From Catajapyx aquilonaris (lineage: Eukaryota): DNA of 64,000 nucleotides. How positions within the stretch are numbered: position 1 is the stretch's first letter; every line of letters begins with the position of its first letter. Below, in pieces: positions 1 through 64,000 of this stretch. The notes beneath the pieces are model-generated. The model made no database searches. It saw only the letters and a list, made by a program, of their open reading frames with translations, and was not told where the DNA came from. The translations under genes and the position numbers were made by a program. The stretch lies in NCBI GenBank assembly GCA_000934665.2, contig JYFJ02000399.1, positions 1 through 64,000 of the forward strand, given 5' to 3'.

Positions 1-404
1 CCCCTCCTCCTCCTACCCCATGGCGTGGCATAAAGAGTGGCAAGAGTGGTGCCTAGGAGCAGATGAGGATGAGTGGCGCCCAAATCCGGTGGTTTGGCGC
101 GCAGGTAGCAGAAGCACCACCACCAGACCAACAGGAGGAAGAGGAGGAGGAGCATTTGGACCCCCACTTTCAAAGGGCCACACTACTTGGCCGCACTTCC
201 AGGTGGTGGCCCCCAGTGGCGGGACTTTTCGAACCGCAGAGACCACGCTGCTGCTGCTGCGGTCTGGAAGGGGACACACACCGAGGGATGCCGCATGGAC
301 CGCGGGGCTGAACAGGTCAGAGGTCATGTTCTTGCTCGGGGTTGGTTCAGATAAAAGGCGAAAAGGCCATGTCCATTCCGGTATTGTGCGGAAATTCGCA
401 ATTT

Positions 405-970
405 TACAATACAATTTACACGAAAACTCGTGAAGATTAAATTTTTGTGGTATTTATTACGGGAATGGTAATGATTGTTTTTGTTTTATTATATTCATTC
501 ACTATGTAATTAATGAATTTAATGCACCAAAAGTTAGTAGGGTTCGACATTGCCGGAACCAATGTTCATCATCATCATTCATTCTACTGCACTAAATATT
601 GCTTTTAGCGAGCAATGTACAACTCTAGAAGTCGGGTGCTATTTTGCGTTGATATGAAATATTTCATAAATATTATGCGCGACTTTCATAAATGGCACAT
701 AATTTACACAAAAAAACTCATGAAGAGTAGATCAGTTTTCTATTATTTATTATGGCAGTGGATTGTTTTACTTGATTATATTAATTTACTTTAGAGTTAA
801 TGAATTTAACGCAACCAAAGTTATGGTGCATTGCATTTATTTGAAGGGTAACCGGGACCAGTGTTGCTAAACCATTCAGTCCACTGAACCAGATATTGAG
901 CAATGTACAACTCTAGAAGTCGGGTGCTATTTTGCGTTGATATCAATCATTTCATAAAAATTATGCACGG
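405..970. repeat. Imperfect tandem duplication, ~290-bp unit x2
   Basis: GAGCAATGTACAACTCTAGAAGTCGGGTGCTATTTTGCGTTGATAT is identical at ~610 and ~898, and the flanking blocks align. Confidence 0.8.
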
Positions 971-3220
971 GTTTTATAAACGCGCAATGTCCAAATTAAT
1001 GGAGAAGCTAGTGGAAAAGATAACGCAAATGGAGCCGAAATATATTAAAAGTCATGTTACAGGGTCCACACTCGTAAGCCGAATTTCAACTATCGGATAC
1101 AAACTATTTGAAGTCATTCTACTGTTTGATTTCTTTCATAAACGACACCAACATATTTCCGCGGCAACTGGAGCGATTTCGAATCGCTGGCGTACAAAAA
1201 AATCGTCCAAATGCAATTAGGCAAAGTTGCTATTATTTCCAGAGAAGTGTGACATGATGGATGGAAACATAGCAATGTAATTTATTAGCAACGAAAAACT
1301 TTTGACGCTAATACTTCCCTCTTGTTTCAGCAACTATACAGTAGATAAAGGAGTGAATCAGTGCTTATCTGGAATTTTGGCTCTTCACCGGTGTATTAGG
1401 GCAGTGCCAGCTGGTGCTCTCAAGTTGATATAAGTTCACGTCTAGCAGAAACATGTCTATCACGTAAATTACACGGAGGACAAGTAACAAAATCTTGATT
1501 ATTCCCGGTGACGAATTTTTGTTATAAACTGTGGTTAAATTCATTTATTGCACATTGCGATTATAAACCTCCGTCACATTTTGGCACATGTCCGCGAAGA
1601 GTTTGTTACAGGTTGAAAATCATGAATAAGTAATTACGCGGTAACGGTTTGGGTTAACCCATTGTTACAGCAAGCCTTTTTTAGTGTAGTCTTTCAAAAC
1701 AAAGACTATAATTATTGTGTTATTTTTATGCAAAATAATTCGAATGACTAATAGCACAAGAGACATACTCCAAGGCAATAAAAATGCTTTCAGTGGTAAT
1801 GAGGTGTGGAATGAAAGTAAACTATATGGAACATACACTCTCTGGCATAATATTTTTCAGCTCTCAAATGTTACCGCTGAATTTTGCAGGCCCATATCGA
1901 GTCGTTATTATGAGTAAAATAATGTAATTACTTTTGCCTTCTCAAAAATAATGTTACGGCTGTTTTACATTGAAAGGTACTGTACACATTTTGTAAGCAA
2001 TGCCCAAAATGCGACTTGCATTTTCACAAAAATTCACTGAATAATAAATTTAAACTTATTATTCAGAGTGGCAAGTATGCGATTTAAATCATGTAGTGTC
2101 CCATACTTTCAGCCAGCAGTTAAAAAGCCACACACACACATCCCCAGGATTGAGTGTCTCGCTCTGAAGACAGGCGCGCCTTTTAATGAGCTTTTCAAGC
2201 GAGCTATACACACGGTCTACTCTCTATCCGGCTCTCTCTCTCTATATATATATACTAGTTTCCAAGCACAGTGAGTGCCATGGCAACTGTCATGACACGG
2301 GATCAAAAAACGTGCCCCCAACCACCACCCTCTCAGCCACTCCTGCTTTAAAAGGGCCTGGGCGATAGCCTAATTTAGTTAAAGTCGGGCACAACTGAGG
2401 TGTCCCACGATACGGCTTCCGTGATCAATGGCACTTAAATTTTCCGGGACTGGAAAATTAATAATGCTGCAGAGATTGAAGAATGGATGGAAGAACCTCA
2501 GCGACTTGTAATTTTAAACTGAAATATGGCCGCCGTTGGGAAAGGTCACTTGCGCCTGAAATGTTAATATCGGTTTCCCCCCCCACCCCCCCCCCTTCTA
2601 TAGTCCGCCCCATAGCCCATAGCGATAGACGTATTAACAGAGAAATTGAAAAGTTGATTTCCTTTTTCTAACGTCCCATGGAAGGATCAACCTGAGGGAT
2701 CCAATTATAGGAGCGCCTAATAATTTTCCCAACTGGCTTTCCAAATTGAATTTACAGGGATTAAGCCAAGTGACGTGATTCTAAGATTAACATGCACGAT
2801 ATTCAGCTCATTTAAAAATAAAAAGTCTGATACGTGTCTGTCTGCAGCGCAATTGATTTATCGTTACCCCTGATTAATTGCCTGCAATAAATGCCTGATG
2901 ATAATGCAATAAGCCGGCTTACAACGTACTGAGGGTGTTGAGAGGTGACTTCTTGTCACTTCTTCACGTCTTGATAAAAATAGCTACATATCGAGGGAAA
3001 AAACTACTATAAATTATTTTTTTAACGAACGCAGTCGAGTGCGCACCACAATTCGCGCATGGTTGGCATCATCAACGTTCTCTGTATAGTGGGTGACTTG
3101 GTGAATTGTTGGTTTAAAATGAATTAACAAGGTGTAATTGACATTTTTGAAGTTTTCGATTGATAAAATTAGCGACATATCGAAATTATACAGCAGTCTA
3201 CTACTATATATGAATTTTTA

Positions 3221-3585
3221 CAAGCGCAACCGTGTGCGTACCACAGTTCGTGCAGCTTGCACGGTTGGAATTATCAATAATATCTGTACATTTACTGTAT
3301 GTTGGAGTTCCTCCCTCTATCATAGAACATACGTTCTCCTAGGGGGAGCAATAAATTTGATTAATTGACTGATTGAATTATCAATGATATCTGGTAAGCT
3401 CGCTGCATTTATTTCCAACACTACGCTTGGGTGGGTGGGACAAAATGGCCGACATTTGCGACGTTGTTATGGCTTTGGAACAAACCGGAAAGACTACGGG
3501 TGTGTTGGCTCCTAGGGAGTAACTCTGGAAAAGTTGTTAGAACAATGAAGCTGCGCAAGTGTGCGCGCACATTCGGTTGCGCTTG
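3221..3585. mobile_element. MITE with ~35-bp imperfect TIRs (CAAGCGCAACCG...CGGTTGCGCTTG) and TTTA flanks
   Basis: The termini are reverse complements and TTTA flanks both sides. Related copies at 8305-8518 and a partial one at ~3025-3080. Confidence 0.7.
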
Positions 3586-3718
3586 TTTAAAAAATCATAT
3601 ATTTATTTTTGCTTATAAGTTTCTCAAATTTTAACTGGTTTTTAATCCTCCATTACAATTACCTTAACGTTCATGGTTTCAGCCTACAAGACCCTGAGAG
3701 CACCCCATCACTGGTACC

Positions 3719-6700
3719 ATGTTCCACAACAGAAGCTCCGGAAGCCGAGGTGCCCTGGTGGAGCACTTCATCCGAGAGGCCGAGCAAGGAGGCCAGCTGA
3801 CCATGGGAATCATCGGCTGCTTGCCGGACAATGTCCAACAGGTGATGATCACACGTATCCGTGTGGCACCTACCGCAGATAGACTTCCGCACTAACTGAT
3901 AACAACCAGCTACCCCTTGTTCATATTTTCAGTACAACATGCCCATCTCCTAGATAAGATAAAGCGTCAAACTCTGCTCGGTCGTGGCCAGTGCAATTTC
4001 AAAATTTAAGACCAGGCCCCATTTTTCTTCTAGTGTAAACCAACCCGTTGGGTGTTTGGCATGGAAGGAACGGAAGCTTTTGTCAAAACTTCCCGAGATT
4101 GGCAGCCACCGGCCATGGCCTGGCTTGTTTCTTAGGCGATGGATTTATTTTTGGGTTTCCACTATATGCATGTTAAGAATGGAGGAAAGCTTCACACCTG
4201 AGCTGTTTCGGCCCATTAGAGAATGCTGCTCTAAATTGAAGGGAAAATTGAACCTAGTAGATTTCGTAACAAACACTGGTTTTACGACCGCCGAATCTGG
4301 AGCAGGATTAAGCGCGATTAGTGATGTCTGACGCAGTGACATCACCTCTCCGCAGGATTATTCTCATTGACACAACCTTACGTTTAGGGACATATGTCGT
4401 GATTTGCGAACACAACTGAAGCCCCTTCGAAAAGTACAACCAGCACATATCAATTAATGTAATAATGTGGACAATAATGGCAACATACTAGCACACCCTG
4501 TACAGAGGATAAGCGTTGATAACCCAGGTTATGTTGGCATGTAACTGATATAATACGGGCTAAGAACACAGATTACTTGGTTGTTTGACAGTGCTATTTG
4601 CACTCCCTGTTTTGAACCTGCCGGAGTCACGTTCAACGTCCAACAAAATCCCGCGCGTCACGTGCACAAATTCCGCGCGCGACTATCTAAACAAAAGCTT
4701 TATTTATAACGACCTCTAAGAAGATCTGTGCAATGTTTACTTATGGCAATTAACAGAAAAACTTTGTTGCTGAAACTTTGCAAATCCCTCGCCTCATCCC
4801 TTCTGTTAATTAACGCTTCTTAAGATGGCAGCTATAGGTACAAAATCCTGGTACTCACATTTTCATGCGTCTGACACGCACATCCTCAGGCCACACTGCC
4901 ACATTCTCTACTGACAAACCGAGAGGGCACCTCTACGGTCCAATCCGAAAGGTGATAACAAATCAACTCCCTCTCCTTATTGGCCGCACTTGAGACTCCC
5001 TGCACAGATATACACACACATACACCCACACTATTTACCCTGCACTTAAGGAGGGGGCTATCAAGTGGTTTACGTGCCGGTTCATGTATCGCAATGTATA
5101 GTCATGAGAACAAGTGTTATATCAGACTCTGTATCAGACTATACTCTTACTGTACGTGGTAGAAAATTCAGACGTTACGAAGGATAGGTCTAACATTAGC
5201 TGTTATTTTATCACTAACTATTGGCTACAAACAATATTGATATTAACTTTGACTTTCATTTTATTACTAGCTATTAACCTTGCTATTAACAGTTATGATG
5301 TATCAGCTACTGCTGATTTCAGAAAAGCTACTAATATTGGCAGCACATTTGAATGCCATTATTATTTTGTATTGTCTGCTACTGTCAGATGATGACTTTC
5401 AAACGTATTGTTGCAGGCGATCAAGAGCTTCTCGATCCGTAACGGGAAGCAGCACGTGACATTTGCGTTTCCGTTCATGGAGGAGGTGATCCGGAACCTG
5501 GACGAGTCCCTGCAGTCCCCTGGAGTGGCTGCTCCTACAGACAGGTTCCAGTACGTGACCCCTGCCCTGTTCTTCGACAGCTGTCCAGAGGTCATACACG
5601 GATTTGAGACCCTGGTCATTCTGGTGCCGCAGGCCAACAGGTTGGTTTCGTCGGTTTGAAGATTTAATAGAAATATTGATGTACCGTACTACTGTATATG
5701 ACCAAAAAATGTTTCGTACAAATATGATGCTGTACAAGATGTTATATAAGAAGTCATTTTCTTAATTCTCCCAATATCTGTCCAATGATTTGATTTGATC
5801 TGTCCTCCTCCTCCATTGATCGAGTTTTCTCCATTGATCTGGGATTCGTTCCTTCCTCTGCAGAAGCACGCACACCGTGGGCATCCTCACCGTGAACCAG
5901 AAGGACTCGACGGAGGGAATCAAGCAGCACTTCCGAACTTTGATGAGGATCTTGTTCGAGAAGAAGCTTCCTCAAACCTTGTGGCAAATTCCCGTGAGCA
6001 GTAATCCCCCGGATCTTTCACCTCCCCCCCCCCCTTCCCTCCACCGGATTTGGCTCATCCCAAAATCCGCAAGCCGTGATGAACAAGCTCCCATACCCAT
6101 ATCCTCTAGTCTAAAACTTCTTCTAGTTTTCTTCTCTTTCTCTTCTCTGCTGCTTATAACTGAAGTTGATGGTAGTGGACGCTTCTACAGAACTGATAGG
6201 ACAACTATCGGCCGCTTGTGCTGAAACAGTTCTGGAACTTCATGGAGAAGCACTGGGAAAAGGTCAACCTTCAAGACCACCCGATCAGCTTCTGCTTCTC
6301 ATTCAGGTACACATAGACACTTGGAGGAGTTTCACTATTAATGCAACTCACATTTTGGATGTTTCCCTCAGGAGAAGCTGATACGACCTTGCATAGTGAC
6401 CTACAAGGAGCTTCTCCAGTTGAATATTCAGGAGATACTGCCCAGACTTAACACGACTGATCCTGGTTACTTCTCGTCTCTGATTGAGCTCCTTCAGTCA
6501 GTCAACTGCAGCTTGGTCGACTTTAGGAAAGTCGACATGTTCTTCACTGTAAGTTCACAAAGGAGCGGAGTCATTACCAAGTATGATGCGGAAATTGCGC
6601 AATCTACTTCAAAATTGTGTAACAGGTGCACGACTCGTAAGTCAGAAGAGGAAAAAAAAGTGCTTTTCATATATAGCAAATACATTACCATTTACAAGTA

Positions 6701-7452
6701 CTCATAATGTTGCGCAATAATGCAACAGCTGCGAGAGATGAATATTTTTTGTCAGATCTAAACTGCACAGTCATGTGAATTGCAAATGCAGGTACATGTT
6801 TGCAATGAAACAGATTGGCCTTATGGAGTTATCGCACTTTGAAACAGCTGGCTTGTACAGTTAAAAGCTAGCAACCATAATAGTTATGTGCATTAGATTA
6901 TAAATGTCTCTGTTTGTGGCCATTTTAATTGCAAAAATATATTTTGAAAACATGCCAATTTCAGGCCCATATTTTTGCAAACCACAAAATATTGATGCTA
7001 CATAATTTCACAATTTCCATTTAAAATCACATGGCATAATTTATATTCTGCACATTAACCATACACTACAAAATTAATGTTATTTTTCACATTATAAGTA
7101 GCTATCAGAGCCTTCGTGCAAAAAAAAACTGTTCCAATATTGTTTTAAATACCGTAATATTCCAGCGAGAATATCTTCTACACACACGATGCAAAAGGAA
7201 ATCCTTATTATAATTCTTCCATTGCGTACACGAAGACCTCCCAGAATCTTTCTTTCTCGCACTTATGCTAAACACTTTCGCAGTCATTAACGCCTGCACA
7301 CTGTTAGAAAGCTCGTAAAACTGACCTTACCCTCTTGTACTTGCAGAGCCCGCAAGCTGAGCCCAGCCTGACTGAATTTTGGAAAGTTTGGAGCCACGAC
7401 CAGGTGGCAGCCAAAGTATTTCCAATCACATCCGCTACAAGAAAACTCGGTA

Positions 7453-7527
<75 letters not shown>

Positions 7528-8962
7528 CATGTGGCTAATTGATATCTCCAAAATGGGTACAAATGGTTCGTTGCTATCCCGATAGATCTTGATGTGTAGC
7601 TGCACTGCACATGCGCTAGTTGACATTTTGCCCCGCCCTATTGTTGGAGGTGTCAACTCCAGCCGTCCATCACTTAGACAGAATATATTGAATAAAGTTT
7701 CGAATATTTTTCTTACAGGTTCGCTGTACTACAGTAGTTCCCATGGAGAGTTATGCATGAGCCACTCACTCACGCCCTTGCTGGGAGCCATCACACATGT
7801 TCCAGTCAAGGAAGGCCTGCAAAGCATAATCAAGTGTCTCAAAAACCAGGATTGTGCGCAACAAGGTAGCCACCTCTCTGGTTTGTGTGTGTTTGTTTGT
7901 TTGTTCTCATTTAACGATGCTTTTGCCTCAGTGTTGTCGAAAGAGAAGTGCGAACGAGCCAAGTCGTGCAATTGCTCCGTTTGTTGGGGACACACGTGCA
8001 GCAGACCAGCCAGAGTTGGAAGAAGATTGGACACAACGGGTCTCGGTATGTCTCAAAAGCTGTGTTATTATCGACTCTTTCCGTCGAGTGATTTATTCCT
8101 ATCGAGACTGGCGGTGCCAAAGCACACGCGGCGTAATAGCCGTTTTAGAAAGTAACAGTTCATCACATAAAAAGAGCTCTGCTATAAACAAACACTCGAA
8201 TAATTTACCAGATCCTTGAACTACTTCAAACAACCGTCCTGGTAGAGCGCCAAAAGTGTGTGTACTGTACGTATGCCATTATGTAAGACTATAGTTGAAT
8301 ATTTTTACGAGTGCGCAACATAGCTTGCGCAGCGTGCACTGTTGGCATTAACAATGATTAGTGTGTGTACTGCGCTGCATTTCCAATGCTACACTTCAGG
8401 GAAAACAAAATGCGACGTTGCCAAAGCTCTAGAACGGACCTCAGAAATTATTATCTGGCAACGTTGTTGTCAGAACAATGAAACTGCGCAAGTGTGGGTG
8501 CGCACTCGGCTGCTCTTGTGAGGTTGCTCAACATTTTGTCCAATTTCAGTGACGTCATGTTCCGCGAACGACTCGGCGTTTCACCGGCCTTCACCTTGCT
8601 CACCGTACGACAGGTGCCAGCACCTGTACTCCGCCATGCCTCGAGGTCCCAGCGGGACATTCTCCCTGAAGGCCGCCTTGCCATACCGGCTCAAAGAAGC
8701 TCTTCCTCCTCTGACATCAGGCACCAGCACCAGCACCAGCAGTCCTGGAGCCACCAGCGCTCTTCGCACCATATGTGCGGCAGGAAGAAACGCGTTTCCA
8801 TTCCCGCCTAGTTACCCTTTCCTGGACAGCTCTTTGTTCTTCAGTGTCCAGAACTACTACGGAGTCGCGGCTGCGGCTGCTGTCACTCCGTCGTACCCTC
8901 TGTGGTGCAGACAGAAACTGAGTGTGGCTCTGGAGCACAGGTCGCTCTCTTCGGACAGTTAG
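3719..8962 (+). CDS. 9-exon gene, ~528 aa; uncharacterised protein with a MULE/Mutator-like DDE transposase fold, a Cys/His cluster and a low-complexity C-terminus
   Basis: Exons 3719-3841, 5417-5640, 5864-5993, 6166-6306, 6372-6548, 7347-7449, 7719-7880, 7932-8045, 8550-8962. All 8 introns are GT-AG and all phases match, giving 1587 nt without internal stops. Motifs ALFFD / TLVILVP / TVGILTV / LMVVD / RPCIVT / EFWKVW / SSSHGE follow the MULE D-D-C(xxH)-W-E order. The gene model is solid; the family call and the true start codon are inferred. Confidence 0.8.
7454..7527. repeat. (ATT)n microsatellite directly after a splice donor
   Basis: About 24 perfect units; source of the spurious poly-L/poly-I ORFs. 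Confidence 0.95.
8305..8518. mobile_element. Degenerate second copy of the 3221-3585 MITE
   Basis: Shared blocks CGCTGCATTT, TGCGACGTTG, AGAACAATGAA.CTGCGCAAGTGTG.G.GC.CA.TCGG.TGC.CTTGT. Confidence 0.65.
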
Positions 8963-10320
8963 GGAAGGGTTCAGTCCTGGACACTCGATGTGGACACTTG
9001 GGGACACTGGTGACGTGTCGCACTGAGGAGACCCGGATATGGCATCTAAAAAAACACACATTAATAATAATATTGCTTTTCATGCGTCAAGTACACATGA
9101 ACAATATTACCGGCCCGGATCACTAATAATAATTACCAGTTAATTACGAGCTAATACTATTTCACTTTACTAGTGAATGGTGTGGAAAGTTTATCTCAGG
9201 CCAACCGCAGTCAATGGTTGGTTTTTTTGGACTATCAGAGTTTGTTCTTCCATCTAGTCAAAAACCTGTGAGTGGAAGAGGGGGTTTAATATGAAGACTT
9301 ATCTTGGGCATGCTCATGGTATATTATACCGAAAATCATTGTGCGCTGAACTCATAACTTGGTCTTCTTAAAATAATTATAGGTGGTCGTGAACAAAAAT
9401 TTCCTCGACTCGCTTAACTGCCTTGTTTGTATTAACACTACTGATGTACGATTACCTGTAAAGTGGAATTGATATATATGAAAAACAAGACTTACGTAAT
9501 TATTGTACTTCTCAGTAGAATAAATGTACATCCATTTTGTCTTTGTTCATTCTTATGTACAATGGGCTACATTAAGTGCTATATACTGTTAAAGTTGTGA
9601 GCTCAATGAATATGGAAAGTACAACTTAATATTTTCAACTTTGCCATCAAGGTAACGGTTGAAATAATTCAAATATTTATTCAGTCTTTATTTATTTTGG
9701 TGCAATATCAAATAAGAAATTAATATATTTTCTTGTTGTTTATCCTTATAGAAGTGTCTGAAACATTGTTCGACCACCTTTTTCTCAAAACCATTCAATT
9801 TTTAGTCAAATCAGCATGATCTCTCCATTGTAATAAAAATTATTACCATATTTTCTGAACCGGAATTCGGAAATGGAACATTATTTCTCTGTTACATCCA
9901 TTGTATTCGAAGTGATAAACAGCGTATGTTGTGGCACAAATACTCTAACTGTTACCGATCCTTCCGAAATGCTGTGCGAGTACTACACCTTTCAACAAAA
10001 GAGACAGCAAGGGGGTCACTCACCCAATCTGTAGATAACAATGCTGTTGGACATTCTGACAGACAGAAAACAAATCCATCAATATTTTTGCTTATATCAC
10101 ACAAACACAAACTGTTAGACGGACAATGACTCTTATTATTTTTTTCTGTTATCCCTTTACCTATATAACATCAACCTGTCACCAAACAACAGTTGGAACA
10201 AAATAATCATATACCAAATGGCATGGCATAAACAGACCACACTGACATAACAATATATCTCGCTAACTGGTAATAAACCTAGTTTATTAACCTAGGTTAT
10301 GTACGATCCTGGCAGCTAGG

Positions 10321-11223
10321 CTATATATAGACAGTCATTCACGGCAATCGGGATGATTCGAAGAGACGCCTCGAGGAAAGCAGATATCAATCGTCGAATT
10401 TAGAGGACACTGTCTTGCCAAGTCTATCCATTACGACGAGTAGACTACCAAACATGTAAGTGTTCAACAGATTAGATAAGTGCCGGAAAGTTAGCTGACC
10501 AAATCTTCAGTAAACGCGAGGGTATGTGAAAATTGTGATTGTTTAAAATCTCAGTTGCTTTAACACTTTAAAAAAGTCATCAAAATGTAACAGTACGAGC
10601 TTTTAATTGACGTGATATATGCCTCTTATTACGTGGGTATTACCCCCTTTGCGAAGTCTGCTCTCATCTTGCATCATATTCAAATATATTTCTTGGAGTA
10701 ATTTCTGTGGACTTGTGGAATCATTACCCCATTCAGGGAAAGCACCCTGTTGATAATTGAGGAATAAACAACTGTAATAATATCGTGCGTGCATGTCCAT
10801 TATTTCCACACCTTTCTTATAAATAGACACAGCATTGGTTTTTGTGATATTTTTACTATGCAAAAATTCCCCGAGTAGATTAACCTTGTGTAAGGAATGT
10901 CCACTAATTGTTATGCAGGATAGCGCACAACATAAGATTTTACCTATACACCTAGTGAAAACGTGATTGTTTGCTTAGCTATATCAGTTTAGAGTGGAAC
11001 AATCATACAGTAATTGAATTTTCAAAGGGTTTCGGGTATGAACAATGAAACTCTTATTTTCTAATAGTGACGTCCACATTATTTTTCCTTGTACTTCCAG
11101 GTAACACGTATGTGCCTCTGAAGTTCACGGAAGCTGCATTATTAGTGTAGGATTACATTAGAGCACGTTATACACATACTGAGCAGACGAGTATTTCACA
11201 GAGGCTAGGATAATTAGAGAGAC
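10321..11223 (+). promoter_or_regulatory. TATA-like box, 5'UTR exon and 5'UTR intron of the Cys-rich peptide gene
   Basis: CTATATATAG at 10321, donor AT|GTAAGT at 10456, polypyrimidine acceptor GTACTTCCAG ending at 11100. A kB-like GGGAATTTTT (minus strand) lies at 10862-10871. Confidence 0.5.
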
Positions 11224-11565
11224 ATGAATTCAACCCTGACTGTGATGATCTTGCTGGCAGGGCTTACTGTCCTGGTAAGTATGCCTACTCAAAATGCATG
11301 GCACATTATTAATATGAACACTGGTAACTTCTCACTTCAGGACATGACAGGAGCTCAGATACGGTGCGGATATCATGTCTGCGTGGGTATTGTAAGTATT
11401 ATGTAACAATAGTCAAATAGTGAATTAACTCCCAAAATTTTGTCTCCTTAGTCTCGATGCTGCTTGCAGTTCGGACAGATGCGATGTTGCGATGGCCTCC
11501 GTCGAGAGACTTTCAGCGGATCATCGTCTGATGTCATGAACGACCAACAAGGAGTCGTTAAGTGA
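11224..11565 (+). CDS. Small secreted cysteine-rich peptide precursor, 71 aa (C-x4-C-x5-CC-x7-CC)
   Basis: Exons 11224-11274, 11341-11391, 11452-11565, with strong GTAAGT donors, YAG acceptors and phase 0/0. Protein: MNSTLTVMILLAGLTVLDMTGA-QIRCGYHVCVGISRCCLQFGQMRCCDGL-RR-ETFSGSSSDVMNDQQGVVK. Hydrophobic signal peptide; AATAAA at 11685. Confidence 0.85.
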
Positions 11566-12426
11566 CATGCATCATTTGCCAAAATTAAGACTGTCTATTA
11601 AGGCGAAACTTATATGGCGCTTTTAGGACAAACGGCACTGTTGTGGAGGGAAGGTATGGGTGAATCGAATGTAATGTTCATGTTAATAAAATGTGTGTGG
11701 GTCTATTGAAAAATGCAATGGGTAAAAAACGAGCATTTGTTGAAAACATTGTTGGTGACAATGAACAACAAACTTTACCGGCTCCTTTAAAAAATTCTGC
11801 AGGTAGTGTAAGTGGTAAGTGACTCTTAAATAAGTTAGCACTGGGAGGAAAACAACAGCATCAAGGTTTGGATCTAACTTCCTCAAAAGAATCATGCAAA
11901 CCTATTATAAAATTACATTTTATTAAAAAAGAGTACAAACAGCTGCGATGTGAGTATAAAGGTCTACGTAAATGTTTCATAACACTCACGCGAAAAGTGG
12001 CATGCTATCATGGCAATTTCTGTCAAAAATACTGTAACGCTATAGTACAAATATCAACTGCGTAGACAAGAAGTACAGCACAGTAAAATTCATAGAGGGT
12101 TGAAACATTAGCTCATATTGGAGGAAATTTTTTTTTTTTGAAAAATACGACTATAATCTGTTCTACGTCAAGAATATGGCCACCCTATTCACTCTAAACA
12201 TTCACTTTAAATGATTTCTCTTGGAATCTGGACTGGTCATTGCACAACCCTTGATAATTAATTATTAAGTCAATAGTTACTCACTAACATTGCCATCGCA
12301 ATTCGCAAAACTGCTCTTCATGAATATATTACAATATTTCGATGTACAAACATGCTTTTCACACTGAGATCAATATCAGTCGTTGTCTTCCAGTCTTTGT
12401 AAAATAGAAATTACTGGTTGGAGGAA

Positions 12427-15400
12427 TCACCTTTTACCAGGAATGGGACACAATTTTCTTCTTTCATCGCCACCAATCCTCATGGTCAGAGTTTTTGACT
12501 TTGAAAAGCAGGCGCAACACGAAGGGAGGCGAAATGAGTCAGTCATGGCCGCCCCATCGTCTCCCAATGCCAACAGTTTTCTGTATATGAATTTTTGTCT
12601 GCAAACTGTCTCGATACCTGCTGGTGCACGGTCATTGAACGAACACGGGCTGCCATCATTTCTGAATAACAATAATTAATTAGAAAATCCAAATACTAAA
12701 CGAGCGGTGGAAAAACTTACAGGCATTTTTCAATCCTAATTCCCTGGACATAATCTCCCTGGTTGACAACATAAAGCCAGTTGTCCTCTTTGTTTTGGGC
12801 CACCTTTGGATATATGGTGTGCTCCATGGCTCCGCACAAGGGCACCTCGTTAACGTAATCGGTCCGTTCAGCTACAATATCTGGCCTCTGCAAATGAAAT
12901 TATCATAGATCATATGCATAGGTCTATAATATTATCATCAACACATCAGTCATCATATCTAAACTACTATCATGGCATATGAAAGTTTTGCAGCAATAAA
13001 GAAAGTTAATTTGTTAAATAAGTTACACCAAAAAAGTGACACCAAAGTTCTTGGCATTAACTGCGATGAAATACACTATTAACAAAAATTAAACATATTA
13101 TTAAATCTGAACTTTGCAGCATCTAAAATTAATTCAAACTTGTCACCATATGCTCTTTATATTAGTTCAACACTGTATAAACAATAAATTATAGAGATGT
13201 CTCTTCGAAAGCATAATAAATCAGTTGAAATATAGCATTTAAACCCATTTTAATTACAGTTTCCAGCACATGCTCTAATGAGGCAGATTTGCAACAAATA
13301 TGGGTCACATTCACCATGACTTGATAAGGCAAAACTTACCGCTATTGTCAAATTATCGTCGCCATACACCTCCTGGAATTTTTGCGGGCTTATTACTTTC
13401 TTCAAAATATGACTAAGATATTCCCTGAAACGATAACACCAAGTCAGATTATTTCCAATAACAACCTCATAAAAATCATAGAGTAATTGACCCTTGAAGG
13501 GCCGTATGACTGTTCTCTATCCAGCAATATTTTTTTGCCAATTTATACATGAAAGGCAAATATTTTGAATTGTTGCTTATTGTAATAATTTTTCCCATGG
13601 CGTTATAAAGACACATACGACGGATAAGAAGGGTCTTCCTCGCAAAAGTCCTTCCCGTTGGTACAAACCGGTCTGCATTCGTCCATCCTTGGCTTCAGAA
13701 GCCTGGACTCGATCGGAACAGAATCAACCTTGTCGTCATCAGGAAATGTTATTATGGAATCCTCGCTTTCGGAAGTCCTCATCATGCGAGCACTTTGTGA
13801 GCCTCTGTCATCACGTAATCTAGGCTTTAAAGAGAGAAACAAGACGTAACCACCCTTCGCACGTGTGTAAGATAATTACAGTGTTCATGTAACCCCCCGT
13901 TACAACACGTACCTCTTGGCTGGTCAAATCCTTCCTTAGTCTAGCCGGAACACTCATAGAAACGGGCAGGCACAGGACACAACACACCTGCAATAAATGG
14001 CATATTAAAATGTTAATAAAATTTAATTGCATGCGAATAGTTGCTACTAAAAATAACAGTCGAGTGTACTGAATGTACGCAGCACAAAAATTATGGACAA
14101 ATTTACATAATATTTCATCTGCAATTCAATGATTTCATGTAGGTACAAATTATTCCATTCAGGTACAATCCGTCGCCATATTGTCTGAATAATAAAATTA
14201 TGTATTTTCCCACAGTTATTAGAAATAATATTTTTCCCACCTGATTGATCAATGTCGCCATGTTAGAACAAAAATCAGTTGTGAGTGTAAAAGGAGGACT
14301 AGTCGATAAGGCAAAAAGTTACGTGAGGGGGATCGCTCGTCTAATTGCTTTGACCATGAAACCACAAGAAAGCGATGACGTCCATTATTTACAAGGCTGA
14401 GAAAATTGATTGTCCAATAATACTTTCAAGTTCGCAGCAACACTTACGCATTTTGATAGTGGGCTAACTTCCTAGATTTTGAAACCGAGCATTGCACTCA
14501 AGTTCGGCAACCTGTATTTTTTTAAAGGATTAATAATTCAAGGATTTTTGAATGGTACCGGGGGTGGCAGAAGGTCATCGAGTATTTTGCTGCGGTCAAA
14601 CCTTTTCAAGCCTTGGTATTTGCAAGAGTTTTGTATGGCATGCAATATTAGAATAAGAGACTCATCGATCTCTATTCTGTGACCCCCAAACTATACTAAT
14701 ATGGAGTTATGCAATCTGAGCTGGTCTATTGATTGGATTTGATGCATGAAGTACATACAGTAGTGTAAACACTTCTTAGAATTTTACTATACAACCTGTA
14801 GTACTGGCTCTTGTTGAATATTCAATCGAGGTTTTATGGCCTATAAAGTATTGCCGAGTGACATTCGAAAGGGAAGCGAAGCTGAGTTTTTACAAAGAGA
14901 CTAAGTGGTGCAGTATATAAAGTCAAACAAGCCTGATAAAGCAGCCGGTTGCACCATAGCAGGTGTAGCTGGTACTGTTTATGACATTTTGGGTCATTAT
15001 TTTCAACAAGTTGCAACAATTAAGGCGGCAACTGAAATACTACCCGAAGATCTAAACCCAATTTTATTAATGCATGTGTATTATTATGTTTTATCAATCA
15101 TTAGGCTATTATTATTTATCAGTTTCTTAGCTGCCTTAGTTAGTTGACTAATTTTAGAGTAAAAAAGTTGCGATGCATTAATTAATTGCGAGTCCGCAGC
15201 AGTATGTTTAAATACGTGTATGACGCGAGCTGTGTCGGAATCAATTGTTCGCGGGAAAGTGCACTCCTACAATCACAGTAGTTGAAATATTTTGGAAGTG
15301 TTCAGCCATGATTTTTTTTTACCCTTCCTTGAACCAGGTAGCAACACGTGGGAAAGTCCGGAATCAACCCAAATAAATCATCCTCTAAAAATATTGCACG

Positions 15401-15542
15401 CACCAGCAATCAGCATAACATTTTCAGCGGAATTTCCCCACAAAAATAATACACACAAGCCCAAAAGTTTCAAAGCATGGCATTATCATTATCACAATAT
15501 TACACATGAGTAACTTACAACAGTCCAGCAGAATGGCCACAT
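12427..15542 (-). CDS. spz: Spaetzle-family (cystine-knot Toll ligand) precursor, copy A, 263 aa
   Basis: Exons (minus) 15519-15542, 13913-13987, 13619-13824, 13340-13424, 12721-12887, 12427-12661; phases are consistent. Signal MWPFCWTVVCCVLCLPVSMS; prodomain PVC..G.DFCEE...YP; putative cleavage AER|TDY; knot LC...IYP...NWLYVVNQ...QGIRIEKC...PC...VCRQKFIYRKLLAL...DSFRLPSCCAC. Orthology to a specific spz number is not established. Confidence 0.95.
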
Positions 15543-15649
15543 TTTGCAGTCTTTTGGAGTCACCAACATCACCTCGATGTACTGTACCACAGAGTCCGAT
15601 TCTTCTGCAAGTCTATTCCACTCTATGTTCACTTCAATTCTGACCTCGC

Positions 15650-15745
15650 CAATGCCGTGCAAGGATAATATTCCCCAACCCACCCACCTCCTCCCCTTTT
15701 ACAACATGCCCCCCCNCCCCCCCCTACAGCCTGACGTCACTGTAT
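15650..15745 (-). promoter_or_regulatory. Putative spz-A promoter block, conserved with spz-B
   Basis: TGCCGTGCAAGG...AATATTC, a C-rich tract and (T)GACGTCAC occur in the same order as at 21400-21500 upstream of spz-B. Confidence 0.55.
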
Positions 15746-18205
15746 GAACAATAAAAGGGCGCTCAGCCGAGTGTTACAGGTAAGTTTATGAAAATAAATA
15801 TTAAATCATATACACTACGTAAAATGTTCACTTTCAATATTTTGTACATTAGTTTCATGTAATGAATATAGACAAGTGTATTTTGCATTTTTTTAAAGGC
15901 ATTAAAGTGGTGCAAAGTGAAGAGTTTGTTTTCAGTCAAGTTTAACCAATTTCATTAGTTGTAGGAAGAAAAGGGGTTCATTATGGAAAATAAGGCAAAT
16001 TCTAAGGGTGGAAATGCTAAATAAATTTAAATACTTCCCAGATGAGAGCCTAATCCAAGAATCAAACTCCGGACTTTGACTACTAAAGCACAGTAATAAC
16101 AAATAATAAATAGATGTTAAAACTGCAAGCATGATTAACACCGTAATGTCAATATTTCGATCGATTAAAATCAGATTCAGATCACCATATCGATCGACAC
16201 TCCTTTTCGTCGTATTGTTTAGATCCAAACATTATGACTCACGCTGTCAATGATCCGCGATTCCGTGCTGGGTCAACAAAACGAAGGTTATATGGATTTG
16301 AAATATTGTTCCGGGAAAAAGGCAGAACTACTCACCCCAATATCGAGGAATTTCCAGAGGCGACCATTACACCGTGTACAGTTGCAATCACCCGAGGGGT
16401 TTGCCCTTGTCGCCAGCCGGAATCGCGTGTGACCTCGTCTTTTTCACTTCCGTCCAGTGAGCGGAATATCTTAGAGCTGGATGGAAAACATGGTATCTCA
16501 CGAAGCGGGGGATTCACCCTGCCAAATGGGGTACTCCTACTCAACCTTGGCGGATACCGAAAAAAAACTCTAGTAAACTTACTTAAACATTTTGCTAGTT
16601 ACATAACTGCATGTGCACTGCGTGCAAACGTATTAAATTTAAATATAAATAAAAAAATCTAATAATATTATTTGGATCACAGGAGCAACAATACACTTGT
16701 TACCTGTCATGGCACGGTTCAGATGGTATGAATCACTGGGATTAAATTATTCGATGTGTGAATCACATATATACGTAACCTGTCTAATGATCCGTGATGT
16801 TGCCAGTAATATGGAAATGTTATCGCAATGACACTATTGAAACTAATATTTACTGGTCACTATAGTATCCACCGTATCCGGAATAACCCGAATACTGATA
16901 AAACACTAACCTCAATTATCACACACATGTTTAACCAAATTAGGCCGGAATTCAGAGAAGGTGTTAACGGACAGTTTCAGATCATTTAGCCACCTTACAA
17001 TTCACAAACATCTGCAGTTCTTAAACGAACTCTTCTAAACATACCATTTAAACGTCGTTTGGACCATTTGCGACTATTCCGCTCGGAAGGTTTGCAAAGA
17101 AAGTGGAACATAACACACAGCGGAAGCATGTAATATGAATACTAATCATTACACATTCATAAGCCGGAAAAAAGCTCTGGTGAAAGATTGTTGATTAAGG
17201 TTACGTAATTTTTATAAACTGCTAACCTTTGTGCGTTAGATATTGAACAACATGTTCCATTTTTTTCCAAATCATTTAGCTCAAGTTAGGACAAGTTGCA
17301 ATGATTCCAGTGATATAAGCAGCACAAGGTGTCTAAAAATTACGTGCACAATCTTCTATTTTTGCAAGCATAAGAGTCACAGCTTCAGTTTGATGCTATG
17401 CTGCGATGATATCTATTCAAAGTGATTCAGTACCAAGGGCATGGCAAAAACCTAGGTAAAATCCACCTACACCCAAACCCACGTAATTAATGCTGTATGA
17501 TCATAGAGTCAGTGGGTATTCCCTTCAGCAACTAATAGTCACACTTGGCTAACAAACCGTAGCATTTCTCCCTAAATGAGATTGATCACAAAATGATTAT
17601 ACCATACGCGTGTCATTTGAATTTTCACGCTACACAAAAATGATAATGCGCTAGTGGATAACAAGCATATATTTTAACACATATAAATGTTGTAAAATGA
17701 GTATAACGATGACAATAATGTTTGACATAATTTTCATCATTTAAAAACATGTGCTTAAACATTGTTACACACTCATATTGTCAGGCATGAGTTCAGTTCC
17801 TGACAGTGTGTAATGGAAGGCTAGTTGAATGAACACAAATTATTATTAAGGTTATCATTTAAGATTACACCTAATATGAAATTTACTTAATTTCAATTAA
17901 AAAACTGGGCATAACTGGGTTTGAATAATAAACAAGGGAAACTCTCCCACAATATACACATAAATGTTCCCTTAATTTAGTGACATAATCTGGCACTATT
18001 TTAACACCACATTATTCACTTAGAAAAGAAATGCAATTTACAAAATACGCAACAAACTTATGTCTGTAATGATCACAAAAATAGTCACTCGCCAAAATTC
18101 TACTCCAGAATTTCGCGACAACTCGAGAGCAGGATCTTTTCCCCCTCCTGCTGTGAGATCACAATCAGTCGTTGTCTCCTATAGTCCGTTTCAAAAATCT
18201 TTAAT

Positions 18206-21200
18206 TTACTCATCTCCAGGAACCGGACACAATCTTCTAGGCGAAAATCCTGCCCTTCGATTTTCAACCAAGAACTTTGATTTGACGAAACAAGCGCAGC
18301 ATGACGGAAGTCTGAACGAGTCTGTGATAGTGTTTCCTTCAGCATTCAGTGCCAAAAGTTTACGGTATATAAACTTCTGTCTGCAAACTGTCTTGAGACC
18401 CGCTGGAGCTCCGTCGTTGAACTGACATGGGCTGCCATCATTCCTTGAAGATAAGAGTAGTTTCACTTGTACTGTTTTTGTGACTAAAAATTAATTACGA
18501 AAATACTTACAAGCATTTTTCCAGTCTTATGCCCTGGATGTATTCACCTTGATTCACCACAAAAAGCCAGTTGTCTTCCTTGTTCTTAGCTACCTTTGGG
18601 TATATTGTGTGCTCTAATGTTCCGCATAATGATATTTCATCCACGTAGTCGATGCGCTCTCCTACTTTGTCAGCAGTCTGCAAAATATTACATCATCATC
18701 ATTTAGCATAAAATAAGGTAAAATCCTTGTAAAAGCAACCCGTCATAACGTAATATCTCTGTGCATAATGTGATATTGTTTAGACTTTAAAACTCGCTGA
18801 TCCTACTTACAACATAAGTGAAGTTGTCGTCTCCATAAACTTCTCTGAACTCTCTAGGGCTGAATTTCTTCAGCACTCGGGTCAGGTACTCACTGCAATA
18901 GGAAACAAACAATGAGCCTCAAATCATCATGTGTCTTCACCCTTGTAAATGAACGTACGATGGATAGGCCTCGTCCTGCTCGCAGAATTCGGCTCCTTTG
19001 CCACAAACAGGTCCGCATTCGTCTGCCTTGGGTGTCAAGTACCTGGGTACTATCGGAAGTACATCTCCTTGCTCGTCGTCTGGGAATGTAATTGACGAGT
19101 CTTCGTTTTCCTCTTCTGGTCTCCCACCCAGGTGACGACTGGAAGGTTCTCCGCCTCGGAAACGAAGAGGCTGGAATAATATTATACGCCTTAAAATCAT
19201 GTCAGCAATTAAACTCAGTTTGACTAACCTCGATATCGTAATCGTGGTAACTGTGGTAATGTCCTCTTCTGCGCGATCCATCATTATTCCAGTCTGTCGA
19301 GTCCCTTTTGACTCTGTCAGTAGGGACGCTCTTGGCTACTGACACACACACGATCAGAGTGACGAATATCTGTAAAACAACGTTCAGGTTGGTACAACAT
19401 ACTGTATAATTAAGTTACATACCAACAGTATAGGCTACGGTATTTTTTAGCTTAGAATAATTCGTTCAAGGCCTGCATTTTGTGAGCCCATTCACACAAT
19501 TTCCACCTTTTCCACAAGAAAGTTGAAAAATCTCATCTTAACAATTCAAAAAATGAGTTTATAAAGTTCACTAGGGAAGATTAAATTAAAATAGAAATTA
19601 AAATGTAGCATAAGACAATTAGCGTGACACTTCGACTTACCGACTACTGAAGGTCACTATAGTTTAACAAAAAAATTTGCATTCTACAAAATGCATTTAT
19701 TACAATTTGCAACTCATATTACTTGTATCATGCAGTGTAGCTTCTAATACTACTGAACGTAGCAGCTTGCTAATTATTAACTTATCAATTAAGCCTACTT
19801 ATTCATTAATTCATCAATTAATGCTTATTTATTAATGATTGGTTACAGTTTATTAGTTAATTATTTGTTGAAGTTTATTAATTAAACTTTTAATGGGGTT
19901 AATGTGAAAAAAGCTGCAATACTGAAACAATAATTATTATTGACTGACTCTAATTAAAGTCGATAACTGCATGCTGTTTCTGCAAGGTTAATGAAACATT
20001 TTAAGAATCTGCTAATCTAATCGGCTGCAGTCAACAAAAGGAAGGAAGATAAAAAGTTTGCGGAAAACCGGTCGGAAGCAAATTGGCAGCGTATCTGTCA
20101 ATGAGACGGAAAGTGTTTTTTTTTTGGTCGAGCCCGGTTCCGTTCCGCATATAAAACCCTAACATCCTCTCAACCTACATATCGCATTAAAAAAGTGAAA
20201 ACGAATTAATATTTTTGCACCCTGATTTTAATTTCTATGCCGCCCCGGAAGAGTAGTGTTCAAATGATAATTATGATATGAGTTATTATTCAACAAGTTA
20301 CGCAACTATCAGACTATGTTATTTTATTTTATTTATTTATTGACCATGGAGGAATGCTCAAAAATGATCATTTCCCTTGAGACACACCAATATTGTTTCC
20401 CAGTGATATTTTTGGACAGCACTGACCTGCTGCATTCCACAGTCTTCAGAAGCGCAAGACACCGTGGCGGGAAGCACAGACACACAAGACACACCGCCTG
20501 AGGATTACCGTACTTGAGCCTCCCTCTGGGCTCTCAGAAGATGCGACGTGACCCACAGAAGGTCAGCCGCGGTCAGCCGGCAGTGGCTAATGAAAGGGTT
20601 CTTATTGCCATCCTTTAGGCTTCCGTTATCGCAATACCTGAAGGGTATGAATGTGGCTCGCATTCTGATTCCGTCCATTCTTTCCTAGTTGACCCCCGAG
20701 TACGTGACATCGTATACGGAAGGTTTTTGTTCCTGAATATTGCAGCATTGTAAATCATATAAAGTCTTGCCTTGGTGACCTTCACTTGCAACGTGAGGTT
20801 GAGCAGCCTCAATTAATAACAACAACTCATAATAGCTGCGGCACATACGTTGATCACGTGATTAATGTAATTGGTTTAGAGCTGCAAACAACTGAGAGAA
20901 CAACAGTCTTTCTGAAGTAAGCCATACCAACTATATACTATTGACAACCTTACATAATAAATCAAAAAGTTTGTATGTCCGGGCTACCTAACCCACTTCC
21001 GGACTACTGAGAGTACTGAAACTTGGCACACTGATAGTGCCTCTGAGGGAAAAGTCCGAGAACGACACTTTTGTTGAGTCTAAATTACTACAATTTAGGA
21101 AATTTCCGGTCTGCAGTAATCAGCAATAATCCTGGCTTAGCCTACTTTACCATGGAAACAGGCTGTGCGAAGAACACCCTTCGCTGCTAGTCCTGTACTA

Positions 21201-21291
21201 ACTTGTAGCTATTAGGTTGCGTCTATTGAATGCCTCTTAGCAATAGTCATGTTATACATCACCCTGTACTTACCACTGTCCACGACCACAT
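18206..21291 (-). CDS. spz: Spaetzle-family precursor, copy B (tandem paralogue), 285 aa
   Basis: Exons (minus) 21274-21291, 19229-19369, 18959-19170, 18811-18892, 18511-18677, 18206-18443, with the same intron positions and phases as copy A. Signal MWSWTVIFVTLIVCVSVAKS, furin-type RVKR, putative cleavage GER|IDY, full cystine knot ending DSFRLPSCCAC. Confidence 0.95.
20948..21190 (+). mobile_element. Non-autonomous Helitron-like element in spz-B intron 1
   Basis: The 3' end is hairpin GCGAAG-n6-CTTCGC followed by CTAG|T. It shares TTACCATGG and the ATAA..AAAAGTTTGT 5' pattern with the 28223 copy. Confidence 0.5.
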
Positions 21292-21399
21292 TTTAGAAGA
21301 TGTCCTGAAGCATCAAACGGTACACTCTCTTGATGACTATCAAGCTGGTGGAGCTCAATATTATTCCTCTCTATGAGCACTACGATTCTGACCACACTG

Positions 21400-21502
21400 A
21401 TGCCGTGCAAGGCAAATATTCTCACCCCCCCCCCCCTCTCCCTCCCACAACTACCAACATCTCCCCCACAACTTTACCCACCCAACCACCATCGACGTCA
21501 CA
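21400..21502 (-). promoter_or_regulatory. Putative spz-B promoter block, conserved with spz-A
   Basis: TGCCGTGCAAGG...AATATTC, C-rich tract and GACGTCAC, 110-210 nt upstream of the ATG, mirroring copy A. Confidence 0.55.
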
Positions 21503-22386
21503 CACTGAAAAAAGGGGGTGGTGTCCACTAGCAGGTTGCTGGTTTGTTGGGAGTTTAGAAAAATGGAGGAGTAGAACTAGATATGTCTATTCCAGATGGT
21601 GCGTCATGCAAAAAATAATTAAGGCGATTTTACCACCGTTTTGCATTAGGTCAGCGCCATTTAAGGAGGCAAAGTGGATCAAACGCTTTGAAAAACCTGA
21701 ATTTCTACTCGGTTTTCCTTGGATTGACTTGCTTTGCATTGGAGATTTTGTCAACCGGCTTGTTCCGGAGTTGTTTTTTTTTCGCATGGTGTTACGTCAA
21801 GGGTAAGTTACCCTGGGTGGGAAAAAGTAATGATTGTTTTATGACCATCCGTATTCCGAAGGATTTTCCAGCATAATTACAACCGCATGTGCACCTATAG
21901 CCTTGTCACAAACTGAAAGTGCGTGTACTCGATTATTTAATAGAAAATACTTCCTGAATTTGGAAAAACCCATCAGGAATAATCTCATTTTAAATGACTA
22001 TTTTTTTCAAATTTTGTCTGTAATTATATTGAGCCGATTTGTAGTCAAGTTGTAAGAACAAACAATATTCTCAAATTCCCTGCATTTTAAGCGAAAAATA
22101 CATAAAAGCAGAAATCGAGCTTTCAAATCTGTAATATAATCTAAAGTTTCCACCTAACTGTTACATATACAATTACTTAAAATTACTACACTAATAAAGA
22201 AAAATATATTGTGTGAGGAACAGTCTCATTTAGACAATTTTTCAAATAAGAAATAATAAAATAAATTTTTATTTTGTTTGAAATAATATTGCACCGTAAA
22301 GCGGATGTAAGCTCAATCATTACACCCCCTGAATAAATTGTTACAAATTTTAGTCTGTAATAAAATGGAATCAGACCCAAGCCAAA

Positions 22387-23223
22387 TCAGTACAAAACCC
22401 TGGCATGTGCTGATGGCTGATATGGCGGAAAAAATATGTAAGTCTGAGCCTGAGACCCAGTTTCAAGTGGCAGGTTCCCGGCGTTGATTGGTTTCAGAGG
22501 TTCAGACGCGTCTGAAGGTTCGTTCAGCAGATTCCGCTGCCTCAAATCCACTGGATCGTTGGGCTGAAATCCTCCTTGCAACACTGGCGCAACAGGAGGG
22601 TCTTGAAATGCACCCGATGATGGTGCATAGGACATGATGATGATGGACAGCAACAACAGCAGGAAAGACTGTTTTTCAGGGTGAAAGTGAGAAAACCAGT
22701 TGAATCAGGTCGAGTCCTGGATGTGTCAACGGATATGCAGGTGACATTACAACTCGTTACAAATTCTGATCCAGTTCATCCCATGAGATCATGAGTCATC
22801 AGGTGACGTAACTGGTATGACCATTTAATGTAGGTTAAACACACCAATAATGGACTAATATTAGTACCTAATAACTGCTAAAATTAATGCTACAAGCAGC
22901 TTCATCAAGCACTACATGTCATACAACATGTAGTTAAAGTATCAATAAACTGCAGAAGATCTAATACTTATTAAGAATCACGTTTCATGAACTTTTCGGT
23001 ATCAAGGACGACGACTCTAAATGTTCACAAACCGATAGTAGTTGCGACATGTGAGCCAAAAGCAGGTGTATCTATCATTGTACTTCCTTCCGGGCATAAA
23101 TGTGGTACACCACCATACCGCAACTGTTCTTTTTAATTATATTGCAAGAGCGGAAGAGCGGTCTGCGTCAAAGCTGTGGTCAAAATACATTAATAAAATG
23201 TCAAGAGTTGACAGACTTACCAT
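22387..23223 (-). CDS. Small secreted Pro-rich orphan protein, 94 aa
   Basis: ATG|GTAAGT at 23221-23223 splices in phase 0 to exon 22387-22668, giving MSFLLLLLSIIIMSYAPSSGAFQDPPVAPVLQGG...YIFFPPYQPSAHARVLY. Inr TCAGTT (23275-23280) with CATAAA about 28 nt upstream; AATAAA on the minus strand near 22270. Confidence 0.75.
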
Positions 23224-25995
23224 GACTGAAAAATGTGTCGCGACCTGTCTGTGTGACAAAGCAGGAAAACATTGAACTGAAATCTTCAGAAGCGTCCAGA
23301 TTTATGCTCTACATTGTTTACAACTTTCGCTCAGAAATAGTCGCAAGGAAAGCGAGAGTGAGAGGACTTTTCAAGGGTAGCTGAAGGGTAAATATATTGT
23401 CGCAATAGGATAATCATTGTGGTGTAAAACCGTCATGAATCATATTCATCCCAAGTGGCATATATGAAATGTGTCTATGATGAATGATGATCTATATACC
23501 AAAAGCATCATCCGACTATGTCATAGAATTTCCTATTTTTAGATCATCACTGACGCATTCTGTCATTTACTTAATAATTAATAACTTGATTTGCGTCACT
23601 GACGAAACATGTGTCTTTTTCCTGGTCACTGCCGGAAGAAGATTCATTCATGGTTGGATACATCTTATGGCCAATTTTTCTTTAACGGACATTTCCTTAT
23701 ACAGGTAATGAGCCATCTGCGACGTGCAGACATCTGTGAGCCAACTGCCCAACTGAGTGTGTTGTCAGCTTTCTCTGACATCTGGAAGTTCAGGCTGGAA
23801 CTATGCGAACGGGCGGGAAACTTCATTGTTATATTGACTCCCTTTGATTGTAACCGAAAGCGAGTGAAAATCGTGAACTTCCATTGTTCATACTCCATTT
23901 CTCCTGTTCAACCTCACCCCCCCCCCCAATAAAAAAACGAAATTTAGTAATTATTTTATAACGTCACAACATGTGAAATACTCCTCAAATCCGCCTTAAA
24001 AACCCGAGACTGTAAATAACAAATCGTTTTATCTGTTTTTTAAAATTACATCTCAGCCGAATTGTCAATTCTTTCAATTACAATTAATTGTAATTACACT
24101 ATGTGTGTATGTCAATATGTTTACAAACATTATCAAGGACGTTAGAATTTTGTTATCATATTTAGTAAATAACAACTAAACGTTAATTACCACATGCAAC
24201 TAGATGAATAATAATAACACTCGTACTTATATGGACGCTCATGATACTTGAGTAATGAATAATTATAAGATCGTGGATTTGACCAATATTGAAAAAAAAA
24301 TCGGTATCTCATTTTTGCGTAACGAAAAGTTCAGTTAGAATCCTCTGGACGTTTTTTTTTTTCAATAAAAAAAAATCGAGGGCGTGAGAGTAAATGTAGC
24401 ACTAAAGGCGAAAGACGTGATTGTTCCCGAATGGAGAGGATTACCCTCCCCTCGACACCATACAAGTTACATGACGGAACCTCGGAAGGAGCTTCCTTTG
24501 TTTGAGCTTTTCTGCTCGATTTCACCCGGATAGCGTCAAATCCACGGGAACGTAGCAAAGAGAGAGAAAAAAAAAATGATACCGGCGTAAAATGTGTAAT
24601 GGTTGTGTCACACGGTGTAACAAGTATGAAGTGCTCGGATTTGAAAAAAAAAATAGTTGGTCGTGAGATAGTGGACCTATTTTTTCCCCCCAAATGTGAT
24701 CATGGTATGCTGTGAATAGAGTCGATTTTTTATATATATGAAAAGCTAGTTAGGCTACATCATATTATTTTATTACCCTTGAGGGCTGGGTTACCTTTGG
24801 GGAGGATAGAACAGAACTGATTAATATAATTTCAGTGTAATATTCAGCATAATTCATTAGAGTTTATTATGTGTAAAATTATCTAATATGATTGTAATAT
24901 TTATTACGTATAACTTGCAAATGAATAGCACTTGAAATAAAATTAATGAATAAAATTGTGTGCAGCATTATTTCACATTAGAGTGAGATATGTAACAGGA
25001 ATTAACTAAATGATGTAACGAAATAATTACCGTCATCCAACAAACTGTAGGCAATATTATTTTAAAATAATCGATTTCTGTTTGCTTAAAATGCCAATAT
25101 TTACACTTTTACGGGATGATCCAATTGAATCAATAATTTGGTTCTATAACCAGCTTATTTTTCATCAGTTACTTTTTTTTGGCTATTCGCTGCCAATACA
25201 AATAATTGCACCAAAAATGTATATCTCACATGACATTACTCATCAGTGACACAATGAATCTCATCGCAAATATGTGACCTTCTGAACTCCTTACACCAAT
25301 GGACCATACGTGTCCTTGTACCCATCGTCCTCCATATTACTATTTTATTCTTTTTTTTCTTTCTTTCTTTCTCTCCTTCTTTCTCTCTCCAATCCCCCCC
25401 TTCGACAAGGGTTCCTGTCCCCATTCCTGAAGAATACACACAAGGAAGAATCCAGGCCTTCCACCTGCACATGCTATTTTTGGACCCACAATGTAAGTTG
25501 GCGTCTCCGGAACCGAACGGATGCGACACTACCACCTTGACTAGTCCTTATTTCCTTCCCCTCAAGTACATTTATCCTTATTTGAACTAGGTACAAGCCC
25601 CACAAAATCGTGTCTAGAAGAAACGGAAGGTGGAAATACCAGCTAAAAGACACGTTACGAGGTGGGGGGAGAAAGCTTTCACTGATTTTTTTTCTCATTT
25701 AAAAATCAGGTGAGCTTCTTTTTTACCCTCACTTGGAGTAATTGAGTCCGTTGCGTGCTTTGGCTACGGTTACGACATAGGGAGTCACCACTCTGTCTGC
25801 CAGAATTTTTGCCAGGGGATTGCTTCAAAAATTTTTTTCTGCTTTGCAAACTGGATTTTTCAGGGTCATTGTCGTTCCGTTCATGGAAGACTGTGGATAA
25901 AATGTTAGAGTGTTGTAATATTTTATAGAAAATATAAATGATAATCAAAAGTCATACTGTAAAAGAGTTAGTCATAATATTGTGAGTGACACTGA

Positions 25996-26068
25996 GGGTG
26001 GAATTTCCGTTCCACTGATAGCTACTGCTAACTTAGCAGTGTGTAGCAGTGGGACGAAAATGCGACCC
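25996..26068. mobile_element. Tiny palindromic MITE (Harbinger/Tourist-like)
   Basis: GGGTGGAATTTCCGTTCCACTG ... CAGTGGGACGAAAATGCGACCC, flanked by TGA on both sides. Second copy at 55995-56086. Confidence 0.55.
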
Positions 26069-27779
26069 TGAATTTATTTTTAAATGAATTAACCTTGATC
26101 AGATTCGTTGAAATATTTCTGATGGATTGCAATCATTACATTAATATGAAGCAGACATGACTTTTGTATAGAAATTCCCTAACTGAATTTTTACGGCAAA
26201 GTATATAGCGATATGATATCATTTTAAAATTGATGATTACTTGCAAGGAACTATTTTTATGACTGTACAAAATTTACATTTACAGCTTTTACAGCATAAA
26301 TATTGATTTTAAACTGTAAAAAGGTTGGCAATGTAAATTTTGTAAGAAAAATCGTGAACATCATAAAAAGCAAAAAAAACATTAATTATTAATAATTAAA
26401 ATCCAGATGATTGTAAAAATCATATGTAGCTATTGCTTAGTTCATTTCTTAAATATCGAGGTTAATGATTTTTATTTTCAAAATTGGCTGAGTTGTTAAT
26501 AATATATTTTTCTAGGAAATTTCAAAATTGCACACAACTACGTAACTCTTTCGCAAGATGTCCTCGATTTGAAATCAGCCTATTTATGTGAAAGAGCTTG
26601 GACCACATTGTCGCAAACACATGAATTTTCATTAAAAGTTTCCCCAGTCCCGTACACTGCATTATTATTACCCCACATCGCATCGACAATATACAACGAA
26701 ACCCTTGCAAAACACTTGCTCTTGAAATTAGCCCAACAGTATTAATTAGTCGCTCTCCAACAATTAAAGCTCACCAGCCCCACTAAAGAAGCAGGAAATA
26801 AAAGGATCCGTCAGGGTGAAAACATTTTGGCACAACCTTGCATTGCTTTCCCACACACATTTTTTTTTGCATATAAAGCCAGGGCGTGGCCACACATGCC
26901 TGGAAGCGCCGTTTAGGAATGAATGGGTCAGTAGGCTATTGATGCAAGAAGCTTATTTCACGGAGGTGTCCACCTTTTTTGTTGCCATCGGGTGCAAGCT
27001 AACTCACCTGACCAAAAAAAAAAAAAAAAATCAAGCAGGTGGGTTGAAGCTGATAAGAGTTTTTTTTATTTATTTGGGAGCCTCATAACCCCTGAGGCTC
27101 TTGGTGGCTTCTCCTTTTTGAAACACCCCGTCCTGCCACGTCCACTTTCACAAAGGTTTGATTGCCAGATCGGTCCCGACAAAGATTAATTACAATTAGT
27201 AAGGCTAGTGAATTGAAGTGGGGGAGAAGGTTTGATAAATCTCTGTCGTTGGGCTGCCATTTTCTAAACAATGCAGGTTTTGTTATTCGTTACGTATGAT
27301 CGGACCTATGAGGATGTGCGCACCTTGCCTTAACCCCAATACCTCGGCATGGCAACCACTGTTTTCTGGCATAGTTCCCTTACATGACAGAACAGGTGTG
27401 TAGCCCTTCTTTTTTTTCATATCCGATAATTAGATGGCATGAAAACACGTCCACAATGCACACACCGTGTTCCAATTGAGGTGGCCGTTTTAGTTATTTT
27501 TTTTTGTATACGAACACTCTGCATATTGAACAGTTACTTTCAGGAAATACCATGTCAAAAATATTGCTTCACTCAAGATTAAATTGCAGTGAGTAATGTA
27601 GAAAGTGCAATAGTCTACTAAAAATTAATCCACACACACACACACATACTCACATATTATGTCTATGTGAATATCCATAAAAGTTGGTTGGTCTGGCCTT
27701 AGTAGGCCTACAGGACAAAAATTATTTGAACTTTACACACCTGCCTCTTTCAATAAATAAAGAAAGAAAGAAATAATAT

Positions 27780-27812
27780 TTATTTATGTATGTATGTATG
27801 TATGTTATGTAT

Positions 27813-27847
<35 letters not shown>

Positions 27848-28010
27848 TTTTCATTACCCCGTAGTAAATCGGAGCTCTTTTGGGGGGACATTTAATAAAT
27901 AAATAATACTGACTATAATTAATTAATAATACTGACTATAATAAATAATACTGACTATAATTAATAAATAATACTGACTATAATAAACAAATAATACTGA
28001 AATAATAAAG
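27780..28010. repeat. (TATG)n/(TTTA)n microsatellites plus AATAATACTGACTATAA minisatellite
   Basis: Directly visible tandem units. Confidence 0.85.
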
Positions 28011-28222
28011 ACACTGTATAAAATAATTTTAAGCATAAAATTTACATAAATGAAATAGAACAAAATAAAACAAAAATATACAAATATATAAAGTAAATAA
28101 TAAGCCAAAATAATATAAATTAGGCAAAATTAAAGAATAAATAAATAGAATAATTAAAGGGAATAACTATACTAGTATTAAATAACTGAATAAAAATTAA
28201 AGCAGAATAAATAGATAAATGC

Positions 28223-28362
28223 TCTATTATTATAAAAGGCACAGTGTGTTTGTTTGCTCGTTTGCTTTCTTACTTGCTTGTCCAGGTTTGGTTACCATGG
28301 CATAAATCCGTATCTCCACAATATTATTATTTGTCTGAGCGAAGAAAGGGTTCTGCTGCTAG
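28223..28362 (+). mobile_element. Short Helitron-like element
   Basis: 5' TCTATTATTATAAAAGGC, (GTTT/GCTT)n tract, GTCCAGGTT.GGTTACCATGG, 3' GCGAAG...GCTGCTAG. Related 5' fragments at 51174-51206 and 55819-55888. Confidence 0.55.
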
Positions 28363-28381
28363 CAGTGAATCAAAACGAAAG

Positions 28382-28382
<1 letters not shown>

Positions 28383-28432
<50 letters not shown>
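28383..28432. repeat. (AAT)n microsatellite
   Basis: Perfect run. Confidence 0.95.
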
Positions 28433-31400
28433 TAAAATAAATAGCAGCAATAATTTTTGATGTTATAAATGTAGGTTCCACAGCTGAATCGGACCACTCT
28501 GTTCATGTCACTTGACACATATTGTGTTAGATTAAAACCGGGGCCCCTCCACACCCCTGCAGGTCAGACCTACTTAGAACGGGATGGCCATATCTCGGGC
28601 ATTATTTTGAACCGGCCAGCTTGCAACCGCATTATCGCATTAGCCGCACCGCACTCGGGAAAAGTCATGATCCTCCTTTTATGAGAGTGTGGTCACTTTA
28701 GTTTGCTGATGGAGTGATTCCGGTGGGAGGATCGCTCTTTTTATCTCTTGGGTGTATATAAGCTCAACCCCCTGGAATGCTGCCCCTTGCCGTGTGTGTT
28801 GCCATATTCAGGGCTCATCCTTCTGGAAGGAAGGTTCTGTGTCAAGTGGAACTACCGTTATGCGGTTCTGTTTATGCAGTGTCATTGTCAACCCCAGCCA
28901 ACTTGGTCCACGCCCATTGGCTGACAGCTCATGGCAGACTCTGTATGTTCTCTAAATGCTCTCGTCACTTCCTCTGAACAAGAAAAGGAGTTGAGAGCAC
29001 AGCAAGGAGAGAAGGGTGCGCACGACCGGAAATATTCGTTTTGTTCTTCTCCGCCGGTTGTTTTTCAGGATGTTTCTCTCTCCCTGGCTCCGGAATAGAG
29101 ATAAGAGGACAATGGCCATGCAAAAGGGCCGAGAGTTCACCTCTCGTTTTTTTATTTTTTTTATTTTTTGGAGAAGGAAATTGCATTTTCTTCCGTGTAG
29201 ACAGGGTCTTTTTTTGGAAGGATATGACTGTTTTCTGGCTTGTAATTATTGCTGTCCAGGATATAACTAGGTCGCGCATTATTTGACAAGGTAACTACAA
29301 CAATGATGATGATGATGGCACTGCCTGTAACAAAAAGACATCATATCCATCCAATCTTTTATAATAAAAGGGGAAGTCGACAATAAAGGTCATACTAATT
29401 AATTGGTGTACGGTAACAGAAAGTCAAAGCAGCACACAGGATTAAGTGACATTAAACAAAGAAACAATAAATAAATAAATAATTCAATAGATAAATAATC
29501 AATATCCACTGCCCTAAAGGTAGTGGAATGTGAACAATATACATCATGAATGGCATTATTGTGTCATGCTTAAGAATTAAATAATTAGGAAAAATCTGTT
29601 TGAGAGAGAACCTAAAATATTATCCTTAAATGTTTTAAATATATAAATTACAGTACATATTTGACGTAATGAAATAACAACTTGGTTTACATCAGCTCAG
29701 CAGACACAAGTAGGTAGGTAGGTAGAATGATGACGTGTCGGGTTACTAAACGATGCTTGTATGTCCCACATACTCGTTTTACGGCCAGTTTCACCAACTA
29801 GTCACTTTAGGCATCTGATATTAAACAGATTAAATATTTACTAATATTGCTGCCATCTTCAAATAACATCTGTTTAATTACTAGGTTTTAAACTGGTGCA
29901 ACAAGTTCATTACGACAGGTTTCAATGTAGTCTATACGGGGATATTTTTGTATCTGAACCGAGTGATGACTTGTCTGTCACGACTCCATTCAGTGCGAAT
30001 GTAGCCCACCCCCTGACTTTTGACTCATTCTCTGCAGGGTCCTCACTTGGGGGAGTCTGCCTTCCGTACGTGCAGCTTGGTCATCGCATAGAAACCCCAA
30101 CAATAGCCACCCCTAATATAGTCATAACTTCCACGTCTAGAACACGGAGATTTTGAGCAAACAAAAATTCAAATGGGCAAAAATGCCTAACCCCGCCGCA
30201 TTCACTGAAGTTGCTTCTAGGAATTCACAACTAATTCAATTTGTGCACCACCCTGTACACGTAATTGCATACCAGCAATTTTAAACTAATTAAAAAAGCC
30301 GGGACCCCCGCAATGTTTACCTAATTTCAGATTCCGTAAGTTTCACTATGTTTTCCTCTCTTTTTCCCTTGCTAATTATTTCACTCTTCACTTTCCCCCC
30401 TTACAATAAATTGCATTTTAGCAGCTTTCCACGCATCTTTTTGCACAATGGATTCCGGCGAAAAAAACAGCGATCCGCTATCATCTTTCCACGAGTACAA
30501 ACCTGCAACTACAACATTGTAATAACACCACAGTGCACACGAAAAGATTCATCTCATTCCTGCACGAAAAAATGCATTTTAAATGATTCACTTTTTACAT
30601 GTCGACAATTGTCTCGTTGGATTATTTAACTACTCATCAACTACGAGTCCATTGTGGAATTATTCACAGCCAAATGTCAAGTGAAACAGTTTTTTCAATA
30701 TACAGTATAAAAGGACAAAGAAGTCGCCTCCCTCCAACCCAATAGTCACGAGCGTCGTCATGGGGTCAAAGACTCGTGTTGTTTCAGTTTCATCTTCACC
30801 GTGTACACACACTTATCCGCTTTCAGTCCCATCTTCTCTCTCATCCAAAACGTTGCATTATTATTTGTTGTACAGTCCAACTTTCTCCAAGGGTAGGCCA
30901 CGAGAAGTTCTTGTGTTCATCGGTAGCCAGCGAGTCATAATCCCGGCGGCCATTTTCACCTGCAGAACTGACCAGTCCCAGCTGTGCGACCCTTCGATTG
31001 ACCTTTCACCTTCACCCCGTTGCCTTGGACTGCCTCTCACCATTTGGGGCCATGAGGCCAACGGATGACCCTTAGGAAGAGAGTGAAAACTAGCTGGGCC
31101 TAGCCACATGGCATTTTTGGCCCTGGCTTGAGAATAAGACGCCAAAAATGCCACCATTTTGCGGCTTGCACCAAATTTTTCCGTGAAAAAAATGGGAGCG
31201 TGTGCTACAGGCGACTATAAAAAAGTGCTAAAAAACCAGACGTCTCAAAAACAAGAAAGTTTTTCTCTCGTCGTCTTCCCTTTCACTTTCAAGGGCACTC
31301 ACCGTTTCTTGAAAGAAGCTTCCCAATCAGCAACTTGTGTGATTACTCGCTCTACCTTGGGGCAACAATAGTGGTTACAACATTGGATTTTTCCGGTAGA

Positions 31401-34400
31401 TACAATGTAACAGCTTCTCTATTTTTTGTGACATGTTCGTACCATGCATTTGACCTGATTCTTCAAAAAGTAATTGAAGTTACATGCTGCAATGTTATTG
31501 ATGTTGGATGAAAGGGATATTTTTTTGCACATTAGATTAGCCTAGTAATAAATTAGGAACCATTTTTAGCATCGTCTTGCGTCCAACTTTCTAGACACCA
31601 TGCTAAATCCTCAATTGGTACGTCCCATAACATTGACCCGCTGACACCGATGCCCTGATTATTTTGGCAACAATGCGGAATCTGCTGGGTGTGGGACACC
31701 AAGTGGCACACACCCTTTTAAGTTCCTCATATGCATATGAACTAACACTATACTCCTCTATAGGGGGCTAAAATAGGTTTCAATTTCATTTCGGTTTTTG
31801 TGGTCCACCTCGTACACACACACACACCGCGGGCACTTTACTTTCCCAGACTCCGAGGGCTCCTCAAGCTTCTGTCTGGCCAACAATGGGCTCAACAGTT
31901 CACTGACACTGCCCACCTGCGAAAATCTCCGAAGGTGCTTAGGCCTCGCCTCCTTTGGAGAAAGGGCCCTCTTTGGATGCTGCCGCTTCATTTTGTATCC
32001 AGCTTTTCCTTCTCTCTCTCTTAGGCGCGTTTAGGTGCGTAAATCGTAGTAAAAATAGCGACCGGACGTTTATAGTAATCTGATGCAACAGAGCTAGTTA
32101 ATATTAGAAAATGGGCAAAGTGTATGCAAATTTTCCAGAGAAAATTTTTCCGGGAGGCACAACTCTCAGGTCACAATTTTTAAAACAAAAGTAAGGGTCA
32201 CATTTTTAGGGAGGGTGAAAATAACGCCTTTTATAAATCGGTGTGCTACTCACCCCAAGAGGTCGAGTCGTGCTTTTCTCGTCGGCGGAGGTTCGTTCTG
32301 GAAAGAAAAAAAGAAGACGTGTCATAAGTGCATTGTACCACATACGTGTCAGACGGATCGTTTAGATTTGGATTGTGCCATTAGAAGACTTTGCCGCCAA
32401 TAGACTTTGTACCCTCAATACTACAAGAATAAGCAGAGTGATGATGCCAACTATCTGTCACAATAGGGCGGTTCAGAAACGTGTTTATGAACCAGGAGTC
32501 CAATAGACACTTTCTATTACTTTGCATTTTAGCACAGGATATACTGTCTACTAAATAAGGCGAGGATTTTTTTTTTGGCAGTGCGTTGTTCCCTGTGGCA
32601 ATAGAATTAACGTTGCAATATGCTAAACGGTTTGCGATGTTATGGCATGCAAAAGTTTCCGACTGAACAGTGCTGTTGTTGCCAGCAAGTCAGGAGAGTT
32701 GCTTGCATAAATTTTCGTGGTTAATGGGCTGCTGTCCAAACAGTAGTCGAAGGCAGGTAAAAACTTTCACGTGTGTAATGCCAAGTTGAAAACAAAATTG
32801 AGATTAAGCAGAAGTTGTAAAAATAACCAAATAAATGTTATAAAGAAAATAAATGGTTATAAAGAATCCAGGTTGAACCCTATCATTAGCGTGTAAAATG
32901 TAACAAGCTAATATCACAGTAATGAGCCCACAATCGCCAAAATCAACTAGAGCAATTTCGTATTAGAAACCCGAGGAAGTGCGCATCTTTCGCACAGACC
33001 ATGCAATTTTATCAAAAGATATATTCCATAATCTGAGCCAATTGTATGGCACCAAATAATAAAATTGTGACAAATATTATTAGTTTTCAGCATATATACT
33101 GACGTTAAAATAATGTAGACGTTGACGTAAATATTTCTTAGGTGCTGATTGTTTACCAATCAATTAATAATTTTATTAATTAAATTCAGGCTGTCAAAAC
33201 GCTACAAACAAAATTGAGCCCGTAATTATATCTGATAAAAACTTGCTCAGCATATGCACGCATACACGATCAAGTACTTTGTTATGTAAATAACTGACAA
33301 GTACAGTTTCACGCATCATCACTTAACCGAATGTAATTAACCAATTAAAGCTGCATGCACAATGGGTACAGAATGGGAACTTTGCTAATTAAAAAGAACA
33401 ATCAGGCCCTATTCTCCATTAGACAGGAAGATTTTGAGATTAGCGCCTTTTAGCCACTTCTTCTCTTTAAAATAATACTTCATTTAAAAATGTAAAGCGC
33501 GTTAAAATCGGTTGGTACAACCGGTCACACGCCACTACTAGTGCGATTCAAATGGTTCTTAAAATATCAGCATCTCTCCGAGTTGATTTCCCGGTCACAT
33601 CTTTGAGCGACCTTGATTTTCCTTGCTAAAATTTTCATCATAATCAGCACGTCCATAACGCACCATTATTCTGCACCAGTAACTTAACTGTATTTGGCCC
33701 CAAAAAAATGTGAGCATATCCTGCCCGACTTCTGCATTTTTAGACACTTATACTAGAAGGATTTTTCCAGCTGATTTTATCGCTATAAAAATAACTTTAA
33801 AGTTCATGAAGTCGCTGCTTTTTGCCCTTCCTTTTTCACAATGTCCAGGATGTGCTCTTATGGCAAGCTAGGTTACGTCCGATCTATGAATATCAGAAAG
33901 GGTTACATGATCTAACGGAATATGCTCAATGAACAAGAAGTCAAGAACCTAAATCCAGAAGGGTAGGAAAAAATAATATGGTTGGAGCCTGGAGGATTTT
34001 TTTAAAATATTTTAAACTAAAAATCAGATTAGTTACTGACTTTTGCAGCACTCAGATTATAATTCAGCTAATTTGTAACGACCACTTTTTTGTAGTTATT
34101 AAAAATAGCAGTTGCTAACATGTAATTGGCATGAAGGTCTTGCAATAAAATACTATATCGGTATAACTAATAAATGAAACAGATCAATTATTGCAATGTC
34201 TAAAAATTACTGCCACTCAATTTTGAATGTTACTGAACAAGCTAATATTTCATAATATAATCTATAAAAGTAACTCTTGGAAAGCAACTGGAAATGACTT
34301 CAAATCGTAGTAGATTTGTTCATTCTTGAGTTTTTTTTTTTTGCAAACGTGACATTTTAAAAATAAGTTTTCAGACATACTCCGCATTGTTGTTGGTGGA

Positions 34401-35517
34401 AGGAATTGCGAAATTCGGAGGGGGGGGGTAACCAAAACTGTCAGACAATTTCCCAAAAAATATTTCGACCACATTCTGGCAGGCCCTGTAACCCGCACGG
34501 ACATCGCCGCAACTTGCCACACGCCAAACAATCGCTCCAAAATTGAAGAAACGTCATCAAATGACATCAATTTTTGTCATTTTTATTTTTTTCAAAATTC
34601 AAAAGAGCGAGAATGCACATCATGTACCGTTCTGAAAATAATCCCCCAACTTTCTCCATAACTTCAAACCTCCTGCGTCTATAAACCCTAAAGAAAAAGA
34701 AGTGTCCCCAGCTCTCTAAATTGTCCTTGAAAAAGTCATGCTGAAGTAATTATTTTAGCATTTTAGTACACATATGCAATTGTATTTTTTTCTGCTCAGA
34801 ACTGGGAGGAGATAAACTGATGGCGGTTAAATTTTTTTTTTGTATAAGGCGAATGAAGAAGGAAGAGCAAGGGCGAAGGATGGTCGTATGAGGAAAGAGA
34901 AAGTGGGGAAGTGTGCCAGGCTCCGGTGATGGTGGTTCGTTTTCCATCTTCTTCCGAGGCACACCAACTCCCCCTCATGCCCAAAAAACCGACCGAGGCT
35001 GGCCACTTTACAAGAGTGGCCAGCCTCAAGTCAGAGACACAACTGTGACCAAGCCAGCCAAACAAAAAAAATATATTGGCTAATATTAGAAAAAATGGCC
35101 CCAGGGAGAGAAAGGAAGGAGGGTGTGGATTGAATGTGTGAAGAATATATTGGCATCGAATGGACAGTGTCCTATACGCCCTGGAGGACACCTTGGGTGG
35201 GCCCCCTTCGAGTTAGAAACGATTCAATCAGAAGCACACGTAACTTGGAAAAAAAAGGCTTTTGGTTTAGTTGATACTGTAATTGAGGTAGTTGGTGAAA
35301 GAAAAAGTTTCTCTAGTCATTGTGTTGGGGGGGATTGTTAACGCAGCCTCTTTTTTTTTACAGGGCTCACTTTTCAGCAGGGTTATATTACACCGGTGTT
35401 TGAAGTGCCACAATGTATTTTGATTACAGCTTGCTATAATAATAATATTTACAGGTTCCATTGTTGGAGGAAAACCTGTTGTTTACTACTGATGGAATAT
35501 AATGCCAAATTAGACAA

Positions 35518-35745
35518 AAATTTCACATTTATTCAGTCCTGTGAATTTGTAGTTAAAATTATGTCGTAAATGAAAGTGAGGGTAGAAAATATTAAATATT
35601 TGCCTCATATTGGCAATAAAAATTATTTAATCCACTTGATACACATTTTGTTGAAATCTATAGTAGAGTATTATGTCAATTTCACATTCATTTAGTCCTG
35701 CGAATTTGTAGTTAAAATTATGCGGTAAATGAAAGTGAGGGCAGA
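35518..35745. repeat. ~70-bp direct repeat x2
   Basis: AATTTCACATT.ATT.AGTCCTG.GAATTTGTAGTTAAAATTATG..GTAAATGAAAGTGAGGG at ~35519 and ~35678. Confidence 0.85.
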
Positions 35746-38700
35746 CATTAAATCTTATTTATCCTAAAAATTAATTAATTACTGACTGTATAGAGACATA
35801 AATTTTTTTGAAAAGAAATCATAGTAGACTCTATTAAAATTAGAGCAAAATTTTCAGAGCATTGCATTGGTGTGGTCTGGAAGGATGTAAGCTTGATTTA
35901 AGCTTTTCACTTCTGGAGTCTTGAATAAGCTGTTAAATTTTTCACAGGCTAAGTCGGTTAAGTTGGTTTAATTACATTTCCTTATCGGATTGTCTGGTGC
36001 ACTGTAAATGCATAAACTGCACTTAGTAAACACAATCTGCAAACATGCATCTCGCTTGCATTATTCTCACTATATTTTTGTTAATCTGAAGATAAAATTG
36101 GATTAAAAAAGGAAGCTACATGTAGGTCAATAGCACAACTAATGAGCTATAGTCGTCTGTACAGTACAGTACACTATCCGAGGACATTCCCCTCGTCTGT
36201 ACTCAACACCCTTTCATGAATTACGATAATAACAATGCCCGGAATTTATAGCCATCCTTAAGCAGCATAAAAAGAATCATCCGTTCGTGCATAACCGTCC
36301 AGGAAGCGGCAGCAAGCCATTCTGGACACTGCCAAATAGGGCTCGTTCGGCAACGTTCCAGCCTCATTTTATGGTCAACTCAGCTTCCTTCCAGACACGT
36401 AACACCATTTTTTTGTTTCTTTAAAAGCCGACATGCGCAGAATCAATTCGCAAACCTTCCGCAAAATGAAAAGTGTATTCGTGTTTACCATAAATTAAAA
36501 GGAAAGAATGAGCAAAAAAAATATATGAATGGCGATGCCCTCTTTTTTTCCTTCCAATGGACGGCCTTGACCTTCCTCCAAGAAGCTGTGGTGTGAAACG
36601 GAAGGAAAAGGAAAACTTGTAAAAGTTTCTGCTCCAAAGAGCACCCCATTGTCTGTACTTCCACCTGTAATTATTTCACTTAAAAAGGTGCTTCCACATA
36701 GGAAATTCACTGTCGCAACAGTTTGCGTCAAAAAAGTCAGGCAATGCCACAGGTTCCATTTAACCTTCTACCTCAGGAGGAAGAATCTTGTTGGCCTACA
36801 TGTATACCATCGGATTTAGTGGAGGTTGCATTTTCAGTAAAGCGGACAACTTACACACAACCACTTTCACTGCCAGGTATAGTTGGTCATCCACTTCTTG
36901 CGGTTGGGAAGGTGTCTCGAAATGCGGCAATAATCTTGGCTTGTCTTTTTGCTCACCCCTGTGCGGATTTCGCAATCATTTTCTTTTTGTAGTTGTATCG
37001 GTAGCGAATCTGCCCAAAACGTGCTGGGTGCGAATTTTTGCAGCGACTTCCTGGGAAAAACAACGATGCAAACACGCTTTCACAGGAATATTTCGCCCTC
37101 CATTGTGAATACAATAATTTTCAAAACCACAGGGCCCCGATTTTTTTTTCTCCTTAAGATGAGTCCAAACGATGATCTCTTCCAAGGACTTTTTAGCTAC
37201 AAAGAAGAAGAAGAGAAAAAAAACTTTAAAGAAGAAGCGCCTCTTGGAAAGCTAAAGCTTTCTCTCCAGTACGTCCATTTTCCCCAGGAAAAAAGACAGA
37301 GTTCCGCAGGTTGGGTTGCCAGTTCATGGGAAAGGTCGGCCAGTGAAAAACGATTGTGTCTCGCCTGACCTTTGACCCTTTCTGGGGGTAAGGGAGTGGA
37401 AGAAGAGTTAAGGTTCGCCACAACCTAACGAAAAGGAAGAAGACGCCCTCCGGAAACACATGCACAATAATCTAGGTGCCACTTGAGACACTCAACAATA
37501 GCTCGCGGAGACATTGGCTCAAAAGAGGACGCCAATAATGGGCGAGGTCGGGGAGACTTGAATGCTCAAAAGACTACAAAAGCCTCTGACTGTGTTAAGC
37601 ACCGTTTCGTGACTTATACGACTAGGAAGAACGGCTGAAGCAGTACGTCGAAAGTAATTTGCTTGAAATGTGCGTATAGCACGGAAGGCCTTAAACGGGA
37701 TGGGAAAAAAGATAATTAAAAAAGATACGATCGGAGAGGAAACCAGCCCAAAATTGGCGAGGTCATGTTTTTAGGGGCTGCCCTTGTTTAGACAATATGC
37801 TAACAACCCCTGTAAAATAGGTCAGACTGTGGCAAGGGCGTGGAGAATTTGGCAGAGGATGACAGCAATTATTAACTTTTGCTTTCTGTAACAATTTCAG
37901 GGCTTGAAATAATGCATTTGACTGTCCTTTGCCAACCTGAATAATTTTGAGTATTTTTTACTTTTGCTAACTCAACCCTATAGAGTGAATATTGATTTTT
38001 CTCCCATATTACTCGTTACGTTTTTAGCCATTTGTAAGTCAGTCTGACTGTTAGCATAATAGTTATTAAATTCGAGTATTGCTATATTCAGAGCAGCCTG
38101 TACCGTATATGGAAAGTTGAAAGATGTGATTTATAGAAGAAATTTTTAAAAAATCAATCGAAATTATTGGAGAGTAATTTGTTCCATATCTTAATCATTT
38201 TAAATAGTAGTCTCTTATGCGAGAATATTGGTCTTAAATATTTCTTTTTTCAAAATGTAACGTTAAGCCAAAGCGTTTTCAAACATATGATGATTCACTG
38301 TAAATAATGAGTGACTGGCTATAAGACAATATGTGTAAATTATTTTTGGATATTTTATGACTCATTTGAAGATTATGTAATCACACTCACTATTATTTAA
38401 AATAATTTTAGACTGATTTGATTGGAAATATGTATAAATAAATATAAATATAAGGAAATATAAGCAAAAATAAGTGAAAACCATAATATTAATTAAGCAG
38501 GTCAGGTCTTATCCTGCCCTTGTTTAGATCACATCCGAGCAGCATCTCCGTTTTGAAATAAAAAGAGGCCAGTCCGTTTCGTCCACTAAAAACGAAGTCG
38601 GATATACCCATCAGGCTACTGTGTCATAAAGTTGAGTCTAAGTATATGTGGGTTAGTACTCCGACCATATGTTCCAATGTGTTTCAGCTTATGGAACGCG

Positions 38701-40805
38701 AATTAATAACGGCTTCCATCACTTCTTTTAAGACCCTTCCTTCTCAAGTCCTCTCTCTTCTTCTTTCCTCCAGATGAAAATAGACAGAGGTTGGCTATTG
38801 AAAGGTGCATTGAATTTCAGAAAGGTGGTCTCTCGGTTGAGACGCTTTCCAGATTCGCAACTGACGACTTCTGGTCACGCTTCGCCTCCTTACACTTTCG
38901 TTCCGTGACTGATAAACATAATCCCCCATAGTCCACATATCGAAGAAACTCGCTCTTCTTCTTATCCTTCCAACAATCCTTATACCAAGCAGAAGCTGTC
39001 GGTCGGCGACGACAAAGAAGACACGATTGAATCGAAATTTGCATTAAGACTCGTTTCATGTCTGGTCCTCTGATTTGTGAATCAGGCGTATATCGTGATC
39101 TTATGACGAGTAGGGAGTGGGGGAGGGGGTTGGCTCACGTCTCATTTCCTGTTCTCAAATGCCTGGAGTTACGAAGAACTTGTTTTCTCCTGTTGCAGAA
39201 GAATGTGTCAGAACGAATGGAAAATGTTGTCACTTTGTCAGGTGAGGAAAAATGATATGGGGAAGAGTTAGTTCTTCCCTGCCGATTGTAACTGGTAGTG
39301 CGAGGTGTGATATGTTTCAACTGTCTCGGATGCTTTTGCACAGTAGTGGTAGCCGGAATCTGACATGCAGTCATACTCGTATAATGGCTTAATAATGAGG
39401 TCATGTCGTACAGCCAAGATATTTTGCTCAAGTACAACTGTCGGACGTGCATTGCTTTCGATTTTAATTCTCTCTGGAAAGACAAGACTTGGTTTTTAAA
39501 AACATTGCTACAAATAAGTCATAGTTTCAATTAATTGTGACCAGGATAATTCGATTGATCTTCTTCGATCCGTAGCCAGTTTACTTTAGAGAGATCCTTG
39601 TTGACATAATTGGTAAGGTACTGTGAATATCGGACCTGACATGCTCCCTCGGATCCACAGAATAATGCATACAAATCATCTCCGATGTCACAAGTACAGA
39701 TCGGTCCTTTAGAATACAAACGCAGAACGAGTCTGTTATGGAAATCAATATTATATGCACAATACACAATTTAATATAATATTATTAATACTCTAAGTAT
39801 TGAGCCTAATGGTGTCAATTTATATGCCAAGTCATTTAATAATTAATCCACCACACTATTTTCATATGCAGTGGCAGAAAATATTTTACATCTATTCAGA
39901 GAGAAATATTAGTAGAAATTATATATTTTTTGAATGGTTGTCTTTTGATTCACTATTGCAATTTGGAAGTCTCAAGCCTCGAGCAGCACAAATGCTACTG
40001 AAAATGTGACCTTCTTATGAATATATTTTACAGTCACATTTTAATTATTATTCGCTGAATAACATATACTGTACAGTATCTGATGTCTACTACGAGTGAA
40101 AACATTATTGCCATTAAATTAGTATCAACAATGAAACCTTATTTACGTGGTTCATGCAGTTTTAGGTCATCAACCTGTTTCCTTCTAGCTAAATAAAAGT
40201 TCATTATTTTGACACAAAAATATAGGAATTTAAACTTTAGCCCTGTTCACAAAGGCCACCTCGCCTTGCGACGTCAACTTTCATTCAGCTCCTCGGGAAG
40301 TGCTTCAATTTCGCATAGATCCGGCCCAAAAAAACCAGTTGAACAAGAAAGAAAAGGAAAGTGCGACAACTGGAAAAACTATGAGGATGATGGCTGGAGG
40401 AGGGATAAACGTATTATGGTCAAAGAAGCAAGGTCGGGTAGCCCTTGCCATCAAGCCTCTTTTGTTGGCGCGTGTTTCCTCCCCGATTACTCCCCCTCTC
40501 CACCAGCTCCCTCTTTTTTTCTTTTTTTTCTTTTTTAACATTTCTCTTCTCCAATGTTGACCGGAACCAGGCCATCATCCTAAGTACACTCCTCCAACCG
40601 AGGCCCTCCTCAACAGAAAGCTACCATTTGATTGGTCCATGTTCCTCGGCCCCGACTCCCGCACATCACCTACATAACTGTTACCAAATATCCGGGAACC
40701 TATCCTATTTCAGGAGTCCTTCTAAGCGCCGCATTCAAAAGCTTCCCCCCCACCTCCTCTTATTCTTCTTTTTTTTTAATTTGCATAATTTTGAAAGGAG
40801 CGGGC

Positions 40806-40895
40806 TATATAAGGAGGCTGGGGTACAAAAAGGGCGCATTTTGCTCCAGTGCTGTGTGAAAGACCTAGAGAGAGAGACAGGTGTGAAAGGTAAGT
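40806..40895 (+). promoter_or_regulatory. TATA box and non-coding first exon of the SYGAP-repeat gene
   Basis: TATATAA at 40806, Inr-like GCATTT about 30 nt downstream, strong donor AAG|GTAAGT at 40890. The matching acceptor TAG directly precedes ATG 42450. Confidence 0.7.
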
Positions 40896-41225
40896 ATAAG
40901 GTGGAGGAGGCGGAGGAAGAAGAAGAAGAAGTGAAGAAGAGTCGGGTCACGACATGTGGTGAACTTGCTCGTTTGAACTCTATTGAGGGCCAGTGTGGAA
41001 AGGACTGTGCGCCTAAGAGTGTGTGCTCAAAAAGTGCTGCACCTGGAATTTGGTTCTTTGGTTCGGGTTTTTTTTCTTTTGGAGTTTTCCGGAGCACATC
41101 TGGATTCACAGTGACAACCCCCCATCGATTTCATCAAAAGTATGACATTTTTTTATTTTATTTGATATTAAGCTGTGTGTGTCATATTAGCATCGTTGTG
41201 GTAAGAATGTGCTAGAAAAAAATTA

Positions 41226-41334
41226 AATATGGAAGCAATGTTGTGAAATATTCAATATGGAAGCAATGTTGTGAAAAAAAATATGATGGAAGCAATGTTG
41301 AGCAATATTAAATATGGAAGCAATATTATGAAAA
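41226..41334. repeat. Minisatellite, ~28-bp unit x4 (ATGGAAGCAATGTTG)
   Basis: Directly visible. Confidence 0.9.
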
Positions 41335-42449
41335 ATTACACACAAGTCGCATTATAGCAATTTACATTAGTTCACATATAAATAATTAAATTATTATTAA
41401 TGTTAATTCCACTCTGCCATTCAAGTCTACATATCGCGCATATTTTCCAGTCTAAACTATGCACGTGCAATTGTTCCAAGTGCGCTTCATAGCTCGAGGG
41501 GAAAATGAGTAAAGCCACGTGCAGAAGCAATATGGACAGGAAAAAGTGGTATACTCTTCAAAACCCGTTATGTCCTTGTCAGGAATGTCCACTTTTAATT
41601 TTTTTTAACGCCCTTACCCTACATTTTGAAGTTGTCATTTTAATTAGGGGGAAAAAAAGAACCGAACTCAAGACAGGTTTCACTCTTTGCCAACCGGTCC
41701 TTGGTTGTGAAAATACAAATTGTCACATGCGGTTTGAATGTCAAGGCTAAAAATAATACTTATTCTTCTTGCGGCTATTATGCGGGTTGAAAATCGTAGG
41801 TGGCAAAAAGAAGAGCCTGGTGACCCAGTTCGTCATCACTTTCTTGGGAGGTTGTTGGCAGGAGAGAGAGGCCTTCTTCGATTCAACAATTCACAGCAGG
41901 CCATCTTTTGAGAAGCGCATCCATATTTACGTTTGTCATGGTTTCGAAGGGGGGTCCCCCAAAATGTGGCATGTGGTTGTTTTTTTTTTGCGTTACAATT
42001 GGGGTCAAGTGCATTGCCCATTAGTAAGTTGGAGCAGGTAGGACGTAAACATGCAACTGCGTGATTGTCAACATGGTTCCGGATTGGTGGAGAAATCATG
42101 TGCTTATCATGGATCTTCATCTCAGTCACAAAATAGAGACCGACTTTCCCTTACAACAGAGTTGGCACCGAAGGATAATGACACACGACTCTTTATTTAT
42201 TTTTTTGTTAACGGGGCATCCTTGACCCAGAGAAAATTAACGGGTGGTTTATGGCCTACCCGACTGATGAAGAACAATTCGACGAAACATTATCACCTTG
42301 CGGTTTGCTTGTACTTTCAACCACTTGGGGGGTTGTGAATACCAATCGGAAAACCACTTTCACCCCCGTAGATGTGACCGGAAGGGGTTATAGGAAGTGA
42401 CATGATCTAATCTAGCGGAACTTTCGCTTCTTTATTTTTTTCCTTATAG

Positions 42450-45400
42450 ATGCCACCAGCACGCGTGGGCTTGTTCCTACTGCTGCTGGCCCTTTCCGAA
42501 GTCTCCTCGAGTCACAGGCGCCAGAGGAGAGAGCCACCAAGTCACGGGGGAGGAAAGGGCGGCACCTTCACGCAGTCGCTGTCCTACGAGGTACCAGGGT
42601 CGTCCTACGGGGCGCCGTCGTCTTCGTACGGAGCGCCATCATCATCATACGGAGCACCGTCATCTTCATATGGCCCGCCTTCGTCGTCATATGGGGCGCC
42701 CTCCACTTCATACGGACCGCCATCGTCATCTTATGGCGTTCCGGACGATTCATACGGTCCGCCCAAAGTAAGTTGTGTAAAGTCCGTAACAGGGAGGATG
42801 GCGCTAACACTATGGGCGCTGTCAGTAGCGCATGCGTATTGACGTCACTTTTATGCGCATGTGTGAGACGTCTTAATTGGCCAATGGCGCTCTCACTTTC
42901 ACGCATGCGTATTGACGTCACAATTACTGCGCATGCGTGCGACGTCACTGACTCTCTTATTGGCTCGTGACATCACTGTCATGTATGCGCATGCGTAGTT
43001 CTCAAGTGGAATCCTACCATCACTAACTATGGCGGGCGATGGGCACTAACTCTAACCTCAATAATGGGTCTCAATTTGACGCATGGTTCGTTATTTTTAG
43101 AAGTACAAAAAAAAGCCGTCAACGTCGTACGGGCCTCCGTCTGACTCCTACGGTGCACCGGACACTTACGGGCCCCCCAAGGTAAAAAATAGGCCACTCA
43201 TCGAGGGGGTAGTAACTGTGTAAATCTGGGCATAAAATCCTTTTGGGAATCTTATGAATCCGATACACATTAAAATGGTACGTTGTTACCCCCTCGACTC
43301 TCATGGAGTTTCTGCCCCTCGCCCGCTGTAGCGCTGAGGTATCGGTACAATAAGTTGACCTCCAAATAGTTACTTCAGTGCAACTTGGCGCCACCTGCTC
43401 CCATTTATTGTAGGAGTAGTTATTCTTCAGTAAATCTTCTGAAGTGGGGTAAATAGGAGGACAATTTGCTTGATGCTTACAGAGTAAAGGGCACAAACTT
43501 CCTTCCGCATTCCCCGAATTGCAGTCTAACTATGATTTAATAGTACAAAGGTGGTGGTAGCGGAGGTGGAGGCTACGACTATGGCCACAGCAGCGGCGGA
43601 GGCGACTATGGACACGACGACGACAAAGGATTGGACATCCTGGGGGCCAAGAAGGCCCTGAAAGGAGCGGTGATGAAAGCGCTCAAATCCGTGAAAGGTC
43701 ACTTCAAGAAGCTGAAAGGAAAGCTGATGAAGGCCAAGGGAACCATCTTGGCCAAGAAGGGAGAAGCCGTCTACAAGCTGGGAGAACTCTTGCTGAAGAA
43801 AGGGAAGAAGTTGAAGTCCAAGGCTAAGGGCAAGGGCAAGGGCAAGGGCGGAGGCGGAGGTGGACACAGCGGAAGCGGCAGTGGAGGCGGAGGATACGAC
43901 TACAAGCCTAAGAAAGGTTAGCATTTGTCACGTGAGTCTTACAGTTCGATTAAGTGTTCAAATATGTAACATGTTTTTTATTAAGAAAATGGGTAGGAAG
44001 TAATACAAAAATCAGCTTTGTTACGATGTCCGTTCAGTGATCGTAAAACGCAGTAATGTCGCTTGTTTGAAAGGTACAGTATGTGGACGCCAAACCGACT
44101 GGCAGGCTTGTAGTTCGAGACTTGTATCGCACTGTAAAGTTTTAAGTATCACTTTGTAGATGTGCGTAAGCCAAGTTGTGTCACTTTCAATCTTTTGCAC
44201 TGTAGCACAGTAGACGTAAGTTTCTACTGTACCGCACTCTGTCCGCACATTGATAGCAATACCATGTACTGTGGGATATTGGGCTTAATGTTGATTGTTT
44301 AAATCTAATGCTGTCCTCAGCAAAAACGCCGCATCTGCAACGTCGCACTTGCAGATACGGCCTTTTTGCTAAGCACACCACCAGTACATCATTTCTTACG
44401 CAACCCGATCTCAGTTGCCACGTAGCATCATTGCACATTTGCATGCACTCCCTACTACTCTCTGATTCCAGGATACTCTGGGTACATAGTAATCAAAGCC
44501 GTAAAGACCGGCGGATACGGCCCACCCAGCACCTCGTACGGACCTCCGTCTACTTCATACGGTCCGCCGTCCACTTCTTACGGCCCGCCGTCCTCCTCTT
44601 ACGGAGCACCTTCCGGCGGCGGTAGCGGCGGCGGATACGGCGCTCCTTCTTCCTTCTCCTCTTCTGGCTCCGGACCGTCCAGCAGCTATGGCGCTCCGTC
44701 TCAAAGCTACGGTGCTCCGTCTCAAAGCTACGGTTCTCCATCTTTCTCCTCACCTTCAGAGCCAGCCAGCGGTTACGGCGCTCCGGCCGAAACTTACGGC
44801 GCCCCCTCTCAGAGTTACGGCGCTCCTTCCCAGACTTATGGCACGCCGTCGCAGACCTATGGGACGCCTTCTTCGCAATACACGGGCCCGTCCCAGACGT
44901 ACGGAGAGCCAGCCCCAAGCTACGGCCCGCCACCGTCGTCGAGTTATGGCCCACCGTCCGACACTTACGGAACACCGTCCCAAAGTTACGGCGCCCCAAG
45001 CGGTGGTGGTGGTGGTAGTGGAGGCGGCGGCGGCGGCGGATTCTCTTCATCAGGGGGTGGTGGCAGCTCGTACGGTGCTCCATCCGATAGCTACGGTGCA
45101 CCGTCTGGAAAGTCCAAGGGTGTCGTTACAGCAGCGGTAACAGCGCATCATACGCAGCACAAGAAGGGCAAGTCGTTTTCCCCTTCCTCATTCTCCGGAA
45201 TCCAGTTTGACTCCATCGTACCGGCAGTTAACGTGTACTCTGAGACTCTGACACAACAGCAGCCTTCTGCGTACGAGGACGATCTGAAAGGGTCGTACTC
45301 GTCGCACAACTCGGTCGAGGCTGAGCTGCCTGGCGGTGCGGCCGTTTTGGGCAACACGCCCGCCATTTTGAGCTCTTCCCCGACCGCGACAGCCATTTTG

Positions 45401-45628
45401 GATGGCACGACGCATCAGGGTAGCCAAGGGCCTGCGGACGGCTTTTCCCTGTATGTACAAACGTCGGACCCAGGACAACCACACCGAGACGCAACGACAC
45501 CTTCCTCCCCGACATTTGAAGTCTCGCCAGCCATCCTGGCACACGAGTTCCAGGAATCGACAGTTCTGCGCACCAGTGCTCAACCCCCATATGACAGTCA
45601 CCAGACCTCGTCAACCCCATCCCGTTAG
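42450..45628 (+). CDS. Secreted SYGAP/SYGPP-repeat structural (cuticle/ECM-type) protein with a Lys-rich helical insert, 642 aa
   Basis: Exons 42450-42767, 43101-43181, 43544-43916, 44472-45628, phases 0,0,1, 1929 nt open. Signal peptide, RRQRR convertase site, many S(S/Q/T)YG(A/P/T)P repeats, Gly runs. No R&R chitin-binding or Tweedle domain recognised. Confidence 0.9.
42828..42996. repeat. Intronic array of GCGCATGCGT + (T)GACGTC(A) units
   Basis: Five (G/A)CGCATG(C/T)GT motifs, four followed by a GACGTC core, interspersed with ATTGG/CCAAT. Confidence 0.75.
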
Positions 45629-48600
45629 AGTTGCCAAGACGTTTTTTTTTTTGTTGAATTTTTATTTAAAAACAAAAAAATGAAAAGAAAAAATGATAGA
45701 AACGCAGACGTTTTTGTTATTACCAGACTGACAATTGTGTTGGAGAGTGTATACTGTGCCCCCTATAATATTCCTCCTGTTTCCAACATTCTATTTACTG
45801 TTTCAGGTTAACGTCTTCCAGAAGTGAAGAATGTTCGTGCCAATGGATCAACGGCTCCCAATGTTTCAGGAAGACACATAGGGAGGTGTATAAAATAATG
45901 GGAAGGGTTGACCATTCGCATTTCTTTACAAATTTTTTTTTGGCACCATCTTGTCATAAATTAGCGCAAAATGCTCAAAATCAGTATTAGTGCGGAATTG
46001 TTCTTTTCTGTTCACTTGTCTTTACCAGACCGGCACAGTACCAAAGAATGTCTCTCTAATTGAAAGTAATGCACCTTCTTGTGGCCATCGCAGTCCTCAT
46101 GTTGGACTATACCAGAAAATATGGAAAAAAAAAACCCAGCCATTAACGACATGGACAATGTACTGTACAAAGGTGGAGGGATTGAAGTCAAGAGCAAGAT
46201 GTGGGGTCCCCTCATTATTGTATGCTACAATTGACTATTATGACCGAAAAAGCACTCCATTTTTATAGTGATTGTTTTTTTTTGCAGCAAGCTCAAATTC
46301 ACAGTCCGCCCTATTTTATTTTCAAATTATTGGAATCCATGAGGCGTCCTATGAATTTGAATTTTAAAAATTGTTTTTAGACGGGGTCAGATGACAAGCA
46401 AAATTTTGTGTTTTCATTTGTTTGTCATCTGTCCCTCTCTCAATAAACATATGTTTATGCAAAAAAACTGCCTATTTATTTCTGACGTTTGTAGAAAAAA
46501 ATGAGGGCATTTATTAATAGAAGAACAACACGTGTCCTGGACGCCATTTTTTTGGATGGGAGAGATATCGGTCGCGGATATCAGGACCGGATTGAAAGGA
46601 GATGACGAGGCGAGAATGTGGACCGGAATAGTAGGCACCTCAGAGAAAGCCCAAGAAAGGTACTGCATCTGTGCCTATGAGTTCTTAGAAGAAAAAGAAA
46701 GAAAAAAGAATTGGACCCCACAGCAAGATACGTTTGTCGGACGGAAGTGAAAGTTTAGTGGCCACGAGCCCTTTCTCATAGCTTCATTAGAAGGGTGATA
46801 GATTGGGGTTTTGTACATACACCCATATTTGACACTATTTTGTATGTCTTCAAGTAGGTGGTTGAACCCTTTGCTCGTAAAGAATAGTATGCAATCACAT
46901 TTGTTCGATCAACAAGAAATGTGGGTCGAGATACCCCGCGGAGCACAGTTTAAAATTGGCCATTTTGATTTTGAGAGATGGGTTAATTGAGGCGTCGGAT
47001 CCTTCACGATTGTTGTTCCAGGCTGCCCTTCACGTCTGTAAATTTATAATGAAAAAAATTGGGTTTGTAGAGGCCGTCGTGCCACTTTGTCGATGCCATC
47101 GATCAAGGGCTCTTTTGTGCTGGGATCAAGTTCAATATCATATGCAGGTATAGCCTGGAACAATGGGGGTATTCCTTAATTAGAATCCGAATGTACCGTT
47201 TTGTAGCATGGAACGATGCGCATATGAAGAAGCAACAATCTGACTTTCCATTTCAGAGTACGACAATTTTTGTTTTCGGATGCTCCAGGTCGTGAATTTT
47301 CACGCGACGGTGCCAGTAATCACGTAAATTACGACTTGAATCACTCGTCACGCTTCTTGGTTCCCCCCGCTACTTTTTATGGTTTTTATTGTCGGGACAT
47401 GTGATTAACAAAGCACGAACATCATGGCATGAAAGTTGACAATTTGGGTACAGAAATGAAAATTTATTTCACGCCCCAAGAATATAAAAAAATAACGACA
47501 CGAGCCCCACGTTGCCTGACATTGTGAAAAATTTATTAAACATTGAATTGAATTGAATATCAACACTTTCATTGACTTTCATGCCATTACATGACTGAAA
47601 TTAAATATTATTACTTGCTACTACTCTTGGTATACAGGTGACATAATTTCAATAGGTTAGCATTAGAATAAATAATTTGCTATTTATTGCCAGTCAGCTG
47701 GTATACTTGGTATGAAACTTTCCAAAGAGCAATTTATTATTGTTATCCTGTTATTGTTATCACAGGATTATGCTATTGTTTTAAGTGCTTTGAACTGGTA
47801 CTGGGACCATGAACAGCAAGTGACACTAATTATCGCGTTGGAAGAGTAGAAATCAGCTTTTCGGACAAGATTCTAATCTCATTCACAGGATGCGCTTCAA
47901 ATTTGTATTCACTCCGAGCCTGGCTATATCTTAAAAACACAGCCGGTTTTTCCTGAGCGACAATTAATTATTTCAGTAGGCCAACCGGATAAGGGTATCA
48001 GCCTAACAAGAAATTGAGCGTAACTCTTGCCACCCCTTCCTAATCATTCTAGGCTCAACAGACAAAAGCACTTGGGATAATCCCATCAGCTGCAACAATC
48101 TGGTTCCGTCACGTTGAACACACATCTTTTCTCACAGTTCATATCGGAGTCAGTGACGTAACTCGTAACATACAAAAATCCTTCATGCTTGAACTACAGT
48201 AAAAATTTTCTCAAGAGATGAAACCTGGTGGCCAACAGATGTCGACACGATTCTGACTCATTCAAAAAGGTGAGATCACGGCGATGCAAACTCAAGCCGG
48301 AAGATGACGCTACGTTCTGGAACCAACAACTCAAGTTTTAATAATTCGGTGCAAAAAAAACCTTTAAAGAAAAAAGTTTACTACCACTGTGACAGCAGTA
48401 ATAAATTCCTGACCCCATCAGAAGTAATAACTTTTTGAAATATTAAGCAAGAAACCACTGGCAAATGACATGTTCCAAGTAAGTTATAACGTTCTAGTTA
48501 CGACCCATTAAGATGCTTATCAGTGGTTAAGATAATTTGATAATGCAACGCTTGTTATTACTAAAGTTTTATTGTCAACAGCGGGAAATATTTTAACATT

Positions 48601-51600
48601 CACGAATTACTGTGAGAAGCGGTTACAATGAACGCTATGAATTTTAAGAAGATGAGGCACATGAGGAGGCTGCCTAATTAGAGATGGCAAAATTGTGATT
48701 AATAACGACACATGTCACAAATTGCGTACGGTACATAAATGGACGGACATGTTCCGTTAGAAAAACCCGTACGGTAAAAAAGCTAACATCATGTGGGTTG
48801 CGTCACTCAAGGATAAAACCAGTGATTCTTCATGTTTGCTGATGTCAGCTCGATTATTTGCATACCAGATGATCCAACTTCCCACTTTTAGTAACAGGAA
48901 GTAAATAATTATAAGTGATGGCACCATGTAATATTCATAAACTGTGCCAAAATTTAAGAGTCAATAAATAATGAAGGCATGGTTGTGTCAGTTGCGTTTA
49001 GTTTCGATCTATCGCTATTTTTCACGCTTTAGCTTAATGGCCGCCATGGAAATAGTGGACAAACACATTAAGCAGATGTCTGCGGAAGGGTGTGCTTCAT
49101 TGTCAGGTGGAATCACACACACCTGCACCTCGGAGCCTCCCACACATTTACTGCCTGTCAAATTCAGACCCACTTGTCCAAATATTGTCGCTGCACACTA
49201 AATCATCGCTCTTGAAATACGGAATAATCCTGGATATAAACTAAAGAGGTGTTGCGATGCTTTAACTCTTTGCAACAATAACTACACTTGAATGGCCCAA
49301 GGCCCCAACACAATGAACTTGTACGCAATATTAAAGTATGTACAGTAGGCTATAATGAAATATTAAATTTTTATTTGCACATAATTACTTGTATACTTGT
49401 ATAATACTGACCAATAAGGAACATGAACATAATTACAAATTATGTATTGTTCATTTATTTAATTATTAATTTTACTTAAGTTATTGTTAATTCATTTGTT
49501 TGTTATTAGTTAATTAGCTATTTAATGCTAATTTATTATTTATCTACCTATTAGATTTATTTCTTCAAACAAAAGTACCACACAATTCATTTAAAAATAA
49601 TACTATTTTTACATGGGTTTGCAAAATGTAGGCCATAGACCTTATAAGGTCTATGATGTAGGCTAGGACCCCATTATTTATTTTAAATTTATTATTGTTG
49701 TATTTATTATTAATGAAAGGAATGAAATTAAATAACAGTATAATTTAAATTAAAATAAAATTTTAAAAACCTGTTAAATGAAAGTTAAAATTTATCATTT
49801 TGGACGGACTGGGACTTTTTCCTCGAGAGATCCATTAAATTCAACTTTAAAAAAATAACACTTTGTAACCTCAGTTCTTGGCAAAGCTAATTAACCTCCG
49901 GCAAGTAATTTATTTGGAGCAAAGTTCGTGATTTGCATTTCGTTATTTACTTCTAATTACAGTTTCCCTTCTCTGGCGCTTTTAATCGTGGCGTTGCAAG
50001 GCACGTTTCGAGCAAGTGAGACTCGTTTTTCCTCCGTCTACCAAGAATTTCATTTCCAAGAGACAACTTTGACGTCAACTAGTCATATTCAAAGAAGCAA
50101 GGGGGGCGGAGAGCTTCACACGGATTGAATAAAATTAATTAAATTCGCACGCTACAGGAATTGGCAAAGGCTTGTGTTCAGAAGCGCCGCAGTTTCGTTT
50201 GGATGCGATCTAAGCTCACGAGATGTTGAAAATAAATAATTTCATTAAAGCAACAACTTGAATGAGCAGATCATTATTTTGCCAACTTGATTCAATTGTT
50301 CCTTGCAATGAAGTTCAACTGTCACATTAACTTTATAGTAACTGTGCTACCATATCATAGCTTTAATATATTTTTGCGAAAGAAACTGATTATTTTTAAT
50401 TTATGTACTACGATGGAGTAATTTAACAAGTTGGTCCAACCTGAAACACTGCTTACAGATTATCACATTATTCAGCCCTTTTCCTGGGATGATATTATGC
50501 CACTTTTACTGCTGAATAACTGCTACTCTTTTTATTTTGCTGGTGATGAGAAATGCTGAGAGTCATTCTGTGGTTTAAAAGGTCTGGAGGTTGGACTGGA
50601 ATATGAATTAGTTGTCGACCCAGCTAATGACTTCGTGAGAAAATGGAAGCTCTTTCCCCGAGCAGGCAATGTCCTCTCGGTCCGCCTCTCGAAGGCAATT
50701 GTGGCCCTGGAAACGACACGAGTTTACCATGTTCATGAGGGCAGTTTCGACACGTGCTGGTGGCTTTTCAACCGTGACTCTACTGTTGACAAGCTGTTTG
50801 TAACTGTCTCTTGCGCCACGTGGTAAGCCCAGAAGTGGCCATTATCACATGACTTCACCAGGGCTGCTGTCAGTTCGGATTAAAACTGCTATATAAGAGG
50901 GGGCGGACACACGAGTTTCTCAGGCAGATTACTGCAAAAGTTGACAACTTCGGGGAGGAGTTAAAATGTGATGCATTACTTTCTCCAGTCGCGCATGCGC
51001 CGTGCACTTCCACTTACACATCGGGATCTACCATTGGAAAGAAGCGACTTGAATGATTAATCCATCCTGAAATCAGCGTAATTAAATAGCCTACTAAGAA
51101 TCATACAGAAAGCAAAATTAAGATGTGATTCCAGTATCACAAATTAATATCGGTTTACCAATCGCTTCTTTTCTCTATATGTATAAAAGGCAAAGTTTGT
51201 TTGTCCATTTCATACCCGTTTGCCGTTTCATTCCCGGTGATTTCCACATTATTGTGTCGACGATGCCAATATAGACCAACATGTCATAACTCATACATAT
51301 AAAACATGCCGCCCATTAATTCTGAGACATGAAAGTTGTCCGACGACCTACCGTACGCAAACGTAAAGTGTCGAGAAGAAAAAAAAGGAGCATAGAGGTC
51401 GAGGTGCGGCCTTGAAAGAGGCCACTTAGCTCAATGAAAAGAATTTGAATGCCGAGGAGGTGTCAAGCATGTAAATAAACACTCTCGGAACAATAGGCAG
51501 CAGCATCCCGAATCGCCACCAGGGTATGACCATCGACTTACTTTTTACTGATGTTACAACCTGCTTTTGCATGTACTGTACATTGGTTGCTAACACAGGA

Positions 51601-52144
51601 GCGCACCTTGTTACTTAAAAAAAACGGCTTCATCAGCATTGCGATTCCTTCCTCAAGACGGAACTAATTAAGATGATAATAGAGTCGGATTTGGGCGTCT
51701 CTCTCTGTAGATGGAGTCAGAAGAGAAATAAGTCGCGCCCTGCAATTATCCTTAATGATCTTCATGTAATTATGCAACCAACCGGGTCCCGTAAACATTT
51801 CCTTTTTAACCTTTCCTGACGGAAATGCACAGGAGATTTCGGATCCAAACTTTAACGCTGTCTTTCGTCGTAAAGGAACTGTCTGGAACAATAAGATCTT
51901 CTGAAGCAAAAACCAGGTAGCCTATAAGACAATCAGAAAAAATCTAATCAAATGATTTTTGCGATAATGCGACAAGTAAGAAACATTTAATTTCAATGGT
52001 GAGTTTATTACAAAATTTCACAGCCATTAATCCGTCATTTCTGATGAAAAAAATCAAACCTTTCCTGTTGAGACGATTTGCGACTTTAAATGAGTAAAAT
52101 AAAATAAACTAAAAAAATAACAAAATAAAATAGGCTAAAAAACT

Positions 52145-52147
52145 GAA

Positions 52148-52190
<43 letters not shown>
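52145..52190. repeat. (AAAT)n microsatellite
   Basis: Perfect run. Confidence 0.9.
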
Positions 52191-55100
52191 ACTGAGAAAT
52201 AAAAGAAAAATAATAACAAGATACACTGAAGAAAAATGAAATTTAAAGTAAATCGAATAAAATAAAATGCTATTCAAACCTCTAATTTGAATGTTTCTGA
52301 GGTAAAATTCCCCCGAGTAATTTTTGGTTGAACGGTACTTAATTTTCTACCTCACATCGATCATATTGGCACAATATTTGAGTAATTCATTCAAGCAAAC
52401 AAACTTGGTTAATTTTCTTCCTCGCGTAATTAAAATCTAATATCGAAAGTGTATTTACTCCAATCTGCATGTAGAAAGTTACTCAATTAACCTTTGAGTA
52501 GAAAATCCACTTTAAAATGAGTTTGAGTGTAACATTGACTGACATTTGCAACGAAATAAGATTCAGTTGGTTCAAACTCCTGAACCAGTCTCCAGAGCAC
52601 GTGCCAACAAAGTCATAAACTAACTCACAAGTTGTCGCTTTGCCAGTTGTCAGCTCCTCCCACACAAGTTCCTGCTAAAATCAGCACAACTCGTGCAACC
52701 CCCCCCCCCCCTTCAAAATCAGCTTAATTGCATTTGCCCGTAAATATTCCCACCGCAAAAATAATTCCGGCACTCCGCCATCATTACCGCAAAATTTATG
52801 TTGCAACTACAGCCTAAATTCCTTACACCGTAATTGACCCCGACTTGTTTCAGAGGTCAAAAAACTTTGCAACACTCGATCCACATCACGATCTTTCTCC
52901 ACTTTCAGCAAAGTATCAGTGACAGTGCAACTTGATCAAAACCCTCAACTTTCGCTACCCGAAAAATCCAGCTTTGAAGGAGTCTGAATACAAAAAATTG
53001 GGAGAAAAAAAACAAGTTTTTTTTTTTTGTTTCTGTTGTTCAAAACCTGGCTGACATGACCCCTCACTTGGTTCACTGACCGCTTTTTCCGTGGGAGAGA
53101 TGATCCCTTTCGCGTCTTCAAACCCGTGACCCGGTTAGTCTTTGGAGAGACCTTATTGGTCACGGAGGGTGGAAGGGTTGGAAAGATCTTCTTCTACTTT
53201 GCCATTGGAGCACCGCCATCTTTTACCAAACACTGGAGGAATTAATTTTTTGGACGTGCCCACCCAACACCCCCCATAGTCCAAAAGTCGTGAAGAGAAA
53301 CACGTTGGATTCGCCAGTGTTTTGCTGGACATCTCTCGAGAACTTGGCCAGCATTAGTGCTGAGGAGGAAACTTGTTGCTTTTGGTGGGGGTCTTCCGGA
53401 TTGTCCAATTATGGTGAGTTGGTGTCTAGGAAGTGGGAGGATTTCGACCCAAGTTTATGTGCGCTTTTACATCACGATTTAGATGGTATTTCTTCTTGTG
53501 TTCGGTCGTGTGCGGAAGAACTGGTTTGGAATGTGCGAATCATTAACTATTAGTATATGATTTGACTAGCAGAAATATGTTTCCTGGTAAGGATTATTAC
53601 TATTTTAAAAATGTTGGTGTATTGTTATTGTGGGAAAGAAAACGTTCTAAATGTTATTGGCCAACAACTTCTTAAAAATAATAATAACAGATTGAGCAAT
53701 TTTTGGAAGAAATTATGAGCACAATATAATTTGAGTAAAATTTAAAATTAAGAGACATTTTCTCAAAGGGCTAATTGGAGTGAAAACCCATCAATATTGA
53801 GCTGAACGCGACAGTGTATGGAAAATATTTATTATTAATATTCTAGAACCTGTTCTGCTATTTTATGAACTCAAATACAGCATGTTTCTAAAGCATCTCT
53901 TTACATCAATGGCAAGGTACTATGAAAGAAAGGATATTATAATTTTTAGCTTTATAAATATTTGTAAGCAAATGGCTTGTTTCTGTTGCATACAATTACT
54001 ATACAGTTCTGCCTAGCAATTTTATTATATCAAGTTTGCAAATATCTCCACAAGCTATGGAAGGTCATAAAAATTAATTCGTGCCTGATTTTCAAAACCC
54101 TGACGCCACAAAACACGCGACAACAATCGACCCATTCAAACGATTTTTTTTTGTACCAGCTATAACGCATTGTATGTAACGCACGCTACAATAAACGACC
54201 CAGAAAGCTTGTGGGATTTACACAAAGTAATGATATTCAATATGGCCACCCCTCATCAGTTTTCTCTGTGCACCCCACTAGTAAAAAAATGGACTAGTTT
54301 CACCCCCTTTTACCGGAACTAAAAAGTGCGCCAAGAAATTATATCACTGCTATAAAATTAGGAATGCTTGTCATTTTTCAGTACGTGCGTAATCGCTTTA
54401 AGTACGCGCAATTAATTCAAAAAATCAGCCTGGTTAAAATGTATCAACGGTTTCATATGAACAGCTTGAAATACAAAAAAATGAATACGTTTTCATTACT
54501 CTGTACCCCGCAGCTCTCGAAAACAATTTTTCTTCTCCATCTCTGTAATATGCCTTCTAATAATTCAACGTAAATAGAAAGTAGAGCACAAGAACGGAAA
54601 TTAGGTATGGACCAGTAGCAATATAAGGAAACGATTCAAAGGAAGATTCAAAACCCTGTTATTAAAACTGCGCCAATTCAATTTATATCGATACTCGCAC
54701 GGCCTCCTATTTTTTTCTGATATAGTTAACTACCGGTATGGTGCGCACACAAAAAAAATGACTTTCTCCGGTATGGTACATGATTTGGAGTGCAGCTTCC
54801 CTTTCGATCCTTCTGGAACGTGTCCATCCGGCTATTCCAGAAGGTGGTGGATGGTGCGAGTCGGCACGAGCTTTATTCAGAGAGAGCAATATAGGCCAGT
54901 GTGTGAGTGGGCCACCATATTGCCCACAGGGTGGTAGGGTGTCAAACATGAAAATTTTCTAGCTTAGAAAATCTATCCAGTCGAACACACTTTTGCTGAA
55001 GACCTGTTTTTTTTGTTACCATGACGTGACGCACTTGGTCAAAAAACAAGTTTATGTCCGGGAGACATGAAGAGTGCAAAGGGTATAATTTCTGAAGTTG

Positions 55101-55818
55101 CTTTTTTTCTGATGGACATTGGACAGTCTGGGGGGAAAAAATTGCACTTTGGGTAATGGAGCGTGCCAGAAGGGCATTCAGCGTGATCTTCGTCGGTTTT
55201 GGTTCACTTCGGGCAGAACCAGCAGAGTTATAAGTGAATGATGAATGTTATCACCGGAAGGGAGGAATTTACTGACAAACAAGTCCTTTCAACAAACTGA
55301 AAACTGTCCATTTCCAGCAGCGATATAATGAGGTGCTTTCATATCGTAATATCGTGATGAATTTTTTTGAAATATTAAGTGACATTCGATCGGCATAGCT
55401 GGAATGAGACTGTTATGTAACTTATACAGATATTTGTAATATAGGAAGAGGAGACAATAGTCCGGAGAAAAAGTCATTAGACAAAAAAAACTCTTTCCAC
55501 GCCTCGTTAGCATCGCTATGCGGAATATACGCATCACACATTGGTTTCCTATAGTAATCCTGATTTGACCAATCCGCGATCTGGTTCTCATATTTGTCAT
55601 AAAACGTTTATTGCCATCATTATACATTGCCATAAACCTTCCGCTCGACTGAATATATATATTTTTAAAGCAATGAGATCTGGAGGAAAAACGATCATCA
55701 TCAACCATAAAGCAGCTGTATGTAGTAATATACACTCCAACCTTTGCACTGTTTCAGATCTATTCATTTCAGTTTACTCGGGCCTAAATACACATGATTC
55801 ATGTATCATTTTCCCCTG

Positions 55819-55888
55819 CTATTGTATAAAAGACAAAGTTTGTTTGCTTGCTTGCTTGCTTGCTTGTCCAGGTTCGGTTACCATGGCT
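55819..55888 (+). mobile_element. 5' fragment of the same Helitron-like family
   Basis: CTATTGTATAAAAGACAAAGTTTGTTTG(CTTG)nTCCAGGTTCGGTTACCATGG matches 28223-28290. Confidence 0.5.
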
Positions 55889-55994
55889 ATTAATTTTTGT
55901 GTCGGTCAGGCCTTAATGTGTGCTATTAATTTATAATGTGATTTTCATATTTGAAAATTGTAAGTCAATTCCTCCGTTAATCTTAAATAAATTA

Positions 55995-56086
55995 GGATGG
56001 AATTTTAGTCCCACTGCTAGTTACTGCTAACTTAGTAGTACCACTGTTGGCACTGCTAAGTTAGCAGTGGGACGAAAATTCCGCCG
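55995..56086. mobile_element. Second copy of the palindromic MITE
   Basis: GGATGGAATTTTAGTCCCACTGCTA...TAGCAGTGGGACGAAAATTCCGCC, with the internal ACTGCTAACTTAG shared with 25996. Confidence 0.55.
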
Positions 56087-56136
56087 CTATAGTCATTAGT
56101 CAGTGTCATTTTTTTTCGAACTTGTGTTTGTTTCAG

Positions 56137-57314
56137 ATTGTGCTGCTTCTCTTATGCCTGACCTTGTCTGAATGGAGCTGTGCAGAGCCTCCGCGTCACC
56201 AGCACCATCACAAAGCACCTCCTAGGCAGCACACGGTGGTAGTCAAATTGGCCGGACCGAGCAAGATCTTCGGATGGGTAGGGGCCAGACATGCAAAAGC
56301 GCCGTACAAGATACCGAGGCCTTTCTTTCCCAAGTACTCGTACGCCCTGCCTAGTTACACCTCCTTCTACAAGGAGCATGGTCTGTACGGAAACTTCAAG
56401 GGAGTCAAAGGAAACAGCCTGATCGCTGTGGGTCCCAAGTACAAGTATTTTAAGCCCTCAATAGGCTACGAGGTTCCGTACTTCAGCAAAGATTTTGTGC
56501 CCCATTCGACTCACTACTACCCTGTTGAATCGTCCGGGTTCGGTAGCGGTAGTGGTTCAGGCCATGGAGATGTAGTGGCGTCAGTGGACGGAGGTCAGCT
56601 CCATAGCACATCTTCTGGACACGGCAGCTTCGGTGGAGTGTCCGGTGGCGGGTATGGGAGCTTCGGAGGCGTCTCTGGAGGTGGCGTGTCAGGAGGCGGC
56701 CATGGGAGCTTCGGTGGCGTCTCGTCAGGCGGTTCTTACGGCGGAGGAATCCACGTGGAGCAGCAAAAGATTGTTGAGTTTATGCCGTCGTTTGGACCCA
56801 TCGGAGGTGGACATGCACATGGCGATTCAGGTACTGTTGAAACTTATGCAAATGTCTCATATTGCATAACTTTCGCCAACAAAAGGGTAGGAATCCGCTA
56901 TTTACACTTTAAACTTGCAATACAGGTCCTGGTAGCGCCGTGTTTGGCTTGGCACCACCGCAGTCATCATACGGGGACCTCCTCCCGAGCTACTCCGAAC
57001 CGGAAGCCTTGGTCAGTAGGCATCCGACCGACACGACTCCTTCGCCCCCTCAGTACGTGGACATAAACGAGCTGCTGGGCAACCTTCCACAGAAGGACGA
57101 GAAGCTCAACATCATCCCAAGCGTGGAGCTCAAGTTCTCCTCCAGTACGCCTCCGACCTCCAGCAGCAGGGTCAGTGTCAAGGTCAGCACTTCTGAGAAG
57201 ACCAGCGAAACCGGACCTCACCACCATCATCCTCACAGAGGTGACATTCCTGTCCTGGAGAGGTCGGACCAAGTCGTGCGACCCAGAGTCAAGCCCGTGG
57301 GATACGTCTTGTGA
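56137..57314 (+). CDS. Secreted Gly/His/Tyr-rich low-complexity (cuticle-type) protein, ~360 aa; first coding exon uncertain
   Basis: Exons 56137-56830 and 56926-57314 (phase 1). Signal IVLLLLCLTLSEWSCA, GHGSFGGVSGG repeats, His tracts. Candidate phase-0 start mini-exons: ATG|GTGAGT at 51996-51998 or ATGCGACAA|GTAAGA at 51967-51975. TATATAA at 50890. Confidence 0.85.
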
Positions 57315-60300
57315 AGAAGAAAAAAAAACGAGCTTGATCCACTTTTGTTGTGATAAGGCCAACATAGGTCCTGATAATTGTGCCAGACTGAACTCAAATC
57401 CCCGGAGATAAAACCGAGAGTTTTAAATGCACGAAATGCTGATAGAGTGTGATGGAACCCGATGGAACCTGTAAGCCGGCTTTAAATGTCATGAACAGGA
57501 AGATTATTTTAAGAGATACAAGTTAACAAAATCCACTCTCTACATGCTAATTTTTTCAGTAGTGTTTGTTGTGCCAATAACATCAGGACAATGGTCGTCA
57601 AATGAATCAAAAACAGCTCAAATTTGTCTAATGAAACACACCCTTTTGGCAGGAACTTTAAAAATTACTGTTTTTGAACAACTCTCTTTGGATACTTGTT
57701 GTTAGGAACAAGCCCGTGTGAACTCAGCTGAAACTTTGAGCATTATTCAGAATGCAGCACCAAACTTCTGCTTTCCAGAATGTTGCTTGTAACTCATGTA
57801 AGTCGTGCTTTAGGTGAAAAGAGTTGAACCAGAAAGTGAAGAGCAGTCGATTCGACCAAATTAATGACACAGATTGGGCCTCCCTTAATCACAGGGGGAG
57901 GCACGCATTGGACAAGCGAAGTATGTAGGTAAGTGTTTCAAGCAGTGAAAAATCACTACGCATGTCGCTCAATTTACGTGAAATTTAACAGTGTTTTCTC
58001 TAATTACGCTGTCGATCTGGTTCAAACTCCTTCATGACTTTGCATAACAATGACTGAACGCAAAAGGCCCGTCAATTTTTTTAAAGCATGGTGAAAACTG
58101 TACTACAATATGACCGAATAGCAGAATAAATGTATTTATATTTGAATGCTGCAATATTGCAGCAATTTATCGAAAATGAACATTGCGTTTGAAGCCTGAA
58201 ATAATATTCATAACGATCAGTCTAATATTAAATAATTTTCAAATCTAAAATGTATTATGATTCTCCTTGTCATTTTTTTCTTCAAAAATTGCATAATGTT
58301 ATAATAAATTTGATTTATGCAAGATGGACCAAAATGTTAGTGTACGATCGTTCTGAATTTTACATTTTCGTCTCGGTTAATTCCAATTACTTTTATCAGC
58401 TATTTCACTGCTGACTTTACACCTTAGTTTTTCACACTAAAGAGGAACTACTTCGGTAAGTAATATTACGCTACATATCACCGCGTAATCTTTTCCTTCC
58501 CAAAAAAAACCCACCTCTATTCCATAACAATAGCACTTTTACTCCGAAAATTGCACAACTGCGTAACACGCTCGCTTTTCCTATTGCTCCAAATTACAAC
58601 CCACCAACTCCAAATTACAGTGTTCAACATTACATCGTACACAAAACAAGTACACACATGTTTTTTTTTGAACCTACAAGGAAACCACATATTTGAGAAC
58701 AATTCTGTTTATAATTTTTTATCTTCTTATCTGTGGTAGTATCTTCCATTACACTTTTTCCTTCCCCTTAGGAATCCCGCACGGTATTATCTCTAGCCCT
58801 GAGAGCACAGGACCTACTGACCCACATCCAGGGCACAGAGGTAACCCTTTAGAGACCTCCGAGACAGTTGACCTCCAAAAAGAAGTGCGAGAATCGGGTC
58901 GAGCTGACATCCATTGCGTGAAGCTGTCACAAAGTCAAACGACTCCAAGAAAAGAAAAAAAAATGTGACAAAAAAGTAACCTTCTGAATACCAAACAACA
59001 AAACAAACGCTCTACTTTTTTTTTGAAAGACTTTGAAAAATGGATGCAATATTTACACCCCCCAAAAAGGAGAGCTCTTAGTAAAGTGCACGTTTCTATT
59101 TTCTCGAAAAGCTGGAGACAAATTGTAAATAGTTCCCACAAAAGTGCAGGTCCATTGAGTTTGAAACGTTTTCCTAAACAAATATTGTGGCGTTCGATTT
59201 ATAGCCGGCCAAACTGCCTTTTTTTCTGGTCGCTTTCTTGTCAGATTACGTTGCAAGTCTGGCAGCTTGAATGGATGCAGGCAGAAGGAAAAGAAAATGT
59301 CGGAAGAAAGTTACGACACAGAAGTTTAATGATTGCTTGCAGTTCGTTTCGTTGGGTAAGAATGGTTCATGCCCATTGATGAAATTTATCTTCAAAAGTG
59401 AGAAGGATTTGATGGTTTTGATTTTGTAAGAAGTTTGGACGTCGATTTTTATTTAACCCTACTGTAATCCAGTTAACAGCAAAAAAATTTCAAACAATAT
59501 TTTGCTCAATTGCATTTACTTGACGCAAACACTATAAGCCATGGAATGTATAAAGAACGAGTTTAAAAAGTTAAAAAGTTAAAAAAGCAAAAAAAGAGCT
59601 CGATTGACAAACAAAAGGCCAATAAAATTTGTCAGGCTCTAATAAGGCTGTCGTAAAATTCAAATATGCATTTTTTTAAAGCCACATTTCAGAGTAAACA
59701 AGTCGTCATTCCAAATAAGCGCAAACCCCCGCTATGCAGGCCGTTGATTACAAAAAAAAACCTTTTCCCAATTGCCGACACTGCAAAAATTAAACGCAAA
59801 CATGTACTGGAAAGGGTTGCTCATTTATTATTATTTTTTTGTGCAACCGCGAAAAGATATTATTAGTTGTCGTGCTGTCAAGCTTGCTCCCAAAAAGGTT
59901 GTGCAGTTGATGGCGTCACACGTCACCCTCTGACGTAAATGGGGCCTGTCGAAAATTAATTCGCAGTTTTAAACACCTGCAAAAGTTAATAATCATCAGT
60001 TTAATGAACCACCGCCGACATAATGTAATCGTGTAAGACAACTCAATTGTTGTATACCATGACGCTTATTATCTCGTCGTCATACCGTTTAATGCCATGA
60101 CAGAACGTAACATTTCCACGTCAGCTTTGTCATCGATCATGGTTTTAAAACCTGTATTTTAATTACTCATTGCACCAAAAAATTGGGATTAAGAGATGAA
60201 AACATACATTACCTTATTTATTACAAACTGATGTCAGTGTTGCATATCATAAATGAAGCTAAAATGAAACGAAATCAAACAGTATGGTAATCAAAAATAA

Positions 60301-62606
60301 TGAAATAATATGAAATGAAATTATCAACAAACGTATAATGAAATAATGTGAGATGAAATAAAATAATAGGCAAAATAATAATGAAATATAAACATAACAA
60401 AAGTAATCTAAATGCGAACTTTTCCATCTCTTATATGTAAGCATTGATTCGTGCTACTCTGTCACAAAAATTAACTTCAAGTCAATTCTTGGACCAACTG
60501 TTATTGACCCTTCTATTCTGACCGGCCCAACGCGCGCGCAAAAAAGATGTTTTGTGTCCAGTAATTCCAAAGCTTCTCTTTGAGCCCAGGCTTCATCCAG
60601 ACAGGTCCCTTTGACCTCTGTGCTGTTGTCCTCTCCCCAAAGGTCCCTTGTTCCCGGGCCCTTCATTACACCAGAATGATGATCTCTCCCTGTGCTGGTG
60701 GCATCTCGGGAATGGACCAAAACTCATTATACGCCGCAGCGTCGAATAAATCCCAGTTCGCTTATCTCCTCTTCCTCGCATTGAATTATTGTTCCCCTTT
60801 TACATCCTCTCTCTATATACTAGCACTCGCCACTGATGCTGCTCCGCATTCTCCAAATTGCTTCTCTTCCTTCGTGCGGATGTACTGTACAGTATACTAC
60901 GTGATGTATACATCCAGCTTTTACAAGTGCCAGAAATACCCGGGTGAGCCGAGATAAGTGGAGTGTGAGAGTGAGAAATGGAGGGGAGATTGGGGGGGGG
61001 AAAAAGGCATGATTCATATTTTAAAATGTGGATATCTGTATGGAAATTGGCGAAAATATAATTATCTGAGAAGATAGCAGGTGGGAATCTGCTATGAAGT
61101 AATTTTGGGGGAAGATAAGGGCATATTTTATGAACTTGTTCTTCAACTTGATGGACAAGTTGAGCAGAAATCCTACTTTTCATTTTTTTTAAACAATTTA
61201 CACATAGTATCGGTAGTAATAAAAAATTTGCATGTTAATAGTAGCTACAACAACTCATCAAATTAATATTTAATCTATTAATCATTGTCAGCAATACGTA
61301 TGGAGTAATTGTTCAATAAGTGGATGTGAGTAATGTTCGGTTTTATCAATACAGAATATTAAAATATCAACAATTTTGTGCAGACACTTGCATTGCATGA
61401 TCCGACATAATTCATTAAAGATTTTTGCTAATTTTGTGTCGATACGACAAGACCAGTACCTAAATAGTTGCCCATGCAGATATGTCATCATCAGATAATA
61501 ATTTAAGCGAATCCAATAAAAATGTAAGCCTAATTAATGCAAACTAGCATTCGACTCGATAGAATCACACTAAAATGATTTTACAGCCACTTTCTTCAAA
61601 GCAATATGAATCAGTATAACCAGTTTTAAACGACTGAACATATCGCAACCCCTTTCCAGTAGAATAATAACGGCAGCTAATACCAGCAGAAAGTGACACA
61701 TCCGTAAATGGTTAATAAGCGGAACTAATAACTAATTATTCTCCCACTATACAGTACATTCTCCCCATCAAAATGTATTCACAGTACGACGAGTCGTTTA
61801 CTCCAGCAACATTATTTGTCACTTCAAATCTGGGTTCAACAAACTGTAATTGCTCATTTTTTATGTTCATACATTTCTCCCCCAGCACATTCTTTATGGG
61901 AAAATGCCTCTAAAAATATTGCTGATACACCTGAATTCGTCCTAATCCGCCCCAATTTTTTCTGCTTCCAATCCTGTACATCATCTCGCCCATTTTGGCC
62001 CACAGGGCGTTGTCTTCCTATTGTATATCCGTCATTGTGCCCACGTTAGATCCGCGGTATTATTCATTCCCTAACGGTACACCGAGCCTTGTGGAAGGAA
62101 AAACCCTCCTAATACACCCTACGGACACGTGAGTGACAAAAGGGGCATGAATATCCGTGGAAGAAGCAACCGGGGATTGAATCCAGCGATTACGCCACGG
62201 GGCCGACCTACATGCCAATCTATTCCCCCCAGAAAAAAGTAGGTCCCCCGAAAAAACCCCAGTCCGGGATCAACTTTCTCCACCGAATATGATCAGTTCT
62301 TTGAACCGGATCAAGGAAGTGATAGCACCCATCTGTATTAATTAACAGAATAAAGAAACAGTATTATTCTCACGGTGACGCTCCGGTAGCTTCCTACTGT
62401 ACTGTGTCATTATTTCGGTCTGTCTTTTTTACTCTTTTTTTTTGTGTGTGTGTGTGTCTTCAAGGTCCCCGGGTTGTGAGTCAGTGAAGGGGGGAAGTTG
62501 TAACCTGGTTCCTGAACCCAACTCACAAATCCGGGCGTGGGGGAATAAGTAAGCGGTTTCGGTCTCGTGCTCTTTTCCCTTTACCTCCTTCCTTCTTTGG
62601 CCTCAG

Positions 62607-62721
62607 TAACGTGCAGCTTCTTTACCTGGCCGGTTCTAGGAGGCTTCTTCACAGTATTGTTCAGTTGCAAGGTTGCCTAAGAGGTGACCACGTTGCCATG
62701 GGAAGGCTTGGACTTATTCAG
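62607..62721 (+). other. Possible first coding exon (MGRLGLIQ|gt) of a further gene extending beyond the window
   Basis: Long polypyrimidine tract and CAG at 62604-62606, GCCATGG start context at 62698, CAG|GTAACT donor. No downstream exon confirmed. Confidence 0.3.
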
Positions 62722-62849
62722 GTAACTTTGGTATTGTTCGGTTTGGCAATTAGGCTAAGGGTGCTAAGTAGGCTACAAGTGCATGGAGTTACGAAGCGGT
62801 GTCAAGTTTCATTCCTGAATAATTATTCATTCAAAGACTGTTACTTGAT

Positions 62850-63030
62850 CGAATATTCTGAAATAGCTGAAATATTCTGAAATACTGGCCGAAGTATTCT
62901 AAAGTACTTAGCTGAAGTATTCTGAAATACAGGGGCTGAAATATTCTGAAATACTGGCCGAAGTATTCTGAAATACAGGGGCTTAAATATTCTGAAAGAT
63001 AGTATCTGAAATATTCTGAAATAGCTGAAG
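62850..63030. repeat. Minisatellite GAA(A/G)TATTCTGAAATA(C/G), ~8 units
   Basis: Directly visible degenerate tandem units. Confidence 0.85.
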
Positions 63031-64000
63031 TTGTTACCTACAAAGCTACAATGAGTTTGAAACATGAAAAAACTGAAGAAATTGAGTTCGCTGGCACTAT
63101 TCGTGTGCACTCAATGTGTACCTACCGAGTAATAAAAATAGATAAAAAAATAATAATGAAAAATCAGTCAAGTTGAGTTGAATCTGGTACTAACCAAACA
63201 ATATTGTGGTTCGACTGAGCATATCGAGGTTAGACATATGAAACTGACACTAATGTGAATGTGATTACAGTGAAATTAACATTTCCGCTTAAAATAAGGG
63301 AACGGAATTGTTGACCTAAAAAAATTATAAAGTGTTGGGGTGTGAAGGTTGTGAGGAACACACGGATGTTCCATATTCTAGGAATACGTGTGTAGGATGG
63401 TTTTACTAGCAATTAAAATTAGAGCACAAGCAAGTTACTTTCTCTATTTTAATTTCTGGGATTGTTGTGCCCCTATTTACATGTGAGTAATGCTTGTGTC
63501 TTCCGCTTTGATGAGGACTAGTCCATGTCATGTATAATTACTTTTTTTCTCTCAGATAGTTCACAGCTCCACTAGTCAAATAACGGCCACTTTGTTATCA
63601 GACCCAAACACTGGTCAATAATAGCAAGAATGTTTTAAACCTTTAAGGAAAAAGAGGAAGACACTTCCTAACAAGAAAATAGTTAAATAGATTAATAGTT
63701 GTCACAAACTCAACCATCTATAACTGATGAATATAGTCCTAATTTTAATATTTCCTTTATATTGGAAATGTGTCAGCTCATAATACGACTTCATATAAGA
63801 TCTGCTTGCAACAGTTGACTGAATCCCAACAAAGAACAGCTGCATGACTTGCATGCAGCAGGAGAGTATGAAAAGCCTTAAAGAAAAGTACAAAGTGTCA
63901 GCTGCAGCATATTGAGCCAGCAATGAGAGCACTCTTAAGTGCACTTGAACGACGGTAGAATCTGACAGGCTTATTCACCGTGCTGCACTGTACAGAAGAA

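Follow-up and report, generated by a model that had tools for sequence, protein, structure and literature searches.

What kind of gene is the small three-exon unit that lies next to a Spaetzle gene in the window (the whole 64,000-nucleotide stretch analysed here), and does its position say anything about its function? An earlier note had read it as a hidden precursor of a cationic three-disulfide effector peptide, with a cysteine framework recognised as no named arthropod family and with a link to a Toll-ligand locus. Here, we report that the window gene (W) is a real gene, that its framework is already known, and that it is one of five related, reduced granulin-like genes. Taking all lines of evidence together, we lean modestly towards reading W as a predicted secreted 71-aa precursor, its family as derived from a single-module granulin gene through the loss of cysteine pairs, and the products as likely cationic antimicrobials that an acidic tail holds inactive.

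Gene structure and predicted product

The three-exon model proposed for W was borne out, with exons of 17, 17 and 37 codons plus a stop codon and two phase-0 GT-AG introns:

11224..11274, + strand: exon 1; 17 codons, encoding residues 1-17 of the predicted signal peptide, with a phase-0 donor at its end
11275..11340, + strand: intron 1; 66 nt, GT-AG, phase 0, GTAAGT donor, without an in-frame stop
11341..11391, + strand: exon 2; 17 codons for the end of the signal peptide (x-x-T-G/E-A), Gln23 at 11356, and Cys1-x4-Cys2-x3
11392..11451, + strand: intron 2; 60 nt, GT-AG, phase 0, GTAAGT donor, two codons before the CC pair
11452..11565, + strand: exon 3; 37 codons and the stop, for x2-CC-x7-CC, RR at 11500-11505 and a 19-aa weakly acidic tail
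11685..11690, + strand: AATAAA, candidate polyadenylation signal, 120 nt past the W stop

The 71-residue product carries cysteines at positions 26, 31, 37, 38, 46 and 47 (spacing 4,5,0,7,0), followed by RR at residues 51-52 and a 19-aa tail of net charge -2. The N-terminus fits a signal peptide of 22 aa, with a hydrophobic h-region and with T and A at -3 and -1 ahead of Gln23; together with the six cysteines, this supports the predicted secreted precursor with a three-disulfide layout. The residue between Gly and RR is Leu, and an amidation signal adjoining the dibasic site is absent. As the earlier note had observed, the framework departs from the patterns that it gave for insect defensin (C..CxxxC..C..CxC) and ICK (C-C-CC-C-C), since W has two CC pairs and no CxC. 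At the DNA level W is single-copy, with own-genome DNA and protein searches returning the query only and no second copy found in the 64-kb window. Spaetzle and cuticle-like genes mark the host as an arthropod; elsewhere in the window (42400-45700 and 56000-57300, + strand) lie secreted-looking Gly/Ser/Tyr/Pro-rich repeat open reading frames, which we take to be cuticle-protein-like.

A half-granulin cysteine pattern and a five-gene family

That the framework belonged to no recognised family turned out otherwise: C-C-CC-CC corresponds to granulin's initial six cysteines, the half-granulin or paragranulin pattern (PMC4527844, PMC7463432), and the family to which W belongs traces to granulins of its own genome. 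A genome search with PF00396 gave 31 matches on 18 contigs, two small ones of which look like duplicates of others, and 22 of the 31 lie over the cut-off; the family came to light through this search, an exon like W exon 3 standing beside one match. Four paralogues of W were found, namely A, C and B on contig G000:C1185 (at 32.2, 28.8 and 24.7 kb, respectively) and D on G000:C2473, the last through a pattern matching the opening of exon 2.

All four share with W the 17-codon signal exon, identical in length and phase, and the same intron positions. Common to all five genes are thus the signal exon, the two phase-0 introns, an exon 2 that opens with x-x-T-E/G-A and an exon 3 that opens with x2-CC-x7-CC, and it is because four paralogues have the same exon layout that the gene model of W is more than chance. 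In the signal region W is identical to its paralogues at 9-11 of 22 amino acids and 39-43 of 66 nucleotides (z 3.5-4.4, with 1-2 of 1000 segment-wise, Cys-fixed shuffles reaching the score). Three degenerate patterns, built tightly from known members and bounding close look-alikes only, each lead back to these five genes (5 among the 30 examined out of 34 matches, 5 of 14 and 5 of 20); for the 34-match pattern one further match was inspected and lacked the family exon, and three were left out. With loose patterns (331, 61 and 126 matches), the one family member among the 30 matches examined in each set was W itself.

Cysteine counts step down across the family (D 10, C 8, and 6 each in A, B and W), compared with 12 in the granulin module (C-C-CC-CC-CC-CC-C-C). 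With the second intron written as a stroke (/), the canonical genes of this genome read C-C-CC-CC-x4 / x2-CC-CC-C-C, D reads C-C-CC-x4 / x2-CC-CC-C-C, C reads C-C-CC-x2 / x2-CC-CC, and A, B and W read C-C-x3 / x2-CC-CC. The intron lies two codons before a CC pair in all five members, and D has the full 4/2 spacing. Exactly this offset and phase are found in 15 canonical granulin C-half exons, while a GT donor lies four codons after the second CC in 12 of 17 N-halves; the junction of the mammalian N-half and C-half is described as having the same intron position (PMC4527844).

The strongest match to granulin comes from D, whose core scores 33.5 bits on a hidden Markov model (HMM) of 20 own-genome C-halves versus 14.1 for shuffles, with 0 of 300 Cys-fixed shuffles reaching it. 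In its exon 3, all six columns that never vary among 15 C-half exons are kept, identity to one of these exons is 50%, and the closing P-x4-C...C of the C-half is retained. A scores above shuffles on the N-half model (1 of 300 reach the score); B and C do not stand clearly above shuffles, their best results being reached by 9 and 34 of 300. The W core does not rise above Cys-fixed shuffles on either granulin model (53 and 271 of 300 reach its score), and because the W peptide alone does not beat shuffles, its link to granulin is an indirect one.

The single-module 12-Cys granulins of the same genome (PF00396; on G000:C1185, C1576, C2452, C6969 and C8042, among others) resemble the family in having a signal exon, a cysteine exon and an exon opening xxCC, joined by phase-0 introns. 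They also cluster physically with A-C, which are flanked on C1185 by two such genes at 20-21 kb and four at 33-38.6 kb, and it is their C-half that D matches. They differ from the family in having 12 cysteines rather than 10, 8 or 6 and another signal exon, and the family exon 3 has a 7-residue loop. Overall, the family quite probably descends from granulin. W is neither a paragranulin by definition, being split by an intron, nor a full granulin, having six cysteines, but it likely combines granulin descent with a paragranulin-like fold.

The granulins of this genome form an expanded family in their own right (on C1185, C1576, C2452, C3524, C6969, C8042, C567, C1373 and C1919), mostly of single-module secreted genes, although genes of one or three modules, the modules free of introns, are present as well; six of 18 granulin N-halves have a net charge of +4 to +7. 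One single-module gene (C1185, 19.6-20.4 kb, - strand) has in its exon 2, ahead of the module, an acidic stretch, R-D-R-R and a long run rich in Gly. Layouts that pair Gly-rich with Cys-rich parts are known from crustacean antimicrobial peptides.

Another group with this pattern was considered and rejected. Shisa-like six-Cys proteins (the WBP1/VOPP1 group) are single-pass proteins with a transmembrane segment after the C-C-CC-CC domain, whereas no transmembrane segment was found in the five members, in all of which the highest 19-residue hydropathy after the signal is at most 0.79.

Charge layout and likely function

The cores of all family members are cationic (W +4, A +4, B +9, C +12, D +11; pI 9.0-11.5), and their tails hold 3 (W), 13 (A), 14 (B), 18 (C) and 12 (D) acidic residues. 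An N-terminal Gln and a Gly at loop position 4 are each present in four of five members. The cationic core with an acidic propiece, which had been read from W, does exist as a layout, but it is much clearer in A-D than in W itself, where the tail is acidic only weakly (net -2, three acidic residues) and the core falls to +2 once RR is removed, with 30% hydrophobic residues.

The same order of signal, Arg-rich disulfide-held core and anionic C-terminal piece, and in addition an N-terminal Gln, is found in the precursors of gomesin, tachyplesin and polyphemusin (the Gln in gomesin) as these are described in PMC11678162 and PMC6315362; the likeness is strong in A-D and weak in W. These chelicerate beta-hairpin precursors have four cysteines and an amidation site, whereas W has six cysteines and a Leu between Gly and RR, and the likeness is one of shared layout, with no sign of homology. 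For granulin-type peptides, antibacterial action is on record in horse eNAP-1, a rather weak antimicrobial (PMC3179947), and in tilapia GRN-41 (as cited in PMC8774982 and PMC7983300). Both are granulin-type like the family, for which such action is a prediction, and both differ in being vertebrate; GRN-41 arises by alternative splicing of Pgrn1 rather than from a dedicated reduced gene.

By analogy with these systems, the family products are most likely stored or secreted cationic defence peptides whose charge is masked by the tail until it is cut. For W, signal peptidase would cleave after Ala22, and Gln23 would then cyclise; on the way through the secretory pathway the cationic core would be masked by the acidic tail, which cleavage at basic residues (in W, RR) would then take off. 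The freed 28-aa peptide of ~3.1 kDa (3124.3 Da monoisotopic with pyroGlu and three disulfides) would bind anionic microbial surfaces. Its fold would be the mini-granulin beta-hairpin with disulfides I-III, II-V and IV-VI, the connectivity reported for zebrafish paragranulin (PMC7463432).

The main rival keeps the same family but takes its peptides, W above all, to be granulin-type signals, that is, a growth factor, a wound-healing factor or a haemocyte cytokine. Granulins act as growth factors, and truncated forms with three disulfides are reported to promote cell proliferation and wound healing (PMC7463432); the low charge of W after RR removal and its share of hydrophobic residues would also suit such a role. 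Nevertheless, the Arg-rich cores and long acidic tails of B, C and D fit charge masking better, loops are not kept among members, and natural zebrafish paragranulin is described as having no proliferation effect (PMC7463432). We consider a signalling role unlikely for the family as a whole, with W a better candidate for it than B, C or D.

A possible route from the granulin module

If the family did arise by reduction, a single-module granulin gene would have lost cysteine pairs to give the five genes, through deletions flanking the N-half/C-half intron, which itself was kept: exon 2 would have lost CC pairs, and exon 3 its final two cysteines. The six-Cys form would then combine the N-half's Cys1-2 with the pair of CC motifs from the C-half, arriving at the paragranulin pattern by another route; exon 2 of W would be what is left of a granulin N-half exon, cut short at the point where the first CC would start, and its exon 3 a truncated C-half exon. 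In line with this, the short-loop granulins adjoining B have the spacings C-x4-C-x3-CC and C-x2-C-x3-CC, and exon 2 of both W and B stops at such spacings just short of the CC. Among 18 own-genome N-halves, the one closest to W exon 2 is the short-loop granulin at C1185 19.9 kb (5 of 11 residues identical; 29 of 1000 shuffles reach it).

Not everything points the same way. The six-Cys genes could instead be true paragranulins, each a whole N-half with a gained intron, or a convergent Cys-rich family unrelated to granulin. The exon-3 loop has 7 residues, a length shared by 7 of 18 N-halves and by none of the 20 C-halves, 19 of which have 5; the B hairpin scores 62 on an N-half versus 31 on a C-half; W alone is not above shuffles; and the signal exons show no detectable likeness to granulin ones (scores of 7-30 against six neighbouring granulin genes versus 36-69 within the family). 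An origin of this kind would, however, require an intron gained at precisely the granulin N/C intron's phase and its offset of two codons, and it sits badly with D, which keeps CC-x4 / x2-CC and the C-half closing P-x4-C...C, and with the embedding of A-C among granulin genes. We hold it to be quite unlikely, and prefer reduction of a granulin module.

Known mini-granulins illustrate both the likeness and the difference. Paragranulin and mini-granulin peptides (zebrafish progranulin-1 paragranulin, Ov-GRN12-35_3s; PMC7463432, PMC4527844) share with W secretion, the C-C-CC-CC pattern, a 5-residue second loop and a 7-8-residue hairpin loop. As described in PMC4527844, though, paragranulin is an N-half encoded by one exon inside a longer progranulin, whereas W is a stand-alone gene with its cysteines split 2 + 4 by intron 2, an exon 3 that is likely C-half, and an acidic tail. 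D has a counterpart in the lamprey short progranulin module g'', a 10-Cys module in which the first CC is likewise missing (PMC4527844 Table 2); this is an independent vertebrate case, and that source describes neither 8- or 6-Cys steps nor an acidic propiece.

The Spaetzle neighbour and the upstream region

The tail-to-tail arrangement of W with Spaetzle stands (PF16077, E 6.8e-13 and 2.6e-6), the two stop codons being ~860 nt apart. The relevant features are:

12427..12893, - strand: Spaetzle 3' exons (cystine-knot domain), a neighbour and not part of the peptide gene
10322..10461, + strand: TATA-like run (10322-10329) and GTAAGT donor (10456), a candidate non-coding first exon
10862..10872, - strand: kB/Rel-like 11-mer ~352 nt upstream of the W ATG, absent from the paralogues' upstream 1 kb and of weak significance
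11105..11110, + strand: CACGTA, aligned to the CACGTG E-box of the four paralogues; W has no TATA at the aligned place

Two tandem Spaetzle paralogues occupy the window (12427-14200 and 18206-19390, both - strand), 69% identical over 417 nt and each with a ~25-30 aa C-terminal extension that carries one extra Cys, and a third Spaetzle on the same contig (G000:C153:65743-66024, + strand) has an uninterrupted cystine-knot domain. Upstream of A-D, the CACGTG (92-102 nt before the ATG), a T/A-rich 5-mer and a TATA box ~27 nt downstream (64-75 nt before the ATG) are conserved, and the flanks have diverged. A MiT/TFE factor is a candidate for binding CACGTG.

The suggested link to a Toll-ligand locus found no support in a comparison with the paralogues. 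Spaetzle gave 17 matches on 8 contigs, which suggests ~10 Spaetzle-like genes, and none of the matches lies on C1185 or C2473, the contigs of A-D; nor is there a Rel-type site within 1 kb upstream of any of the four. Because the RR after the core, the kB-like site and the Spaetzle neighbour each occur in one of five genes, the Toll link is unsupported, and the location of W beside Spaetzle is probably positional. As for the kB-like site placed in a 5'UTR intron, the 11-mer exists, but its intronic place hangs on the putative upstream start site.

The view first taken of the locus, that W is an effector of the Toll pathway, linked in function to the Spaetzle next door and under the control of the kB-like site, retains the tail-to-tail position in its favour, as well as two differences from the paralogues that could mean a promoter switch: the Rel-type site 352 nt upstream of W, which they lack, and the missing E-box/TATA pair in W. 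Yet neighbourhood and site are found in a single member of the five, the Rel-type pattern occurs 8 times in the 64-kb window (overlaps counted; 0.125 per kb), and the strict Rel consensus is absent upstream of all five family genes. A switch to Toll control in W is possible; the Toll reading as a whole strikes us as improbable.

A more far-reaching scenario may be sketched tentatively, and we give it limited credence. In it, the granulin growth-factor module would have become an antimicrobial family in an arthropod lineage as rungs of the hairpin stack were lost stepwise (12, 10, 8, 6 Cys) about an intron that stayed in place, with an Arg-rich surface and a masking acidic tail gained and one E-box promoter shared; W would afterwards have moved beside Spaetzle, exchanged the E-box for kB and come under Toll control. 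A five-gene tree recovered no branching order, so the 12-10-8-6 order is unsupported.

Divergence of W

W is the most diverged copy of the family, with the longest branch in the five-gene tree (0.62 versus 0.21-0.34), and jointly the least cationic. We propose that it is a relocated, fast-diverged and less charged family copy. Its long branch, degraded proximal promoter and shortened tail could also be taken as marks of a recently silenced or decaying copy, but the frame is intact, as are the six cysteines, the canonical splice sites and a poly(A) signal. By a rough Jukes-Cantor estimate under neutrality, the chance that W would keep its ATG, four splice dinucleotides and six cysteines is p ~5e-7 at branch length 0.62 and p ~5e-4 at 0.3. 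Such retention argues for selection, if not against a recent silencing; we regard decay overall as very unlikely. Least probable of all, in our view, is a neuropeptide or venom-type ion-channel peptide with the mini-granulin fold, for although W has a pyroGlu-ready Gln and a dibasic site and cone-snail peptides use that fold (PMC11035057), the dibasic site is found in one of five members with no adjoining amidation signal, loops diverge fast, and those conotoxins belong to framework VI/VII rather than C-C-CC-CC.

Relatives elsewhere and implications

Searches outside this genome, for which single exons served as queries, returned no convincing relative. Word-indexed protein searches gave none either for exon 1-intron 1-exon 2 of W read in frame or for D exon 3. 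The only phmmer match of W exon 3 among 1.84 billion proteins, a repeat protein of 1466 aa that has a type IX secretion signal domain, was judged to be chance. In the ESM Atlas, W exon 3 had one 0.75 match and D exon 3 had none, a metagenome scan with D exon 3 confirmed 0 of 601 pattern matches, and a PDB sequence search gave one unrelated match at E 0.18 and none for D exon 3. Pfam scans of single exons found no match for exon 3 of W or for six further family exons, among them exon 3 of A, B, C and D, a weak test in that only one of three canonical granulin exons was matched. Since a Spaetzle exon likewise drew no match at E 1e-10 from the protein collection, coverage of this lineage is poor and these blanks do not show novelty.

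In the literature searched, which was largely without subscription journals, neither the 'CX4CX5CC' framework nor an arthropod family of reduced granulins was found; short forms from invertebrates may be among the entries of the S1 Table of PMC4527844. Matches to 'C-C-CC-CC' were, by title, longer cone-snail, plant or centipede frameworks, such as centipede SCUTX2 with its C-C-C-CC-CC.

The mini-granulin fold has so far come mostly from engineered truncations, a paragranulin without known function and a few conotoxins. If the proposed descent is correct, natural stand-alone genes with 10, 8 and 6 cysteines would allow the re-pairing of disulfides in a hairpin stack upon its shortening to be tested, and would also show whether granulins can yield dedicated antimicrobial peptides; at 23-45 residues, the family peptides are synthesisable. 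Moreover, Pfam and protein searches miss this family exon by exon, and similar families may therefore hide in other arthropod genomes.

What the first reader, a model, noticed from the sequence alone, without database searches (positions are those of the whole stretch)
12427..19030. Both Spaetzle paralogues carry one extra prodomain Cys and one extra tail Cys: a candidate disulfide latch
Seen: after the 7-Cys knot (..CCAC), both proteins have a ~25-aa tail ending R(K/R)LCP(I/V)PG. Both prodomains have a third Cys (DEC) just before the usual PxCxxGxxFCE pair. These motifs are conserved while neighbouring residues diverge. Established: Drosophila Spz C-106 has 7 Cys and its prodomain stays attached non-covalently after cleavage. 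Inference: the two surplus Cys pair and covalently tether the prodomain to the ligand, so the normal cut alone would not release it. Alternatively, the tail Cys forms a second inter-chain bond.
Basis: partly seen in the sequence, partly recalled or inferred. Interest (0 to 1): 0.7.

Follow-up and report, generated by a model that had tools for sequence, protein, structure and literature searches.

The report
Spaetzle pair with two extra cysteines
Two neighbouring genes for Spaetzle, the signal protein that switches on the arthropod Toll immune receptor, each carry two extra cysteines that may staple the inhibitory front piece to the active signal until a second cut frees it, but the bond itself has not been shown.

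Summary
Two tandem, spliced Spz1-type genes (285 and 263 aa, minus strand) each have 3 prodomain, 7 knot and 1 tail Cys. Of 68 single-knot homologues, none has the upstream prodomain Cys and only an artefact has a tail Cys, so the pair is lineage-specific.

For a prodomain-tail latch: a separate clade of single-chain tandem-knot Spz also pairs a tail Cys with a surplus prodomain Cys. 23 of 24 have both; one has lost both.

Against: pea aphid Spz1-1 has a tail Cys with no surplus prodomain Cys, and Aedes Spz1C uses its extra Cys as a second inter-chain bond.

New here: an Arg conserved 9-12 residues after the knot (79 of 97 homologues) lies between knot and tail Cys. A second trypsin-type cut could therefore open the latch.

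No structure of these proteins could be run. Odds: latch 0.5, homotypic inter-chain bonds 0.3. New variant of a known kind.

The parts
21274..21291 (-). Gene A coding exon 1 (start codon, first part of the signal peptide)
   Evidence: joint 19369-21274 in run X1; open model
19229..19369 (-). Gene A exon 2: rest of the hydrophobic leader (by eye) and a furin-type RVKR site
18959..19170 (-). Gene A exon 3: prodomain with FPD motif, surplus Cys (DEC) and the conserved C-x6-C pair
19015..19017 (-). Gene A surplus prodomain Cys105
18811..18892 (-). Gene A exon 4: prodomain segment before the activation site
18511..18677 (-). Gene A exon 5: predicted activation site Arg159-Ile (codon at 18656) and first half of the knot
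   Evidence: PF16077 E 7.5e-9; Arg is 10 residues before knot Cys1, and Cys1 is residue 10 of the mature chain 3e07_A
18206..18443 (-). Gene A exon 6: second half of the knot (CCAC), tail Arg269/Arg270, tail Cys279, stop
   Evidence: PF16077 E 3.2e-13
18227..18229 (-). Gene A tail Cys279
15519..15542 (-). Gene B probable coding exon 1 (inferred)
   Evidence: ATG..GTAAG in phase; upstream block like that of gene A; no contig cover
13913..13987 (-). Gene B exon 2: rest of the leader
   Evidence: joint 13824-13913
13619..13824 (-). Gene B exon 3: prodomain with DEC and the conserved pair
13675..13677 (-). Gene B surplus prodomain Cys83
13340..13424 (-). Gene B exon 4
12721..12887 (-). Gene B exon 5: predicted activation site Arg138-Thr (codon at 12866) and first half of the knot
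   Evidence: PF16077 E 3.6e-9
12427..12661 (-). Gene B exon 6: second half of the knot, tail Arg247-Ile-Gly-Gly (codon at 12480), tail Cys257, stop
   Evidence: PF16077 E 1.1e-12
12448..12450 (-). Gene B tail Cys257

Best explanation
Both genes encode Spz1-type pro-ligands for Toll. Shown: gene structure, splicing and Cys inventory. From established family knowledge: six knot Cys form the knot, the seventh joins two chains, and a trypsin-like clip protease cuts at the Arg 10 residues before the knot. Inferred: the conserved C-x6-C pair closes a prodomain loop, which leaves one free prodomain Cys and the tail Cys. These two form a disulfide, within one chain or across the dimer; any of the three prodomain Cys could be the partner. 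After the normal cut the prodomain therefore stays covalently hung on the ligand by a 20-residue tail. Further inferred: a second cut at the tail Arg (A Arg269/270, B Arg247) removes prodomain and tail together and leaves an ordinary knot dimer. The likely effect is a higher activation threshold or tighter storage, not a new signal.
For: (1) Parity: exactly two surplus Cys in a secreted protein, both kept across saturated silent divergence. (2) Both are absent from the nearest rows in the tree (P0030, P0005; support 80), from 68 of 68 single-knot homologues as a pair, and no tail Cys is seen in 16 of 16 metagenome loci. (3) A separate clade of two-knot, 6-Cys Spz has a Cys 19-33 aa after knot 1 and a surplus Cys in prodomain 2: 23 of 24 rows have both, 0 have one only, and P0046 has neither. 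P0046 is nested inside that clade, so this is one joint loss. (4) In the AlphaFold model of one such protein (P0028, pTM 0.65) the block 221-230, next to tail Cys220, has pLDDT 75 between flanks under 50. That fits a docked peptide, but no distances were given. (5) An Arg lies at tail +9 to +12 in 79 of 97 single-knot homologues (shuffles: mean 34.9, 0 of 2000 as high) and in 20 of 25 tandem first units. B's Arg-Ile matches the commonest residue after activation Args (Ile, 33 of 75). (6) The prodomain normally stays attached non-covalently after the cut (PMC9427763, passage), so the two parts are neighbours.
Against: No structure or chemistry for these proteins. Pea aphid Spz1-1 (P0221) has a tail Cys at +18 with only two prodomain Cys, and P0016 has a surplus prodomain Cys with no tail Cys, so each kind can stand alone. 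Aedes Spz1C uses its eighth Cys as a second inter-chain bond. In the tandem clade the surplus Cys lies 27-39 aa after the conserved pair (6 by the parse in P0055), not 4 before it. Profile comparison stops 7 residues after the knot and the clade is separate, so it is an analogy and not an orthologue. The joint loss is a single event in a single unnamed sequence. Genes A and B are one gain. The tail Arg may be structural; the residue after it is most often Ser (22 of 79), not Ile (14 of 79).
Confidence: 0.5

Rival explanations
1. Homotypic bonds across the dimer: tail Cys to tail Cys gives the mature ligand a second inter-chain bond, and the surplus prodomain Cys joins the two prodomains. The prodomain would still leave after one cut; the extra bonds only stiffen the dimer.
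For: Aedes Spz1C has two inter-chain disulfides (PMC9427763, passage). Pea aphid Spz1-1 has a lone tail Cys at +18 and P0016 a lone surplus prodomain Cys. Each gain is self-sufficient, so no unpaired intermediate is needed (inference). TGF-beta1 prodomains dimerise through their own Cys (recalled).
Against: It needs two independent gains on one branch, where each is rare (0 of 68, and 1 artefact of 68). It does not explain 23 both / 1 neither in the tandem clade, where each chain has only one of each Cys.
Confidence: 0.3
2. One or both surplus Cys bind a third protein (a carrier, matrix or cell-surface anchor), as latent TGF-beta is bound to LTBP or GARP (recalled).
For: Both Cys lie at the ends of the ordered core, in Pro- and charge-rich segments. 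Lone surplus Cys exist in homologues.
Against: No partner was identified or sought. Two surplus Cys are satisfied without one.
Confidence: 0.1
3. The two Cys were inherited from the pre-duplication gene and have no special role.
For: Only two sequences and one gain. Local identity is 44-57%, so retention of two given residues is not improbable.
Against: Silent sites are saturated while both Cys and the LCP.PG motif persist. Free Cys in secreted proteins are usually disfavoured (established knowledge). Tail Cys are very rare in the family.
Confidence: 0.1

Closest known systems
Drosophila Spaetzle (Spz1; C-106, PDB 3e07/4bv4) and basal insect Spz1 (Ladona, Rhodnius, Anabrus, Zootermopsis)
   Same: PF16077 knot with 7 Cys, prodomain FPD and C-x6-C-..YP motifs, Arg about 10 residues before the knot; 54-58% identity to these four over the second half of the knot
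   Different: These lack the DEC Cys and the tail Cys; the Drosophila prodomain is held non-covalently after cleavage
Aedes aegypti Spz1C (PDB 7b1b/7b1c)
   Same: A duplicated Spz1 with a surplus Cys that forms an extra disulfide (PMC9427763, passage)
   Different: Its extra Cys59 is inside the knot domain and bonds to its twin across the dimer; no prodomain link is described in the passages read
Pea aphid spaetzle 1-1 (NP_001153589.1)
   Same: 7-Cys knot with a Cys near the end of the tail (+18)
   Different: Only two prodomain Cys, so no in-chain partner
Unnamed single-chain tandem-knot Spz (P0024, P0026, P0028 and others)
   Same: Cys 19-33 aa after a knot, preceded by an Arg, plus one surplus prodomain Cys; joint loss in P0046
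   Different: Two 6-Cys knots in one chain and no inter-chain Cys; surplus Cys just before the second activation site; separate clade
Horseshoe crab coagulogen (PDB 1aoc)
   Same: Related knot fold (Foldseek hit to the tandem model, E 1.1e-3); cut twice, with the N-terminal chain left disulfide-linked to the knot chain (recalled)
   Different: A clotting protein, not a Toll ligand; there the link persists in the active form

Membership tests
Spaetzle, Spz1 type | Spaetzle cystine-knot domain (PF16077) | tested here: met
   4 of 4 knot exons score over the cut-off
Spaetzle, Spz1 type | Six knot Cys plus the inter-chain Cys next to Cys V, with no other Cys inside the knot (PMC2772990, passage) | tested here: met
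   7 Cys ending in CCAC in both genes
Spaetzle, Spz1 type | No Spz2-type C-terminal extension motif (PMC2772990, passage) | tested here: met
   tails of 26-27 aa without it, read by eye
Spaetzle, Spz1 type | Prodomain with FPD and C-x6-C..YP motif | tested here: met
   aligns with 30 homologues, with one surplus Cys
Spaetzle, Spz1 type | Trypsin-type activation Arg about 10 residues before the knot | tested here: met
   Arg at -10 in both; modal distance 10 (29 of 75) in homologues; Thr after the Arg in gene B is rare (2 of 75). Cleavage itself is not shown.
Spaetzle, Spz1 type | Signal peptide | tested here: inconclusive
   hydrophobic N-terminal 20 residues by eye; no predictor run; gene B exon 1 is inferred
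Spaetzle, Spz1 type | Orthology to insect Spz1 by tree | tested here: inconclusive
   quick tree places A+B among 7-Cys single-knot rows, near a barnacle protein (P0068) and outside the large clade that holds the named winged insects; support 80-93; no Spz2-6 outgroup
Spaetzle, Spz1 type | Binds and activates a Toll receptor; prodomain held non-covalently | not testable with these tools
   needs biochemistry
Tandem-knot 6-Cys Spz clade | Two knots per chain, each lacking the inter-chain Cys | tested here: not met
   one 7-Cys knot per gene; separate clade

The most novel reading that the evidence does not exclude
Arthropod Spaetzle has at least twice evolved a covalent latency latch: a disulfide from the knot's tail to the prodomain, here and in a clade of single-chain tandem-knot Spz. 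It is opened by a second protease cut at a family-conserved tail Arg, which makes Toll activation a two-cut switch in these lineages and gives the conserved tail Arg of ordinary Spz1 a function.
Probability: 0.3. Interest if true: 0.72.

Novelty: new variant of a known kind. Interest (0 to 1): 0.5.

Why it matters
How the Spaetzle prodomain masks the ligand and is displaced is known mainly from Drosophila biochemistry, and the Foldseek search listed no solved pro-Spz. A natural prodomain-tail disulfide would be a distance constraint on the latent state and might give a stable pro-form suited to structure work. It would also show that Toll ligands can be held latent covalently. If the bonds are homotypic instead, the finding is a minor variant like Aedes Spz1C.

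Tried and rejected
Search for close relatives with both Cys: none found. One search gave 19 hits, another the best 150 of 557, one search gave 5 hits. (prodomain exons) scored 0 of 102 candidates; 0 of 63 stretches confirmed; 16 loci of 96 stretches, none with a tail Cys. Atlas look-ups gave only Spaetzle clusters under 0.9 or nothing. So the decisive orthologue test could not be done.

Structure: the complex predictor was not available and a second fold (P0046) was not accepted. No model of genes A or B exists, and the one model is of a homologue and gives no distances.

Expression: no RNA holder was listed. X1 is of unrecorded kind; its contigs are spliced, but depth ranks nothing.

Rejected: that the tail is inherited from the tandem clade (the profile match ends at +7; separate clade). 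Rejected: that DEC belongs to the conserved pair (C-x6-C aligns to the second and third Cys).

Apparent tail Cys in P0006 and P0079 are repeated or reordered knot starts; the mid-prodomain Cys in P0159 lies in an intron-like insert. Rows dropped before the count of 68 were fragments without a whole knot or prodomain pair. Among them a Cys within about 45 aa after the knot was seen in P0006, P0059, P0103, P0133, P0139, P0145, P0150 and P0153. P0139 led to the aphid protein. P0153 (Dermacentor) has a tail Cys at +18 and a single prodomain Cys but lacks the usual pair, so it was not scored.

I noticed that the tail repeats the spacing of the activation site (Arg, 8 residues, Leu-Cys), which hints at a partial duplication; not tested.

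Papers: the Arnot 2010 JBC paper was not held. Ten searches listed no paper on a prodomain-tail disulfide or on tandem-knot Spz. The library lacks most subscription journals and cannot search the accented spelling, so absence from print is not established. Earlier scan notes: one unrelated note, none by sequence or words.
Full report
Gene structure. The interval holds two tandem genes on the minus strand. Gene A has six coding exons from 21291 to 18206 and gives 285 aa; gene B has six from 15542 to 12427 and gives 263 aa. Contigs of run X1 join across all 5 introns of A and 4 of 5 of B at the modelled sites with no differing letters listed. The run's kind is not on record, and B's first exon has no cover. 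All four knot exons match Pfam PF16077 above its cut-off, and the second half of the knot matches the solved Drosophila and Aedes chains. The organism is not known; the tree and the hits say arthropod.

The observation. Outside the leader each protein has 11 Cys: three in the prodomain (A 105, 109, 116; B 83, 87, 94), seven in the knot, and one in the tail (A 279, B 257). Alignment with 30 homologues shows that the second and third prodomain Cys are the family's C-x6-C pair, so the DEC Cys is the surplus one. The paralogues are 61% identical (160 of 261 aligned), with saturated silent sites (pS 0.83) and knot dN 0.13. The tail motif is 6 of 8 identical against 7 of 16 before it; the prodomain block around DEC is 27 of 47. 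Both Cys are kept, but the contrast with neighbours is modest, and the two genes form one clade (support 99): one gain.

How unusual. Searches gave 160 distinct proteins. Of these, 68 have a single whole 7-Cys knot and the prodomain pair. None has a Cys within 12 residues upstream of the pair, one has a tail Cys (P0079, a repeated knot start), and two have a mid-prodomain Cys (P0016; P0159 in an intron-like insert). Fragments dropped before this count are listed under Tried and rejected. The nearest rows in a quick tree (P0030, P0005, P0023, and P0068, a barnacle protein; support 80) lack the pair, and 16 metagenome loci lack a tail Cys. Eight other Spz-like loci of this genome showed no such tail motif, read by eye. 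No close relative was found, so joint loss could not be scored in this lineage.

An independent parallel. The search returned a clade of unnamed single-chain proteins with two knots, each lacking the inter-chain Cys. They carry a Cys 19-33 residues after knot 1 (often LPxC) and a surplus Cys in the second prodomain shortly before its activation site. Among 24 cluster representatives, 23 have both, none has one, and P0046 has neither (eight cluster mates in the alignment were not counted; P0025 and P0036 have 7-Cys knots and neither Cys; P0039 and P0059 are incomplete). P0046 is nested in the clade in the quick tree (114 units, midpoint root, no one-clade test). An AlphaFold model of P0028 (pTM 0.65) is confident at residues 221-230, next to the tail Cys, between disordered flanks; it gave no distances. 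Its structural matches are knots only: neurotrophins, Spz and coagulogen. This is good circumstantial evidence that a tail-to-prodomain disulfide exists in some Spz. It is an analogy: the surplus Cys is at another prodomain position, the tails do not align by profile, and the clade is separate.

Evidence the other way. Pea aphid spaetzle 1-1 has a tail Cys at +18 and only two prodomain Cys, most simply a tail-tail bond. P0016 has a lone surplus prodomain Cys. Aedes Spz1C has a second inter-chain disulfide through Cys59 (PMC9427763, passages; its supplementary figure 3 was not read and may bear on this). Homotypic pairing is therefore well precedented and needs no unpaired intermediate.

Release. 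The activation Arg lies 10 residues before knot Cys1 in both genes, as in the mature Drosophila chain where Cys1 is residue 10 and as the modal distance in homologues (29 of 75 with an Arg, of 87 examined). B has Thr after it, which is rare (2 of 75). An Arg also lies 9-12 residues after the knot in 79 of 97 single-knot homologues with tails of 16 aa or more (of 125; shuffles mean 34.9, SD 4.4, 0 of 2000 as high) and in 20 of 25 tandem first units. In A it is Arg269/270 and in B Arg247-Ile-Gly-Gly, between knot and tail Cys. A cut there would free prodomain and tail together. This step is inference; the Arg could be structural.

Mechanism and odds. Prodomain-tail disulfide 0.5 (opened by a second cut in more than half of that share); homotypic inter-chain bonds 0.3; third partner 0.1; no role 0.1. 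Shown: genes, splicing, Cys pattern, rarity, the parallel clade, the tail Arg. Established: knot bonding, Arg cleavage and non-covalent prodomain retention in Drosophila (PMC9427763 introduction; PMC8637286, PMC6683665 and PMC9861120, passages). Inferred: every disulfide involving the surplus Cys and the second cut.

Comparison and novelty. The genes meet the sequence features of Spz1-type Spaetzle (PMC2772990, passages); Spz1 is known to split into taxon-specific groups (PMC8296651, passages). PMC8176732 (passages) mentions copepod Spaetzle transcripts but not their architecture. Ten searches listed no report of a prodomain-tail disulfide or of tandem-knot Spz, within a library that lacks most subscription journals and the accented spelling. 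What I say of TGF-beta, coagulogen processing and the Weber and Arnot papers is recalled. The complex predictor was not available, so geometry is open. Verdict: real, lineage-specific, new variant of a known kind, mechanism plausible but unproven; interest 0.5.

Noticed in passing
proteins P0024, P0026-P0028, P0035, P0040, P0046 and others (alignment A3): A clade of single-chain Spz with two 6-Cys knots, probably an intrachain pseudo-dimer, often with basic furin-like sites in the linker. All unnamed, from ENA, JGI and Logan; a copepod origin is my guess and is not shown. No paper found.
   Followed up: partly
window 18154-18198 and 12365-12405 (minus strand): A block of about 45 bases just after both stop codons is shared by the two 3' UTRs (score 39; shuffles mean 22.6, max 33, 0 of 300) while local scores of the intron pairs are lower (12-31); a candidate regulatory element.
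   Followed up: partly
window 21362-21451 and 15614-15705 (minus strand): A block of about 90 bases upstream of both start codons is conserved (score 76; shuffle max 27), probably promoter or 5' UTR.
   Followed up: partly
window 12864-12866: Gene B's predicted activation site is Arg-Thr, rare among homologues (2 of 75), which hints at a different activating protease or rate.
   Followed up: no
L035:2296-4046 (G000:C153, about 64.3-66.0 kb, just beyond the window): A third Spz-like gene on the same contig, plus strand, with a long Gln/Pro-rich prodomain and extra Cys inside a knot ending CVC.
   Followed up: no
window 22387-22668 and 23221 upward (minus strand): A small spliced gene (joint 22668-23221 in X1) for a secreted-looking peptide of about 95 aa directly upstream of gene A.
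   Followed up: no
window 42450-45628 and 56065-57066 (plus strand): Gly/Ser/Pro-rich ORFs with YGAP/YGPP repeats that look like cuticle or resilin-type proteins (family name by recall).
   Followed up: no
P0221 (pea aphid Spz1-1) and P0153 (Dermacentor Spz-like): Both end in a Cys 18 residues after the knot; the aphid protein has no surplus prodomain Cys, and the tick model has one prodomain Cys and lacks the usual pair.
   Followed up: partly
window 11069-11541 (plus strand): Short exon-like stretches for a possible small secreted Cys-rich peptide just downstream of gene B; not modelled.
   Followed up: no
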